A stretch of DNA of 64,000 nucleotides from an uncultured Planctomycetota bacterium (GTDB taxonomy: Bacteria; Planctomycetota; PLA2; JAEUHO01), in contig CAVVXN010000003.1 of NCBI GenBank assembly GCA_963752285.1, positions 444,179 through 508,178 of the forward strand, in the 5' to 3' direction. The position numbers and the translations under genes are program-made. Shown here in pieces: positions 1 through 64,000 of this stretch (position 1 is its first letter; every line of letters starts with the position of its first letter). The notes under the pieces were generated by a model, which saw nothing but the letters and a program-made list of their open reading frames with translations, made no database searches and was not told where the DNA came from.

Positions 1-1
1 C

Positions 2-538
2 GTGGGTCGGGGGACGGCCGTACGGGTCCTCCTGGCCATCAGCCAGGACCCGGAGACGACTGCGACCACCGGCGGGGGCCCGCCTCTCCCCCGGGGGACG
101 GCCACCATCCTGGTGGTCGATGACGAACCGCTCGTCCTCGGTAGCACGCAGCTCGCCTTGGAGAGCCTCGGGTATCGGGTGGTCACCGCAACGGGGGGCG
201 CCGAGGCGCTCCGGTCGCTCCGCTCGGGATCGGGGATCGCCGCGGTGGTCCTGGATGCGGTCATGCCGGGGATGGGCGGAATCGCGACCCTGAACGGCAT
301 CCGCGACATCGATCCCCACGTCCCGGTCCTGGTGTGCAGCGGCCTGGGCGACGTCGCCACGGAACAGGCCTTCGCCGACCAAGGCGTCGCGGGGTTCCTG
401 CACAAGCCCTTCACCCTCCACGACCTGGCCGCGCGGATCGCCGCGTGCTGCCCAGGGTCGCTTTCGCCCTCGGCCGGCAGTTCCGCGCCCGACCCCGGGC
501 GACGGAGCGCATCCGAACGCGGCTCCGCAGCGCCCTGA
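2..538 (+). CDS. C-terminal part of a hybrid sensor histidine kinase (end of HATPase plus receiver domain), 5'-truncated by the window edge
   Basis: GRGTAVRVLL (end of HATPase), then ILVVDDEP...VVLDAVMPGMGG...CSG...FLHKPF receiver motifs. Confidence 0.85.
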   Translation: MGRGTAVRVLLAISQDPETTATTGGGPPLPRGTATILVVDDEPLVLGSTQLALESLGYRVVTATGGAEALRSLRSGSGIAAVVLDAVMPGMGGIATLNGIRDIDPHVPVLVCSGLGDVATEQAFADQGVAGFLHKPFTLHDLAARIAACCPGSLSPSAGSSAPDPGRRSASERGSAAP

Positions 539-1211
539 GCGGTGAGGGGGCCCAGGCCGCCGGTCGTCCGAAGCGGGGCGTCGGCCCCCCAGCCCGCCGG
601 TCCGACCGCTCCGACACGTCGTCCATCCCCTCGACGCGGGCGCCCGCCGCGACCCCGCCCCTCGTGGGACCCGCCCCCCGAGCGCACCGCCCGGGCGTCG
701 TCGCCGCCGTCTCCCGCACGCTGGCGTCGCGCTCGCATCGCGAGCGAGGGTCGGGCGCGCGGGTCCGGAAAAGGGGGGAAGCGGTCGTTGGCTCGCGTGC
801 GCGGGTCGCCACCACCACCAGCATCTCGATCAGCGGGAAGCCGGCCTGGCGCAGCCGTCGGTCTTCTCCACCCGTGCTCCACCCGTGCTCCTCCCGAGCA
901 CCTGCGGTCCCGGCCGGAGCGGACCGCCCGCCTCGGCCTCGAGCCCTGTGGGTAGGGAGCCGGGGCGCGCGCACGCGCACGGTTCGTAGCTTTCTCCGCG
1001 TCGCGCACGAGCGACGTGGAGCGGCAAAGGACTCGTGTCGGGGCCGCCGCACGGACGAGCTCATCCGTATCGCGCCCGCTACACCTAACCTCTCCGCGTA
1101 CGTCGATCGAGGTAGGTCGATCTCCACGACCGTGGGTGGACGCGTCGGTGAGCGAGGGGTCCAATGTGCCTGGAACGTGGTTGCACCACCCGAATTCGAG
1201 AGGAAGGTCCG

Positions 1212-1670
1212 ATGACCATCGTTGCCGCCGATGCTCGCGTCGAGATCGCGAAGGCCGCCAGCCGTCTGCTCGCGGACAGCTACACGCTCTACCTCAAGAC
1301 CCACAACTTCCACTGGAACGTACGGGGGCCGATGTTCTCGAGCCTCCACACGCTCTTCGAGACCGAGTACACCGAGCTCGCTCTCGCGGTGGACGAGATC
1401 GCCGAGCGGATCCGCGCCCTGGGCCAGGACGCGCCGGGGAGCTGGACCCAGTTCAAGAAGCTCGCCACGGTCGAGGAGGCGACGGACGTCCCCTCCGCCG
1501 ACGGGATGGTCCGTCGTCTCGCCGACGACCAGGACAAGATCGTCGCCTCGGCGAAGCGGCTCTTCGACGCCGCGGACGAGGCGGGCGACCAGGCGAGCGC
1601 GGACCTCGCGGTGCGTCGCATCCAGGTCCACGAGAAGAACGCCTGGATGCTCCGAAGCCAGCTCGCCTGA
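1212..1670 (+). CDS. dps: Dps family DNA-protecting ferritin-like protein
   Basis: LYLKTHNFHWNVRGPMF..LH.LFE.EY.EL....DEIAERIRALG and HEKNAWML signatures; GAGG RBS before ATG 1212. Confidence 0.95.
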   Translation: MTIVAADARVEIAKAASRLLADSYTLYLKTHNFHWNVRGPMFSSLHTLFETEYTELALAVDEIAERIRALGQDAPGSWTQFKKLATVEEATDVPSADGMVRRLADDQDKIVASAKRLFDAADEAGDQASADLAVRRIQVHEKNAWMLRSQLA

Positions 1671-1673
1671 CTG

Positions 1674-1725
1674 TACGGAGCCAGGCTCCTGTCGCTCGTC
1701 CGTCACGCGCGGAGCCTGGCTCCGA
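1674..1725. repeat. REP-like inverted doublet, copy 1
   Basis: TACGGAGCCAGGCTCC, 21-nt spacer, GGAGCCTGGCTCCG directly after the dps stop; related copies at 30591 and 51654. Confidence 0.7.
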
Positions 1726-1778
1726 CGGCTCGTCACGGTGTCCCTCGCGCCGCGCGGCGCGAGGGACGAGGATGCCGG

Positions 1779-2111
1779 TCAGGCGCGCTCGTTCGCGCCG
1801 TGGGCGTGCCCGTGCCGGCAGCCGTGGCCGTGGCGGCCCCTGCCGCAACCGCAGCCTGCTCCGCCGTGGCCCTCTTCGCCGTGGCCGCGGCGGCGACGCC
1901 TCGCGGAGGGAGAGCGATGCGCGTGCGTCTCGCCTTCGGGCGCGGCCGTCGTCGTCTCCGAGGCGGACGCTCGGCCGGCCTCGGCGATCGCGGGCTCGTT
2001 CGCGGCGCGGGGACTGCATCCGCACGCGTGCCGGCGCCGGCGACGGTGCCGGCGACGGTGCCGGGGGGGGAGACCCTCGACGGGGGTCGGGGGGGATTCG
2101 GGTTCCGACAT
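1779..2111 (-). CDS. Small His/Cys/Arg/Gly-rich hypothetical protein (possible metal-binding)
   Basis: GAGGAG RBS before ATG 2111; HACGC...GCGCGRGRHGHGCRHGHAHG; directly downstream of the DUF134 gene. Confidence 0.55.
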   Translation of the reverse strand: MSEPESPPTPVEGLPPRHRRRHRRRRRHACGCSPRAANEPAIAEAGRASASETTTAAPEGETHAHRSPSARRRRRGHGEEGHGGAGCGCGRGRHGHGCRHGHAHGANERA

Positions 2112-2151
2112 GGCTTCTCCTCGATGGATGGGGGGAGAGGTGCGTGTCGCG

Positions 2152-2535
2152 TCAGGTGGCGTGACGGGGGCCGCGCCCCCGGCATCGGCAGCGCCGGCCG
2201 ACCCGCTCGGGGCCGTGCACGGGGCAGGGGCCCCGACGGGCGCGGTGTTCGACGACCACGCCGCCGCCGATCTCGAGCGCCGCACCCTGGACGAGCGCGC
2301 GCGCGACGGTGCGGCGCGCGGCCTCGAGGACGCGGGCGAAGGTCGCGCGCGACACGCCCATGCGCCGCGCGGCCTCCTCCTGATAGAGACCCTCGTGATC
2401 GGCGAGGCGGAGCGCCTCGAGGCCGTCCCACGAGAGGACGAGTCGCTCGAGCCGCGACATCGGGACGCCCTGGGGCTTCACGACGTGCGCCTCGGGCGCG
2501 TCGGCCACGCGTCGGGGCTGGACGGGACGCGACAT
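2152..2535 (-). CDS. DUF134 (UPF0251) HTH DNA-binding protein
   Basis: KPQGVP...LEALRLADHEGLYQEEAARRMGVSRATFARVLEAARRTVARALVQG..LEIGGG; C-terminal Cys cluster. Confidence 0.9.
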   Translation of the reverse strand: MSRPVQPRRVADAPEAHVVKPQGVPMSRLERLVLSWDGLEALRLADHEGLYQEEAARRMGVSRATFARVLEAARRTVARALVQGAALEIGGGVVVEHRARRGPCPVHGPERVGRRCRCRGRGPRHAT

Positions 2536-2551
2536 CCGGCACCTCTGGTTG

Positions 2552-2565
2552 TGAGCATATGCTCA
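2552..2565. promoter_or_regulatory. Perfect 14-bp palindrome, probable operator upstream of the DUF134 gene
   Basis: TGAGCATATGCTCA, AT-rich in a GC-rich background, 17 nt upstream of ATG 2535. Confidence 0.7.
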
Positions 2566-2603
2566 GAACAGGCCGTGTCCACCCCCGGTCGTGCCGATCC
2601 GGG

Positions 2604-3386
2604 TCAGGCGTCCGGCTGGGCGCCGTCGGGCCGCGCGAGGCGGATCGAGAGCGGCACCTCGAGGCCGTGGGCCCGGAGCAGCTCGGCGTCCGCGAGGACC
2701 GTCCGCGGCGCGCCCTCCGCGACCACGCGGCCCTCGTCGAGGAGCACGACGCGCGAGCAGAGCTCGAGCACGCTCTCGAGGTCGTGGGTCGCGAGGAGGC
2801 ACGCGTCGCTCCGGCTGCAAAGCAGCCCGAGCACGCGCCTGCGCGCCCGCGGGTCGAGCCCGTTCGTCGGCTCGTCGAGCGCGAGGAGGCGGGGGCGCAT
2901 CGACAGGACCGTCGCCAGGGAGGCCGCTCGGCGCTCGCCGCCCGAGAGCCGGTAGGGCACGCGCTCCTCGAAGCCCTCGAGACCGACGGCCGCGAGGGCC
3001 GCGCGCACGCGCTCCCTGACCTCGTCCTCGTCGAGCCCCATCTGGCGCGGGCCGAAAGCCACGTCCTCGCCGACGGTCGGCATGAAGAGCTGGTCGTCGG
3101 GGTCCTGGAACACGAGACCGACCTTCGCGCGGACCTCGCGCGTCGTCTTCCTCGACAGGGTCACGCCGTCGACGACCACCGTGCCCGTGGCGCCCAGGAG
3201 CCCGACGAGCGAGAGGAGCAGGGTGGACTTGCCGGCACCGTTCGGGCCGACGAGCCCCACCCGCTCGCCGTCCGCGATCTCGAGCGTGATCCCGGCGAGC
3301 GCGATCTGGCCTTCCTCGTACGCGTAGGAGAGGTCCCGGACCTCCAGCACGGGCGAGCGGGACCGGGTCGCGTCGGGCGCGGTCAC
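2604..3386 (-). CDS. cbiO: ECF-type Co/Ni transporter ATPase
   Basis: GPNGAGKST Walker A, VFQDPDDQLFMPTV.EDVAFGP, LSGGE, LDEPT; GTG start overlaps the cbiQ stop (GTGA). Confidence 0.92.
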   Translation of the reverse strand: MTAPDATRSRSPVLEVRDLSYAYEEGQIALAGITLEIADGERVGLVGPNGAGKSTLLLSLVGLLGATGTVVVDGVTLSRKTTREVRAKVGLVFQDPDDQLFMPTVGEDVAFGPRQMGLDEDEVRERVRAALAAVGLEGFEERVPYRLSGGERRAASLATVLSMRPRLLALDEPTNGLDPRARRRVLGLLCSRSDACLLATHDLESVLELCSRVVLLDEGRVVAEGAPRTVLADAELLRAHGLEVPLSIRLARPDGAQPDA

Positions 3387-4159
3387 GGCGCGAGCCAGAC
3401 GCCGCGAAGTCGGAGGCCCAACGCGAGGAACACGGTCAGGGCGAGGAAGAGCAGGTCCGTCGGGCGGAGCCGTCCGCTCGGCGTGGGCACGAAGGTTCCG
3501 TCGAAGCCGCGCGCCGACATGGCCTGGCTCACGCGCTCGGAGCGGTCGAGCGAGCGGAGGAAGAGCGTGGCGAGCGAGGAGGAGAGGGCGACCACGCCGT
3601 GCGAGACCGAGACGGGGCCCACGCGGCGGGCGGCCGCGGCGCGGCTCCGGCGCTCGTACTCGTCCACGACCAGGAAGAGGTAGCGGTACGTGAACACCAC
3701 CTGCATTGCGAGGAGACGCGGGACGCCGAGCGAGGACATCGCGCCCGCGAGGCGGCCGACGCGGGTCGTCGTGACGAGGGGGAGGAGCGCGAGCATCGAG
3801 ATCAGGTACTTGAGGACGATGGCCGCTCCGGTCACGAAGCCCGCCCGCATCGTCGCGGAGAGGGGTCCCAGGGTCACCGTGACGGGCGCCGTCTCGAACA
3901 GTGCGTTCGCGCCGCCCATCAGCAGGGCGAAGGGCGAGAAGAGGAGGACGCGGCGCGCGACGAAGCCGAGCGGCACCCCGGACACGAGGACGGCGACGAG
4001 CGGGGGGACGAGATAGGGGAAGAGCCCCTGGAGCTCCGTCCGCGGCTCGCTGACGGCCGCGCCCGTGAAGACGAGCGCGGCGAGGAGCTTCACGCGCGCG
4101 TCGAGCCGATGGACCGGGCTGTCGCCTCCGGCGTACCGGTCGATGGACGCGTGGTGCAA
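3383..4159 (-). CDS. cbiQ: ECF-type Co/Ni transporter T component
   Basis: SPVHRLDARVKL, TYRYLF, LFLRSLDRSERVSQAMSARGFDG; inferred TTG start. Confidence 0.9.
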   Translation of the reverse strand: MHHASIDRYAGGDSPVHRLDARVKLLAALVFTGAAVSEPRTELQGLFPYLVPPLVAVLVSGVPLGFVARRVLLFSPFALLMGGANALFETAPVTVTLGPLSATMRAGFVTGAAIVLKYLISMLALLPLVTTTRVGRLAGAMSSLGVPRLLAMQVVFTYRYLFLVVDEYERRSRAAAARRVGPVSVSHGVVALSSSLATLFLRSLDRSERVSQAMSARGFDGTFVPTPSGRLRPTDLLFLALTVFLALGLRLRGVWLAP

Positions 4160-4194
4160 GGTCTCGCCTCGGTCTCCGGAAGGGGCCGGGCCCC

Positions 4195-5205
4195 CTAGGT
4201 CGTCCGGTGGGACGGCGTCCGGGGCGCGGGCGCCCGGAGGAGACGACCGAAGAGATACACCAGCCCGAAGACGAGGAGGAGCCCGAGCACGCCCGAGACG
4301 CTCGTCCAGTACCACCTCTGGTCGGGGCGGTTGTAGTCCGGGAAGAGGGCGATCCGGCTCGAGAGACGGTCGGCCGCCTCCGCGGGCGTCTCCTCCGTCG
4401 CACCGGGTTCGGGGTGCCCCGCGAGCACGTGCTGGTGGGCGACGGTCGATTCGAGCCCGTCGGGCGAGGTCGCCGCCGCGAGCGAGAACAGCCCGCCCAC
4501 GACGAGCGCCGCGGCGAGGATGCTCGCGATCGCCGTCTTGACCGGCAGGCCCTCGTTCGCCGCCACGCGGCCCGGGACGAGGTCCGGACGGAGACGGCCG
4601 AGGGCCAGGAGCGCCGCGAACGTGATCAGCCCCTCGCCGGTCCCGATCAGGACGTGGACGCCGACCATGGCGCCGAAGAAGACGTGGAAGGGGATCTGGC
4701 TCACGCCCGACAGCCCCACCTCGATCGGCACGAGCGTCGCGCCCCCGACGACGGCGCCCATCGAGGCGAGGAACGCCGCGCCGTAGAGCCGGACCGGCGT
4801 GAGCCGCTCGCGACGGCCGACCATCGCGCGGTACAGCGCGTAGCCGACGTACGAGCCGAAGACGCCCATGTTCAGGATGTTCGCGCCGAGGGCCAGGAGC
4901 CCTCCGTCCTGAAACACGAGGCACTGGACGATCAGGATCGCCGCCATCGCCAGCACGGCGGCGTCCGGTCCGAGGAGGATCGCGAGGAGCGCGCCTCCCA
5001 CGAAGTGTCCCGTGGTGCCGGGGAGCACCGGGAAGTTGACCATCTGCGCGGCGAACACGAACGCGCCGAGCACGCCGAGCAGCGGCACGCGGCGTTCGTC
5101 GAGCGTCTTCTTCGCCCGCACCGAGGCGACGGCGATGCCCGTCGCCGAGATCACACCGCATCCGGCCGCGACCGGGATCGACAGGAGCTCGTTGCCCATG
5201 TGCAT
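4195..5205 (-). CDS. cbiM: ECF-type Co/Ni S component CbiM/NikM fused to a PDGLE (NikN-like) domain
   Basis: N-terminal MH metal motif, AFVFAAQMVNFP..GTTGH..GG.L, DGGLLALGANILNM, H.LIG.GEG, C-terminal SPDGLE. Confidence 0.92.
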   Translation of the reverse strand: MHMGNELLSIPVAAGCGVISATGIAVASVRAKKTLDERRVPLLGVLGAFVFAAQMVNFPVLPGTTGHFVGGALLAILLGPDAAVLAMAAILIVQCLVFQDGGLLALGANILNMGVFGSYVGYALYRAMVGRRERLTPVRLYGAAFLASMGAVVGGATLVPIEVGLSGVSQIPFHVFFGAMVGVHVLIGTGEGLITFAALLALGRLRPDLVPGRVAANEGLPVKTAIASILAAALVVGGLFSLAAATSPDGLESTVAHQHVLAGHPEPGATEETPAEAADRLSSRIALFPDYNRPDQRWYWTSVSGVLGLLLVFGLVYLFGRLLRAPAPRTPSHRTT

Positions 5206-5345
5206 GGGGGTTCCTCCCGCGGGTCGCGAGCCGGTCCCACCCGAGGCCGCGGCGGCCCGGCGGCCGGTCCCGGGCGAGGAGTCATTGGACCCCTCCGGGT
5301 GGGGCGGTCAAGCAGCGCGCTCGGATCGCGTCCTTCTCGACCTCC

Positions 5346-6326
5346 TCAACGGGTCGCGGCGACCGCCTCGGCGAACGCGCTCGCGTCCTCGGCGAGGACG
5401 TGCGCGTAGTCCTCTTCGACGCGATCGGGCCGGCTCGAGAGACCGTCGTGGATCACGACGCTCGTGAGCCGGAGGGCCTCGCGGAGTCCCTGCTCGACCT
5501 CCGGTCGCGGCGGCTTCGCCCAGAGGAGGAGGCGCGCGCCGGACGACGCGGCCGCCGCCCTCATGCGACCGAGGTCCTCGTCCGAGGGCGCGCTCGCGGG
5601 GTCGAGCGGCGCCGGTACGAGGTTCCAGCCGTAGTGCCGCGCGAGATACGCGAACGTCGGATGCGTCACCAGCAGGGGACGTCCGTCGAGCGCCTTCGTG
5701 GCCCTCGCGAACGTCGCGTCGGCGCCGTCGAGGTCCTTCGCGAGCGCGGCGTAGCCGCTCTCGAAGCGCGTGCTCTCGTCGGGCAGGCGCCGCGCGAGGG
5801 CCTCCTCGATCACCTTCGCCTGTCGCACCGCGTCCTTCGGGTCGAGCCAGGTGTAGGGATCCGTTCCGGCGTGGCTGTGCGGGCCCTCCGGGCCGTGGGA
5901 GTGGACGATCGCGTTCGGGATGACGATCCGCTCGTCATGGAGCGGCGCCCCCGTGTCCACCACCGCCGAGACGGGGAGGGAGACGATCGCGGCCCAGGTC
6001 TCGAAGTCCGACCCGTTCAGGAGGATCAGGTCCGCGCGCTGGACCCGTTCGATGAGGCCCGGCTCCTTCTGGATCGCCCGCAGCACCTCCTCGGAGTCCG
6101 CGGAGGGCAGGGGGCAGGTCACATCGACCGCGTCGCCCGCGATGCGTCGCGCGAAGCTCGCGAGCGGCGGCGTGCTCGCCACGACCTGGAGCCGGTGCCG
6201 ACCCTCCGGCGTCGCCCTGTGCGCCTCCGGCTCGCCACCGCACGAGTTCAAGGAGACGAGTGCGAGGGCGACGAGCGGGACCGCGAGCAGCGACAGCCGG
6301 CGCGAGGGGGCGGGAAGGTGCGACAC
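5346..6326 (-). CDS. ZnuA/TroA-like metal ABC substrate-binding lipoprotein (no cognate permease adjacent)
   Basis: Hydrophobic leader ending LNSC, VVAST..L..FA.RIAGD, ADLILLNG, HSHGPEGPHSH loop, DPYTWLDP, THPTFAYLA.HYG; start uncertain (GTG 6326 or TTG 6374). Confidence 0.85.
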   Translation of the reverse strand: MSHLPAPSRRLSLLAVPLVALALVSLNSCGGEPEAHRATPEGRHRLQVVASTPPLASFARRIAGDAVDVTCPLPSADSEEVLRAIQKEPGLIERVQRADLILLNGSDFETWAAIVSLPVSAVVDTGAPLHDERIVIPNAIVHSHGPEGPHSHAGTDPYTWLDPKDAVRQAKVIEEALARRLPDESTRFESGYAALAKDLDGADATFARATKALDGRPLLVTHPTFAYLARHYGWNLVPAPLDPASAPSDEDLGRMRAAAASSGARLLLWAKPPRPEVEQGLREALRLTSVVIHDGLSSRPDRVEEDYAHVLAEDASAFAEAVAATR

Positions 6327-6363
6327 GGGACTCGTTCGACGCGAGAGGCTCCGTCCCGCGCGG

Positions 6364-6421
6364 GGGGCGGTCAAGGATCCGCGCCGGTCGAATTGACCCT
6401 GGCCGGTCCCGGTGGCAGCAT
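6364..6421. promoter_or_regulatory. Divergent sigma70-like promoter region
   Basis: Back-to-back TTGACC -35 boxes (minus strand 6369-6374; plus strand 6393-6398, followed after 17 nt by CAGCAT). Confidence 0.45.
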
Positions 6422-6439
6422 CCCCCGCGGAGTGCCTCG

Positions 6440-8098
6440 ATGACCGCGCGCATCCGAAGGGCCCTGCTGGTCGTCGTCCTCTCGCTCGCGCTCCCGTCGG
6501 CGGCGTTCGCGCATCCGCCCGACACGGTGATCCAGCGGACGACGGTCGAGGTGACCCGGGACGGCGTCTCGCTGGCGTACCGGAGCCTCTACGGCGCCAC
6601 CCTGGCGCACCTGAAGGTCGTCCGCGCCGACCGGGACGACGACGGGAAGCTGTCGCCCGACGAGGAGACGGCGGCGCTCGCGGAGCAGGCGAAGGAGGTG
6701 GAGGCGAACCTGAGCGTCCGTCTCGACGGCCGACCGTTGGCCCTCGCGCTCGCCCGCGGCGAGATCGACGCCGTGACGCCCGGAACGTGGGCGGACGGGA
6801 TGGAGACGGTGCTGACGCTCGAGGCGAAGGCCTCCGGCCTCGAGGAGGGGACGCACGCGCTCGAGATCCGGGACGACAACGTCCCCGACGCGGCGCTGGC
6901 CTCGCTGACGTACTACGTCCGCGCGGGCGGTGAGACGGAGGCCCTCTCCGTCTCGAAGGACGCGCGCGCGCTCACGTGGCGCTTCCGCGGCGTCCTGGGC
7001 GGGCCCGGCGCCCTCTCGGCGCCGCCCGTGCGCCCGGGCGGCGCCGCGGAGGGCGGGCACGAGACCTCGACCCTCGAGCGGCTCATGGGCGAGAAGGACC
7101 TGACGCTCGGGTTCGTGCTCTTCGCCCTCGTGCTCGCCATGGGCCTCGGCGCGGTCCACGCGCTCTCGCCGGGCCACGGGAAGACGCTCGTCGCGGCGTA
7201 CCTCGTGGGGTCGCAGGGGCGCGTGCGCGAGGCCGTGTTCCTCGGGCTCGTCGTCACGCTGACGCACGTCTCGAGCGTGATCGTCCTCGGCGTCGTGACG
7301 CTCGTGCTCTTGGAGCACTACCTGCCGCAGCAGATCTACCCGTGGCTCGGGGTGACGAGCGGCGCCCTCGTCTTCACCGTCGGCTACGTCCTGCTCGTCC
7401 GTATGGCGCTGGGGATCCGCGGGCACGCGCACGTGCACGGGCCGGGCGGCGTCCACCTGCCGGGGACCGGGCACGAGCACGACCACGAACACGAACACGG
7501 GCACGCGCATCAAGGCGAGCCCGCGCACGACCACGAGCACCCGCACGACCACGAGCATCCGCACGACCACGGGCATCCGCACGACCACGAGCACCCGCAC
7601 GCGCATCCCCACGGCCAGCCACACGAACATCCGCGTGCCCACGGGCACGAACACGAACACGAACACGAGCACGAACACGAGCACGAACACGGGCACGAAC
7701 ACGGTCAGGAACACGTCCACGAGCATGCGCACGAGCACCCGCACGATCCTTCGGCGCACGAGAGCGAGCCGCGCGCCTCGGCGTGGACGCTCCTCTGGCT
7801 CGGTATCTCGGGCGGCATGGTCCCGTGCCCGTCCGCGCTCGTCGTCCTGCTGATCGCGGTGAACCTCCACCGCGTCGGCTTCGGCCTCCTCCTGATCGGC
7901 GCGTTCAGCGTGGGGCTCGCGGGCGTCCTGATCGGGATCGGGATCCTGATGGTCACGGCCACGCGGCGCATGCGGAAGATCGCGGGCCAGGCGTCGTGGG
8001 TGAAGAAGCTCCCGGCGCTGAGCGCCGGCGTGATCATGCTCGTCGGGATCGCGATGATCGCGAACACGCTCGTGTCGACGGGGATGCTCCGGCTCTGA
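6440..8098 (+). CDS. RcnA/NicO-family Ni/Co transporter with exported N-terminal domain and very long His-rich loop
   Basis: Signal peptide AFA|HP; HALSPGHGKT and GMVPCPSAL motifs; multiple TM helices; HE/HD/HP repeats. Confidence 0.88.
   Translation: MTARIRRALLVVVLSLALPSAAFAHPPDTVIQRTTVEVTRDGVSLAYRSLYGATLAHLKVVRADRDDDGKLSPDEETAALAEQAKEVEANLSVRLDGRPLALALARGEIDAVTPGTWADGMETVLTLEAKASGLEEGTHALEIRDDNVPDAALASLTYYVRAGGETEALSVSKDARALTWRFRGVLGGPGALSAPPVRPGGAAEGGHETSTLERLMGEKDLTLGFVLFALVLAMGLGAVHALSPGHGKTLVAAYLVGSQGRVREAVFLGLVVTLTHVSSVIVLGVVTLVLLEHYLPQQIYPWLGVTSGALVFTVGYVLLVRMALGIRGHAHVHGPGGVHLPGTGHEHDHEHEHGHAHQGEPAHDHEHPHDHEHPHDHGHPHDHEHPHAHPHGQPHEHPRAHGHEHEHEHEHEHEHEHGHEHGQEHVHEHAHEHPHDPSAHESEPRASAWTLLWLGISGGMVPCPSALVVLLIAVNLHRVGFGLLLIGAFSVGLAGVLIGIGILMVTATRRMRKIAGQASWVKKLPALSAGVIMLVGIAMIANTLVSTGMLRL
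7421..7760 (+). repeat. Coding His-rich tandem repeats (18-bp PHDHEH units and 6-bp HE units)
   Basis: ccgcacgaccacgagcac-like units about 4 times, plus runs of cacgaa/cacgag. Confidence 0.9.
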
Positions 8099-8138
8099 GA
8101 CCCCCATCCCCGGGCGGGGCGAGGGCTTGGAGGTCCCC

Positions 8139-9907
8139 CTACTCGTAGTCCTCGTCGAGCGCGCGGAGGAACGCTGCGAGCGGCGCGACGTCGTCCTCGA
8201 CGAGCGCCATGCCGCGAAGCTCGGGCGCGCCGTTTCGGACGAGGTCGGCGCGCGCCAGCGCCGAGAAGCGGATGTAGTGGTGGAGGACGTCCTCCAGCGT
8301 GTCCGGGCGCCCCGAGTGGAAGTACGGGTCGCCGTGCCCGGTGTCGCGGAGAGCCGGCGTCTTGAACCACGCGAGCGTCCGCGGGAGCAGGTCCGCGTCG
8401 GGCGTCGAGCCGGGAAGGTCGAGCTCGCGGAGGAGGAGGGCGCGAATCGCGTTCTGCGGCCGCGGGATCTCCGGGTTCGCGAAGACGTTCCAGAGGCCGA
8501 GGTCGGCCCGCCCGGGATCCGCCGCCGCGGGCGCCCGGCGGAAGGGACCGGCGGCGTCCGGGTGGAGCGGGCTCGGGGGGAGGAACGCGGCCGGGTCGCC
8601 GTTTCGCGCCCCGAGGTCGGGGACGGGCAGCGCGAGGAACGCGCCGTCGCCGTGGACCGCGTCGTACTCGGCTTGCGACACGCCCACGTCGTGGAAGAGG
8701 AAGTCGGTGAAGTCGGGCGGTGCGTGACATCGCACGCACGACCCGACGCCGCCCGCTGCGATCGTTTCGGGCGGGAGCGGTGAGGACGGCGGCTCGGAGA
8801 GGAAGATCGCGAGCCCGCGGCGTTCGAGGGTGCCGAAACGGAACGCGTGGGCGTGGTGCTCGAAGTGCCCGTCCTCGGCGGTGACGTCGCTCGGGCTCGC
8901 GAGGCTGGCGAGGGCCGAGCGGAGGCGCCGCGCGTAGTCGAGGTCCGTCTCCCCGGACGCCGGCGCGGCGGGCAGGCCGTTCTTCCGGAGGAACACGTCG
9001 TAGGGCGAGCCGTCGAAGCGGCCCGTCACCGGGTCCTGGAGGAACACCAGCTCGCGCACGTACTGGGCGACGACGCGCGCGACCGCGTCCAGAACCTCCT
9101 CGTCGCTCGCCGTCCGGACGTCGATCCGATACGACGGCCCGATCAGGAGCTCGGACGGCAGGAGGTCGCCCCGGGCCCCGAAGAACGTCGCGTAGGACCG
9201 TCCCCCGTGGTCCTCGGCGTTCGCGTCCGTCCCGTCGTCCTCCCGGACCACGCGGGCTACGTTCGCCACGGCGAGGCCTCGCTCCGAGGGAAGCCACCCG
9301 TAGTTCCTGCCCGTCAGCGTGCCCCGGACGAGGTCCTCGAGCGTCGCGAACTCGCCGTCGAAGTGGAAGAGCGTCGGGACCTCGCGCGGGAGCGAGGCGC
9401 CGACGAGCGGGGGGCGTTCCGGGGCGTCACGGTGGCGCCGTCCTCGCGCGCGGGAATCGGGCTCCGGCGCGCGAAGTCGGCGTACGTGCGGATCCCGCCT
9501 CCGGCCACGCCGACCTGCTCGTCCACCAGGTGGCACGCAGCGCAGTTCATCGAGAGGCCGGCGTAGGGTCCGGGGAGCGGCGCCCCGTCGGCCTTCGCGG
9601 ACACCTGGACGACCGGATCGGCGACGGCGAGGGGCTCGTTGACGGACCGGCCGATCGTGCGGCTGGCGAAGAACTCCGCGAAGCGCGTCTCGCGGAACAG
9701 GCGCTCGCCGAGGACGGACTCGGCCGAGTCGGGCACCTCGCGGGCGGCGGACCCGCACCCCGCGAGGAGCACGGCGATCAGGAGCGCGCCGGGACGGGAG
9801 AGCGCGGGGCGCCCCGGCGCCGGGCGCCTCTGTGGGTCCCGCCCGCTCGGGCTCCACGTCGTCGGGCCCCGCCCGCCACGACGGTCCCGGCGCGGACCCG
9901 GCCTCAT
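8139..9907 (-). CDS. Diheme cytochrome c peroxidase/MauG-superfamily lipoprotein, split by a 1-nt frameshift at 9409-9414
   Basis: N part: lipobox LLAGC, LGERLF.ETRF, CAACH, RNAP. C part in another frame: FDGEF.TLED, CVRCH, FKTPALRD...PYFHSG...TLEDVL.HY. ATG overlaps the upstream stop (ATGA). One extra C in the C6 run restores RNAPPLVG. Confidence 0.85.
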
Positions 9908-10266
9908 CGGGCGTTCGCCTGGAGCCAGCGGAGCACGCGCTCGCGCTCGGCGCCGTAGAGGCCAGCGCGCGGCGCGTAGCGCGCGACGTAGATCGGCCAC
10001 TGTGCGGCCGAGAGGTGCGTCGGCGAGAACGGCTCGTGACACCGCGAGCAGCGCTGGAGGTAGATCGCACGCGCCTCGGGATCGTCGGCGGCCGCGGGCG
10101 CGCGCGACGAGGTGACGGCGGGCTCTGCGGCCGCCGGCGCGGCCGCCGCGTCGGCGCGCTCAGCGGCGTTGAGGCCGGGGTCGGCGGGCACGGACCACGC
10201 GCACGCCGCGAGGGCCAGGACGAGGAGGGCGAGGAGCGGGGGGGCCGGACTCGGACGGGCGCGCAT
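9904..10266 (-). CDS. Small monoheme cytochrome c, probable lipoprotein
   Basis: GGAG RBS; leader ending LALAAC; IYLQRCSRCHEP...QWP. Confidence 0.85.
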   Translation of the reverse strand: MRARPSPAPPLLALLVLALAACAWSVPADPGLNAAERADAAAAPAAAEPAVTSSRAPAAADDPEARAIYLQRCSRCHEPFSPTHLSAAQWPIYVARYAPRAGLYGAERERVLRWLQANAR

Positions 10267-10280
10267 GTCGCTCCTCCCGC

Positions 10281-11651
10281 TCAGAAGAAGGTCGAGAAGG
10301 ACGCCGTGATCTCGGTCACGACGTCGCCGTGGGCGGGCACGTACCAGGTGTGGTCCAGGCGGAACACCGTTCGCTCGGTCAGGCGGTAGTCGAGCGCGAC
10401 CGACCAGGCGTCGAGGTCGTCGTGGAAGGTGGCGCCGCGTACGCGGTCGTCGAGGTCCATGTGCTGGTAGCGCGCGGCGAGCGTGAAGAGCGAGGTGTCG
10501 CGGACGAGCGGTGAGCGACAAGGCCGCAGCGCCGAGGGCATGAAGTGGTACGCGCCCTCGACGTCGATCGCCCACGGGCCCCGGATCGCGTCGGGCGGGT
10601 CCGAGGCGCTTCGGTCGTAGTGGTAGCCCACGTACTCCGCGCGCGCCTCGAACGGCCCGCGCCGGACCAACACGTCGGCGCCCCAGCCGTAGAGGTCGTT
10701 CGCGTCCTTCGCGTCGTAGCGGGCCCACGTGCCCGAGAGGCCCGTCTCGAGGGCGTCGAGCCCGCAAAGGCGCCAGCGCGCGGCGGCGTGACCCCAGACC
10801 TGCTTCCCCCGGTTCTCGTCGCCGCTCCAGCGCTGCCGGGCGTCGCGTACGCCCTCGTCGGCGTCGAAGTCGTCGCGGTAGCCGCTCGTGACCGCGACCT
10901 CGTAGGTCAGCGAGTGCCCGCGGCCGAACGGCGTGCTCCCCTCGAATCCCGCGCCCGGCTGCGCGAACCCGGTCGGGACGAGGTACGTCGCGATGAACGG
11001 GCGATTCGTGAAGTCGTTCCAGGGGTCCTCGTGGTAGAGGTTCCAGCGCGTGAACGGGACGAGGATCGCGCCGAGCTTCGGGTGGAAGCGGTCGCAAAGG
11101 TGGAAGGTCAGCTCGGCCTGCTCGAGTGCGATCTCGCCGTCGAGCTCGTCGGTGACGCCGCCGTTCTCGATCTCCACCTCCGCGCGGAGATCGACGCCGG
11201 GGCCGATCGCCGCGTCCGCGGCGAGGACGAGCCGGCCGAGCGCGAAGTAGGAGTTCTCGTCGGAGCGCGCGACGAGTCCGGTCGTGAGGTACCCGCCCCA
11301 GCGAACGCCGGCCGGGCCCGCGCGCTCGAGCGGCGGCCGGCGTGTGGCGCCGGCCGGTGTCCCGCCCGGGAGGGGGGCGCGGGCGAGCGGGGGCGGATCG
11401 GTCCTCCGGGACGCCGGGCGGGGCGCCTCGGCCCGGGTGGGGACCGGTGGGGGGCTCGTGGCGAGCGCCTGGCGGAGTCGGGCGGTCTCGGCCCGGAGGC
11501 GTTCGATCTCGCGGGTCGGCCGCGCGAGGTCGGCCTCCCGTCGGTCGAGCCGTTCCGCCGGGTCCTCGTCGGCGCGCACGGCCGGGGTGGCGAGGCCCGA
11601 GAGCAGGAGGGCCCCGACCAGGGCGAAGGAGAGCGGGCGGGTGCAGGGCAA
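10281..11651 (-). CDS. Outer-membrane beta-barrel porin-like protein with N-terminal coiled coil
   Basis: Signal peptide VRA|D, coiled coil, amphipathic beta strands (EVEIE..GEIALEQAEL, LVPF..WN.YHE), C-terminal Phe (FSTFF); TTG start with GGAGG RBS. Confidence 0.8.
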   Translation of the reverse strand: MPCTRPLSFALVGALLLSGLATPAVRADEDPAERLDRREADLARPTREIERLRAETARLRQALATSPPPVPTRAEAPRPASRRTDPPPLARAPLPGGTPAGATRRPPLERAGPAGVRWGGYLTTGLVARSDENSYFALGRLVLAADAAIGPGVDLRAEVEIENGGVTDELDGEIALEQAELTFHLCDRFHPKLGAILVPFTRWNLYHEDPWNDFTNRPFIATYLVPTGFAQPGAGFEGSTPFGRGHSLTYEVAVTSGYRDDFDADEGVRDARQRWSGDENRGKQVWGHAAARWRLCGLDALETGLSGTWARYDAKDANDLYGWGADVLVRRGPFEARAEYVGYHYDRSASDPPDAIRGPWAIDVEGAYHFMPSALRPCRSPLVRDTSLFTLAARYQHMDLDDRVRGATFHDDLDAWSVALDYRLTERTVFRLDHTWYVPAHGDVVTEITASFSTFF

Positions 11652-11680
11652 CCGGGTTCCTCCGGGGGCGTGGGGGCCGT

Positions 11681-11711
11681 CTTGATAATGAGAATGATTC
11701 TCAAGATCAAG
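11681..11711. promoter_or_regulatory. Fur-box-like palindrome upstream of the porin-cytochrome operon
   Basis: CTTGATAATGAGAATGATTCTCAAGATCAAG: perfect 7-1-7 TGAGAAT-G-ATTCTCA inside outer CTTGAT/ATCAAG arms; close to the GATAATGATAATCATTATC Fur consensus. Confidence 0.8.
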
Positions 11712-11916
11712 ATGGGCGCGGCACGGGCCCGGGCCCTTGGGCCTTCACTCCGCGCCGCGTCCCCGGACCGCACGACCTCGGCGGCTCGGGGAACGTCACG
11801 CGCCGCTGCGGGCCGAACCGGGCCCCGCCGGGCCGCAACCGGGCCGCGCCGGCGCCGTCCCGGGGGTCGGCGGTCCGGGCGCGTCGTGGGGCGGGGGCCA
11901 CGTACAACGAGCCGCG

Positions 11917-14658
11917 ATGCCGCCGCCCCCGCGACCGGACGCGCCCCACCTCGCCCTCGGCCTCACGCCGCACGGACACCTTCGGCTGCTGGACGATCCG
12001 GACGCGCCCGCCGTCCTGGCGCCGCGGGCCGAGGCGATCGTCGCGGCGTTTTCCGAGGGCGCGGGGCACGGGCTGCTCCATCTGGGCGCCGCCGAGGTCG
12101 GAACGGCCCTCTCCCCTTCGCTCGCGTTCGGGCGCGAGCTCGGGCGGGTCTTCCTGACGGCCGTCCGGACGCTTCCGGACGCGGAGGCGCGCGTCGCGAG
12201 GGGCGAGGTCCCCGCGTCGGAGGCCGGGGCGCTCGAGCAGCTCGTCGCCGCGCTCCCTCCGATGCGGGGGGCCGAGTACGCGACGGCCCGCGTGCTCGCG
12301 GACCTGTGGCAGGAGACCGGCGCGGCGCTCCGGGCCGAGCTCGCGGAGGGCGGGGACACGCTCGAGACCTGGTTTCGCCGGCACCACCCCGCGTGGAACC
12401 TGGTCGGCCGCGTGCACTTCCACCTCGCGGAGAACCGCCGGGACGAGGAGGCGCCCTTCGCCTTCCTCGCCACCTACACGACGCGTCTCTCCGCCCACGG
12501 GAAGACCCAGCACGTGCCCCTCCGGCAGGCGCTCGAGGAGTACGCGGGCGCGCGCAACAAGGACCGCCTCCTCTCGCTGCTCGAACCCGTGCGGCGCGCG
12601 GCCGCCTCCTCTTCGTGGCTCGCGGAGATGGTCGAGCGCGGCGACGTGTTCCATCCGCTCCGGTGGACGCCCCAGGACGCGTTTCGCCTGCTCCGGGACG
12701 CGGCGGCGCTCGAGGAGGCCGGGGTCGTGCTGCGTCTCCCGGCGGGCTGGACGGCCGGTCGCCCCCCGCGCGCCCGCGTCGTGGCCCGGGTCGGGGGGCG
12801 GGAGCCGTCGAGCGTCGGGGTCGGAAGTCTCTTGGACTTCGACGTCGGCCTGACGCTCGACGGCGAGCGGCTCGGCGCGGACGAGGTCCGCTCGCTCCTC
12901 GAGGCCTCGCAAGGCCTCGTGCTCTTGAGGGGGAAGTGGGTCGAGGTGGACCCCGCGCGCCTCGCCGACATGCTGGCGCGCTACCGCGAGATCGAGGAGC
13001 GGGCCGCGGCGGGCGGCGTCACGTTCGCCGAGGCGGCGCGCCTGCTCTCCGGCGTGGGGTCGGACGCCGAGGGCGGGCTCGGCGACGGCGACGACGACGG
13101 CGGCGACCGCGCCTGGTCCTGCGTCGAGCCGGGTCCCTGGCTCGCCGACGTGCTCGACCGGCTCCGCCACCCCGAGGAGATCGCGCGCCTGCGGGCGCCG
13201 GGCGGTCTCGACGCGACGCTCAGGCCCTACCAGCGGGTAGGGGTGGGCTGGCTTCGTCTGCTCTCCGAGCTGGGCCTCGGCGCGTGTCTCGCCGACGACA
13301 TGGGGCTCGGCAAGACGCTCCAGGTGCTCGCCCTCCTCCTCCTCGCGCGCACGGGGAAGGGCGCTTCGCGGCAGCCGAGCCTGATCGTGGCGCCCGCCTC
13401 GCTGATCGCGAACTGGGCCGCGGAGTCGGCACGCTTCACGCCGTCGCTCGAGGTCTTCGTCGCCCATCCCTCGGTGCACCCGTCGGCGGAGCTCCGGGCG
13501 CTCGATCCGCGCCGGCTCGGTCGCGTGGACCTCGTCCTCACGAGCTACGCGTCGCTCCTCCGCCTCCCCTGGGTCGAGCAGGTGGAGTGGCGTTACGTGG
13601 TGCTCGACGAGGCGCAGGCGATCAAGAACCCGGGCGCCCGACAGACCCGCGCCGCCAAGCGCCTCCGCGGCCGCGCGCGGGTCGCGCTCACGGGCACCCC
13701 GATCGAGAACCGGCTGAGCGACCTCTGGTCCCTCTTCGACTTCCTCAACCCGGGCCTCCTCGGGTCCGCCCGGGCCTTCCAGCGTTGGCTGAGGGATCTC
13801 TCCCGAGGCGAGCGCGCGTCCTACGCGCCGCTCCGCGCACTCGTCCGGCCCTACGTCCTCCGGCGCCTCAAGACCGACCCCGCCGTCGTCTCGGACCTTC
13901 CCGCCAAGTCCGAGGTGGCGGCCTACTGCCACCTGAGCCGCAAGCAGGCCGCGCTCTATCAGCAGGCCGTGGACGACCTGACGGAGCGCCTCGGGGCCGC
14001 CGAGGGCATGGCGCGGCGCGGCCTGATCCTCGCCTTCATCACCCGGTTCAAGCAGATCTGCAACCATCCCTCCCAGTGGCTCGGCGACGACGGCTTCGAG
14101 GAGAGGGACAGCGGCAAGTTCGCGCGCCTCAAGGAGATCGCCGAGACGCTCGCCCCGCGGCAGGAGAAGGCGCTCGTCTTCACCCAGTACCGCGCGATGG
14201 TCGATCCGCTGGCCGGGTTCCTGGGCTCGGTGTTCGGCCGGGAGGGCCTCGTCCTCAGCGGATCGACGCCCGTCCGGGCCCGTCGCGGCCTCGTCGAGCG
14301 ATTCCAACAGGACGAGGACGTGCCCTTCTTCGTCGTCTCGCTCAAGGCGGGGGGCACCGGTTTGAACCTCACGGCCGCCTCCCACGTCGTGCACTTCGAT
14401 CGCTGGTGGAACCCCGCGGTGGAGGACCAGGCCACGGACCGCGCGTTCCGCATCGGACAGACCAAGAACGTGCTCGTCCACAAGTTCGTCTGCCGCGGTA
14501 CGGTGGAGGAGCGAATCGAAGAGCTGATCGACGCGAAGCGCGGGCTCGCGCGGGACCTGCTCGAGGGCGGCGCCGACCGCCTGCTCACGGAGATGTCGGA
14601 CGAGGAGCTGGTCGCGCTCGTTCGACTCGACCTGGACGCGGCGCGCGCGGAGGAGTGA
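11917..14658 (+). CDS. SNF2/SWI2-family helicase-like ATPase
   Basis: LRPYQ, LADDMGLGKT, LDEAQAIKN, LTGTPIENRL, LRRLK, SLKAGGTGLNLTAA, WWNPAVEDQATDRAFRIGQ. Confidence 0.95.
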   Translation: MPPPPRPDAPHLALGLTPHGHLRLLDDPDAPAVLAPRAEAIVAAFSEGAGHGLLHLGAAEVGTALSPSLAFGRELGRVFLTAVRTLPDAEARVARGEVPASEAGALEQLVAALPPMRGAEYATARVLADLWQETGAALRAELAEGGDTLETWFRRHHPAWNLVGRVHFHLAENRRDEEAPFAFLATYTTRLSAHGKTQHVPLRQALEEYAGARNKDRLLSLLEPVRRAAASSSWLAEMVERGDVFHPLRWTPQDAFRLLRDAAALEEAGVVLRLPAGWTAGRPPRARVVARVGGREPSSVGVGSLLDFDVGLTLDGERLGADEVRSLLEASQGLVLLRGKWVEVDPARLADMLARYREIEERAAAGGVTFAEAARLLSGVGSDAEGGLGDGDDDGGDRAWSCVEPGPWLADVLDRLRHPEEIARLRAPGGLDATLRPYQRVGVGWLRLLSELGLGACLADDMGLGKTLQVLALLLLARTGKGASRQPSLIVAPASLIANWAAESARFTPSLEVFVAHPSVHPSAELRALDPRRLGRVDLVLTSYASLLRLPWVEQVEWRYVVLDEAQAIKNPGARQTRAAKRLRGRARVALTGTPIENRLSDLWSLFDFLNPGLLGSARAFQRWLRDLSRGERASYAPLRALVRPYVLRRLKTDPAVVSDLPAKSEVAAYCHLSRKQAALYQQAVDDLTERLGAAEGMARRGLILAFITRFKQICNHPSQWLGDDGFEERDSGKFARLKEIAETLAPRQEKALVFTQYRAMVDPLAGFLGSVFGREGLVLSGSTPVRARRGLVERFQQDEDVPFFVVSLKAGGTGLNLTAASHVVHFDRWWNPAVEDQATDRAFRIGQTKNVLVHKFVCRGTVEERIEELIDAKRGLARDLLEGGADRLLTEMSDEELVALVRLDLDAARAEE

Positions 14659-14662
14659 GATC

Positions 14663-15715
14663 ATGTATCGAAGCGGCTACGGCGGCTGGCGACCCTACGT
14701 CTCGGTGTCGGAACGTCGCGCTCGCTCGAAGCGCCTGGAAGCCCGCCTGCGGAAGAAGGGCATCCGGCTCGCGCCGGTCGTCCCGGAGGGGCGCGAGATC
14801 GCCCGGAGCTTCTGGGGCCGCGCCTGGTGCGAGAACCTCGAGGGGTACGCGGACTACGCCAATCGACTCCCGCGCGGCCGGCGCTACGCCCGGAACGGCT
14901 CGGTCATCCACCTCGACGTCGCCGAGGGCTGCGTGAGCGCCCTCGTCAGCGGCTCGGACGTCTACGAGGTCGAGGTGAAGGTCCGGTCCACGGCGGCCAA
15001 GACGTGGTCGGCGCTCCGCAAGGAGTGCGTCGGTCGCATCGACTCCCTCGTGGACCTCCTCAGGGGGCGGCTCTCCGACGCCGTCATGGCGCGGATCTCG
15101 CGGCCGAAGGACGGTCTCTTCCCCGCGCCCCGCGAGATGCGGTTCACGTGCTCGTGTCCGGACTGGGCGGACATGTGCAAGCACGTCGCCGCGGTGCTCT
15201 ACGGGGTCGGGAACCGCCTCGACGCCGCGCCCGAGCTGCTCTTCCTCCTGCGGGGCGTCGATCACGGCGAGCTGATCGCCGGCGCGCTCGACGCCGGCGT
15301 GCCCGGCGGCGCGGGCCGCGCGCCCGCCAACGCCCTCGAGTCCGACGCGGCGCTGGACGCCCTCTTCGGGATCGAGATCGCACCGGAAGCCCCCCCGGGC
15401 AAGACGCGCCGTCGGGCGGCGGGGACGGCGCGGACGACGAGGGCCGCGAAGGGGGCGCGAAGACGCGCGCCCGCGGCCGAGAGCGCCGAGAAGACGAGGC
15501 CCAAGCCCGGGGCGCGCCGTGCGCCGAAGCAGGGGACGGCCTCCGCGCCGGAGGCGAAAGCGCGCCGGTCCCGGGAGGCCGAGGTCGGAGGCGCGAGGGC
15601 GAAGACCCGACCGGCGCGCGAGAAGACCACCCCGACGCGGAAGGGCAAGCGGGGCGCGGCGCGAAAGGCCACCACCACGAGGACCGACGCCGCCCGGCCG
15701 CGACGCAAGAAGTAG
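14663..15715 (+). CDS. SWIM zinc-finger protein with basic low-complexity C-terminal tail
   Basis: NRLPRGRRYARNG, CSCPDWADMCKHVAA; K/R/A/T-rich tail; starts 4 nt after the SNF2 stop. Confidence 0.92.
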   Translation: MYRSGYGGWRPYVSVSERRARSKRLEARLRKKGIRLAPVVPEGREIARSFWGRAWCENLEGYADYANRLPRGRRYARNGSVIHLDVAEGCVSALVSGSDVYEVEVKVRSTAAKTWSALRKECVGRIDSLVDLLRGRLSDAVMARISRPKDGLFPAPREMRFTCSCPDWADMCKHVAAVLYGVGNRLDAAPELLFLLRGVDHGELIAGALDAGVPGGAGRAPANALESDAALDALFGIEIAPEAPPGKTRRRAAGTARTTRAAKGARRRAPAAESAEKTRPKPGARRAPKQGTASAPEAKARRSREAEVGGARAKTRPAREKTTPTRKGKRGAARKATTTRTDAARPRRKK

Positions 15716-15848
15716 GCGGGAGCCGACGTGAGCGCCGGGGCGCCGTCGCTCGACTCGCGCCCGACGCGAGGGAGGTCCCCGCGACCGCCGGCCGTCTTCC
15801 GGTGATAGGAATGCCGCCTCGATCCAGGACCCCGGGAGGAGGGCGGCG

Positions 15849-17231
15849 GTGATGTCGGACGAGACCGTCGTTCGGGAGCCGTGGGAGGTCCTCCAGGATC
15901 TCGTGACGAAGGGCGACGCGACGGGGCTCGCCTCGTTCCTCCACGGCCTCGCCCCCGAAGAGACCGCGTACACGTTCGCGCAGCTCGACGACGAGGTGCG
16001 GACTCGGATGTTCGAGATCCTCTCGGACGGCGACCCCGACCTCGCGGCGGACCTCCTGGAGCACGTCGTAGACGACGAGGCCGCGCGGATGCTCGAGGAC
16101 CTCGAGCCCGGCGACGCGGCGGCGATCGTGGACGAGATGGACTCGGACGAGCAGGCCGACGTCCTGGTCCACCTCGATCCCGAGGACGCGGAGGCCATCC
16201 TCGACCTCATGGAGCCGGACGAGGCGGCCGACGCCTCGCGCCTGCTCCAGTACCCCCCGGACTCGGCCGGCGGGCTGATGATCACCGAGTACCTCGCTTT
16301 CTACGCCGACCAGCACGCCGCGGACGTCGTCGAGGACCTCCGCGCCCACGGCGACGCGTACCGGGGGTACGAGGTCCGCTACCTCTACGTCGTGGACCGC
16401 GCGGAGCGGCTCGTGGGCGTCGTGCCCCTGCGCCGGCTCGTGATGTCGGCGCGCGAACGGCTCCTCGACGAGGTGAAGAGCGAGCAGCCGCTCTGTGTCC
16501 GCGTCGAGGCGACCCTGAGCGAGCTGGAGGACCTCTTCGACCGCGTGGACCTCTCCGCGATCCCCGTCGTGGACCCCGCGGGCGTCCTCGTGGGCGTGAT
16601 CCAGCGCTCCGCCGTGCAGGAGGCGCTCCGGGAGACCGCCACGGCGGCCCTGCTCAAGTTCGGCGGGATCATCGGCGGCGAGGAGCTCCGCTCGATGCCG
16701 GTCTGGCAACGCCAGATGCGGCGGCTCGCGTTCCTGCTCCCGAACATCCTGCTCTCGTACCTGGCGGTGAGCATCATCGCGGCGTTCGAACCCTTGATCC
16801 ACCGGCTCACCGCGCTCGCGATCTTCATCCCGATGGTGGCGAACCTCTCGGGCGCGGCGGGAAACCAGTCGGTCGCGGTGAGCATCCGCGAGCTCTCGCT
16901 CGGGGTGGTGCGCGGCGACGACGTCCTGCGCGTGTGGCGGCGGGAGTGGGCGATCGGCCTCTTGAACGGACTGGTCATCGGCGCCATCCTCGCCGTCCTC
17001 GCCTACGTCACGCGACCCGACACCCCGGTGCTCGCGGTGGCCGTCGGCGGCGCCTACGCGCTCAACAGCGTCTTCGCGGTGGTGCTCGGCAGCGCCCTTC
17101 CCCTTCTGCTCACGCGGCTCTCGGTGGACCCCGCGATGCTCTCGAACCCCATCCTCTCGACGCTCACCGACATGGGCGCGTTCTCGCTGACGCTGGTGAT
17201 GGCCGCCGCGTACCTGCACGCGGCGGCGTGA
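15849..17231 (+). CDS. mgtE: Magnesium transporter MgtE
   Basis: Acidic N domain, YPPDSAGGLM, CBS pair, FIPM...GAAGNQS, DPA..S.P..STLTD. Confidence 0.95.
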   Translation: MMSDETVVREPWEVLQDLVTKGDATGLASFLHGLAPEETAYTFAQLDDEVRTRMFEILSDGDPDLAADLLEHVVDDEAARMLEDLEPGDAAAIVDEMDSDEQADVLVHLDPEDAEAILDLMEPDEAADASRLLQYPPDSAGGLMITEYLAFYADQHAADVVEDLRAHGDAYRGYEVRYLYVVDRAERLVGVVPLRRLVMSARERLLDEVKSEQPLCVRVEATLSELEDLFDRVDLSAIPVVDPAGVLVGVIQRSAVQEALRETATAALLKFGGIIGGEELRSMPVWQRQMRRLAFLLPNILLSYLAVSIIAAFEPLIHRLTALAIFIPMVANLSGAAGNQSVAVSIRELSLGVVRGDDVLRVWRREWAIGLLNGLVIGAILAVLAYVTRPDTPVLAVAVGGAYALNSVFAVVLGSALPLLLTRLSVDPAMLSNPILSTLTDMGAFSLTLVMAAAYLHAAA

Positions 17232-17258
17232 CCGCGCCGCCCGCCGGCGGGGCGGGGG

Positions 17259-17612
17259 TCAGCTCTCGACCCAGTGGCGCGCCGCGTCGGCGTGGTCCGG
17301 GTCGAAGTAGCGCACCTCCCCGCGGAAGAGCGACCCGGCGAGCCGGGTCGCGAGCCGCTCCCAGCACTTGGCGCCGAGGACCGCGCAGCGCGCGAAGTCG
17401 TCACGGTGCTTCACGTCGAACTTCGCCTCCTCGATCCAGGCCTGGGGCTCGAGACCCTCGAGGCCTTGCACGTCGAGCAGCGCGCGGAGCGGGCCGTGCT
17501 CCGAGATCTGTCGTTCGATGGAGGGGAGGACACGGTCGTAGTCCTCCGCCCGGAGCCTCCCCTCCGCTACGAGGGTGAGATTCGATCCGTCCTGTCGTTC
17601 GATCCGCAGCAT
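17259..17612 (-). CDS. STAS/SEC14 (SpoIIAA-like) domain protein
   Basis: GRL..EDY...LP.IE...HGPLR.LLD...AW.E..FD.KH..DF.R.AVLG...W...EVRYF...A..WV. Confidence 0.85.
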   Translation of the reverse strand: MLRIERQDGSNLTLVAEGRLRAEDYDRVLPSIERQISEHGPLRALLDVQGLEGLEPQAWIEEAKFDVKHRDDFARCAVLGAKCWERLATRLAGSLFRGEVRYFDPDHADAARHWVES

Positions 17613-17746
17613 GACCAGCTCCAGGAAGAGCCCCGCCCGCCGATCCTACGCCTCGCGGGACGCCTCCTCGCGGGGGCAGGACCCCCTGCAAGGCGCGCCC
17701 CGCGTATCCTCGGGACCCGCGTCGCGGGATCGGAGCCCCGGTTTTC

Positions 17747-18841
17747 TTGAACGTCGTCGAGGTCCTCGGCCGTCGGTCCGTCGGGTTCGTTCTGAGCCTG
17801 GCGTGGCTCCTCGCCTTCGCGATCGGCTTCCTGGATCTCGTCGTCGGGCAGAGCCTCTCGCTCTCGGTCTTCTACCTGCTGCCCGTTGCGCTCGCGACCT
17901 GGTACGTCGGCCGTCCCGCGGGGTACATGCTCGCGTTCGTCTGCGCCGCGGTCTGGCTCGGCGCCGAGTACCTGTCCGGCGTGCGGGACTTCGGCCCGTG
18001 GGCGCACGTGTGGGGGCTCGGCATCCGCTTCGGCTTCCTCTTCTTCTTCGCGTGGGCGCTCTACGCGCTGAAACGGGCCGAGGACCGTCCGTGGGAGCGC
18101 GAGCTCGAGATCGCCCACGACATCCAGCTCCGCCTGCTGCCCCACGCCGTCCCCACCTGGCCCGGCTTCGAGATCGCGGTGCGCCTCGCGCCCGCGCAGC
18201 GGCTCTCCGGCGACTACTACGACTTCTTCCCGTCGCGGGACACGATGGACGTTCTCGTGGCCGACGTCATGGGCAAGGGGATCCCCGCGAGCCTCATGAT
18301 GTCGAACATCCACGCGGTCCTCCACGGCGCGCACCCGTTCCTCCCGGGGCCCGAGGACCTGAGGGACCGCGCGCGGCTCTTGAACCGCCACCTGCTCCTC
18401 TACACCGGGGCGGTCTCGTTCGTCACGCTCGTCTTCGTCGCCCTCCCTCGTACGGGCGGCACGCTCCACGTCCTGGGCGCGGGACACCCGCCCGGCCTCC
18501 GTTTCGACCGTGGCGCGATCACGCCGATCCCGTCGTCCGGACCCGCGATCGGGATCCTCGAGGACGCCGACTGGACGGTCGCCGACGTGGACCTTCCCGA
18601 AGGCGCCCTCCTCGTCCTCTACACCGACGGCGTGACCGAGGCGCGCGACCCGGAGGGCGACCTCTACGGTCCGGAGCGGCTCGAGCAGAGCCTGGGACGG
18701 GTGGCGGAGGGCGCGCGGTCGGCGGCCGAGGTGCTGGACGGCCTCCTCCTCGACCTCGAGGCGTTCACGACCGAGCCGGTCGGCAAGCAAGACGACGTGC
18801 TGGCCGTCGTGATCCGGCGCACGGGGACCGAGCGGGCCTGA
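17747..18841 (+). CDS. Membrane-anchored PP2C/SpoIIE (RsbU-like) phosphatase
   Basis: About 4 N-terminal TM helices; A..IQ..LLP, SGDYYD, ADVMGKG, GHPP, LYTDGVTEA, DDV. Confidence 0.92.
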   Translation: MNVVEVLGRRSVGFVLSLAWLLAFAIGFLDLVVGQSLSLSVFYLLPVALATWYVGRPAGYMLAFVCAAVWLGAEYLSGVRDFGPWAHVWGLGIRFGFLFFFAWALYALKRAEDRPWERELEIAHDIQLRLLPHAVPTWPGFEIAVRLAPAQRLSGDYYDFFPSRDTMDVLVADVMGKGIPASLMMSNIHAVLHGAHPFLPGPEDLRDRARLLNRHLLLYTGAVSFVTLVFVALPRTGGTLHVLGAGHPPGLRFDRGAITPIPSSGPAIGILEDADWTVADVDLPEGALLVLYTDGVTEARDPEGDLYGPERLEQSLGRVAEGARSAAEVLDGLLLDLEAFTTEPVGKQDDVLAVVIRRTGTERA

Positions 18842-19049
18842 TCGGGCGCCCTCGTCCCGGCGTGCGACCGAGGGCCCGGCCGGGACGACGTCTCGCCGAT
18901 CGCGCCCGGACCTGCGTCCGGTCCGCCGGCGACGAGGGCGCGGATCCGGAGGCGCAGCGCCGGCGCCGTCGAGGCGTTCGCGTCGGAGGCGCCGCCGAAG
19001 TTGGCGGGACGCCGGCGTGCGAGCGGGAGACGCCCGCCCGCACGGGCCC

Positions 19050-21683
19050 TCAGCGTTTTTGGAGCAGCGCCAGCGCGCGTGCGGCCTCCGCGCGTCTGGC
19101 CTCGTCGGCGTCCTCGCGGACGGTCTTCTCGAGCGCGGGCACCGCGGCGGGTCCGATCGCCGCGAGCGCCTCCGACGCCGCGGCGGGCGGCGTCTCGGGC
19201 GGGCCCTCGGCGCCGTCGAGGAACGCGGGCGCGGGGACGGTCGTGGTGAGGGCTTGGACCAAGGCCGGGATCGCGGCGCCCGCGCGCGGGCCGATGGCGC
19301 CGATCGCGCGCGCGACCTCCACGCGCACCTCGAGCTCGGGATCGCCGAGGCGCCCCACCAGCGCGTCGAGCGCCGGGAGCGCCGCGGCGCCTTGTACCGA
19401 GATCCCGTAGGCCGCCTCCCGACGCACGGTTGCGTGCTCGTCCTCGAGCGCGCCGAGGAGGGCCTCGAGACCCGGCGCGCCGAGGCGCCCCAGCGCGACC
19501 GCGGCCTCGGACCGCGTCTCGTGGAGCGATCCCCCGTAGTCGTGGGCGGCCTCCAGGTGCGCACCGAGCGGTCCGCCAAGCGCGGTCGCCAGGGCGGGAA
19601 CCGCGGCCAGGCCGGCGGGGGGGCCGATCCGGCCGATCGCGACGGCCGCGGCGCGGCGCGCCGGCTCGGGCGCGCCGTCCGCACCGAGCACGCGCACCAG
19701 GGTCTCGATCGCGTCGGCGGCCTGCGGTCCGAGGTCGCCGAGCGCGCGCGCGGCCTCGAGCCGGACGTCGAGGTCGGCGTCCTCCTCGACGAAACGAGCG
19801 AGCGAAGGCACGGCCCCCGCGCCGAACGCCGCGAGCGCGCGCACCACGAGCAGCCGGAACGAGGGCTGCTCGTCGCCGCGCAGCCGCTCGAGGGCCGGCA
19901 GGGCCCGCGCGTCGGCGATCTGCCCGAGCGCGCGTACGGCCTCGTAGCGCGCGTCCACGTCCTCCGTCGAGGGGTCGTCGAGCACGCGGAGGAGATCGGG
20001 CACCGCGGCGCGCGCGCGCGGGCCGATGGCGCCGAGCGCGCGGACGGCGGCGAACCGCTCGCGGCCGCGTCCGGCGCGCAGCCGTTCGATGGCGGCCCGA
20101 ACGTCGTCGGGCGTCTCCGCCCGGAGCGCGAGCTCGAGCTTCACGTCTTGGAGGGGGATGCCGGCCCCCTCCGGCTGGACCGTCGTGTCCACCTTGTTCC
20201 CGGTCACGGGATCGACCGCGTGGAGCACGAGCGACTGCCAGGGACAGGCGGGGAGCGCGAACGAGCCGTCCGCGGCGGTGGTCGTGCCGAGGAGGTCGTC
20301 CACCCATCCGTGGTGGTCGTCGGCCGCCGCGACCGCGACCGCCGCGCCCGCGACCGGCTTCCCGTCGGGGCCGATCACGTGGCCCGAGACGCGCCACGCG
20401 GGAACGACGAACACGTCGCCGCGCACGACCGGGCCCGCGCGGGCCGAGGGCACGACCCCGAGGTCGCGGCCGTCGCGCGATACGAGTCCCGGCGTGTCCA
20501 CGCGGAGCCGGGCCAGCGGCGCGTGCCGCCCGCCGCCGTTCGCGGGGAGTCCGTCGATCTCGTAGTGGCCGTCGGCGTCCGTCGTCGCGATCGCGGCGAA
20601 GAGCGCCGGGCGGCCGTACGCCACGACCCGCACGCCGGCGATCGGCTTTCGGTCGGGCCCCACGACCCGTCCTCCGACGCCGCGTCCGTGCGCGAGGTCC
20701 ACGGTGAGCGTCGTGCTCTTGCCCGACGCGATCGACGCGTTCTTGGGGCCGACGAGCGCCGCGCCCACCCCCGCCGCGCTCACGAACACGCCGGAGATCG
20801 TCCCCGGCGTCGTCTTCTCGATCTGGAACGTGCCGTCGGCGCCCGTGGTCGCGTCGATCCACGCGGACCGGCCCGGGTCGCCCGCGGCCGACACGATGAC
20901 CGAGACCTCGGCGCCCGTGATCGGGCCCTTCGACGTCGCGTCGATCACTTTCACCCCGAAGGTCGCGTCGCCGCCCAGGACCAGGTGCGCGCGCTCGCCG
21001 CTCGCGGGCGCGGCCAGGAGTCGGATCGACGTCGCGCCGCCGCCCTTCGCGACGGCGAGGACGAACGCGCCCTCGATGTCGTGTCCGTGCACGCGCGCGG
21101 GGACGCTCTCGAGACGGAAACGCCCGTCCGCGTCGCTCGTCCCGAGGACCGTCCCGAGCGCCGTGTAGTCACGCACGTCGTCGCCGAGCCTCGTCGAGGC
21201 GGGGCGCGCCGCGACCGTCGCGCCGGCGACCGGCTTTCCGTCGCCGTCCACGACGTCGCCCTCGACGGCGATCGCGGGACCGAGGCGGAGCACGACGGGC
21301 GCGGACGTCGGCGCCGCGACCAGCGCCACCGACACGCCGAACCCCCTCGCCTCGACGCGTGCGCCGTAGACCGTCGCCTCGACGCCGGCGATCTCGAAGG
21401 CGCCCTCTGCGTCGGTCGTGGCCGCGAGGGTCGCGGGCGGCGGCGCGAGCAGGACCGCCTTCGACGCGTCCGAGGTCTCGGCGACGATCGTGGTCGCGTC
21501 GAGGAGCAGCACGTGGGCGCCCGCGACGGGGTCGCCGTCGGAGTCCGTCACCACGCCCCGAACCGTGGCGGCCGGCGCGGCGCCTCCGGGCGCCGCGCGC
21601 GCGCCGAGCGCGCCGATGGCGAGGAGGGCGGCGACCGCCGTCCCCGCGAGGACCCGCGAAGACCACGACTCGAGGCGCGTCAT
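19050..21683 (-). CDS. Secreted protein with repeated carboxypeptidase-regulatory-like beta domains and C-terminal HEAT repeats
   Basis: GGAGGT RBS; signal peptide; repeated G.V...DGKPVAGA.V...TDADG.F units; A.ALG.IGP.A..AVP.L HEAT repeats. Confidence 0.88.
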   Translation of the reverse strand: MTRLESWSSRVLAGTAVAALLAIGALGARAAPGGAAPAATVRGVVTDSDGDPVAGAHVLLLDATTIVAETSDASKAVLLAPPPATLAATTDAEGAFEIAGVEATVYGARVEARGFGVSVALVAAPTSAPVVLRLGPAIAVEGDVVDGDGKPVAGATVAARPASTRLGDDVRDYTALGTVLGTSDADGRFRLESVPARVHGHDIEGAFVLAVAKGGGATSIRLLAAPASGERAHLVLGGDATFGVKVIDATSKGPITGAEVSVIVSAAGDPGRSAWIDATTGADGTFQIEKTTPGTISGVFVSAAGVGAALVGPKNASIASGKSTTLTVDLAHGRGVGGRVVGPDRKPIAGVRVVAYGRPALFAAIATTDADGHYEIDGLPANGGGRHAPLARLRVDTPGLVSRDGRDLGVVPSARAGPVVRGDVFVVPAWRVSGHVIGPDGKPVAGAAVAVAAADDHHGWVDDLLGTTTAADGSFALPACPWQSLVLHAVDPVTGNKVDTTVQPEGAGIPLQDVKLELALRAETPDDVRAAIERLRAGRGRERFAAVRALGAIGPRARAAVPDLLRVLDDPSTEDVDARYEAVRALGQIADARALPALERLRGDEQPSFRLLVVRALAAFGAGAVPSLARFVEEDADLDVRLEAARALGDLGPQAADAIETLVRVLGADGAPEPARRAAAVAIGRIGPPAGLAAVPALATALGGPLGAHLEAAHDYGGSLHETRSEAAVALGRLGAPGLEALLGALEDEHATVRREAAYGISVQGAAALPALDALVGRLGDPELEVRVEVARAIGAIGPRAGAAIPALVQALTTTVPAPAFLDGAEGPPETPPAAASEALAAIGPAAVPALEKTVREDADEARRAEAARALALLQKR

Positions 21684-21894
21684 GAACACCTCCCGGACCG
21701 GTCGCCGGCGATTCTTGCGCCCAGGGGAGGCCCCGACCGGGTTGGGACCCCGATGGGACGCGCACCCCCCCGCGAAAGCGGGCCGGCGCACGCGCGCGGA
21801 CACGAGCGCGGGACCGGGGCACGGGACCGGGCGCCCGTGCGACGCGCGAAGGGACCCCGCTCCCCTCCGCCCGCCCGCTCGGTGGCCCTTCCTT

Positions 21895-22410
21895 CTACTC
21901 CAGCAGCTCGTTGTACGTGGCGAGGTTCAGCCCGAGGATCCGGACCGTCCCCGCGCCCGGCTGGAACCGGACCGCGAGGCGGAACGCCGTCGGGGGGAGC
22001 CGTGCGCCGATCAGCGTGGCCCGACGGTTCGTGGCGTTGTCCACGGTCACGCTGCCGAGGTAGACGGGGTCCGTCGCGAACTGCGCGCCGTCGAGCGCCG
22101 GGACGATGCCGATCTCGAGCGTCGCCGGCGCGCTCGCGGCGTCGGCGTTCGTCACCACCTCGATCGCGGCCCGCTGGTTCCGCGCGCCCACCGCCCCGTT
22201 GTCGAGCGTGAGCGTGGAGATCCAGACCTGGCCCGGGTTCAGGGTGACGCCCACGGGCACGCTCTGGACCGCGGAGAGACCGGTCCACTTCACGGCGCTC
22301 GGGGTCGTCAGGGCGACGGGTGCGCTCGTCCCCCCGCCGCTGCCGCACGCCGCCAGGAACGCGGCGGCGAGCACGAAGCCCAGGAAGCTCCCGATGACGA
22401 TGTTCTTCAC
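21895..22410 (-). CDS. Hypothetical lipoprotein (beta-rich)
   Basis: AGGAGG RBS, GTG start, lipobox FLAAC, GC3-rich codons. Confidence 0.75.
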   Translation of the reverse strand: MKNIVIGSFLGFVLAAAFLAACGSGGGTSAPVALTTPSAVKWTGLSAVQSVPVGVTLNPGQVWISTLTLDNGAVGARNQRAAIEVVTNADAASAPATLEIGIVPALDGAQFATDPVYLGSVTVDNATNRRATLIGARLPPTAFRLAVRFQPGAGTVRILGLNLATYNELLE

Positions 22411-22563
22411 GTGTCCTCCTCGTGCCCGGCCGGCTCCGGGGCGCGTCCTCATGTAACCCCCGGGTGGTGTCCGATTCCATCGCGACGGGCGTCCGATCCT
22501 GATTCCAGGGCCGTCCGGCGCGCGTTCCGAGGAAGGGACGATCGCCGCCCGGAGGAACGAAGC

Positions 22564-24615
22564 GTGGACGACCGGCTCGGGAGCCGTGGTGTCGTGGGGA
22601 TCCTCGTGCGCGCCGGGCTCGCGGGGCTCGTGGTCCTCGTCCTCCAGATCCGGACCGAGCGGTCCCTCCTCGCGCACGGCGGGCAGTTCGTCCCTCCGCC
22701 CCCGACGCCCGACTCCTCGACCCCCCTCGACACGCCCCGGGAGACCACGCCGACGTTCGTGGACCCGGGCGTCGGCGGCCCCATCGTCACCCCGGGCGGC
22801 GGCTCGCTCCGGCCGGGCGCCGTCGGGCACCGCCCCGGCGCGGTGACGCCCTCCTGGGAGACCTCGTGGAACCTCTGGTGGCGCATCGCCGGGGAGCGCC
22901 TCGTGCCGGCGCACCGCCTCGCCCGTCTCGCGGGCGCGGTGGCCACGCCCGGCGGCGCGGTCCCGGGCGCCGCGGCGAGCGCGGGCGCATGGGTCGCCGA
23001 GCGCGACCGTCTCGTTCGCGAGCGCGTCGTCCCGCTCCTCCTCCATCTCCTCGACCCGGCGTCGAAGGCGCCCCCCGACGTGGTCGCCTCGGCGGCCATC
23101 GCGCTCGGGAAGGTCGCGTACGAGCCGGAGCAGGCCGAACCGCTCCTGGCGTGGCTCGGCGACGAGAAGGCGCCCGACCTCGCGCGCGAGGGCGCCGCGC
23201 TCGGGCTCGGACTCCTCCGGCGCACCGATCCGAAACGCCAGCTCCCGGCGGGACTGCTCGACCCCGTCCGCGCGCGCCTGCTCCAGGAGTTCGACCGCAT
23301 CGTGGACGGCAAGCACGTCCAGGTGCCGGCCCGCGCGCGCATGATCGCGATCCTGTCGATGGGGCTGCTCGGCGACCAGCCCTTCCACACCGACCCGCAG
23401 TCCGTAAGCGGCCGGCTCATGACGTCGCTCCTGTGGCAGCGCTTCACCGTCCTTCCGCACAAGACCGTGGACGCGCCGATCGCGCTCGTCACGGCGATCG
23501 GCCTCGAGCCGCCCGAAGGGGTGCCGGACGGACTTCGAAACGACCTCCTGCACCTCGCCCTGGGCCGCAAGGTGAGGAACCGGCGCTACGGCGCGTACGT
23601 CGGCGCGCACGCGCTGACGGCCTACGTGCGGCTCTCTGGCGCCGAGGGCCGCTCTGCCGCGCTCCGCATCCTCGGCGACGCGCGCGCCGAGGCCGGGCCG
23701 CGCCTCGCCGCCGTCCTCGCGATCTCGGAGGCGACGCGCGACATGTCCGCCGAGGAACGCCGCGTCGCCGCGCGGGTCCTGCTGGACGCCGCGGGCCGCG
23801 ACGAGGAGCTCCTCACGGCGGGGCTCCTCGACATCACCCTCGGCCGCCTCGTGGCCGCGGACCTCGCGGACGCGAGCGACGCCCTCCTCGCGGACGGCAA
23901 GGTGGGGGCGCTCCTGTTCGACCACCTCGAGGCAGAGCCGTGGTACCTGCAGGGCTTCAGCGCGATCGCGGTGGGGATCGCGGCCGGCGCCGCGACCGGC
24001 GACGGCGAGGCGCGCGTCGCGCTTCGCACGCGCGCCCGGGACCGCCTGCGCGCGCTCCTGGGCGACAAGACGCGCGAGGCGTCGCCGCGCGCCGCCGCGG
24101 CGCTCGCGCTGGGTCTCGCCCGCGCGACGGACGCGCGGGACGGCCTCCTCGCGATCCTTCGCGGCTCGGGCGACGCCGGGATCCGCGGCGCCGCGGCCCT
24201 CGCGCTCGCCTGGCTCGGGCCCGGCGACCCGGCGTCGGTCGCGGCGCTGCTCGCCGTCGTCCTCGACCCGAACGCACCCCCCGAGGTCCGCGAGAAGGCG
24301 GCCCGCGCGCTCTCGGCCCTCGACGCGACCGCGGCCACCGAGAAGCTCGTCGCCCTCCTCGAGAAGGGGGGGCACGCCTGGCAGCTCGCCGCGGTCACGA
24401 CGGCGCTCGGGCGCCTGGGCGACCTCGCCGCCGTGGAGCCCCTCGCCCGGATCGCGGCGTCGGACGCGTACCCGGAGCTGGTCCGCGCCATGGCCGTCGT
24501 GGGGCTCGGGATCCTCGGCGACCCGGAGGAGCGGCCGAGCCTCGAACGGCTGCTCCGCGCCCTGCCCTATCCGATGCGCACGGACGCGTTGGAAGAGCTG
24601 ATCACGATTCTGTAG
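22564..24615 (+). CDS. Secreted HEAT-repeat protein, paralog 1
   Basis: GGAGG RBS and GTG; leader ending LA|HGGQF; Pro/Thr/Gly linker; WNLWW; many A.ALG HEAT-like helices. Confidence 0.8.
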   Translation: MDDRLGSRGVVGILVRAGLAGLVVLVLQIRTERSLLAHGGQFVPPPPTPDSSTPLDTPRETTPTFVDPGVGGPIVTPGGGSLRPGAVGHRPGAVTPSWETSWNLWWRIAGERLVPAHRLARLAGAVATPGGAVPGAAASAGAWVAERDRLVRERVVPLLLHLLDPASKAPPDVVASAAIALGKVAYEPEQAEPLLAWLGDEKAPDLAREGAALGLGLLRRTDPKRQLPAGLLDPVRARLLQEFDRIVDGKHVQVPARARMIAILSMGLLGDQPFHTDPQSVSGRLMTSLLWQRFTVLPHKTVDAPIALVTAIGLEPPEGVPDGLRNDLLHLALGRKVRNRRYGAYVGAHALTAYVRLSGAEGRSAALRILGDARAEAGPRLAAVLAISEATRDMSAEERRVAARVLLDAAGRDEELLTAGLLDITLGRLVAADLADASDALLADGKVGALLFDHLEAEPWYLQGFSAIAVGIAAGAATGDGEARVALRTRARDRLRALLGDKTREASPRAAAALALGLARATDARDGLLAILRGSGDAGIRGAAALALAWLGPGDPASVAALLAVVLDPNAPPEVREKAARALSALDATAATEKLVALLEKGGHAWQLAAVTTALGRLGDLAAVEPLARIAASDAYPELVRAMAVVGLGILGDPEERPSLERLLRALPYPMRTDALEELITIL

Positions 24616-24627
24616 GGTGTCGCCCCG

Positions 24628-26616
24628 ATGGTTGCCCGCGCGGGTCCGGTTCTGCTCGTCTCGATCGCGCTCCTCCTCCTCGGCGCGCGCGCGGCCCGCG
24701 CCCACGGCGGGAACTTCCGCCTCGGCGACCCGACCCCCTCGGCGCCGCCGGGGTGGGCGCCCCCGCCCAGCACGACGCCCGGCACGGGCGGGCAGCCGTC
24801 GCTGACGCCGACCGGCCAGCCCAACGCCACGGGGACCGGGCGACGCACGCGCGACCGATCGACCCCCGACCTCTACAACTGGCTCTCCTGGTGGCTCGTG
24901 AACGGCGATGGCCTCCTGCCGAGACGCCATCCGGAGCTGTCGGTCTCGGTGCCGACCGTCACGCCCAGCGAGTCGGGCGGGCTGCCGCCCGAGCTCGAGG
25001 CGCGCGTCCAGTGGCAGCGGCGCCTCGACGAGACCGCCGCGCGCGTGGCCGTCCCCTTCCTGCTGGACCTCCTGCGAACCGACCGCTCCGCGTCCGACGA
25101 GCTGGTCGGCGCGGCGCTGATCGCCGTCGCGCGGATCGCGAAGGGCGACGCGGCCGTGGACGTGCTCCGGCGCTTCGCGTTCGACCCGAAGGCGGGCGCC
25201 GAGGTGCGCGAGTGCGCCATCGTCGGCATGGGGTTCCAGCGGCGTACGCGCGGGTCCGACCAGCTCCCCGTGGCGGAGATCCAGCACCTCCGCCACGACC
25301 TCCTCTCCCTCTTCGACGACGAGCGCCTCCCGACGCGCTCACGCGCGTTCGCGATGTACGCCCTCGCGCTCCTCGCCGACCAGCCGTACCCCGACGGCCC
25401 GATGCAACGGTACGGCCGCGACCTCTCGCGCGAGATCTTCCTGCGCCTCCGGGCGCGCTACGCCGCCGAGGATCTGCCCGTCGCGCTCCTGACGGCGCTC
25501 GGGCGCCAGCCGCCCGAGGGCGTGCCGAGCGAGGTCGTGGACGACCTCCGCGTGATCGCGCTCCGCGGACGGGGTCTCGGGCGGTCGTGGGACACGGTCC
25601 TTCGTTCGCACGTTCTCTCGACCCTCGTGGGGCTGCGGGTCCCCGACGCGGGGCGGATCGCGCTCAACGTCTTCGCGGCGGCGCGCGAGCCGGAGGTCCT
25701 CCAGGCGAGCGCGGCGATCGCGCTCACCGCCCTCGCCTCCCGGATCGACGCCCCGGCGCGGGCCGGCATCGCGTCGAACCTCCGGCGCGCGCTCCCTCGC
25801 CAGCACCGCGAGCGCGCGTTCCAGCTCGGGCTCCTCGCCCTCGGAACGCTCCTCGGCGAGGACCTCGCCGACGACTCGGAGGCGATCCTCTCGAGCGCGC
25901 ACGCGGACTCCTTCCTGCTCGAACGGCTGCGGTGGGGCAACAGCCAGGAGCGACCCTTCGCGGCGCTCGCGCTCGGCATCGCGGCCGCGCACGCGCACCC
26001 CACGAGCCGCCCGGTCCTCGTCTTCCTGACCCAGGCGCGCCGCGCGCTCGCGAAGGGGCTCGTGGACGCCCGGGGGCCGGACGACGTGGTCGCCGCGTAC
26101 GCCATCGCGTGCGGCCTCGCGCACGCCGAGGAGGCGGAGGAGACCCTGCTCGACGACGTCCACGACACGAACGCGGCGCCCGTGCTCCGCGGCCAGGCCG
26201 CGGTCGCGCTCGCGGCGCTCCGGCTCGCGGACGCCGACGTCGAGAAGGCGCTGCTCGACCTCGCGCGCGAGCGCATCCATCCGTACGTCCACGTAGAGGC
26301 GGTCCGTGCGCTCTCCATCCTCGGCGCGCACGGCGCCGTCGAGGACCTGCTGGTCCAGCTCGAAGACCGTTCGTCGCCGAGCGCCCTGCTCGTCGTCGCG
26401 ACCGCGCTCGGGCGCCTCGGCCACCCCGCCGCCACGGAGCGCCTGATCGCCCTCGCGCGCGACCCGAAGTCGCTCGAGGCCGCGCGCGTCGCGGCGGTGG
26501 TGGCGCTGGGTCTCCTCTTCGACCGCGAGGAGCCCCCGAGCCGGGTCCGCCTGAACCTCTACGCCGACTACGTCGCGCTCACCGAGTCCCTGGCCCGCTG
26601 GATCGACATCCTCTGA
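24628..26616 (+). CDS. Secreted HEAT-repeat protein, paralog 2
   Basis: Signal peptide ARA|HGGNF; Pro/Thr/Gly linker; WLSWW; HEAT-like helices; collinear with the upstream gene. Confidence 0.85.
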   Translation: MVARAGPVLLVSIALLLLGARAARAHGGNFRLGDPTPSAPPGWAPPPSTTPGTGGQPSLTPTGQPNATGTGRRTRDRSTPDLYNWLSWWLVNGDGLLPRRHPELSVSVPTVTPSESGGLPPELEARVQWQRRLDETAARVAVPFLLDLLRTDRSASDELVGAALIAVARIAKGDAAVDVLRRFAFDPKAGAEVRECAIVGMGFQRRTRGSDQLPVAEIQHLRHDLLSLFDDERLPTRSRAFAMYALALLADQPYPDGPMQRYGRDLSREIFLRLRARYAAEDLPVALLTALGRQPPEGVPSEVVDDLRVIALRGRGLGRSWDTVLRSHVLSTLVGLRVPDAGRIALNVFAAAREPEVLQASAAIALTALASRIDAPARAGIASNLRRALPRQHRERAFQLGLLALGTLLGEDLADDSEAILSSAHADSFLLERLRWGNSQERPFAALALGIAAAHAHPTSRPVLVFLTQARRALAKGLVDARGPDDVVAAYAIACGLAHAEEAEETLLDDVHDTNAAPVLRGQAAVALAALRLADADVEKALLDLARERIHPYVHVEAVRALSILGAHGAVEDLLVQLEDRSSPSALLVVATALGRLGHPAATERLIALARDPKSLEAARVAAVVALGLLFDREEPPSRVRLNLYADYVALTESLARWIDIL

Positions 26617-26697
26617 CCGTCCGGCCATCATGGGCCCGGGAGCCCTCTCCGGTGGGAGGGGGCGCGTCAGCGACGGCGGGAGGCGCCGGGAGAGAGC

Positions 26698-28386
26698 GTG
26701 CCGGCGGACTGGAACCCTCTCCTCCGCCTCGCCGTGATCCTCGTCGCGGGCGTCGCCTCCGGACGCGTCGCGCGCCGCGCCGGCCTCCCCGCGGTGACGG
26801 GCCAGATCCTCGTCGGGATCGTCCTCGGCCCCGTGCTCCACCTCTTCGACGCCGAGGCCCTCTCGGCGCTCGCGCCCGTCACGCACTTCGCGCTCGGCCT
26901 GATGGCCGTCGCCGTCGGGAGCCACCTCCACCTGAGGCGGCTGAGGAACGCGAAGAAGCGGCTGGGCCTCCTGCTCGCCGCCGAGGTCCTCTTCGTGCCC
27001 TCGCTGGTGGGCGCCGGCGTGGCCCTCCTCCCCGGCGGGTCCTGGCCGTTCGCCGTCCTGCTGGCGGCGATCGCGCTCTCGACCGCGCCCGCCACGATCC
27101 TGGCGATCGTGCGGGAGACGCGGTCGAAGGGCGTCTTCGTGAAGACGCTCGTCGCCGGGGTGGCGCTCGACAACATCGCCGCGATCACGCTCTTCGAGGT
27201 CGCCCACGCCGTGGTCCGCGCGCACCTCGACCCGACGCTCGGAGGCGGGGGGCTCGGCCTGATCGTCCTGCCGGTCCGGGTCCTCGTCCTCTCGGCCCTG
27301 CTCGGGGTCCTGGTGGGCGGCCTCCTGATCGTCCTCACGCGGAACGTGGTCCGTCCCGATCGCCTGGCCACGCTCTCGATGGTGGCGATCCTCCTCACGG
27401 CGGGGGTCGCCGCGGAGGTGCCCTACCTCTCGACCCTCCTCTCGTGCCTGTTCCTCGGCGTCGTCCTCGCCAACCTGACCCCGGAGAAGGAGGAGATCGG
27501 GCACCGCGTGTTCACGAACTTCGAGCCGGCGATCTTCGCGATCTTCTTCACGCTCGCGGGGATGGAGCTCGACTTCCAGTACGTGATGCGCGGCGGCGAG
27601 ATCGCGCTCGCGGTGTTCGCGCTCCGCTTCGCGGGCAAGGTCCTGGCGGCGGGGGTCGCGATGCGCCTCGCGGGGGCCACCGATCGCGTCCGGCGCTACC
27701 TCGGCCTCGCGCTGATGCCGCAGGCGGGCCTCGCCGTGGGCCTGATGCTGCTCGTGACCGAGGACCCGACCTTCGCGCCGATCGCGAACCTCTTCTTGGC
27801 CGTCGTGCTGACGCTCGTCGCGCTGAACGAGATCGTGGGCCCGCTCCTCGCCCGGTTCGCGCTGGCGCGGTCCGGCGACCTCGGCAAGGACCGCGCCCGG
27901 CTGATCGACTTCCTGCACGAGGAGAACATCACGACCGACCTGCACGCCGCGTCGATGGAGGACGCCATCCGGCAGCTCGTGGACCTCCTCGTCACGTCGC
28001 ACGGTCTCGACGTGGACCGGGAGCACCTCCTCGCGGCGGTCCTCGAGCGCGAGGCCCTGGCGACCACGCGTCTCGGCGACGGCCTCGCCATCCCGCACGG
28101 CGAGATCGAGGTGGGCGAGTCGATCCTCGGCGCGATGGGCGTCAGCCACGAGGGCCTGGACCTCGACGCGCCGGACGGGCGGCCCGTCCACTGCATGATC
28201 CTGCTGGCCACGCCGCCCTCCGAGCGGACGCGTCACCTGGAGGTGCTCGCCGCGTTCGCGCGCGCCATCGGCGCGGACCGTCAGGTTCAGCAGCAGCTCT
28301 ACCGGGCGACGACGCCCGCGCACGCGTACGAGCTGCTCCACGCGGAGGAGGAGGCGGAGGACTTCAACTACTTCCTCGACGAGTGA
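26698..28386 (+). CDS. CPA2-type cation:proton antiporter fused to a PTS EIIA type-2 domain
   Basis: Multi-TM Na_H_exchanger pattern (STAPA, ALDN, IFFTLAG, PQAG.AVG); C-terminal ERE...TT.LG.GLAIPHG. Confidence 0.92.
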   Translation: MPADWNPLLRLAVILVAGVASGRVARRAGLPAVTGQILVGIVLGPVLHLFDAEALSALAPVTHFALGLMAVAVGSHLHLRRLRNAKKRLGLLLAAEVLFVPSLVGAGVALLPGGSWPFAVLLAAIALSTAPATILAIVRETRSKGVFVKTLVAGVALDNIAAITLFEVAHAVVRAHLDPTLGGGGLGLIVLPVRVLVLSALLGVLVGGLLIVLTRNVVRPDRLATLSMVAILLTAGVAAEVPYLSTLLSCLFLGVVLANLTPEKEEIGHRVFTNFEPAIFAIFFTLAGMELDFQYVMRGGEIALAVFALRFAGKVLAAGVAMRLAGATDRVRRYLGLALMPQAGLAVGLMLLVTEDPTFAPIANLFLAVVLTLVALNEIVGPLLARFALARSGDLGKDRARLIDFLHEENITTDLHAASMEDAIRQLVDLLVTSHGLDVDREHLLAAVLEREALATTRLGDGLAIPHGEIEVGESILGAMGVSHEGLDLDAPDGRPVHCMILLATPPSERTRHLEVLAAFARAIGADRQVQQQLYRATTPAHAYELLHAEEEAEDFNYFLDE

Positions 28387-28416
28387 CGGCCCGGGCCCGC
28401 CGGGCACGGAGTCGGG

Positions 28417-29466
28417 TCAGACCTCCAGGTCCTTCCAGAACGGCTTCTGCACCCGCGTGAGCTGGTGCACGACGCGTCGCGCGGCGTCGGAGGGGTTCGC
28501 CTCGACCTCGACCTCCCCGGCCGCCGGCGCGGCGAGCGCGTCGAGCGCGACGCGCACGCCCGTCACGAGGCCCTCGAGGTCGTAGCCCCCCTCCAGCGTC
28601 AGCACGATCCGGCCGGGGCAGTGGCGGTCGGCCCACCGGCGGATCAGGGCGTAGAGAGCGCGAAACCCGGCCTCGGTCTGCTTCATGCCGGCGAGGGGGT
28701 CGTTCCACCAGGTGTCGAAGCCGGCCGAGACGAGGATCAGCTCGGGCTCGTACGCATCGACGATGCGATCGACGACCGTCCGGTACGGGAGGAGGAAGTC
28801 GGCGTCCCCGCTCCCGGCGGGGAGCGGGACGTTCACCGTGTGGCCGCGGCCTCGGCCCGTGCCCACCTCGTCGAGCGCGCCGGTGCCCGGATAGAAGGGG
28901 TACTGGTGGCTCGACACGTAGAGCACGTCGTCGCGTTCGGCGAACGCGTGCTGGGTCCCGTTCCCGTGGTGTACGTCGGGGTCCACCACGAGGATGCGCC
29001 GCAGTCCCATCTCGGCCGCGGCGTGCGCCGCGGCGATGGCGACGTTGTTGAAGAGGCAGAATCCCATCGCTGCGTCCGCCTCGGCGTGGTGCCCGGGCGG
29101 ACGGACGAGCGCGAACGCGCCCGAGGCCTCCTTCGCGAGCACCGCCTCCACCCCGCGAAGGACCGCCCCGGCGGCCAGGAGCGCCGCCTCGTACGAGCGG
29201 GGCGAGGTCCGCGTGTCCTCGTCGAGCCACCGCGACGCCTCCGCCGCGCGACGGACCCGCTCGACGTACTCCGGCCGGTGCACCCGGCCGACCTCGGCGA
29301 GGCGCGCCGGGCGGGACGGGACCCCCGTCGTGCCCGGGACCGGGGCGGCGTCCAGGCTCGCCTCGACGGCCGCGAGCCGGCGCGCGCTCTCCGGGTGCCC
29401 CGGGCCCGTGTCGTGCGCCAGGAAGGCCTCGTGCCGGACGACCCAGACGCTCACGGTCGGGAGCAT
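28417..29466 (-). CDS. Histone deacetylase family (Zn-dependent deacylase)
   Basis: [35 protein letters not shown]. Confidence 0.95.
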
Positions 29467-29549
29467 ATCTCCGGGGGTGGCGGGCGATCCGACCGGGTAT
29501 CATCGGCCGTGCGCGTCCCGGACCGCCTGCTGCCCGGGGGAGCCCATCC

Positions 29550-30095
29550 TTGACCGTCGACGGCGAACGACTGCGCGAGACCTTCGCGCCCCACTTCGAC
29601 GCGATGCGCGCCGAGGACCGGGACCACCTCGCCGAGGTGCTGGAGGAGCAGGACGTCCCGGCGGGGACCCGACTCCTCCGCCACGGTCGCCTGAGCGACC
29701 GCGCCTACCTCATCGTCCGCGGGGAGGTCGAGGTCACGCTCGACTGCCCCGAGACCACCCTCCGTCTGGGTCGCCGGCCCGCCGGCTCCTGGGTGGGCGA
29801 GCTGGGGATGATCGACCCCGGCCCCGCGTCGGCCAACGTGGACGCGCTGACCGACCTCCACGTCTGGATCCTGACCCATCCCGCCTGGAACGCGCTCCGC
29901 CGCGAGCGACCCGCCGCGGCCGCGTCCCTGACCGAGCTGATCTGCCGGGACGTCGCCATGCGCCTGCGTCGGAGCGACGCGCTCACGTTCCGCCGCGAGG
30001 GACCGCGCCTCGTCCTGGCCCTCCCCGCCGAGCGCCCCCGGGAGGGGCTGCTCGAGCACATGAAGCACCTCTTCGGGCTCGGGGTCGCCGGATGA
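29550..30095 (+). CDS. Stand-alone cyclic-nucleotide-binding domain protein
   Basis: AG..LLRHG..SD.AYLIVRGEVEV...GSWVGELGMID..PASANV; TTG start. Confidence 0.85.
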   Translation: MTVDGERLRETFAPHFDAMRAEDRDHLAEVLEEQDVPAGTRLLRHGRLSDRAYLIVRGEVEVTLDCPETTLRLGRRPAGSWVGELGMIDPGPASANVDALTDLHVWILTHPAWNALRRERPAAAASLTELICRDVAMRLRRSDALTFRREGPRLVLALPAERPREGLLEHMKHLFGLGVAG

Positions 30096-30589
30096 CGCTC
30101 GAGGAGTGCCTCCAGCGGCAGCCGTCGCTCGCCGCCCTCTCGCGCGCCGACCTCGACGCCCTCGTCCGCTCGTGCGAGGTGCGCGAGCATCCGGACGGCT
30201 ACGAGCTGATCCGCGAGGGCGACCGCGCGGACGCCGTGTACTTCATCCTCTCCGGGCAGCTCCGCGTGGCCGTCGCGAAGCCGCGCGCGGCCGACTTCGT
30301 CTTCCGCCGCCAGATGGGCCCGGGGGAGATCATCGGGCTCCTCGCGCTGATCGACGGCGGTCCGCGGAGCGCGACGTGTACCGCGGCGGGGCCGATCCGG
30401 GTCGCGCGGCTGCGGCTCGACGTCGCGCGGCTCCTGATGAACAGCCACGCGCCGATCTCGTGCGGGTTCCAGTGCGCGCTCGCGACGCAGCTCGTGCGCG
30501 ACGCGCGCCTCCTGAACGAGGCGGTCCTCGACGCCGTGCACACGCACCTCTGCGACGCAGACGACCTCCCCGCCGAGCTGATCCGCTAG
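30092..30589 (+). CDS. Stand-alone cyclic-nucleotide-binding domain protein
   Basis: LIREGDRADAVYFILSG...GEIIGLLALID..PRSATC; ATGA overlap with the upstream gene. Confidence 0.85.
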   Translation: MTLEECLQRQPSLAALSRADLDALVRSCEVREHPDGYELIREGDRADAVYFILSGQLRVAVAKPRAADFVFRRQMGPGEIIGLLALIDGGPRSATCTAAGPIRVARLRLDVARLLMNSHAPISCGFQCALATQLVRDARLLNEAVLDAVHTHLCDADDLPAELIR

Positions 30590-30590
30590 T

Positions 30591-30635
30591 CATACGGAGC
30601 CAGAGCAATTCGTCCGGGTCAGGCTCTGGACTCCG
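30591..30635. repeat. REP-like inverted doublet, degenerate copy 2
   Basis: CATACGGAGCCAGAGC ... GCTCTGGACTCCG immediately after the stop codon. Confidence 0.5.
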
Positions 30636-30706
30636 GCCGATCGGTTTTTTCAATGTAGTCCATCGCCCCAGGGGCATCCTTCGGGAGGCCCCGCGGAGGA
30701 CGTGCG

Positions 30707-31618
30707 ATGGCCTCGATCGACGAGCCGCTGAGCATCCGACAGCTGGAGGTCTTCGTCGCGTTGGTGGACCGCGGCTCGTTCACGAAGGCGGCGGAGGACC
30801 TCGGCCTCTCGCAGTCCACCGTGAGCGGGCACATCGCGGACCTCGAGCGCCGGCTCGGGGTGCTCGTCGTGGAGCGGGGCCACCGAAACGTCCGGTCCAC
30901 CGCCGCGGGCGAGGCCCTCCTCGGTCCGGCGCGGGCCACGCTCAAGGCCGAGCGGACGACCCGGATGGCCGTGGAGGAGCTGACCGGCCTCCTGCGCGGG
31001 CAGCTCTCGATCGGCGGCTCGACGATCCCCGCCACGTACCTGCTCCCGCCGATCATGGCGCGCTTCCACGAGCGCTACCCCGACATCGCCCTCCGCCTCG
31101 TGACGGGCGACTCGCAGGAGACGCTCGACCGGATCCACGCCTCCGAGGTCGAGCTCGGGGTGATCGGCGCGACGCCCGACGAGCAGTCCTTCGACGCGAA
31201 GCGGGTGGGCGAGGACCACCTCGCCCTGATCGTCCCGCCGACCCATCCCTTCGCCAGGGAGAAGCGGGTCACGGTGGACGCGGTGCTCGCCGAGCCGATG
31301 GTGATCCGCGAGGAGGGATCCGGGACGCGGGCGGCGGTCGTCTCGGCGCTCGTCGGCGACTCGGGCGTGCATCCCGGCCAGCGCCTCAACGTGGTCTGCG
31401 AGGTCGGCAGCACCGAGAGCTCCAAGGCGGCGGTTCGCGCGGGCGTGGGGATCTCGTTCGTGTCGGACCTCGCCGTCCGGGACGAGCTCGCGTCGGGCGC
31501 CCTCGCCACGGCCGAGGTCGAGGGCGTGGACGTGCGGCGGACGTTCTGGCTCGTCACGCGAAAGGGCGCGTACCTCGGTCCCGCCGCGCGCGCCTTCTTC
31601 GACCTCGAGCTCGCGTAG
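30707..31618 (+). CDS. LysR-family transcriptional regulator (CysL/CbbR-like substrate domain)
   Basis: QLEVF...GSFTKAAE.L.LSQSTVS.HI..LE..LG HTH; GGSTIP.TY.LP; REEGSGTR. Confidence 0.95.
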   Translation: MASIDEPLSIRQLEVFVALVDRGSFTKAAEDLGLSQSTVSGHIADLERRLGVLVVERGHRNVRSTAAGEALLGPARATLKAERTTRMAVEELTGLLRGQLSIGGSTIPATYLLPPIMARFHERYPDIALRLVTGDSQETLDRIHASEVELGVIGATPDEQSFDAKRVGEDHLALIVPPTHPFAREKRVTVDAVLAEPMVIREEGSGTRAAVVSALVGDSGVHPGQRLNVVCEVGSTESSKAAVRAGVGISFVSDLAVRDELASGALATAEVEGVDVRRTFWLVTRKGAYLGPAARAFFDLELA

Positions 31619-31682
31619 CCCGCGCCGTCCGCCGACCGTTCGCCCGACGGCGGTACGGTGGCCGGGCCCGAACGGAGAAGTC

Positions 31683-33356
31683 ATGGCCGAGACCCCCCGA
31701 AGCGACGTGGTCGTCCCGAAGTCCGTCCAGCCGACGCTTCCGATCGAGCGGATGATCGTCCCGGAGGCGCCCGGCGAGGACGCCGTCCCCATGGACGTCC
31801 TCTTCGTGGGCGCGGGGCCCGCCGGCCTCGCGGGGGCGATCCACCTCGCGCGCCTCGTGAAGAAGGACCAGGAAGCGGGCGGGTCGATCGGCGACGTCGA
31901 GATCGGCGTGCTCGAGAAGGCCGAGGGCCTCGGGCACCACTCGCTCTCCGGAGCCGTCGTGAACCCCGTGGCGCTCCGGGCGCTCTTCCCGGAGCTGTCG
32001 GACGCGGACCTCCCGCTCCGAAAGCCCGTCACGGCCGAGCGCGTGTACGTCCTCACGAGCGGACGCGCCTGGCGCATCCCGACGCCCCGGACGATGAAGA
32101 ACCACGGGTACTTCACCGCGTCCCTGTGCGAGGTCGTCCGGTGGCTCGGCGAGAAGGCGGAGGGGCTCGGCGTCAACCTCTTCACGGGCTTCCCCGTGGC
32201 GTCGCTCCTCGTGGAGAAGGACGCGGTGGTGGGGGTGCGGACGACGCCCTCCGGCCTGCGCCGCGACGGGACGCCGGGCCCGGGCCACCAGCCGCCGACC
32301 GACGTCTCCGCCCGCGTCGTCGCCATCGCCGACGGCTCGCGCGGCTCGCTCTCGCAGGCCTGGCGGGCGTGGCAGGGCGTCACGTCCGAGAACCCGCAGA
32401 TCTTCGCGCTCGGCGTGAAGGAGGTCTGGGAGACGAAGCGGCCGCTCGACGCGGTGATCCACACGATGGGATGGCCGCTCCCGCGCGACGCGTTCGGAGG
32501 GTCGTTCCTCTACCCGCTGGCCGACGACCAGGTGGCCTTGGGCCTCGTCGTGGGCATGGACTGGCCCACGACCGCGATCGACGTGCACGGGCTGCTGCAG
32601 CGGTGGAAGCGTCACCCGCTCGTCCAGCCGATCCTCGAGGGCGGCGAGCTCCTCGAGTGGGGGGCGAAGACGATCCCCGAGGGCGGCTACTACGCGCTTC
32701 CGAACCGCCTGGCCGGCGCGGGCGCCCTCCTCCTCGGCGACGGCGCGGGCTTCGTGGACGTGCCCTCGCTGAAGGGCGTCCACTACGCGATGACCTCCGG
32801 CATGGAGGCGGCCGAGGCGATCTTCGAGGCCCTGAAGAAGGGCGACGTCTCGGCCGAGGCGCTCGCGCCCTACGACGAGCGGATGCGCGCCTCGTACGTC
32901 GTGTCCGACCTGCGGCGCACGCGGAACATGCGCCTCGCGTTCCAGAAGGGCTTCTTCCGCGGCGGCATCCGCGCGAGCGTCCTCAGCCTGACGAAGGGCG
33001 CGTTCCCGGGCCGGCGCATCCGGTCGGAGGAGGACGCGCTCCGCCCGCGTCGCGTCGTGGCGCCGGTCGCGCCGGCGGCCGAGGGGGCGCTCGCGATCTC
33101 GAAGGTCGAGGGCGTCTTCAAGTCGGGGAACCAGACGCGCGACGACATCCCCTCGCACCTCGTGACCGGCCCGAAGGTCCCGCCCGAGGTGGCCGAGCTC
33201 TACGCGGCGATGTGCCCCGCGGGCGTGTACGAGCGTCGCGGCGACGACCTGGTCGTGAACGCGCCGAACTGCGTGGACTGCAAGGCCACCGACGTCCTCG
33301 GCCCGCGCTGGACGCCGCGCGAGGGCGGGTCGGGCCCGCACTACACGAGGATGTAG
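31683..33356 (+). CDS. Electron transfer flavoprotein-quinone oxidoreductase (ETF-QO) family
   Basis: DVLFVGAGPAGL, G.HSLSGAV, ALGVKEVWE, GAKTIPEGG, KGVHYAM.SG, CPAGVYE...NCVDCK. Confidence 0.93.
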   Translation: MAETPRSDVVVPKSVQPTLPIERMIVPEAPGEDAVPMDVLFVGAGPAGLAGAIHLARLVKKDQEAGGSIGDVEIGVLEKAEGLGHHSLSGAVVNPVALRALFPELSDADLPLRKPVTAERVYVLTSGRAWRIPTPRTMKNHGYFTASLCEVVRWLGEKAEGLGVNLFTGFPVASLLVEKDAVVGVRTTPSGLRRDGTPGPGHQPPTDVSARVVAIADGSRGSLSQAWRAWQGVTSENPQIFALGVKEVWETKRPLDAVIHTMGWPLPRDAFGGSFLYPLADDQVALGLVVGMDWPTTAIDVHGLLQRWKRHPLVQPILEGGELLEWGAKTIPEGGYYALPNRLAGAGALLLGDGAGFVDVPSLKGVHYAMTSGMEAAEAIFEALKKGDVSAEALAPYDERMRASYVVSDLRRTRNMRLAFQKGFFRGGIRASVLSLTKGAFPGRRIRSEEDALRPRRVVAPVAPAAEGALAISKVEGVFKSGNQTRDDIPSHLVTGPKVPPEVAELYAAMCPAGVYERRGDDLVVNAPNCVDCKATDVLGPRWTPREGGSGPHYTRM

Positions 33357-33417
33357 ACGGCCCGGCGCGCGCGGAGAGCGCCCGAGGCGCCCGTTCTCGT
33401 GTTCGGGCCGGGAGCGT

Positions 33418-34722
33418 CTACGGCTCCACGGCGATCCGCTGCACGAAGAGCAGGCACCGGTCCCCGAACCGGCGCGCTTCCTCGAGGAGCACCTTCGTGT
33501 CGGGCACGACCACGTCCGAGAACGAGGGCTTCCCGTTCGTCACGACCTCGATCGGCTTCGTGAGGTCGAGCATGTCGGGCGACACGAGGATCGTGAAGCG
33601 CTTCACGCCGCGCGTCGTGACGTCGATCCGGTTGCCGCTCCGCCGCGCCTCCAGGCGGGGGAGGTCGGTCCGTACGAGGGAGCCCGCCGCGTCGTCGAAG
33701 GTGCCGGTGGTCTGCCCCTCGCCCGCCTCGTCGATCCGGACCCACCGGAACGTGTCGGCGGGGAACGTCGTCTCGCGGGAGGGATCGAGCTGCCAATGGA
33801 CCGCGTCCGGGTAGGGGACGCGCGGGTGCGCGGAGAGGAACGTCCGGACCTCGTCCTGGAACTTCAGGAAGTACCGCGGGTCGTGGCCTCCGCCGGCGAC
33901 CTCCTTGTAGAGCAGGTCGATCCCCGACGCCTTCATGCCCTTCACGGCCTCGCGCACGTGGTCGATCGTGAAGATCGTGTCCTTGTCGCCGTTGATCGCG
34001 AAGAAGGGCAGGTTCACCAGGTTCGAGAAGCGCGTCACCCCGCCGGGCGCGCCGATCACGGGCACCGCGGCGGCGAAGAACGTCGCCTCCGTCTCGACCA
34101 TCGCGTACGTGCCGCGCCCGCCGTCGGAGTCGCCCGCGACGTACACGCGGTTCTCGTCCACGTTGAAGGTCTGCTTCACGACGCGCAGCGCGTGCTCCAC
34201 GAGGTCGCGGCACGCGGGCGAGCCCCACTCGACGCCCTCGTACGTGGACGGACCCACGACGATCAGCCCGAGGTCCTCGAACGCCGGCGCGAACATCCCG
34301 GCCTCGTTCGCGCCGCCGCCGGGCGCGGGCTGGCGGACCGCGCCGTGGAGGAAGACCACGACGCCCGTCGGCTTCTTCCGGTTCAGGTGATGCGGGACGA
34401 CCCAGGTGATCTCGCGGGACTTCCCGTCGGGACCCGTGTGTGCGAACGTGAAGCGGTCCGGCACGCGTGCCGGGTAGGGCCGGCGCTTCGAGAGCACCTC
34501 CCGGAGCCGCAGCGCGCCCTTGTCGCCCGGGTACTTGGCGACGAGCTTCTCCAGGAGCGACTGCGCCTCGGCCTCGTCGTCGGTGTCGAGGTAGTCGAAC
34601 TCCGCGGGCTTTCGGACCTTCGGGAGCTCGTTCTTCTCCTCCTTCGCCCCGGCGGGCGCGAAGGAGAGCGAGAAGGCGATCCCGAGAGCGAGCGCGAGGC
34701 GGCTGGCGAGGGGAGCGCGCAT
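33418..34722 (-). CDS. Secreted alpha/beta hydrolase (esterase/peptidase-like)
   Basis: Signal peptide; [22 protein letters not shown] (GxSxG), NGDKD, GGGH. Confidence 0.85.
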
Positions 34723-34768
34723 GGGGACAGACTACGCGCGACCCGATCCGGCGGGGTATCTCGGCGCG

Positions 34769-36561
<1,793 letters not shown>

Positions 36562-36565
<4 letters not shown>

Positions 36566-37023
36566 CCGACGCGCCGACGACGGGGCCCGGCCCGGAGCCC
36601 AAGCCCGAGGCCGCCAAGCTCCCGCTCGAGGCGGTGCCGCGGACGCTCGGGATCGGCCGGGCCGCGAAGCACGTCTTCCTCTGCGCGGACCAGACGCAGC
36701 CCAAGTGCGCGCCCCGCGAGACGACGACGGCGGTGTGGCTGTACCTGAAGCGGAGGCTCGTCGAGCTCGGCGTCGAGGGGAAGATGGTCGCGGCCGGGAC
36801 GTCCTCCGGGCTCGGCGGGCTCTGCGTCCTGCGGAGCAAGGTGGACTGTCTGCGGGTGTGTCAGGGCGGTCCGATCGTCGTGGTCTACCCGGACGGCGTC
36901 TGGTACCACGGCGTGACCGAGGACGTGATGGAGCGGATCCTCCAGGAGCACGTGATCGGCGGCCGGCGGGTCGAGGACCACGTGCTCGCCGTGGCGCCGC
37001 TCGACGCGAACCACCCCTCGTAG
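36562..37023 (+). CDS. Thioredoxin-like (2Fe-2S) ferredoxin
   Basis: HVFLC..Q..PKC ... [22 protein letters not shown] overlap. Confidence 0.9.
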
Positions 37024-37036
37024 CACGGGAGGGACC

Positions 37037-37744
37037 ATGGACCTCGCACAGGCCTACGCGCTCGTCACGGGCGGGAGCTCGGGCATCGGGTTCGAGATCG
37101 CGCGCGCGCTCAAGGCGCGCGGCGCGAAGGTCGCGATCTGCGGCCGGGACGCGAGGCGCCTGGAGCGCGCCGCCGAGTCGATCGGGTGCCTCGGCCTTCG
37201 CGCCGACGTGTCCCAGGAGGACGAGGTCGAACGGCTCGTCCACCGCGTGCTCGAGGGCCTCGGCGGCTACGACGTCCTCGTCAACAACGCGGCGGTCGGC
37301 TACTTCTCGACGCTCGTGGACATCGACGTCGAGCGGTTTTGCGACCTCCTCGCGACGAACCTCACGGGCGCGATGCTCGTGGCCCGCGCGTCCGCGCGCG
37401 TGTTCGTCCCGCAGCGGCGGGGGCACATCGTGAACGTGGGCTCGACGGCCGCGCGCCGCGGCTTCGCGAACGGCACCCCCTACGTGGCGAGCAAGTTCGC
37501 GCTCTCCGGCATGACCGAGTGCTGGCGCGCCGAGCTCCGGCGCCACGACGTGCGCGTCACGCAGGTGGACCCGAGCGAGGTGCAGACGCCGTTCCTCGGC
37601 TCGCAGCCGAAGGCGAACCCCCGGAAGCTCCGCCCCCGCGAGATCGCGCACGCCGTCCTCGCCGCCTTGGCGCTCGACGACCGCGGGTTCATCCCGTCGT
37701 TCGAGGTGTGGGCGACGAACCCGGACGGTCCGCCCCCCGCGTGA
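37037..37744 (+). CDS. Short-chain dehydrogenase/reductase
   Basis: VTGGSSGIG, VNNAA, YVASKF. Confidence 0.93.
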   Translation: MDLAQAYALVTGGSSGIGFEIARALKARGAKVAICGRDARRLERAAESIGCLGLRADVSQEDEVERLVHRVLEGLGGYDVLVNNAAVGYFSTLVDIDVERFCDLLATNLTGAMLVARASARVFVPQRRGHIVNVGSTAARRGFANGTPYVASKFALSGMTECWRAELRRHDVRVTQVDPSEVQTPFLGSQPKANPRKLRPREIAHAVLAALALDDRGFIPSFEVWATNPDGPPPA

Positions 37745-37921
37745 GCGAACGGCCCCGCGTGAGCGAGCGGCCCCCTCTGCGCTCGCCTCGGCGGCCGCTC
37801 TCGGGGTCGCGACGCGTCGCGACGGACCGCGCGCGCGCCCGCCCCCGCGCTTCGGTGGAGCCCGGGCTTCGCGTCCCCGCGATCTGCGCGAGACTGGGCG
37901 CCGCCTACTCGGGAGACTCGG

Positions 37922-39183
37922 ATGGACTCGTCGCGCGCTCTGCTCTTCGCCCTCGCCGGGCTCGTACTCGGAGGCGTCCTCGGCGCGCTCTGGATCGCAC
38001 CCGCCCTCCGCGCGCACGAAGGCGCGGGGCTCGAACGCGCGACGGACGCGGGCGGGGCCGCCGGACGGCTTCCGGGCGAGGCCGCGGGGAAGGACGGGGA
38101 GGCGCCCGACGCGTCCGACCCGGCGTCCGAGCCGGCGAGCCTCGAGGGCGCGCCCGTCGCGAAGGAGCGCTACGACGAGCTCCAAGCGCGCGTCCGGACC
38201 CTCGAGAAGGAGAAGACCGACCTCCAGGCGAAGGTCGAGAAGCTCGGCGCCGACCTCGAGGCCGCGCAGACGAAGCCGCTCGATCCCCAGGCGTTCCGCT
38301 TCGGCGTGCCGAAGTCGGCGCCGGCCTTCGACAAGGCCGACTGGACCGAGCTCGCCGACCACGTCGTGAAGCTGAGGAAGGTCCTCGGCGACCTGCCCGC
38401 CCAGGTCGAGAGCGAGGGGAAGGACTTCCATCTGACCCCCGCGACGGCGCACGCGCTCCAGCAGCACAACACGCCGCTCGCGATGTTCGCGGTCGGGTTC
38501 GGGAACGACGTCTCGGACGCGACGCCGAACGGCGCGTACACGCATCCCGCCGTGCTGGCGAACCTGATCCGCGCGGAGCTCCTCGCCGCGGGCGACCCCT
38601 GACGCCGGACCAGGAGCTGTCGTTGAAGGACCTGGGCGACGCGTGGCTCGCCGACTCGTACCGGTCGGTCTCCGGGCTCCCGCCGGGGGCGCCGGCCCTG
38701 CGGAAGACGGTCGTCGAGGTGGACGTCCGCCTCCGCTTCCTCGACGGCGTGAAGAACCTCCTCTCCGCGAACCAGCGGCAGGTCGTCTTCCCGCCGGCGA
38801 CGGAGGGACGGTTGAAGCTCGATCTGCTCTCTCCCGTGCTCGTGTACGTGCTCTCGACCCCCGTCACGGGAGCGGACGCGACGGAGCTCGGCACGAAGCT
38901 CGTGGCGCAGCTCCTCGAGTCCGCCGGCGTGAAGACGCCGGACGCCGGCCTCTACGCCGACGTCGGCCGCACGTGGGTGGACCAGATCCCGAACGTGCTC
39001 GTTCCCATGAGCCCGTACGCCGAGGACTTGAACTTCCCCACCGTGGCCGCGGCCCAGGCCCGGGCCCGCGCGCAGGCCACCGCCACGGAGGCCATCCTCC
39101 GCGCCGGGAACCTCACGACCGAGCAGGCGGACGCGCTCCGCGCCTTCCAGACGCTGCTCTTCCCGTACGTCCCCGAGGCGTGA
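37922..39183 (+). CDS. Membrane-anchored coiled-coil hypothetical protein, split by a 1-nt frameshift at 38596-38599
   Basis: N-terminal TM and coiled coil; adding one C to the C4 run joins ...AAGDP to LTPDQELSLKDLG...YVPEA, with continuous GC3-rich codons. Confidence 0.7.
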
Positions 39184-39198
39184 GGCGGGCGCGGCCCG

Positions 39199-39837
39199 TC
39201 ACGGAAGCCGCACCGCCACGGCGAGCCCGTCCTCGATCGGCAGGAGCGTCGCGCGCCAGCGGCCCGACCGCGCGAGGCGCCGGTTGAACCGGTCCACGAC
39301 CTCGCCCGACTCGCGTCCCCGCGGCTTTCGGAACACGTTGTCGGCGAGGAGGGTCCCGCCCACCCGGACGTTTCGCTCGGCCCAGTCGAGGTAGTCGGGA
39401 TACGACTCCTTGTCGGCGTCCACGAACACGAGGTCGAAGGGGCCGTCGGGCTCGATGTCGGAGAGGCGCTCGAGCGCCGGCCCGAGGTGCAGCACGACCC
39501 GGTCGGCGACGCCGGCCTTCCGAAACGACGCCTCGGCGATCTCGGCGTGTCGCGCCTCCACCTCGAACGTGTGGAGCACGCCGCCCTCGGGGAGCGCGCG
39601 CGCGAGGCACACGCCGCTGTAGCCGCCGAGCGTCCCGATCTCGACGATCTTCGTCGCGCGCGCCATCCGCGCGAGGACCTCGAGGTGGCGACCGTCGAAG
39701 GGGCCGACCGCGATCGCGGGCAGGCCCGCGGCGAGACTCCGCGCCCGGATCTCGGCGAGCACGCCGTCCTCGGGTTCGAGGAGATCGTCCACGTAGGGCG
39801 GGATCGCCGGATCCGTCGCTGCGAAGGCCTTGTTCAT
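39199..39837 (-). CDS. SAM-dependent O-methyltransferase (Methyltransf_3 / caffeoyl-CoA-like)
   Basis: EIGTLGGYS, GPFDLVFVDADK..YP.Y, ADNV, DGL. Confidence 0.93.
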   Translation of the reverse strand: MNKAFAATDPAIPPYVDDLLEPEDGVLAEIRARSLAAGLPAIAVGPFDGRHLEVLARMARATKIVEIGTLGGYSGVCLARALPEGGVLHTFEVEARHAEIAEASFRKAGVADRVVLHLGPALERLSDIEPDGPFDLVFVDADKESYPDYLDWAERNVRVGGTLLADNVFRKPRGRESGEVVDRFNRRLARSGRWRATLLPIEDGLAVAVRLP

Positions 39838-40355
39838 GCTCCCGAAGCGTACGCGCCGGGCCACGCGCGGGCACGAGAAGGCGAGACGAACGGGGGGCGG
39901 GGGCCCCGGCCGCGGCGACGGGCAAGGCGTCGGTTCTGGCGTCGGCCGCCGGCCGGGGCGTCGCGCGGCGGTCGGTCGCGCGCGTCGAGGACCTGGACGG
40001 GCCGCGCGCGCCGGGGGCGTCCCTCGTCGCCGGGCCTCCCGGAAGACGTCCCGTGGACCTCGCCTCGCCCGTCGCACAGGCGCGCGCCCTCGGGCTCCCG
40101 ACGACCCCGGACGCCCCCTCCCACGCCCTACGAGCCCCATTTCTCGCGTGCTGGCATCTACGTACGCACTCGATGGAACCTTGGATACCACATCGATGAA
40201 GGACTAAGATCCTGATCCTCTTGTTTCCGAAACTTGTCAATTGGGGGCTAGCGGAAACGTCCTCCTCCTCCGTATGATCCCCGCGGATTACGGAAACGGA
40301 CGGCAGGGGCCACGCGAAGCGGCGTCGGGCCGTCGGGCGATGACGAGGTTTCCAG

Positions 40356-41132
40356 GTGCGGCGAGCGATCGGGAGGAGTGTCGCGATCTCGTTCCTGGGG
40401 CTCGCGGTCCCGTTCCTGAGGACCCCGCCCAGCGAAGCCGGGTGATGCGGCGGTCGCTCGGCCGCCAGTCTGGCGGCCCTCGAGATCCACTGGGACCGCG
40501 TCGCCTCCCTCGCTCCGCTCCCGTTCCAGATGCGGCCGTCCGACGCCGCCACGCCGGACGACCCGTTCGCCCGACTCGACAAGCCCGCGATCGTGTTCGT
40601 CCGCCCGGCCGACGCGACGGGCGACGTGTACGACAAGATCCAGACGAACGTGTTCAAGAACGAGAAGGTCGCGCTCGGCGTGAAGGCGTTCCGGACCGTG
40701 AGCATGTCGCCGGAGAGCGTCGCGCAGGATCCGATCCTCGCCGGCGCGGGCCACGAGGTGCCGCGGCTCTTGATCGTGGACCCCGTGAAGCGGGCGGTCA
40801 CGGTGCTCGAGAAGGCGAAGCTGCGTCCCGGGCTGCTCTACGGCGAGATGCGCTCCGTAGTCGGGCACTGCTACGAAGACGGCCTCGACGCGGTCGTGAA
40901 GGCGCACCTCCGGCTCCTGACCGAACGCGACCAGCTCGCGAACCAGGAGAAGGTGCTCCGCGAGAAGGCGGCGCGGCTCGCCGACGAGACCGGCGCGAAG
41001 GCGGAGCGGGACGGCCAGGAGGTGGCGGCGCAGATCGCCGAGGTGCAGCAGAAGCTCGAGGACCTCGGGGCGCGCGAGGCGAAGCTCTGGTGTCTCCGTT
41101 CGCGCCTCGACCCCGCGCACGCCGCGAGCTGA
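40356..41132 (+). CDS. Putative secreted selenoprotein (Sec30 in GUCGG); thioredoxin-like fold lacking CxxC, with C-terminal coiled coil
   Basis: GAGGT RBS 6 nt before GTG 40356; signal peptide MRRAIGRSVAISFLGLAVPFLRTPPSEA; in-frame TGA 40443-40445; frame continues into ORF 40530-41132; SECIS-like hairpin downstream. Confidence 0.7.
40457..40484 (+). promoter_or_regulatory. Putative bacterial SECIS element
   Basis: CTCG-GCCGCCA-GTC-TGGCGGC-CCT-CGAG hairpin beginning 11 nt after the UGA; apical GU about 23 nt from the UGA; apex CAGUCUG resembles E. coli fdhF CAGGUCUG. Confidence 0.65.
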
Positions 41133-41303
41133 GCGCTCGGCCCTACGTCGGGAGCTCTCGCGGCGCGCTCTCGCCGGTGTCGTCGCGGGACCTACGCCGT
41201 GGACCGCGCGGCGCCGCGCGCACACCGCTGAAGCCCGCGGCCCTCCCGACCGATCCCCGAGGACGGGGGTGTAGGTCCACGCTCGCCCCGGGGAGTCGTT
41301 GCC

Positions 41304-41564
41304 ATGCCGATCCGACCGAGGGTCCGGACCCGCGTCGCCCGATCGATCTTCGCCCTCCTGCCGCTCCTCGCGATGGGCCTCACGGGCTGCCGGCAGGCCT
41401 CGTGCGTCTGGCAGAACACGCGCGACGCCGTGGTGGCCGAGATGCCCCACGCCTGCTGCCCCGACGCGTGCGGAAACGTGTACGCGGAGCCCGTGTACGC
41501 GTCGTGCTGCGGCGGCGACAACGGGGTCGGGACCGGGGGCACCGGCGCGTTCGCCCGGCGCTAG
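41304..41564 (+). CDS. Small Cys-rich lipoprotein
   Basis: GGAG RBS; lipobox LTGC; C, CC, C, CC pattern in about 58 mature residues. Confidence 0.6.
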   Translation: MPIRPRVRTRVARSIFALLPLLAMGLTGCRQASCVWQNTRDAVVAEMPHACCPDACGNVYAEPVYASCCGGDNGVGTGGTGAFARR

Positions 41565-41639
41565 CGCCGACGCTTCCTCACGTGCGCTCGTGAACGTCTT
41601 CGGGGCGTCCGAGGGCGCCCGTGCGCGCCGAGGCTCCGC

Positions 41640-42338
41640 TCAGACCGGCGCCGGCGGAGGCAGGTCGTGCCACGTGCGGCCCCCGTCGCGGACCGCCTTT
41701 CGGTAGAGGTGCACGGCCTCGTCGTCGTCGTAGATCTCGACCTGCCCCAGGGCGACCTGGCGCGCGGCGAGCGGCGCCGCCGTCGCGACCACCGCGGCCC
41801 CGCGCCGAAGGCCCATCAGACGGCCCGGCGCCAGCCGCTCGAGCAGGTGGAGGGTCAGGCGTTCCGCCCGGACGGGGTCCCAGAGCTCGAGCACGTCCCG
41901 GTGCCCGCGATCGAGCAGGTAGACGCGGCGCCGCCGCTCGGTCTCCCAGAGCGGGAGCGTCGTCCGCTCGTGGGCCTCCAGATCGTCGGCCTCCTCGGCG
42001 AACTGGCGGACGATGGAGCGCGGGTCGCCCGCGGTACCGGGCGTGCAGATCAGGTCGTCGAACGCGGTCTCCAGGTCGGCCACGGGCGCGCCGTCGGCCT
42101 CGTCGCCGAAGCGGTTTCGGAGCGAGGCCTCGAGGGCCGGGCCCTGCGTCTCCCGAGCGTGCTCCCGGAGCCGTGCGAGCACCTCGCGCGCGCGCTCCCG
42201 CCACGAGACCAGCGCGGGCCGCTCCGCGGTCGCCGGCTCGGCCGGGTCGTGGTGTCCTGCCGGGTTGCGCGGGCCGCCCGAGGTCGTGTCGGGCCCCTGC
42301 CCGTGACCGCGCCCGCGGCGTCGCTTGCGTCGAACCAT
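41640..42338 (-). CDS. Hypothetical protein
   Basis: GGAG RBS before ATG 42338; natural composition and GC3 bias; no family recognised. Confidence 0.65.
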   Translation of the reverse strand: MVRRKRRRGRGHGQGPDTTSGGPRNPAGHHDPAEPATAERPALVSWRERAREVLARLREHARETQGPALEASLRNRFGDEADGAPVADLETAFDDLICTPGTAGDPRSIVRQFAEEADDLEAHERTTLPLWETERRRRVYLLDRGHRDVLELWDPVRAERLTLHLLERLAPGRLMGLRRGAAVVATAAPLAARQVALGQVEIYDDDEAVHLYRKAVRDGGRTWHDLPPPAPV

Positions 42339-42488
42339 CGGCGCTGACTCCAATCCCCGTCCGGACGATCGTCGGGGCCAGGATCGCACGCGCGGGCGAC
42401 ACCGCAACCGGCCCGCGGCCGGCGCCCCTGGCCAAGCGCGAGGGCCGAGAGGCCGCGACCCGCGCGACGCGCGTGCGGAGGCCCCGAC

Positions 42489-42527
42489 ACGAGAAGGCCC
42501 TCGCGTCGATCGCGCGACGCGAGGGCC
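42489..42527 (-). terminator. Probable intrinsic terminator
   Basis: 13-bp perfect stem GGCCCTCGCGTCG/CGACGCGAGGGCC, then TTCTC on the minus strand, 20 nt after stop 42547. Confidence 0.6.
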
Positions 42528-42546
42528 GATGGCGCTCCGGCTCGGA

Positions 42547-44685
42547 TCAGCGAGACGGCGGCGGGAACGAGGGCGCGGAGGGCGATCCCTGCGGCGCCTC
42601 CGGCGCGACCGGCGCCGGGCCACCGGGCGCGGGCGCGCCTTCCGGCGCGGCGCCGGGGACGGCGTTCCCGGGCTGGTTCGTCTCGGCCGCGCCCTGCGGC
42701 GGGAGCGGCGGCAGCATCGCGATCTGGAGGAGCGGCGCGGTCGTGTCCTCGGGCCTCAGGTCGAGCGTCCGGAAGATCTCCGCGTTCGCCTTCTCGCGCT
42801 CGCCCAACGCGACGTCGAAGTACGCGCGGACGAGGTGCGCGTCCGCGTCCTCGGGGTGGTTCATGAGGTGCAGGTCGAGGAGCTCGATCGCGCGGTCGAA
42901 GGTCTGGGGGTTCGGGTAGCTCGGGCGCGGGTCGAACCGGTAGCCGCGCGGGAAGGCGCCGAGGTCGGCGGCCTTCTGCAGGGCCTCGGCGGACCTGTCG
43001 AACCAGCCCTTCGCGAACGCGGCGTTCATCACCGCCATCCAGGCCTCGCCGTTGGTCTCGTCGGCGAGAGCCGCGGCGTAGAACTGCTTGTAGGCGTTCT
43101 CGAAGTCACCGGCCTTGAAGGCGTCCATGCCCGTGTCGAAGTAGCTCTTGCCCGGCGCCTTCTCGCTGGTTTGGCCCTCGGCGGGCGGGTTCACCGTGCC
43201 GCTCGGCGCGCCGAGCACTCCGGGCTGCACGACGGTTCCGGGCTGCACGACGGTCGGCGCGCCGCCCTCGACGACGATCGGCGACTCGTCCACGATCACG
43301 TAGCCCGGGTCGTAGTACGTGTAGTCCGTCGCGTAGTAGACGACGCCGAACCCGAAGGCGGGAAGGCCGTGGTACCACCACGGGCTGTACGCGCCGTACC
43401 ACCACGGGTCCCAGTAGACGCCCCAGGTGCCGCCCCAGTACGACGGGGCGAAGTAGCCGTAGTAGTTCCAGCCGCCCCAGGTCCGCCAGTACGGGCGGTA
43501 CCGGCCGCCGAAGTCGCCGTGGCGGTGGCTGAAGTACGAGGACCCGACGCCGCCGTGGTCGTAGCGCACGCCGGCGCGCGGTCCGAGGGTCAGTGCCGAC
43601 GAGCCGGAGCGGACGCCGCCGCGCGCGGTGATCGCGCTCGACACGCCCGCGCGGGTCGCGAGCGCCTCTTCGCTCCCGCGGCGGACGCCGCCGCGGACGA
43701 GGCCGCTCGACGTCGTCGTCGCGGAGCCGGGGAACGCGCGGCTGCCGCCGGAGCGCACCGCGCCGCGCCCGAAGGCGGGGCCGGTGGTCCGGACGGTCGC
43801 GCCGCCCGTGGTCGTGCCGGGCGTCGCGCGGGTGATGGTCGGCGTCGGAGCGGAGCCGGGGAGCATCCGGCCGCGCGCGCCGCCGAAGCGGTTCTGGAGC
43901 CGCTCGCGGAAGGTCGTCGTCGGCGCGCTCGGGGCCGAGGTCACGCCGGCGGCCTGCGTGCCGTTCTGGCCGCCGCCGTAACCCCGCGGGGCGAAGGTCC
44001 GGCCGCGGAGGGCGTCGAGACGCTGCCGAAACGTCTGCGTGTCCCCGCGAGTGGACGGCTGCGTTCCCGGGACGGCGACGTTCGGGGTCGTCGTGGGGGC
44101 GAAGGTTCGGCCGGGGAGGACCCGGTTGCCGCCCCGCTCCTGCGACCAGGTGCGGAGTCGCTCCAGGGCCTGGCCCTGCTGCTGGGGCGTCACGACGCGC
44201 GGCGCCGCCTGGTTCGGGACGAAGCGCGCCTCGTTTCGCGGCCAGGACGGCTGGACGCTCGGCTGCGCGAACGTCCGGGACGGCGCGACGAAGCGCGTTC
44301 CCGGATCGACGGTGCGGCCCGGGAACGACCGGAGGCCGTTCGCGCCGCCGGAACCCGCCGCAAAACCGCGCGAGGGAGCCGTGTAGGTGGCCCGGGGCGC
44401 CGTGTAGGTCGGCCGGGGGGCCGTGTACGTGGGCCGGGGCGCCGTGTAGGTGGGCGTCGGGGCCGTGTTGCCGCCCGACGCGCGACCGGGGAAGAGACGC
44501 GAACCGCCGCTCGACCAGCCGCCGCGCGAGCCGCCCGACGGCGCCCCGCCGCCGCGGAACACGCGACCGCTCGCGCCGCGCACCGCTTGACCGGTGCGCA
44601 CGCCGCCTCCGCGGGCCTCGGCGACGCCCGGTACGAAGACGGCGAGCGAGGAGAGGCTCACCACCACCATCAGCGTTCTGTACAT
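42547..44685 (-). CDS. Secreted protein: long Gly/Arg/Thr/Pro low-complexity region, Tyr/Trp/Gly-rich segment, C-terminal TPRs
   Basis: Signal peptide AEA|R; TYTAPRP repeats; YWRTWGGWNYYGYF...WWY; G..AFKAGDF..A TPR helices. Confidence 0.82.
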   Translation of the reverse strand: MYRTLMVVVSLSSLAVFVPGVAEARGGGVRTGQAVRGASGRVFRGGGAPSGGSRGGWSSGGSRLFPGRASGGNTAPTPTYTAPRPTYTAPRPTYTAPRATYTAPSRGFAAGSGGANGLRSFPGRTVDPGTRFVAPSRTFAQPSVQPSWPRNEARFVPNQAAPRVVTPQQQGQALERLRTWSQERGGNRVLPGRTFAPTTTPNVAVPGTQPSTRGDTQTFRQRLDALRGRTFAPRGYGGGQNGTQAAGVTSAPSAPTTTFRERLQNRFGGARGRMLPGSAPTPTITRATPGTTTGGATVRTTGPAFGRGAVRSGGSRAFPGSATTTSSGLVRGGVRRGSEEALATRAGVSSAITARGGVRSGSSALTLGPRAGVRYDHGGVGSSYFSHRHGDFGGRYRPYWRTWGGWNYYGYFAPSYWGGTWGVYWDPWWYGAYSPWWYHGLPAFGFGVVYYATDYTYYDPGYVIVDESPIVVEGGAPTVVQPGTVVQPGVLGAPSGTVNPPAEGQTSEKAPGKSYFDTGMDAFKAGDFENAYKQFYAAALADETNGEAWMAVMNAAFAKGWFDRSAEALQKAADLGAFPRGYRFDPRPSYPNPQTFDRAIELLDLHLMNHPEDADAHLVRAYFDVALGEREKANAEIFRTLDLRPEDTTAPLLQIAMLPPLPPQGAAETNQPGNAVPGAAPEGAPAPGGPAPVAPEAPQGSPSAPSFPPPSR
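44375..44468 (-). repeat. 21-bp coding tandem repeat (TYTAPRP about 4 times)
   Basis: gccgtgtaggt recurs with a 21-nt period. Confidence 0.85.
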
Positions 44686-44971
44686 GGGCATCTCCGATCG
44701 AGGGTCGAAGCGAGGCCGGTACCCGCGAGGACCTGCTGAACAGGCTACCGCGAACGGTGGGCCAATGAACCCGCTACACGCGAGAATTCGGCGTTTGGCG
44801 GCCGAATGGCCGAACCGGGTCGATTCCGTCCGCGTTCGGTTCGCGCGGGCGTGTCCCACCCGTTCGAACGCGTTCGCCCGTGGACCGCGCGCTGCCGATT
44901 CGGCACGATGGACGGCGCGGCGCCGGACCTTCCCCGACGCGCCGTGCGCGCCTTCGGCTCGACGCCGTCGG

Positions 44972-45373
44972 TCAGCCGGCGACGCCGATCGCGAAGCGGT
45001 TCTGCGCGAGGTCCTGGCCCTCCCACTCGAGGATCAGGTCGAACCAGCCGCCGCGCGTCACGGGGATCGACTGGATCCGCGCCTGCAGGACCACCTGCCG
45101 GCCGTCGTAGGCCGCGGGGACGTCGATCGAGAGGGGCATCCGCGCGGTCAGGTGCTCCGCGTTCCCGGCGGGGTGGAGGCGAAACGCGCACTCCCGCTTC
45201 CCGGGCGTGACGCCCCGGACGAAGGCGATGAAGGTGAGGGGGCCCGCGTCCCCGGGGAGCGCTTCCAGCGCGACCACCTCGAGGACGGACTCGAGATCGA
45301 TCCGCCCCTGTTCGTCCACCTTGGCGTTACGACATACGAGCAGCGCATGAACGCTCGGCACGGACGATTCCAT
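44972..45373 (-). CDS. Small beta-sandwich hypothetical protein (DUF6941-like)
   Basis: GAGG RBS; ALLVC..A.VD..G.I.L..V; G.FDL.LEWEG..L. Confidence 0.7.
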   Translation of the reverse strand: MESSVPSVHALLVCRNAKVDEQGRIDLESVLEVVALEALPGDAGPLTFIAFVRGVTPGKRECAFRLHPAGNAEHLTARMPLSIDVPAAYDGRQVVLQARIQSIPVTRGGWFDLILEWEGQDLAQNRFAIGVAG

Positions 45374-45448
45374 GGCTTCCTCTCGGCGTCGGGGGTCGAA
45401 CCCTACCCCGCGTCGTGTCCCTCGGCGAGGCCGATCCGGCCGCGCGCG

Positions 45449-47053
45449 GTCCACGGCCGCCGCCCCGGGCCGCGCGTTTTCGCCGTCGTCCTCGCCCTGG
45501 TCCTCGCCGCGCTCGTCCTCGGTCCCGCGGTGTTCGCGCTCCCCGAGGTGATCTCGGCCGACGGGCACTGGCACGCCTTCGACCTGAAGCAGCCGGGGCA
45601 GGTGCTCTCCTATCGGTTCGAGATCGTGTCGGGCTGCCGCTACCGCGTGCGCGTGGAGGGGAAGAGCCTCCCGCGGGTCGAGATCGAGGTGGGGCCCGGC
45701 GAGGGGACGCTCTACCACGCGAGCTCCGTCGAGACGCCCGGGCCCGCGGGCACGGACCCCGCCCCGTCCGACGAGACGCCGCCCGCCCAGGCCGCGAAGC
45801 CGGAGGGGCCTCCCGCGGCGACGGTCGCGTGGTACGCCGAGCGGGACGACGTCTACGACCTCCGCGTGCGCGGCTTCTCGACGCTCACGGGCACGGGGCG
45901 GGTGACGCTCGAGACGCTCGGGCCGGACGGCGAGAAGGTCGCCCGGCATCGTCGCTTCCTCGCGCCCGGCGGGACGCTCTCGCGCGTCGGCGACCTCCGC
46001 GTGGACGAGGCGAACGCGTGGGAGCTCGTCGTGCGCGAGGGCCACCGGTACGAGATCCGCTCGCGCCCGGGCACGGCGGGGCCGCTCCGACTCCGCGTCG
46101 TCGCGGCCGACGGAGGGGTCGTGGCGTCCGCCGAGCCCGGGCCCGCGTCGCCGTATCCCGCGCTTCGCTTCGCCCCGCCGCCGCCCTCGAAGGACGAGGA
46201 GAAGCCGGGGCCCGCCCCGGCCGCGCTCCGGCTCGAGGTCGAGGCCGTGGACGGGGCGGGCGGCACGTACGGCGTGCGGCTCGTCGAGGACCCGTCCCCG
46301 ACCCTCGCGCCCGCCGCGCCGACGCCCGAAGCCCTGGGCCCCGAGGCACCGGGCCCCCGGGCACCGGGCCCCGATGCGCCGCCGCCCGGCGCGTCCCAAC
46401 CGGGCGGCCCGCGGGTCGGGCCGGGCGCGGGGTCGCGCGGGCTTCTCCTGCCGTTCGACGCGGGGCCGGGGGACCTCGCGGTGCTCTACATGGGCCGGTC
46501 CGACCCCTACGACCCGCACTGGCTCCAGGCGAAGGAGGGCGCGCGCTGGCGGACGCTTCCGCAGGACGACCTCGGCGTCTACGGCCGGCGCGCGAGCATG
46601 CGGACGCCCGAGAACGCGTCGCTCGTGTGGTTTCGGCCGAACGTGAAGGGCACGTTCCGCTTCGTCGAGCCGGCCGGGGCCGACGCGCACCTCACGGTCT
46701 ACGGCGCCGAGGCCTCGCGCGGCGGCCCGCTCCTCATCGGGACGGGCCTCGACCCGACGGTGCTCGCGAGCGGCACCTCGGCCTGGCGCACGGTGGGCGT
46801 CGGCGTGTGCATGCCGGGGTGGGCGTACCTCTTCGTCGCGGTCCCCCGGCGGCGGACGGCCGTGGCGATGCGGGTCGAGACCGTGGACGGGGACGCGCTG
46901 GCCTACCGACCGATCCGGGGCACGGCCCTGGCGGAGGTGGCGGGCGTCGGCCCCTCCCTCCGGTTCCGGGTGAAGCGGCCGACGCTCGTGCGCCTCCAGG
47001 TCCGGGGCCCGTCGTGGGAGGGGTACGCGCTCCTGCGGCGCGCCTCGAACTGA
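45449..47053 (+). CDS. Secreted beta-rich hypothetical protein with PPC-like domains (start unresolved)
   Basis: Signal-like VFAVVLALVLAALVLGPAVFA; G.RY.VRV, YDLRVRGF, G.GGTYGVR motifs; no clear in-frame start codon. Confidence 0.65.
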   Translation, partial: VHGRRPGPRVFAVVLALVLAALVLGPAVFALPEVISADGHWHAFDLKQPGQVLSYRFEIVSGCRYRVRVEGKSLPRVEIEVGPGEGTLYHASSVETPGPAGTDPAPSDETPPAQAAKPEGPPAATVAWYAERDDVYDLRVRGFSTLTGTGRVTLETLGPDGEKVARHRRFLAPGGTLSRVGDLRVDEANAWELVVREGHRYEIRSRPGTAGPLRLRVVAADGGVVASAEPGPASPYPALRFAPPPPSKDEEKPGPAPAALRLEVEAVDGAGGTYGVRLVEDPSPTLAPAAPTPEALGPEAPGPRAPGPDAPPPGASQPGGPRVGPGAGSRGLLLPFDAGPGDLAVLYMGRSDPYDPHWLQAKEGARWRTLPQDDLGVYGRRASMRTPENASLVWFRPNVKGTFRFVEPAGADAHLTVYGAEASRGGPLLIGTGLDPTVLASGTSAWRTVGVGVCMPGWAYLFVAVPRRRTAVAMRVETVDGDALAYRPIRGTALAEVAGVGPSLRFRVKRPTLVRLQVRGPSWEGYALLRRASN

Positions 47054-47156
47054 GGACCCGCCCGCGCGTCGCCGGGGCCGCGGCGGGACACGGGACGGGT
47101 CCGGGGCGCCGGCCCCGGTCGGGACCCGCGTGCCACCGACCCCCCCGTGAGGTTTG

Positions 47157-49355
47157 ATGGCGGCCGTGTTCCCGCAACGGACCCCGTTCCGTCCCCTCCT
47201 CGCCGCCGCCCTCTTCGTCCTGGTCTTCGCGCTCCGCGCGGGACCGACGGGCGCGGCCGAGGACGCCGTGCCGGTCCGCAACGGGATGCCGCTCGAGGCG
47301 ACGATCGCCCCGGGGAGCTCGGCCTGGGTCGGACGCATCGACATCCCGCCCGAAGCGGTCGCCCTGAGCGTCATCGTCTCCGCCGATCGCGACGTCGATC
47401 TCCATCTGCGGTTCGAGCGCCCCGCGACGTTGGACTACGCCGAGACCGCGGACGCGTCGTCGCTCTCGCCGTCGCCCTACGAGGTACTCGCGCTCGGACC
47501 GGGGCAGACGCCGGCGCTCAAGCCCGGCGCGTGGTTCATCACGGTCGAGAACCCGTTCCCCCAGTCGGGCGGCGTGTCGTTCGAGATCGCGGCCTTCGTG
47601 GACCGCCGCGGCGCGGACCGTTCCGTGCTCCCCGGCGAGCCGGCGACGGTCGGGCCGTCCCCGTCGGGACGCGGCGTCCTGCTCCGCACGTACGTCCCGC
47701 GTCGCGCGCTCCGCGCCGAGATGGACCTCGCGCCGCCCGCCTCCGAGGGGCTCCGCTTCCGCGTGGAGGGGCCGAACGGCTTCTCGCGGCAGGGAACGTC
47801 ACGCCAGGGCCGCCTCGTGATCGACCGGAGCGAGGCGCCGCCGGGCACGTACCTCCTCAACGTCGCGCCCGAGGGCGACCAGCGCGGCGCGCACTTCGAG
47901 GCGCGGATGACGCTCGTGTTCCCCGGCGGGTGGGTGCTGCCGCAGCCCCCGAGCGCCGAGCTCAAGCCCGGGACGCCGATGCCCTTCCTGCTCGGCGGCG
48001 AGCAGAACGGCGACTCGCAGCGCTTCCGCGTCGTCGTGCCGACGGGCTGGCGCGGGTTCGTGCTCGAGGCCGCGAACGCGCGGGGTCTCGACGCCGACAT
48101 CTACGTCCGCCGCGGCCAGCCGCCGCAGCACGAGGACGAGGACGCCGACTGGGTCGGGCTCTCGACCGCGCCGGTCGAGCACGTCGTGGTGGGGGGCACC
48201 GACCCGCTCGAGCCGGGCCTCTACCACGGCGAGGTCGTGCTGCTCGAGAACGAGAACCCGGCCGAGGTCGTGGTCACGCTGAAGCCGATCGAGGGCGCGA
48301 CGGGGCCGCACGCGTGGGGCGACGAGGACCCGCCGGTGCTCCTGCCCGACGCGTGGACGCCGGGCGCGGTCGAGGTCGGGCGCTCGGGCATCCAGTGGTT
48401 CGGCGTGGACCTCCCCGAGGGGACGGGCGCCCTCCACGCGCAGGTGCTCGACGCGTCGGGCCCGCTCGAGCTGGTCCTCGCGCGGCCGAGCGACGGCAGC
48501 ATCACCGCGCGCGCGTTCTCGGCGATGGTGGACGAGCACCTGGGCGTCGCGTTCAACCCGCCGCTCCAGGCGGTGAAGCGCATGTACCTCGGCGTCGTGA
48601 ACCGCGCGACGTGGGAGTCGCGGGTGACGTTCCGGATCGCGGTGGGCATCGACCGGCGGCCGACGCTCCCGTCCGACCTGGTCTGGCCGCCCGTGATGAA
48701 GACGGACGACCTCACGGTGCCCGAGAAGACCGCCGCGGCCACCGTCGAGATCACGATCGGCGACTGCAGCGGCGGGAGCGGAGTGTGCGTGAGCCCGTCG
48801 GGCCTCGTGCTCTCGTGCCGCCACTGCCTCGAGATGACGGACGGCAGCGGCCGCGTGCAGCGCGACCCGATCCTCGTCGCGTTCACGCGCACGTTCGACA
48901 TCCCGCCGATCCAGACGTTCTTCGCCGAGATCGTGGAGGAGGACCAGGACAAGGACCTCGTGCTCCTCCGCCCGCTCCGCGACGTGTTCGGCCGTCCGCT
49001 CCCGAGCGACGTGGCGTTTCCCTGGGTGCCGCTCGGCGACTCCGAGAAGGCGCGGCTCGGCCAGACCCTCTTCGTGGCCGGCTACCCGCAGATGGGCTCG
49101 GAGTGCGTCCGGACGGCGGTGGTCCTCTCGCGAGGGATCGTGTCGGGTCTCGAGCGCGAGACCGACGGCACGACGTGGATCAAGACCGACGCGTGGGTCG
49201 CACCGGGCCACAGCGGCGGCCCCGTCGTGGACGAGGAGGGCCGGCTGCTGGCCCTCGCCGCCGCGACGCTCGGCACGACGGAGTCGCTGGGCCTCGCGAT
49301 CCCGGTCGCACGCTTTCCGAAGTCGTTCCTCGAACGGATTCGGGCGGTTCAGTAA
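47157..49355 (+). CDS. Secreted trypsin-like serine protease with N-terminal PPC-like domains
   Basis: Signal peptide; DVDLHL/DADIYV PPC motifs; GSG..VS..GLVLSCRHC, DLVLL, GHSGGP catalytic motifs. Confidence 0.9.
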   Translation: MAAVFPQRTPFRPLLAAALFVLVFALRAGPTGAAEDAVPVRNGMPLEATIAPGSSAWVGRIDIPPEAVALSVIVSADRDVDLHLRFERPATLDYAETADASSLSPSPYEVLALGPGQTPALKPGAWFITVENPFPQSGGVSFEIAAFVDRRGADRSVLPGEPATVGPSPSGRGVLLRTYVPRRALRAEMDLAPPASEGLRFRVEGPNGFSRQGTSRQGRLVIDRSEAPPGTYLLNVAPEGDQRGAHFEARMTLVFPGGWVLPQPPSAELKPGTPMPFLLGGEQNGDSQRFRVVVPTGWRGFVLEAANARGLDADIYVRRGQPPQHEDEDADWVGLSTAPVEHVVVGGTDPLEPGLYHGEVVLLENENPAEVVVTLKPIEGATGPHAWGDEDPPVLLPDAWTPGAVEVGRSGIQWFGVDLPEGTGALHAQVLDASGPLELVLARPSDGSITARAFSAMVDEHLGVAFNPPLQAVKRMYLGVVNRATWESRVTFRIAVGIDRRPTLPSDLVWPPVMKTDDLTVPEKTAAATVEITIGDCSGGSGVCVSPSGLVLSCRHCLEMTDGSGRVQRDPILVAFTRTFDIPPIQTFFAEIVEEDQDKDLVLLRPLRDVFGRPLPSDVAFPWVPLGDSEKARLGQTLFVAGYPQMGSECVRTAVVLSRGIVSGLERETDGTTWIKTDAWVAPGHSGGPVVDEEGRLLALAAATLGTTESLGLAIPVARFPKSFLERIRAVQ

Positions 49356-49519
49356 CCGGTACGGAGGCGGGGCGATGCTCGCCGCTTTCCCCCTCCCCGC
49401 GGTCCGTCGCGCTCGCCGCCCCGGTCGAATCCTCGTAGACGCGGGCCCGGGAGGGGAATTTGCGCCCCCGGGCGGCCGGGACCGCTAGACTCTGGGGTTT
49501 GCCGGTTTCGAGGGCATCC

Positions 49520-49948
49520 ATGACCGAGACCCCCCCGACCGAGCCCCGCGTGCTGTCGAGCGTCCGGGAGCCGCGCGCGCCCGTCCTCCCGCGGCGGCTC
49601 TGGATCCTCGGGTTCGACCGCCCCCGGATCGAGCGGGCCGCCGCCGAGCTCGAGGCGGCCGGCCACCGCGTGAAGCACTGCGAGCCGGGCGGCGAGCTCG
49701 GCAACACGATCAGGGACTTTCGGCCTGACGTGATCGTGATCGACATGGCCGAGCAGCCCGAGCGGGGGCGCCACGCCGCGGTCCAGCTCCGCGCGGACCG
49801 CGCGACGCGCCAGCTCCCGATCGTCCTCGTCGGGGTCGCGCCCGAGGAGCGGCTGAAGTCCGACAAGACCGTCACGGGCCCGACGCGCCGGTACATGCAA
49901 CCGCTCGACGCGCCGTCGGTCCTGAACGCGCTGCTGGCGGACCTCTGA
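49520..49948 (+). CDS. Degenerate stand-alone receiver-domain protein
   Basis: LEAAGH.V, PDVIVIDM, LRADRATRQLPIVLV; lacks the N-terminal acidic pair and the conserved Lys. Confidence 0.7.
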   Translation: MTETPPTEPRVLSSVREPRAPVLPRRLWILGFDRPRIERAAAELEAAGHRVKHCEPGGELGNTIRDFRPDVIVIDMAEQPERGRHAAVQLRADRATRQLPIVLVGVAPEERLKSDKTVTGPTRRYMQPLDAPSVLNALLADL

Positions 49949-50220
49949 CGAATCGGAGGGCGCGGGCCGGTTGACGCTCCGGGTCGTCGGGCCGGTCCAC
50001 CTCCCGACGATCGCGCACCCCCTCACGAGCCCGCGTGCCGGAGCGGAGACGGGGACTCGTGGTGGCCCTCGGCTTCGCGGGTCGAGAGCGTGCTCGTTCC
50101 CGTGCTCGTCCTCTCGCTGATGAGACGGGGCGCGGGCCCTCCGCGCAGAGGGGCACCGCCACCCAGGCGTCGGTAGAGTCCGGTGCGGCCCGCGCACCGC
50201 GGTGCCGAGCGGAGCCTCCC

Positions 50221-51618
50221 ATGGCCGACGAGTCGAGGATCGAACGGGACTCGATGGGCGAGGTCCGCGTGCCCGCGGCGCGGATGTGGGGCGCGCAAAC
50301 CCAGCGCGCCCTCGAGAACTTCGAGGTCTCGGGCCGGCGCATGCGGCCGCGCTTCCTCCACGCGCTCGCGGCCATCAAGTGGGCGGCGGCGAATGCGAAC
50401 CGTGATCTCGGGCTCCTCGACGCGGAGCGGGCCGAAGCGATCGAGAACGCCGCGGGCGAGGTGATCCGGGGGAAGCACCCCGACGAGTTCCCGATCGACG
50501 TCTTCCAGACGGGATCGGGCACCTCGACGAACATGAACATGAACGAGGTGATCTCGAACCTCGCGAACGTCGCGCTCGGCGGGAAGCCCGGCGACAAGAA
50601 GCCCGTTCACCCGAACGACCACGTGAACCTCGGGCAGTCGTCGAACGACGTGATCCCGACCGCGCTCCACGTTTCGATCGCCCGCGCGGCGCGCGAACGG
50701 CTGATCCCGGCGATGGGCGCGCTCGCCGCGGTGCTGCTCGACAAGGCCGAGGCGTGGGACGACGTGGTGAAGGTCGGCCGGACGCACCTGCAGGACGCGA
50801 CGCCGATCCGGCTCGGCCAGGTCTTCCAGGGCTACGCGGCGCAGGTCGCGCACTCGTGTCAGCGCCTCGCGCTCGCGTACGACGGGCTGTTGGAGGTCGC
50901 GCTCGGCGGCACGGCGGTCGGCACGGGCATCGGGCGTCACCCCCAGTTCCACGTGAAGGCGATCGAGTACCTCTCCGACAAGACGGGCCTTCCGCTTCGT
51001 CCCGCGCGGAACTTCTGCGAGCAGCTCGCGGGCCGCGAGGCGGTGGTCTTCTTCGCCGGGGCGCTCGGCTCGGCCGCGAGCGCGCTCTACAAGATCGCGA
51101 ACGACGTCCGACACCTCGGCTCGGGCCCGCGTTGCGGCATCGGCGAGCTGAAGCTCCCGGCGCTCCAGCCCGGGTCGTCGATCATGCCCGGCAAGGTGAA
51201 CCCGGTGATGAGCGAGAGCCTCATGATGGCCTCGATGCTCGTCCAGGGCTACGTGACGACGGCGAACGCGTGCGGCGCGGCGGGCAACTTCGAGCTCAAC
51301 GTGACGCTGCCGCTCCTCGCCGACACGATGCTCGACGGGATCGAGGTGCTCGCGGGCGCGGTCGAGGGGTTCAACCTGCGCTGCGTTCAGGGCCTCGAGG
51401 CCGACCGCGAGCGGATCGCGCGCTTCGTCGAGCAGAGCCTCATGCTCGCGACCGCGCTCGCGCCGAAGATCGGCTACGACGCCGCGGCCGCGCTCGCGAA
51501 GGAGGCCTACCAGACGGGCCGCACGATCCCCGAGATCGCGAAGGACAAGAAGCTCCTCCCGCCCGCCGAGCTCGAGAAGGCCCTCGACCTCCGCCACATG
51601 ACCGAAGCGGGTCGCTGA
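50221..51618 (+). CDS. fumC: Class II fumarate hydratase
   Basis: RIERDSMGEV, FQTGSGTSTNMN.NEV, HPNDHVN.GQSSND, GRTHLQDATP, PGSSIMPGKVNP. Confidence 0.96.
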   Translation: MADESRIERDSMGEVRVPAARMWGAQTQRALENFEVSGRRMRPRFLHALAAIKWAAANANRDLGLLDAERAEAIENAAGEVIRGKHPDEFPIDVFQTGSGTSTNMNMNEVISNLANVALGGKPGDKKPVHPNDHVNLGQSSNDVIPTALHVSIARAARERLIPAMGALAAVLLDKAEAWDDVVKVGRTHLQDATPIRLGQVFQGYAAQVAHSCQRLALAYDGLLEVALGGTAVGTGIGRHPQFHVKAIEYLSDKTGLPLRPARNFCEQLAGREAVVFFAGALGSAASALYKIANDVRHLGSGPRCGIGELKLPALQPGSSIMPGKVNPVMSESLMMASMLVQGYVTTANACGAAGNFELNVTLPLLADTMLDGIEVLAGAVEGFNLRCVQGLEADRERIARFVEQSLMLATALAPKIGYDAAAALAKEAYQTGRTIPEIAKDKKLLPPAELEKALDLRHMTEAGR

Positions 51619-51653
51619 CCCGACCCCGTCTTTCCCCGCCGCGCCGCTTCGCG

Positions 51654-51705
51654 CATACGGAGCCGGGCTCCGTTCGTACGCGCATCCGGAGCCTGGCTCC
51701 GTATG
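51654..51705. repeat. REP-like inverted doublet, copy 3
   Basis: CATACGGAGCCGGGCTCC, 16-nt spacer, GGAGCCTGGCTCCGTATG between convergent genes. Confidence 0.75.
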
Positions 51706-51762
51706 TCCGTACGCCCGTATGTCTGGTGTCGCGGCGACAGGATGGCCCTGCCTTGGTACGGG

Positions 51763-52083
51763 TCAGTCGCCGCGCTTTCGGACCAGCGTGACGAGGAACG
51801 CGGCGTTCGTGGTGCCGGGGTTGCTCGGGCTCGCCATCTTCGATCCGTCGTAGTACGCGAGGTCGCCGGCGCGGAGCTCGACCTCGCCCTTGCCGGGCGT
51901 GATGCGGACCTCGCCCTCGATGCAGTACACGAAGGCCTCGCGCCGGCGGTGCGTGAACGGCGGGATCGCCTGGCCGGGCATCAGGCAGACGAGCGTCCAG
52001 ATGGCGCGGTCGGTCTCGACGACCTTCTTCGTGACCGGTCCCTCCTCCCGGTACTCGAGGAGCTTCGCGACCGACTGCTGCAT
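51763..52083 (-). CDS. Cupin domain protein
   Basis: GGAGG RBS; L.PGQ.IP..TH...EAFVYCIEGE...LRAGD. Confidence 0.82.
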   Translation of the reverse strand: MQQSVAKLLEYREEGPVTKKVVETDRAIWTLVCLMPGQAIPPFTHRRREAFVYCIEGEVRITPGKGEVELRAGDLAYYDGSKMASPSNPGTTNAAFLVTLVRKRGD

Positions 52084-52103
52084 GGCGCCCTCCGGCGGCG
52101 GGC

Positions 52104-53015
52104 TCAGCGACCCGCGGAGATCCAGTGAAAGAGGAGGGTCAGCGCCGCGAGCACGGCGACCAGGACGATCAGACCGCGCACGCCGGGCGCGCGCGCGTCG
52201 GCCTCGCCCTCGACGTCCGCGAGGGCCGCGGCCTCGTCCGGCTCGACCCGCTCGGCGGGCGGGAGGGCCGAGGCGGGCGGCGGGTCGAACGATCCGGCCG
52301 CGAAGCTCCGGGGCGGGGGTGGAGGGGAAGCCGAAGGCCGCGGGGGAGGCGGGGGAGGCCGGGGAGGCGGGGGAGGCGGCGGCGCCGGAGGCGGCGCGGC
52401 CGATCCCGGCGCCCGGCCGGGCGACGCGAGGTCCACGCTTCGTCCGCGCTCGAGCTCGGCGAGCCTCTTCTCGACGGCCTCCAGGGTCCGGGCGGCGTCG
52501 GCGGCCCCGCGCTGGAGCGCATCGGCGCGGCCCGCCGCCTCGCGACGCAGGGCCTGGAGTGCGGCCTCGAGGTCGCGGAGCCGCTCGCCGGTCTCCTCGG
52601 CGCCGGACGTCCGTTCCTTCGCCTCGCGCTGGGCGGACTCGAGGGCCGAGAGGCGTTCGTCGAGGTCCTCCGCGCGCGACGCCACGGCGTCGATCCGCGC
52701 GGCGGGCGCGCTGGCCTCGTCCACGCGGCGCCCGACGCTCTCCAGCATCGTCTCGTGGCGTTCGAGGCGGGGGGCGAGGGCCTCGGTCCGCTCCTCGATC
52801 GTCGAGAGACGGTCGGCGAGGGTCTCCTTCACCTCGTCGAGCTGCTGCTGGGCCTCCTCGATCCGCTGGCGTTGGTCGCTCGCGTCGGCCTTCCTCGCCT
52901 TCTCGAGTCGGTCGGTCCGGTCCTGCAGGTCCGCGTGCATCTTCGACAGGCGGAGGTGCAGGACGAGCAGGATGGCCACGGCCGCCGCGGCCGCGAGGAG
53001 TACCACGTTGATCAT
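52104..53015 (-). CDS. Coiled-coil membrane protein with TM helices at both termini and a poly-Pro linker
   Basis: GGAGG RBS; N-terminal TM, heptad-rich region, PPPPPPPRPPPPPP, C-terminal TM. Confidence 0.78.
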   Translation of the reverse strand: MINVVLLAAAAAVAILLVLHLRLSKMHADLQDRTDRLEKARKADASDQRQRIEEAQQQLDEVKETLADRLSTIEERTEALAPRLERHETMLESVGRRVDEASAPAARIDAVASRAEDLDERLSALESAQREAKERTSGAEETGERLRDLEAALQALRREAAGRADALQRGAADAARTLEAVEKRLAELERGRSVDLASPGRAPGSAAPPPAPPPPPPPRPPPPPPRPSASPPPPPRSFAAGSFDPPPASALPPAERVEPDEAAALADVEGEADARAPGVRGLIVLVAVLAALTLLFHWISAGR

Positions 53016-53165
53016 GGCCTCCGACGATACCGCGGCTTGGCGTGGGCGAGAACGCGGCGGGTCCGGAGGCCCGGCACGGGCCCGGCGCGGCGAGCGCCTG
53101 CCCGTATCGGTTCCCTTCCCCTGCCGGTTCCCGCGCCCGTTCCCGTGGGCGGGGCCGAGGTCCGC

Positions 53166-53543
53166 CTACGCCGACTCCGACAGGGCGCTCTCGACGGCGC
53201 GGACGATCTCCGCGGGGCGGTACGGCTTGGCCAGGAAGGGCGCGCGGCGGGGGCCCCGGAGCGTCGGGGGCGCGAACGAGCGGTCCGCCGAGACGAAGAG
53301 CACGGGGACGTGCGGCTGGCGGCGGGCGAAGCTCTGGGCGAGGGTCGGCCCGTCCATGCCCGGCATCCCGACGTCGGTGAGGAGGAGGTCCAGATGGCCG
53401 CAGTGGCGGGCGACCTCGAGGGCCTCGGGCCCGTCGCTCGCTTCGAAGACCTGGTGTCCGGCGGCCTCGAGCGCGAGGCGCGTCACGCGCCGCACGTCCG
53501 GGAGGTCGTCCACGAGGAGGATCGTGGCGCCGTGGTGCTCCAT
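53166..53543 (-). CDS. Single-domain response regulator
   Basis: ILLVDD, LLLTDVGMPGMDG, FVSA, LAKPY; alternative start 53630 overlaps the kinase stop. Confidence 0.88.
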   Translation of the reverse strand: MEHHGATILLVDDLPDVRRVTRLALEAAGHQVFEASDGPEALEVARHCGHLDLLLTDVGMPGMDGPTLAQSFARRQPHVPVLFVSADRSFAPPTLRGPRRAPFLAKPYRPAEIVRAVESALSESA

Positions 53544-53626
53544 GGGGGTCGGCTCCAGAGGCTCGGTTCCCTCTTCCAAGCGTCGGAGGGGGCCCGGAGC
53601 GGACGGTGTACGGCGGTTCATCAGCA

Positions 53627-55168
53627 TCACGCGGCCCCCGTAGCAAGGACCGCGCCGACCTTCGTGGCGAGGTCGCGGGGGGTGAAGGGCTTGGCGATGA
53701 ACGAGACGAGCCGGCCCTCGGAGCCGCGGGGCAGCACGTCGCGGGCGTAGGCCGACATGAAGAGGACCGGCAGCGCGGGGTGGCTCGCGCCGACCTTCTC
53801 GGCGAGCTCGGGCCCGTTCATGCCGGGCATGAGGACGTCGGTCAGGAGGAGGTCGACACCTTCGCCGCCTCCGTTCGAGAGGAGCCCGAGGGCCTCCGGA
53901 CCGCTCGCGGCGACCATGACGCGATAGCCGGCGTCCTCGAGGGCGTCCTTCACGATGTCGCGGACGGCGGCGAGGTCGTCCACCACGAGCACGGTCCGGG
54001 AGGCGCCGGGGGCCGACGGGGCCCGACTCGGCGACCGGCCTTCCGGGCTCTCCGAGCGGGCGTGCTTGTCGAGGCGGGGGAAGTGGAGGCGGACCGTGGT
54101 GCCGTGGCCCACCTGGCTCCGGACCGTGACCCCGCCGCCGAGCTGGCGGCAGAGGGCGTAGACGGTCGCGAGGCCGAGGCCCCGGCCCCGCTCCCGGCCC
54201 GTGCGGAGGAACGGCTCGAAGAGGCGGGCGCGGAGCGCGTCGTCCACGCCACGGCCCGTGTCCTCGACCTCGATCGTCACGTAGCGGCCGGGCGGGAGAT
54301 CGGGAAGCGACTCGGGCGCGGTCACGAGACGCGTGCCGGTGCGGACCATCACGCGTCCCTCGCCCGAGATCGCCTCCCCGGCGTTCTCGACGAGGACCTT
54401 CAGCGCGTGGCGGAGCGCGTCGCGGCTGAGCTCGGCCTGGCCGTCGGCGTTCTCGGTCTCGACCTCGAGTCGAACGCCGGCCGGCAGGAGCGAGACGAGG
54501 CCCGGCGCGAGCGAGGAGACGAGCGGCGCCACCTCGAACGGCTCGACCTCGTCGGGGCGGCCGCGACCGAGCGCGTGGATCGCCTCGAGGTAGTCGCGGG
54601 CGCGCTCGGTGGCGTCGAGGGTCTGCTCGAGCATCTGCCGCGCGCGCTGCGGGTCGGAGTCGATGCGGCCCATCGCGAGCTCGCAGTAGCCGCCGACCGC
54701 CATCAGGTGGTTCTTGAGGTCGTGCGCGACCTTCGCGGAGTAGCGGCCGAGGAGGTCCATCGAGCTCGCGCGGCGGGCGTGCTCGGCCGTAGCGGACTCG
54801 GGCGCGAGCTCGCGGACGGCCACCACCAGGTCCACCTCGCCGCCACCGTTCCGCGCGAGGACGACCTCGAGGCCGATGCGCGTGCCGTCGCGCCGGCGGC
54901 CGCCCACGCGCCCGAGGCGCGGCGGCGAGCCGCGCGGGGGCGCGTCGAGTCCGGCCCGGGCGGCGGGGATCAGATCGGTAAGCGGGTGACCGGTCACGTC
55001 CTCGGCCTTCCAGCCGAAGATCTCCGCGGCGGCCTCGTCCATGCCGGCGATCCGGCCCTTCGCGTCCACGGCGACGACGCCGTGAGGCCCCGTCTCGAAG
55101 AGGGCAAGGGCCTCGCGCGGCTCCAACGGCTTGTCGGGCCTCTGCCCATGGGCCTCGCTCATCACCAC
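53627..55168 (-). CDS. PAS-containing hybrid histidine kinase (CckA-like architecture)
   Basis: PAS-like N-terminus; AHDLKNHL H-box; DTGRG, LFEPF, GRGLGL; C-terminal receiver. Confidence 0.92.
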   Translation of the reverse strand: MVMSEAHGQRPDKPLEPREALALFETGPHGVVAVDAKGRIAGMDEAAAEIFGWKAEDVTGHPLTDLIPAARAGLDAPPRGSPPRLGRVGGRRRDGTRIGLEVVLARNGGGEVDLVVAVRELAPESATAEHARRASSMDLLGRYSAKVAHDLKNHLMAVGGYCELAMGRIDSDPQRARQMLEQTLDATERARDYLEAIHALGRGRPDEVEPFEVAPLVSSLAPGLVSLLPAGVRLEVETENADGQAELSRDALRHALKVLVENAGEAISGEGRVMVRTGTRLVTAPESLPDLPPGRYVTIEVEDTGRGVDDALRARLFEPFLRTGRERGRGLGLATVYALCRQLGGGVTVRSQVGHGTTVRLHFPRLDKHARSESPEGRSPSRAPSAPGASRTVLVVDDLAAVRDIVKDALEDAGYRVMVAASGPEALGLLSNGGGEGVDLLLTDVLMPGMNGPELAEKVGASHPALPVLFMSAYARDVLPRGSEGRLVSFIAKPFTPRDLATKVGAVLATGAA

Positions 55169-55490
55169 GTCCCTGCTTCCCGTTCCACGGGGGGCGAAAC
55201 CCCTCCGAGCCCGAGATTCTGACCCTCTATCGGATCACGCGTCCACGTTCATTCCCCGGTGGCCAACAGACCGGAAACGATGCCAAGCCACGCTGGGTAT
55301 CGCGCGGGCGGCGCATGAGGGATACGTGAGGACGGCTCGGCCACCCGCCCTCTAACCCCCCGGACCCGCCAGGGGATCGGCCGGCGGGCCCCCCTTGACA
55401 CGGAGTCGCGGGCCGGGTACCTAAACATTCCCTTCATGACGCTGGATCTGGCTGGCGGGGCGCCCTCGGGGCGACCCCGGGAGGACGACG

Positions 55491-56323
55491 ATGCGCACGG
55501 CTCTTCGGACCGCGGGAGCGCTGGCCCTCGCGCTGGCCATCTGGGTCGCGTGGACCCCCGGCGCCCGTGCGGACTCGATCACGCGGGGGAGACCTGTACG
55601 GCGTGTTCGTTCAGAGTCCGAACGGGTTCGGCAACGCCAGGCGGGAGTACGACTCCTCGGCGACGTACACGTCGTCCACTACATGGACTTTGCCGCGGGC
55701 ACCTCCGCGTTCCCGGACGCGCTGGCGCCGGACGCCTGGTACTCGTTCAACATCAACAGCGACCCCTCCTCGCCCGCGATCGTGCCCGGCTCCTATTTCT
55801 TCCTGATCGGGAGCATCCAGGGCCCCACGAACCACCTGCTGCTCAGCGTGCCGGGCTACGACCAGGGCGAATTGCCGCCCGCTTTCGCCGATCGAACGCT
55901 CCACGACACGCTTGTAGCGGGGACCCATCAGCCTCGCCGGCGGCGCCCCTCTCGCCATCATGCAGGCCTCGGAGTTCTGGTCGAACTACGGCGACTCGGA
56001 TGGTGACACGAGCGTCGCCGATGCCTTCTTCGGCATGTCGAGCAATGGCACAGGCCCGAACCCGGTGAGCCGGCTCGATCCGGATCACCTGTTGTTCTCG
56101 GACATGGGCTCGGAAGATCTCTTCGGGTATGTGGTGGACGAGGGCGACAACGGAACGTCCGTGGGCACCCTGACCGGCCCGGTGACAAGCCCCGACTTCA
56201 CGGATCCGCAACGGCGAGACGTTCCCGAACCCCGTTCCCGAACCGGCCTCGCTCGCGCTCCTCGCGATGGGTCTCGGCGGCCTCGGGCTCGGCGCGCGCC
56301 GGCGGCGTCGCCGCGCGGCCTGA
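55491..56323 (+). pseudogene. PEP-CTERM sorting-domain protein disrupted by about 4 indels (pseudogene or sequencing errors)
   Basis: GGAGG RBS; signal peptide ARA|D; coding frame switches near 55585, 55670, 55926 and 56203; C-terminus VPEPASLALLAMGLGGLGLGARRRRRRAA* at 56234-56323. Confidence 0.8.
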
Positions 56324-56326
56324 GCC

Positions 56327-59300
56327 TCAGGCGCCGGGCTCCTTCTCGGCCGCGTCCTCGGCCGCGGCCTCGGCCGCGTTCTCGGCCGGGAGCCCCGCCC
56401 GCTCCATCGCGTCGCGCACCTCCGAGCGACGGCGCTCCTGCCCGAGTCCCTCCGCGAGGCGCATCGCGCGGCCGAAGCCCACGCGGGACTCGTCGAGACG
56501 CCCCTGCCGGGCCCGCGTGGCCGCGAGGCGCGTCTCCATGTCGAGCTGGACGGGCCTCGAGCCCGAGCGCTCCGCGAGCGCCACGCCCTCGACGAGGGCG
56601 TTCTCGGCCCCGGAGAGGTCGCCCGAGAGCGTGAAGGCGTCGGCCTGGGCCGAGAGCGCGTCGAGGATCCCCGAGAGCGTCTCGGCGGCCCGGAAGATCG
56701 CCAGGGCGCGGGCGAGGGTCTCCTCGGCCTCCCGGGTGCGCCCCAGGCGGGCGTACGCGCGACCGAGGTTGCACGTGGGATGGCCCTCGGCCGTGAGGCT
56801 CCCGATCTCGCGCGCGATCTCGATGGCCTCGCGGAAGCGCGTCGTGGCCTCCTCGGTGCGCTCGGCCGTCACGAGCGAGTTCCCGACGTTGTTCAGCATC
56901 GCGCACTCGGCGCGCCGGTCGCCGAGCTCCCGGAAGATCGCGAGCGCCGACTCCTTGGCCTCGAGCGCGCCGTCGGGCTCTCCGATCTCGGGCATCACGG
57001 CCGCGAGCGAGGCGAGGCTCCGCCCCTCGCCGTTCCGGTCGCCGATCTCGCGCCGGATCTCGAGCGCCTCGCGCCAGCGGGCGGCGCAGGCCTCGAACGC
57101 GCCCCGGTGGCGCTCGACGGCGCCGAGCGTGTGGAGCGCGTTCGCCTCCCACTCGCGGCTCTTCGCGCGCCGCGCGAGGTCGAGCGCGGCCGAGGCCTTC
57201 TCGAAGGCGCCCTCGGCGTCGCCGGTCCGCCAGCGCGTCACGCCGTCGAGGCAGAGCACCTGCGCCATCTGTCCGTCGTCGGCGTTCTCCGTCGCGAGCG
57301 CCTCGGCCGAGGCGAGGGCCGCCACCTGGTCCGCGCGGCGGCCGAGCGCGCCGTAGCAGTCCCACTCGAGTCGGTAGACCTCGAAGAGCGCCTTCGGGTC
57401 GGCGTCGCCGAGGGCCCCGGCGACCTGCTCGAGGAAGCGGCTCGCGTGGGTCGCGTGGTAGGTCGCGACCGCGTGGCGGCTCGCGAGGACCGCGAGGGGC
57501 GCGACCTCGTCCTTGCGGTCGGCCTGGAGGAGATGTCGGACCACCTCGTGGGCCACGGCGCCGGGGAGCGGGTCCTCGCCCTCGTGAAGCGAGAGGATCG
57601 TGTCGGCGGCGAGCGCGTGGTACTCGACGCGGAGGTCGTCGGGGATCGCGCGGTAGAGGACCTCGCTCGTCTGGCGCTTCTGGAAGCGGAAGGCGTTCTT
57701 CCCCGAGCCCTGGATCAGCCGGTGGCGACGCTCGAGCACCGCGAGGCGCTTCAAGACGGCGATGCGCTTCTCCTCGAGCATCGCGGCCAGCGTCGAGGCG
57801 TCGAACTGGTGGCCGAGGACGGCCGCGGCGTCGAGCGTCTCGCGAAGCTCCTCGTCGAGGCTCGCGAGATGGACGTGGACGAGCTCGGAGACCTTCCCCG
57901 GGAGCTCGAAGCGCGTCGCGGCGCTCGTGAGGAGGAGCCCCCCCGCGTCCTCGACGAGCGCGCCCCCCTCGCGGAGCTGCGAGAGGACCTCGAGGATCAG
58001 GAGGGGGTTCCCGTCGGTCCGGCGGTAGAGGAGGTCGCCGAGCGCGTGGACGGTCCTCGGGTGCCGGACCACCGCCCGGATCAGCTCGTCGGACGCGGCG
58101 CGCGAGAGGGCGCCGAGCGAGAGCGCCTCCGCGCCCTTCTCGCCCGTCGTCTGGACGATCTGCGCGAGGGCCGACCCCTCGGCGACCTGGTCCTCGTCGA
58201 AGACCCCGACGACGAGCGCGCGACGACCCTCGATGCTCCGCGCGAGGTACCCGAGGGCCGCGAGGCTGTCGCCGTCGGCGAGGTGGAGGTCCTCGATCAC
58301 CACCACGACGGGGCGCTTGTCGGAGAGGCGCCTCAGGACCGCGTCGAAGGAGGCGAGGATCGCGTCCTTCCCGAGCGGCTCCCCCGCCCCGTGGACGCCG
58401 ACCAGGAGGTCGCGGAGGGGGAGCACCACGCCCGGTCGGTCCGGGAGGAGGCCCGCGAGCCGCTCGGCCAGGCGTTCGCGTTCGGGCGAAGCGTCGGGGT
58501 CGCCGAGCTCCAAGAGGTCCGAGAAGGCCTCGAGGAACGGCTCGTACGCCCGGCCCCCCAGGCCCGTCGCCCGGCCGGCCCCGACGCGCGGGCCGTCCGG
58601 CGCCGTCCGTCGTTCGAGGAAGTCGTAGACGAGGCGCGACTTGCCCGAGCCCGACGGGCCCTTCACGAAGAGGAGGCTCCCGCGGCCCGCGCCGGCCTCC
58701 TCGAGCGCCGTCTCGAGGCGCCCGAGCTCGGCGACGCGGCCCACCAGGGGCGCCTCGCGCTCGAGGCGGAGCCGGGCCAGCGCGCGCTCCGCCTGCGCGT
58801 GGCGCGCGGCGACGGCCCGCGCCTGCCACCAGGCGCTCTTCGTGCCGTCGCGGATCACCTCGCGGAGCGCCTCGGCCGACGGGAACCGCTCCCCCGGCTC
58901 GCGGGCGAGGCACGTGGAGATCACCTCGTCGAGGAAGGGATCGACCTCCGCGCGGACCTGGCGGGGCCGATCGACCACGGCCCGGGCCTTCAGCGCCAGG
59001 AGCGCCGGGAGGTTCGGCGCGTCGAAGGGACGCGTGCCCGTCGCGAGCTCGTAGAGGACGAGGCCCAGGCTGTAGATGTCGCAGGTCGGCCCGATCTCGG
59101 CGTCCAGGTCGAGCTGCTCGGGCGCGGCGTACTGGAGCGAGCCCACGAACTCGCCCTGCTCGGTCATGGTGTTGCCGTGGTCGAGCAGACGTGCGACGCC
59201 GAGGTCCATGATCACGACCTTCTGCGTGGTCGTGATGACGACGTTCTGGGGCTTCACGTCCCGGTGGATCGCGCCGTGGTCGTGGATGGCCTGGAGACCC

Positions 59301-59689
59301 TGGAGGGCCTGGTCGGCGATCTGGTAGACGAGCTGGTCGGGGACGACCCCGAGCTCGCGGCGGAGCCCTTCGAGCGTCTGGCCCTCGATCAGCTCCATGA
59401 CCATGTAGTGGAGCTCCTCGCCGTCGAGGTGCGCCGTGCCGGCGTCGTAGACGCGCGAGACGTTCGGGTGCTGGATGCGCCGCCCGATGTCGATCTCGCG
59501 GCGGAAGCGCTCGAAGACCCCCCGCTCCACGGCCATGTGCGGATGGAGCACCTTGACCGCGACGACGCTCCCCGCGGGGCCCGCGGGGGTCTCGGCGGCC
59601 GTCGCCGCCCGGTAGACCGTCCCCATGCCGCCGCGTCCGAGCTCGGCGACGAAGGCGTATCCGTCGATGGTCTTCCCGACGAGGTTCAC
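56327..59689 (-). CDS. Ser/Thr protein kinase - AAA/STAND ATPase - TPR fusion
   Basis: LGRGGMG.VY, VAVK, HRDVKPQN, DLG, YAAPE; LVGR..EL, GPSGSGKS, VIEDLH, GNPL; C-terminal TPRs. Confidence 0.93.
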   Translation of the reverse strand: MNLVGKTIDGYAFVAELGRGGMGTVYRAATAAETPAGPAGSVVAVKVLHPHMAVERGVFERFRREIDIGRRIQHPNVSRVYDAGTAHLDGEELHYMVMELIEGQTLEGLRRELGVVPDQLVYQIADQALQGLQAIHDHGAIHRDVKPQNVVITTTQKVVIMDLGVARLLDHGNTMTEQGEFVGSLQYAAPEQLDLDAEIGPTCDIYSLGLVLYELATGTRPFDAPNLPALLALKARAVVDRPRQVRAEVDPFLDEVISTCLAREPGERFPSAEALREVIRDGTKSAWWQARAVAARHAQAERALARLRLEREAPLVGRVAELGRLETALEEAGAGRGSLLFVKGPSGSGKSRLVYDFLERRTAPDGPRVGAGRATGLGGRAYEPFLEAFSDLLELGDPDASPERERLAERLAGLLPDRPGVVLPLRDLLVGVHGAGEPLGKDAILASFDAVLRRLSDKRPVVVVIEDLHLADGDSLAALGYLARSIEGRRALVVGVFDEDQVAEGSALAQIVQTTGEKGAEALSLGALSRAASDELIRAVVRHPRTVHALGDLLYRRTDGNPLLILEVLSQLREGGALVEDAGGLLLTSAATRFELPGKVSELVHVHLASLDEELRETLDAAAVLGHQFDASTLAAMLEEKRIAVLKRLAVLERRHRLIQGSGKNAFRFQKRQTSEVLYRAIPDDLRVEYHALAADTILSLHEGEDPLPGAVAHEVVRHLLQADRKDEVAPLAVLASRHAVATYHATHASRFLEQVAGALGDADPKALFEVYRLEWDCYGALGRRADQVAALASAEALATENADDGQMAQVLCLDGVTRWRTGDAEGAFEKASAALDLARRAKSREWEANALHTLGAVERHRGAFEACAARWREALEIRREIGDRNGEGRSLASLAAVMPEIGEPDGALEAKESALAIFRELGDRRAECAMLNNVGNSLVTAERTEEATTRFREAIEIAREIGSLTAEGHPTCNLGRAYARLGRTREAEETLARALAIFRAAETLSGILDALSAQADAFTLSGDLSGAENALVEGVALAERSGSRPVQLDMETRLAATRARQGRLDESRVGFGRAMRLAEGLGQERRRSEVRDAMERAGLPAENAAEAAAEDAAEKEPGA

Positions 59690-59823
59690 GCGTCCACCCG
59701 CGGGGCGGCCATCCCGTCCACCCGCAGGGCGGTCATCCTACGGGCGGCGGGCTGGATGTCGGACGCCGTGCGCGCGGTCCCTTCGCTCCGCCCCGAGGCG
59801 TCGTCCCCGCGCAGGACGGCGGC

Positions 59824-59860
59824 AACGAAATGGGCCCCGGGTCGCGAGGACCCGGGGCCC
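59824..59860 (-). terminator. Probable intrinsic terminator
   Basis: 12-bp perfect stem GGGCCCCGGGTC/GACCCGGGGCCC, then ATTTCGTT on the minus strand. Confidence 0.6.
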
Positions 59861-59940
59861 GCGGGGGCTTTGGTAGACGGAGAGCGCCCCGCGCCCGCCC
59901 CGCGCGCACCGGCCGAGGGGCGGGCGTCGAACGGCTCCGA

Positions 59941-61447
59941 CTAGGGGAAGGCGAAGGTGGCGGTCGCCATGGTGGGGGCCGCGGTGCCGACGATCTCGAT
60001 CGGCTGCTGGTCGGCCTGGTTCGTCATCGCGGCGTCCACGAAGGACACCGTGACCGTGTACGAGCCCGAGGGGAGGGCCGTGAAGGTCGCGACGCCGGTC
60101 GCGTCGGTGGCGCCGTTCGCGACGACGTCGCCGAAGGTGCTGAGCACCCGGACCGCGGCGCCGTCCACGGGGACGAGGGCCTGGGTGACCGTCACCTGGA
60201 GGTCCTGCGTCAGGGCGTGCATCACGACGAGGAGCCCCGTGCCGCCGAGGGTGGGGGAGAGGGACGAGAGCGAGGCGTCGTCGAAGCCGGGCTTCGAGAA
60301 GGTGAGGTCGTACGTTCCCGCCGAGAGGCCCGGGATCTGGAAGCCCCCGCTCGCGTCGGTGGTCGTGGTCCCGACGACGTTCGCGGTGCCGCTCTCGGTC
60401 GCGGTGACCGTGACGTCGGCGAGCGAGGTGTCGTCGGTCGGGTCGCCGACGGTCGCGGCGTCGCTCATCACGGTGCCCGAGAGCTCGCCCGTCGCGACCA
60501 GCGTGACGCCCGCGGGCGTGAGGTTCGCGACCACCACGACCACGTCGTCGATCCGCCCCGGCTCGTGACCGGTCGCGAGGACCTGGAGGTCGTACGTGCC
60601 CGGCGCCAGGCCCGAGAGGACGGCCACGCCGGAGAGGTCGGTGCCCGCGGTCGCCGCGGGGGTCCCGGGCGGCACGAGGTCGAGGTCGCCGTCGTGGTAG
60701 GCCTCGACGGTCGCGCCCGCGAGGACCACGTCGTCGCTCGTGTCGCCCGGCGTCAGGCTGTCGCTCGAGACGCTGACCTGGATCGACCCCGCGACCGACT
60801 CGTTCGTCGCGCGTACGACCGGGGTGAAGATCACCCGCTTGACGCCCGGCGGATGCGTGACGGGTCCGTTGAACACGAAGTTCTTCGAGAGGTCGAAGTC
60901 GAGGACCAGGTCGCTCGAGAGCTGGGTCACCACGGTGATCGAGCCCTCGATCTTGACCTTCAGGCCCGACTGCGAGGCGCTCGGGAACTTGAGCCGCCCG
61001 TTCGCGGTCGAGTAGACGGGGTCGCCGCCGTCCGCGAAGGCCTCGGGCGTGAGCATCACCTGGCCCGCATCGACGATCACGCGGACGTTGTCGTACGTGC
61101 CGGGCTCGAGGTCGGCCTGGACGAGGGGCAACGAGTTCCCGCCGGTCAGCGGCACCAGATCGACCTCCGTCGGCCCGGTGTAGACGGTCGTCCAGCCGCC
61201 GGTCGAGCTCTGGACCTCGATCGACTCGACGACGATCGACGCCGAGGCGACGTAGTCGTACGGGAAGGGCGCGTCGCGAACCATCACGTTGAGCTTCCCG
61301 GTCGTGACGCCGCTCGGCGGCGGATTCCCGGTGGGGAGGCCGGACGAGCCCCCGCCCCCACAGGCGCCGAGCAGGAGCAGCAGGGCGACGAGGCCGGCGG
61401 ACGACGCCGCGGCGCCGAGGACGGCGCGAGACGGGTAGGGAAGGCAT
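59941..61447 (-). CDS. DUF4382-like lipoprotein with carboxypeptidase-regulatory-like repeats; 1-nt frameshift just after the start
   Basis: GGAGG RBS and ATG 61447, one base out of frame with ...LLLLLGAC lipobox; V.V.DAP, VDL..L..G, G.Y..VR, LVLDFDLSK.F, F.PVVRA; TD..G....GL..GTY repeats. Confidence 0.8.
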
Positions 61448-61844
61448 GCGCGAGTCCTCCGAGAACGGAACCGATCCGGCGAGGCCCCAGGGGCCCGCCC
61501 CTCCGCGGTCGAGCCTAGCGCCCGAATCGCGTCCGACCACGGGGCCCAACCCCTCGTTCACGCCCGGCGACCGAGTCGTGAAGGGTCCGCGAGGACGACC
61601 CGGGCCGGTCTCCGACGTCGGGCGCCGCGGCCGGAGCGCCTGGGCCCGAAGCCCCGCGGTGGCGCTCGCCGGCCCCTCGGGACCGGCCCCCGCGGTGGGG
61701 TGGGATCGACGCCCAGATTTGCCGGCCCTGCTGACCCCGTCCACCGCGCGCGGCCGAAAATCGACACCCGGTGTCGGATCCTTCGATACGGAGGCCCCGG
61801 CGGGGCGCTCCATCGACGGCCAGGAGCCGGGCATGCCCCGAACG

Positions 61845-62192
61845 CTACGGCCCCCGACTCCCGCGCCGGTCTCGCTCGAGCAACGCCGAGAGCACGGCGG
61901 ATCGGATGATCAACCACTCGACCGCGATGCCGATCAGACTCAAAGCGATGGGAAGGAGAGGCGCCGCCTTCTCCATGCTCGAGAGGCCGCCAATGGCGCA
62001 CAGCGCGCCGACGATCAGGAGCAGCCCGATGACGATCTCTCCGGCCGTCCCCTTCCGCTCCGCCTGCTCGCGGTAGAGCTTCCCCATCCGGCTCGTCCCG
62101 CACCCGTGGCAGTAGGTCTTCCCCCACGGGATCTCCGTTCCGCAGTCGGCGCAGAGCGTCACACGCCCCGCGTCTTCCGGCATCTTCGGCAT
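61845..62192 (-). CDS. Zinc-ribbon membrane protein
   Basis: AGGAGG RBS; CADCG...YCHGCG followed by two TM helices. Confidence 0.75.
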   Translation of the reverse strand: MPKMPEDAGRVTLCADCGTEIPWGKTYCHGCGTSRMGKLYREQAERKGTAGEIVIGLLLIVGALCAIGGLSSMEKAAPLLPIALSLIGIAVEWLIIRSAVLSALLERDRRGSRGP

Positions 62193-62359
62193 GCCCGGTC
62201 CCTCCTGTCCGGTCGGCGACTCTACGGCGACGGGGATCGTGCGCGCCATGCCGACCGCCACGCGACGCTCGGGGGCGGCCGCCCCTTGGGCCCTCGAACC
62301 CGCACCCGGGGTGGACCCACCCGGACGGCCTCGTCGGGGATCCATCCTCGGGTCCGACG

Positions 62360-63010
62360 CTACCTCCCCTGACCCAGCCCCCTTCGAACCTCCTGCTCAT
62401 GCTGTCGCCACCACTCCGCCCAGTCCTTCCTGGCATCCGCCGGAGAAGCGCCGGCCGCCTCCCCCGACGTGCTCGTGCTCCGAAGCGTGATGTTTCCGAG
62501 TGCCTCACTCGCCCCCAACCGCACGAGGCTGTCCTCGTCCGCGAGCATCTCGATCAAGACGGGCACGGCATCGACAGCCTTCATCTCGCCGAGCGCCTTG
62601 GCCGCCGCCGCCCGCGTGAGCGCGTCCGGGTTCGTCCTCGCCGCACCGGTGAGAGCCTGCGCGGCGCGTTCGCCGCCCAGGTCTTGGAGCCGGAAGACCG
62701 CATCGAACGACTGGGCGGCATCGCTGCTCTCGAGAGCGGCGATCCGCCGATCCACTTCGGCCTCACGTCTCTCGATCTCGGGCCCACGTTCGGTCGGTCG
62801 CGCAGCACCGGAAGGCGTTCCCGGCGACGGGGCCTCCCGTCGTGTAGAGCCTCCTCGCCCCATCGCGTAGCCGACCAACAGACCGCCGCAGAGCCCGCTC
62901 AGGCCGGCAACCAAGGCGACCGCAGTTCGAGGCCAAGGGGCCATGTCCTGGATGCTATGCCCCGCCTCTCCCTCGAGCAGCGTCCGCTCGTCCCGGTCGT
63001 GGATCGTCAC
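62360..63010 (-). CDS. Membrane-anchored HEAT-repeat protein
   Basis: TM helix; RAAAAKALGEMK...AVPVLI..L.DED..VR..A..AL..IT; W..WW; start uncertain (63010 or 62944). Confidence 0.75.
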   Translation of the reverse strand: MTIHDRDERTLLEGEAGHSIQDMAPWPRTAVALVAGLSGLCGGLLVGYAMGRGGSTRREAPSPGTPSGAARPTERGPEIERREAEVDRRIAALESSDAAQSFDAVFRLQDLGGERAAQALTGAARTNPDALTRAAAAKALGEMKAVDAVPVLIEMLADEDSLVRLGASEALGNITLRSTSTSGEAAGASPADARKDWAEWWRQHEQEVRRGLGQGR

Positions 63011-63459
63011 CGCAACGACCTCGCCCTCGGGGAGCCGACGGTCGATCCGAGCCTGAGGCGCGGCCGTGCCGCGCGCACCCCTCGGTTTCGCACGCACCCC
63101 CCCGCCAACCCCGTACCGCGCCCGCGTATGGGACCGGCTCCCGGTGCGGCATCCGGACGCATCACGCGTCCTCGAATCTGAACGCGCGCCTCGGCCGGCC
63201 GGCGCCCGCGATCCCCCTCGGGCGGCGTGCGGGCGGACCTCGCGGCGCGCGGTCGGACCGCGGGCGCCGGCCCGCCCAGCCCGTCCGACAGCCTCGGATC
63301 GGTCTTCCCGGACACCGGGGCGCACGCCCCTGGGGCGGGCTCCGGGCCTTCGCCCCGACCGCGGTCGGGCCCACCCCCGCGCCCGGGCCTACACATTGCG
63401 TGAACAGGTCCGACGCCGCCGGCGCGGCGTCGCCCCCGCGTCTTCGAGCTGGAGGGAAC

Positions 63460-64000
63460 GTGGCCGACTCGATCGCTCTCTGTGTCCATCCGGGTTCTCG
63501 GCGGGCCGCCGTCCGCCGGCCGGTCCCGGCGCCCCGCGGCCGGCTCGCGCTGGGGCTCGTGGCCGCCCTCGTCCTCGGAGGCTGCGGCGCGGCCGCGCCC
63601 GCGGTCCCGCCGGGCGGCGCCGGGACCCTCAAGAGCGGCTCCGTCGGCGAGGAGGCCTGGGCGCAGCAGGTCGTGGACCTCACGAACCAGATCCGGATCG
63701 AGAACGGCCTTCGCCCCCTGGTCGTGGACGAGCGCGCCGCGGCCGCCGCCTACACGCACTCGTGGGACATGGACCAGCGCGGCTACTTCGCCCACGAGAG
63801 CCCCGACGGTGCCGGCCCGGCCGACCGCCTCGCCGCCGAGGGGGTCACGTTCACGTACGCCGGCGAGAACATCGCGAGGGGCCAGCCCACGCCCGAGGAG
63901 GTCGTGAAGGCCTGGTGGGAGTCGCCCGACCACCGCGCAAAACCTCCTCTACCCCGGCTGGACGCACGTCGGGGTGGGCGTCCACTCGGGCCCGAAGAAC
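63460..64000 (+). CDS. CAP/SCP domain lipoprotein, 3'-truncated, with a 1-nt frameshift at 63939-63942 (absent from the ORF track)
   Basis: GGAGG RBS and GTG; LGGC lipobox; V.LTN.IR..NGL.PL, HS.DM....YFAH, GENIA.GQ.TPEEVV.AW..SP.HR; removing one A gives ANLLYPGWTHVGVG. Confidence 0.88.
   Translation, partial: MADSIALCVHPGSRRAAVRRPVPAPRGRLALGLVAALVLGGCGAAAPAVPPGGAGTLKSGSVGEEAWAQQVVDLTNQIRIENGLRPLVVDERAAAAAYTHSWDMDQRGYFAHESPDGAGPADRLAAEGVTFTYAGENIARGQPTPEEVVKAWWESPDHRAKPPLPRLDARRGGRPLGPEE

Follow-up and report, generated by a model that had tools for sequence, protein, structure and literature searches.

Mammalian thioredoxin reductase carries a C-terminal Gly-Cys-Sec-Gly tail, which can form a selenenylsulfide and pass electrons to a partner. 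In Sec-containing thioredoxin-fold proteins, selenocysteine (Sec, U) is located in a UxxC or CxxU motif at the start of helix 1; the 2026 inventory of prokaryotic selenoproteins lists Trx, Grx, DsbA-like, DsbG-like, thiol:disulfide interchange protein, SaoT and Trx7/PDZ as the bacterial representatives, and its Sec-related motifs are mostly redox motifs, including UxxC and CxxU (PMC13188914). A further set, comprising SaoC, SaoB, SaoL, HgcA and MbdU, contains adjacent Cys and Sec residues, is usually truncated in databases and includes several extracytoplasmic proteins with signal peptides; the vicinal CU/CC motifs of SaoC, SaoB, SaoL and HgcA are argued in a preprint to signal heavy-metal handling (10.1101/2022.07.06.499078).

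The gene analyzed here lies in a 64-kb stretch of Planctomycetota DNA (64,000 nucleotides, referred to as the window) and shares the fold, the Sec/Cys homologue pairs and the in-ORF SECIS with the Sec thioredoxin-fold proteins (Trx, Grx, DsbA-like, SaoT and others). However, its UxxC/CxxU site is empty, Sec, adjacent to a Cys (U-C), is carried by an N-terminal arm ~45 residues upstream, and the Pfam and NCBIfam models of those proteins do not match it. The likeness to the thioredoxin reductase tail consists of a vicinal Cys/Sec pair that is flanked by Gly and placed on a flexible terminal tail, whereas the order is reversed here (G-U-C-N/G-G), and the motif is N-terminal, exported and devoid of a flavoprotein body; the parallel is one of mechanism and implies no homology. 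The proteins of the SaoC/SaoB/SaoL/HgcA/MbdU set have the order C-U, differ in fold and phylum, and are encoded in conserved organometal-related neighbourhoods, unlike the window gene, which their NCBIfam models do not match. The GUxG motif of "Hypothetical protein DG" (NF049953), described as a deep-Sep find in Desulfosediminicola (PMC12013277), is superficially similar to the G-U-C-G of the window, but the orthologues here read G-U-C-N-G, and NF049953, which we assume to be present in release 20, is set apart by the lack of any NCBIfam match at E<=1. Positions 40356-41132 very likely constitute a single gene whose product is an exported selenoprotein belonging to an undescribed family, with a GTG start, Sec at UGA codon 30 and a Sec-type signal peptide at residues 1-28.

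Reading frame, in-frame TGA and predicted signal peptide

The features of the locus, all on the plus strand, are as follows.

40345..40349 (+): Shine-Dalgarno-like GAGGT, assigned from the sequence, 6 nt from the start codon
40356..41132 (+): selenoprotein coding sequence, 258 residues plus stop, with TGA 40443 as the Sec codon
40356..40439 (+): predicted signal peptide, residues 1-28, with three Arg, the hydrophobic core VAISFLGLAVPFL and then S-E-A
40443..40445 (+): Sec codon UGA (U30), followed by the invariant Cys31 (TGC, 40446-48); TGA and TGC are each found in 9/9 aligned genes
40449..40505 (+): conserved segment G-R-S-A-A-S-L-A-A-L-E-I-H-W, residues 32-50; its codons contain the candidate SECIS, and it folds into a short helix before the conserved Trp46
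40457..40484 (+): candidate bacterial SECIS stem-loop, core stem 40460-66/40472-78, apical loop AGUCU at 40467-71
40530..40532 (+): ATG picked as the start by gene callers, giving a shortened product of 200 aa (P0002) without signal peptide or Sec
40578..40871 (+): thioredoxin-fold domain, residues ~75-172, with no CxxC and with near-invariant P136 and R137
40884..41087 (+): C-terminal antiparallel helical hairpin, helices 177-209 and 214-244 in the AF2 model

The initial annotation had extended the ORF starting at 40530 in the 5′ direction, through a single TGA, to GTG 40356 with its GAGGT element. Re-reading of the sequence gave the same frame, and its translation, MRRAIGRSVAISFLGLAVPFLRTPPSEA-G-U-C-GGRSAASLAALEIHWDR, reproduced the G-U-C motif. 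Counting from the in-frame stop upstream at 40341-43, GTG 40356 is the sole ATG, GTG or TTG before the TGA at 40443-40445; the next table-11 start beyond that TGA is ATG 40530, and the frame ends with TGA 41130-32. As had been anticipated, the predicted N-terminus is missed by gene callers, the ORF call of the window being the 200-aa product from ATG 40530. The protein contains three Cys residues in all, C31, C171 and C246, in agreement with the reported absence of CxxC. Scanning of 40100-41700 for promoters and terminators gave no match. All statements of the initial annotation about the sequence are thus confirmed, and its selenoprotein reading is strongly supported.

Third-position GC in the frame is 0.90 before the TGA (40356-40442) and 0.89 after it (40446-40529); for comparison, it is 0.69 in the sequence ahead of 40356 and reaches 0.96 in the gene body. 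Only two TGAs on both strands of the window are bordered on either side by third-position GC of at least 0.85 without other stops, and the second is an antisense artefact over a fumarase gene; TGA 40443 is therefore the only credible TGA crossed by coding periodicity in the 64 kb. Because TGA is the usual stop codon, ending 23 of the 30 window ORFs, the genetic code is not reassigned.

The search for aligned TGAs in homologues, suggested earlier as a check, was positive in all eight orthologous loci whose sequence includes the N-terminus; the two tandem paralogues, one each in L001 and L002, have the TGA as well. The eight loci come from Planctomycetota MAGs with GC contents of 58-76%, and their products are 42-49% identical to the window protein; seven of these genes terminate at TAG and one at TGA. 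The N-terminal context consists of the signal peptide, (E/R)-A-G, TGA, Cys and N/K-G...R-S-S/P-A-S-L-A, with (E/R)-A-G kept in 8/8 loci. The corresponding check for Cys gave seven full-length database proteins, all with a signal peptide, in which Cys is aligned with the Sec site (P0024, P0032, P0042, P0045, P0055, P0060 and P0068); their motifs at this site are CGCC, CCC, CGC, CSSC, C, CACC and CEHC. Among the 129 database homologues, 43 start no more than six residues before the xAxLxIxW motif, i.e., immediately after the TGA position, a pattern that matches the truncation expected of mis-called selenoproteins. Within the family, Sec seems to be the commoner form and Cys the rarer one, and a tree of 61 rows requires at least four changes for the Cys forms among Sec and truncated forms.

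The signal peptide that had been proposed is supported by hydropathy: the Kyte-Doolittle maximum (11-residue mean) is 2.26 in this segment and at most 1.21 in the remaining protein, and a hydrophobic N-terminal core after K/R is present in all 16 full-length forms examined. Signal peptidase I would probably cut after A28, and A-x-A-type sites precede the Cys/Sec cluster. A lipobox, [LVI][ASTVI][GAS]C at the end of a signal peptide, is the mark of a lipoprotein. This assignment was rejected: there is no lipobox, Glu occupies -3 in the E-A-G-U context, and the Cys forms have D or G at -1 with variable spacing. A Tat signal was also rejected, as the orthologues do not conserve the RR found in the window.

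The candidate SECIS hairpin and rival readings of the TGA

The SECIS of E. coli fdhF is a stem-loop ~11 nt after the UGA with G-U in a small apical loop at +23/+24. The hairpin found here resembles it in the start of the stem (~11 nt after the UGA), in the G-U of the small loop, here G26 and U27 as numbered from the U of UGA, and in a bulged U on the 5′ arm, which is seen in L002 and L005, but its stem sequence is another one and its binding by SelB is a prediction. The perfect 7-bp stem begins 14 nt past the UGA, with GCCAGTCTGGC at 40464-40474, and the MFE fold lengthens the stem to 40457; the hairpin that had been placed 11 nt after the UGA agrees with this extended stem.

Conservation of the hairpin at the nucleotide level, which had been named as a check, was found among the orthologues. 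The consensus is CCGCC-AGUYU-GGCGG, with a spacing from UGA to loop of 21 nt in eight of the nine genes and 27 nt in one; the loop AGUYU matches N1-G-U-N-N2 in 9/9 orthologues, the upper stem has 5-8 bp, and the MFE ranges from -10.2 to -16.4 kcal/mol. The published bSECIS limits are a loop of 3-9 nt with G within the initial two positions, a stem of 4-16 bp, a distance of 16-37 nt from the UGA and an MFE of <=-7.5 kcal/mol (PMC13188914); the hairpin lies within all four in the nine orthologues. A perfect stem of at least 7 bp, 8-20 nt downstream and with GU in the loop, follows only 4 of the 762 TGAs in the window. The 15-mer CCGCCAGTYTGGCGG has a single exact occurrence in the window and is identical in nine gene copies (the window copy and eight copies in seven loci) from genomes of 58-76% GC.

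Codon usage argues in the same direction. For residues that are invariant in the nine genes and drawn from four- or six-fold codon families, one codon is used in all nine genes at three of four positions in the hairpin core (GCC, AGT and GCG) and at 0/23 positions outside it (Fisher p ~0.0014, calculated from these counts), showing that the synonymous sites of the hairpin codons are frozen; AGT accounts for only 6 of 589 Ser codons (1%) in 20 window ORFs. A compensatory change from C:G to G:C occurs in the stem of L004, and the covariation score is 0.094 as compared with 0.027 in shuffles, 4/500 of which reached it. Four of the seven core stem pairs are uninformative because they never vary, and the outer two pairs are in register in only 4 of 11 sequences. 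Since the R-S-x-A peptide encoded by the hairpin is also conserved in the Cys forms, the nucleotide conservation is partly protein-level. The two tandem paralogues have this hairpin at distances of 39 and 42 nt from the UGA, beyond the range of 16-37 nt, but each also has a second hairpin closer to the UGA. A 65-nt fold of the region had no extra stability over shuffles (z = -0.12), so that folding energy alone is no evidence in this DNA of 74% GC.

Three other readings of the TGA were weighed against selenocysteine. A true stop, leaving a 29-codon upstream ORF and a separate gene for a cytoplasmic protein with either the Leu39 codon (CTG/TTG) or ATG 40530 as its start, would account for the products that gene callers report (P0002 and the 43 of 129 database homologues), and Leu39 is TTG in three of the nine orthologues. 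It is CTG in the other six, including the window, however, and the coding stretch 40446-40529 of the window offers no ATG, GTG or TTG; moreover, residues 31-38 are conserved with an invariant Cys31 and high third-position GC, and the Cys forms run continuously from the signal peptide through the site, which leaves this reading very improbable. A sequencing or assembly error, or a recent TGC to TGA nonsense mutation that made the window copy a pseudogene of a Cys form, would require a single base change, and the window copy does depart from the V-V-T-G motif, having S where nearly all homologues have G. Against this stand the identical TGA in eight independent assemblies and two paralogues, which makes an error very unlikely, the lack of any frameshift, the third-position GC of 0.96 in the body and the retained hairpin, and we regard the idea as scarcely credible.

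Readthrough without Sec, by near-cognate Trp or Cys insertion or stimulated by the hairpin in a host that lacks Sec machinery, would fit the content of the window: selA, selB, selC and selD were not found among the 28 ORFs scanned in the 64 kb, an Rfam gathering scan of the window gave 0 matches and no tRNA-Sec, and an ARAGORN "tRNA-???" at 62685-62761 (-) has no Rfam support. This alternative is nevertheless improbable, as the loop sequence and the spacing of the hairpin match the SelB-type SECIS model, homologues align Cys at the site, a hallmark of Sec/Cys pairs, and TGA is the main stop; Sec-decoding Planctomycetes are also known, complete Sec machinery being on record in some of them (PMC4807772).

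Thioredoxin-like body and family boundaries

The initial annotation had described the body as thioredoxin-like without a CxxC, and this is borne out by the AF2 model (mean pLDDT 88.2, pTM 0.80) and by Foldseek. The modelled elements E78-82, H90-111, E113-117, H119-124, E137-142, E147-152 and H158-172 follow the thioredoxin order beta-alpha-beta-alpha-beta-beta-alpha. The N-terminal arm is predicted to be disordered, with pLDDT <50 at residues 24-31; block means are 86-97 for residues 31-50. The Foldseek list consists mostly of thioredoxin-fold proteins, with DsbD-gamma as the nearest and PDI-like domains, ERp19 and AGR2/3 among the best matches (probability 1.00, target-normalised TM-score 0.5-0.6, E of 5e-3 or worse, identity 9-20%). 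A sequence and profile search of the PDB returned coiled-coil noise only, and a two-copy complex prediction for residues 31-258, run without controls, gave no answer (score 0.00) and so weighs neither for dimerisation nor against it.

The classical active-site position of thioredoxin is not conserved. The residues at the N-terminus of helix 1 are R-P-A-D-A-T-G-D in the window, S-H-P-G-G-G-G-D in L001 and L002, and C-x5-C in L003-L007, the last representing a second Cys pair; CxxC, UxxC and CxxU are absent from this position in the window and in L001-L007. The pair P136-R137 comes shortly before strand 3 and shows conservation of at least 90% in 61 sequences; judging from its position, it may occupy the cis-Pro site. 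In comparison with the DsbD-gamma and Thioredoxin_7-type domains that give the best structural matches (1uc7, ERp19 1sen, AGR2/3 and PDI b'), the protein has no CxxC, has an additional helical hairpin and N-terminal arm, and has no detectable relation at the sequence level.

The proposal that this is not a described selenoprotein family agrees with the database results. A scan of the protein against Pfam and NCBIfam gave no match at E<=1 apart from coiled-coil noise, and none of the 119 prokaryotic families in Table 1 of the 2026 inventory fits (PMC13188914), each entry there having a Pfam, NCBIfam, CDD or PANTHER identifier, of which the scan covered Pfam and NCBIfam. Apart from weak Thioredoxin_7 look-alikes, all matches returned by the Protein Atlas for a natural Cys form as the query were Planctomycetota "hypothetical protein" clusters; the look-alikes at 0.83-0.85 carry Thioredoxin_7 or DsbH. 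A profile search with a further family alignment found eight proteins, all named "hypothetical protein" and without Pfam domains. Within the nine named loci and the Atlas matches, the family is known only from Planctomycetota; very probably it is absent from the catalogues and encodes a secreted selenium-containing protein. Its genes have as neighbours an O-methyltransferase or GNAT gene upstream on the opposite strand, a convergent gene of unknown function and a cyclophilin gene, and no conserved operon or redox partner was found across the loci.

Possible chemistry of the Sec-Cys arm

Translation would initiate at GTG 40356, and UGA codon 30 would be decoded as Sec by the canonical bacterial route, in which SelB and Sec-tRNA(Sec) act on the stem-loop 21 nt downstream. 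Because the UGA occurs so early, failed recoding would release only the signal peptide. Cleavage by signal peptidase I behind S-E-A would leave the mature N-terminus G-U-C-G-G-R-S, with Sec as residue 2, and from this start we infer a vicinal selenol/thiol pair on a flexible N-terminal arm. The arm would be joined to a thioredoxin-fold domain in which the CxxC is lost and the Pro-Arg loop kept, with the helical hairpin next, and this body may serve as a docking or substrate-binding platform. By analogy with the mammalian GCUG tail, there is about an even chance that the U-C pair alternates between a selenolate/thiolate state and an eight-membered selenenylsulfide ring as a tail-type periplasmic redox centre, the task of which could be thiol-disulfide exchange or the reduction of oxidants. 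It is possible, though doubtful, that this is the first tail-type selenenylsulfide centre outside thioredoxin reductases, with Sec-Cys at mature residues 2-3 as the only conserved reactive group. A strict vicinal redox pair does not predict the variable Cys spacing among the Cys forms or the form with a single Cys.

The main rival to a vicinal Sec-Cys redox arm is metal binding, in which the protein is a real selenoprotein whose arm is no redox catalyst: its soft Se/S pair would be a ligand for a chalcophile metal or metalloid ion (for example Cu(I), Hg(II), Cd, Zn or As(III)) in a periplasmic chaperone, scavenger or sensor module. The crowded and variable Cys motifs (CGCC, CCC, CACC, CSSC and CEHC, which includes a His) have the appearance of metal sites rather than of a fixed redox pair, and the extra C-x5-C that L003-L007 carry at the thioredoxin active-site position resembles the thioredoxin-fold copper chaperone Sco. 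The heavy-metal association made for the CU/CC motifs of SaoC, SaoB, SaoL and HgcA in the preprint also favours a ligand role (10.1101/2022.07.06.499078). On the other hand, the conserved neighbours in the nine loci include no metal transporter and no mer, cop or ars gene, one Cys form has a single Cys, four relatives with a signal peptide have no arm at all (P0086, P0104, P0125 and P0128), and the Sec motifs in the inventory are mostly of the redox types UxxC and CxxU (PMC13188914). We therefore treat metal binding as a tentative option.

The locus adds a selenoprotein family beyond Pfam, NCBIfam and the 119-family inventory of 2026, in a phylum whose selenoproteome is barely charted. It also exposes mis-annotation: the 200-aa ORF call of the window and at least 43 of the 129 database relatives are without the signal peptide and the Sec-Cys arm, and such relatives would pass as cytoplasmic proteins of unknown function. 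A Sec at codon 30, predicted to be mature residue 2 and outside the classical active site, is unusual for a thioredoxin-fold selenoprotein, and these three features of the layout together offer a simple, testable model for vicinal Se-S chemistry. Because its 15-mer is so conserved, the SECIS could be used as a probe for SelB recognition in Planctomycetota. If the doubtful reading as a tail-type centre is true, the family would represent a new class of Planctomycetota-specific periplasmic redox, soft-metal or selenium-handling catalysts.

Reading frame and conservation of the in-frame TGA

The gene at 40356-41132 (+) is very probably a genuine, previously uncatalogued selenoprotein gene, judging from the sequence comparisons below, and codon 30 would encode selenocysteine (Sec). 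Its elements are listed here; the GAGGT, GTG, TGA, hairpin and ATG were each found where the initial annotation had placed them.

40345-49, +, GAGGT, resembling a ribosome-binding site
40356, +, GTG start, the sole common start codon from the upstream in-frame stop to the TGA
40443-45, +, in-frame TGA
40460-78, +, hairpin GGCCGCC-AGUCU-GGCGGCC
40530, +, ATG after the TGA
41130-32, +, terminal stop codon

Readthrough translation of the gene gives MRRAIGRSVAISFLGLAVPFLRTPPSEA-G-U-C-GGRSAASLAALEIHWDR..., and no ATG, GTG or TTG occurs between 40446 and 40529. Because the GC content of the window is 71-77%, open frames and GC hairpins arise cheaply in it. GC3 in the frame of the gene is 0.69 ahead of the GTG, 0.90 from there to the TGA, 0.89 from the TGA to the ATG and 0.96 over the body. 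On both strands of the window, two TGAs have stop-free flanks with GC3 ≥0.85 on both sides: the TGA at 40443, and one lying antisense to a fumarase gene, which was dismissed as having antisense composition. Two ORFs overlapping the gene in other frames (40241-41593, +, 450 aa; 40248-41450, -, 400 aa) were rejected as artefacts of 74% GC, given their Arg/Pro/Gly-rich translations and a GC3 plot that backs the 40356 frame. TGA terminates 23 of 30 ORFs in the window and is therefore an ordinary stop here, so that the genetic code is not reassigned.

Homologues with either TGA or Cys aligned to codon 30, which the initial annotation had proposed as a check, were both found. A word-indexed search yielded 13 metagenomic relatives of 145-221 aa, and an exhaustive phmmer search yielded 116, with E ≤1e-10 in 67. 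Among 129 database proteins, 43 start at most 6 residues from a conserved xAxLxIxW motif located directly 3′ of the TGA position; relatives start with 'L' or 'M' because Leu39, whose codon falls within the hairpin loop, is encoded by CTG or TTG. In seven full-length relatives, a signal peptide precedes a Cys cluster that aligns with U30/C31 (GCGCCGRSSAA, GCCCGRSAAC, CGCWADRSE, GCSSCKGDSE, DCDNRSAAS, GCACCSRSAAA and GCEHCSRSKA), and four others have the signal peptide and lack the Cys arm. Orthologous DNA was obtained by scanning genome contigs, which gave nine loci, all from Planctomycetota MAGs (58-76% GC). The TGA is present at the homologous codon in all eight loci that hold the N-terminus, the ninth, which a contig end reduces to a C-terminal fragment, being left out of this count; the context of the TGA is conserved as [signal peptide]-(E/R)-A-G-TGA-TGC-N/K-G-(SG)-R-S-S/P-A-S-L-A-A/E/Q-L. 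The terminal stop of these eight orthologues is TAG in seven and TGA in one. The retention of the TGA and its context across the eight loci excludes a private nonsense mutation, an error of sequencing and a true stop preceding a separate gene.

In a maximum-likelihood tree of 61 rows, in which 'truncated' rows are presumed Sec forms, the window gene falls within a clade (support 99/97) holding all nine DNA-verified Sec forms, and the Cys forms require at least four changes. Tandem second copies occur at two loci. That of L002 (4992-5702, +) includes a signal peptide of its own and reads A-D-A-G-TGA-C (TGA-TGC), and that of L001 (5067-5495, +) is disrupted, with its own TGA-TGC, a stop in the leader and an end in AT-rich sequence after about 120 codons.

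The putative SECIS hairpin

The minimum free energy (MFE) fold begins at 40457, so the 11-nt spacer originally assigned to the hairpin is right for the extended stem. The 65-nt fold has no excess stability over shuffles (z = -0.12). Of the 762 TGAs in the window, 4 are followed at 8-20 nt by a perfectly paired stem of 7 bp or more with GU in its loop. According to the Fig. 2 legend of PMC13188914, the bacterial SECIS consensus has a 3-9 nt loop with G within the first two positions (pattern N1-G-[G/U]-N-N2), an upper stem of 4-16 bp, a UGA-loop distance of 16-37 nt and an MFE ≤ -7.5 kcal/mol. In the orthologues, the loop is A-G-U-Y-U, the stems have 5-8 bp and the MFE is -10.2 to -16.4 kcal/mol; the UGA-to-loop spacing is 21 nt in eight genes and 27 nt in L007, and a bulged U is found on the 5′ arm in L002 and L005.

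Conservation of the hairpin, also named as a check in the initial annotation, is evident in the core CCGCC-AGUYU-GGCGG, which is invariant in the nine orthologues save L004, where the outer C:G pair is changed to G:C; this change is compensatory and brings an amino-acid substitution with it. The exact 15-mer has a single occurrence in the window and, in seven loci, one per gene copy (two in L002). The strongest argument for a SECIS is the freeze of synonymous sites. Among residues that are invariant in the nine genes and have four or six codons, a single codon is used in all nine genes for Ala37 (GCC), Ser38 (AGT) and Ala40 (GCG), that is, 3/4 in the core versus 0/23 elsewhere (Fisher p about 0.0014); of the 589 Ser codons in the window genes, 6 are AGT. 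Covariation from formal pair counting is modest (0.094 versus 0.027 in shuffles, with 4 of 500 shuffles as high); four of the seven stem pairs are constant, and register is kept at the two outer pairs in only 4 of 11 sequences. Because the peptide R-S-x-A is also kept in Cys forms, protein-level constraint contributes to the conservation. In the two tandem paralogues, the UGA and the core hairpin are 39 and 42 nt apart, and a second, nearer hairpin is brought by a 5-6-codon insert.

Predicted export signal, fold and novelty

All 16 full-length forms examined begin with one to three Lys/Arg followed by a hydrophobic core (maximum 11-residue Kyte-Doolittle mean 2.2-3.3, versus ≤1.8 in the remainder of each protein), which is in line with the signal peptide first proposed. 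A small-x-small site lies just ahead of the Sec/Cys cluster, and cleavage of the window protein would occur at S-E-A|G-U-C. Because orthologues do not share the RR of the window protein, the signal is taken as Sec-type, and a Tat-type signal was dismissed.

The body is thioredoxin-like without CxxC, as had been suggested. An AlphaFold2 model from 61 sequences (pLDDT 88.2, pTM 0.80; pLDDT <50 at residues 1-4 and 24-31) contains a short helix (36-41), a thioredoxin-type beta-alpha-beta-alpha-beta-beta-alpha unit (78-172) and two long antiparallel helices over 177-244. Foldseek against the PDB gave no match with E ≤1e-3; the best was DsbD-gamma (E 5.2e-3, probability 1.00, TM 0.59 on target), followed by PDI-family domains, ERp19, AGR2/3 and DsbH. 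The classical thioredoxin site is variable and acidic. P77, F112 and D192 are invariant in the 61 sequences, and P136, R137 and L188 nearly so. In L003-L007, C-D-(E/D)-A-(A/T)-(G/S)-C (C-x5-C) occupies the CxxC position of thioredoxins, aligned with window residues 83-90, a stretch that lacks Cys in the window, L001 and L002; some members of the family may thus have an additional redox or metal site here. The module is also found inside large planctomycetal proteins, fused to Ser/Thr kinase, Glucodextran_B and FGE-sulfatase domains (P0065) or HEAT repeats (P0104); in a further database protein, P0027, the match is to a WW domain, weakly and below threshold (E 4.8e-4; 20.5 bits, cutoff 26.9).

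Scans with Pfam and NCBIfam gave sub-threshold coiled-coil noise only, as did a PDB profile search. A 2026 review lists 119 selenoprotein families in its Table 1, each with a domain id (PMC13188914), and none of them places a U-C arm before a thioredoxin fold that lacks CxxC, in a comparison covering Pfam/NCBIfam models and the Table 1 descriptions. The nearest motif, GUxG, belongs to 'hypothetical protein DG' (Desulfosediminicola; PMC12013277), and no NCBIfam model, presumably including that of this protein, matched. Full-text literature searches found no description of the family, in agreement with the initial annotation. The gene thus appears to belong with those bacterial selenoproteins whose SECIS lies within the ORF and which have Cys homologues; the Sec decoding is canonical, and the family and layout are new.

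Genomic setting and possible function of the arm

The gene stands alone. Upstream, in opposite orientation, lies an O-methyltransferase (window, L001) or a GNAT (L006, L008; in L004, a fragment of the GNAT cluster by cluster membership). Two genes recur downstream.

Window 41640-42623; L002 6300-6995; L003 2398-3297; L004 1876-2811; all -, conserved convergent gene of unknown family
Window 42547-44859; L002 7079-8692; L006 7990-8757; all -, large Gly/Tyr/Trp-rich protein common to the three

The convergent gene has the motifs VPWR...LWDP...LTLHLL...WH and no Pfam match in the window and L002 copies; the Gly/Tyr/Trp-rich protein is secreted-looking and has no Pfam family, and its conserved C-terminal part is TPR-repeat-like (PRGYRFDPRP). 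L007 has a cyclophilin farther on, and L009 has, downstream, a fragment assigned to the cyclophilin cluster. Directly downstream in the window, an 86-aa ORF (41304-41564, +) has a lipobox-like L-T-G-C and several Cys pairs (HACCPDAC, ASCCGG), with no Pfam family and no counterpart in the nine loci. None of these neighbours suggests a partner. Among 28 window ORFs scanned, there was no selA, selB or selD, and ARAGORN and Rfam found no tRNA-Sec in the 64-kb window; an ARAGORN 'tRNA-???' with a two-base anticodon (62685-62761, -) was rejected, no Rfam tRNA being present in the window, as a probable false positive within GC-rich coding DNA. Some Planctomycetes, namely Gemmata, Isosphaera and two strains associated with Porphyra, are reported to have complete Sec machinery (PMC4807772).

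Sec would be inserted at codon 30 in a SelB-dependent manner, and the protein would then be exported and cleaved after Ala28, leaving a mature chain that begins G-U-C. The arm is the sole conserved reactive group of the protein. The GCUG tail of thioredoxin reductase works by selenenylsulfide/selenolate redox. A comparable cycle of the U-C arm, with the body as platform, is the most likely mechanism, at roughly an even chance. The main rival, binding of a soft metal by the arm, is distinctly less probable; it is favoured by the irregularity of the Cys motifs in Cys forms and by Haft's argument on CU/CC motifs (preprint 10.1101/2022.07.06.499078). Function as a redox arm is favoured for the protein.
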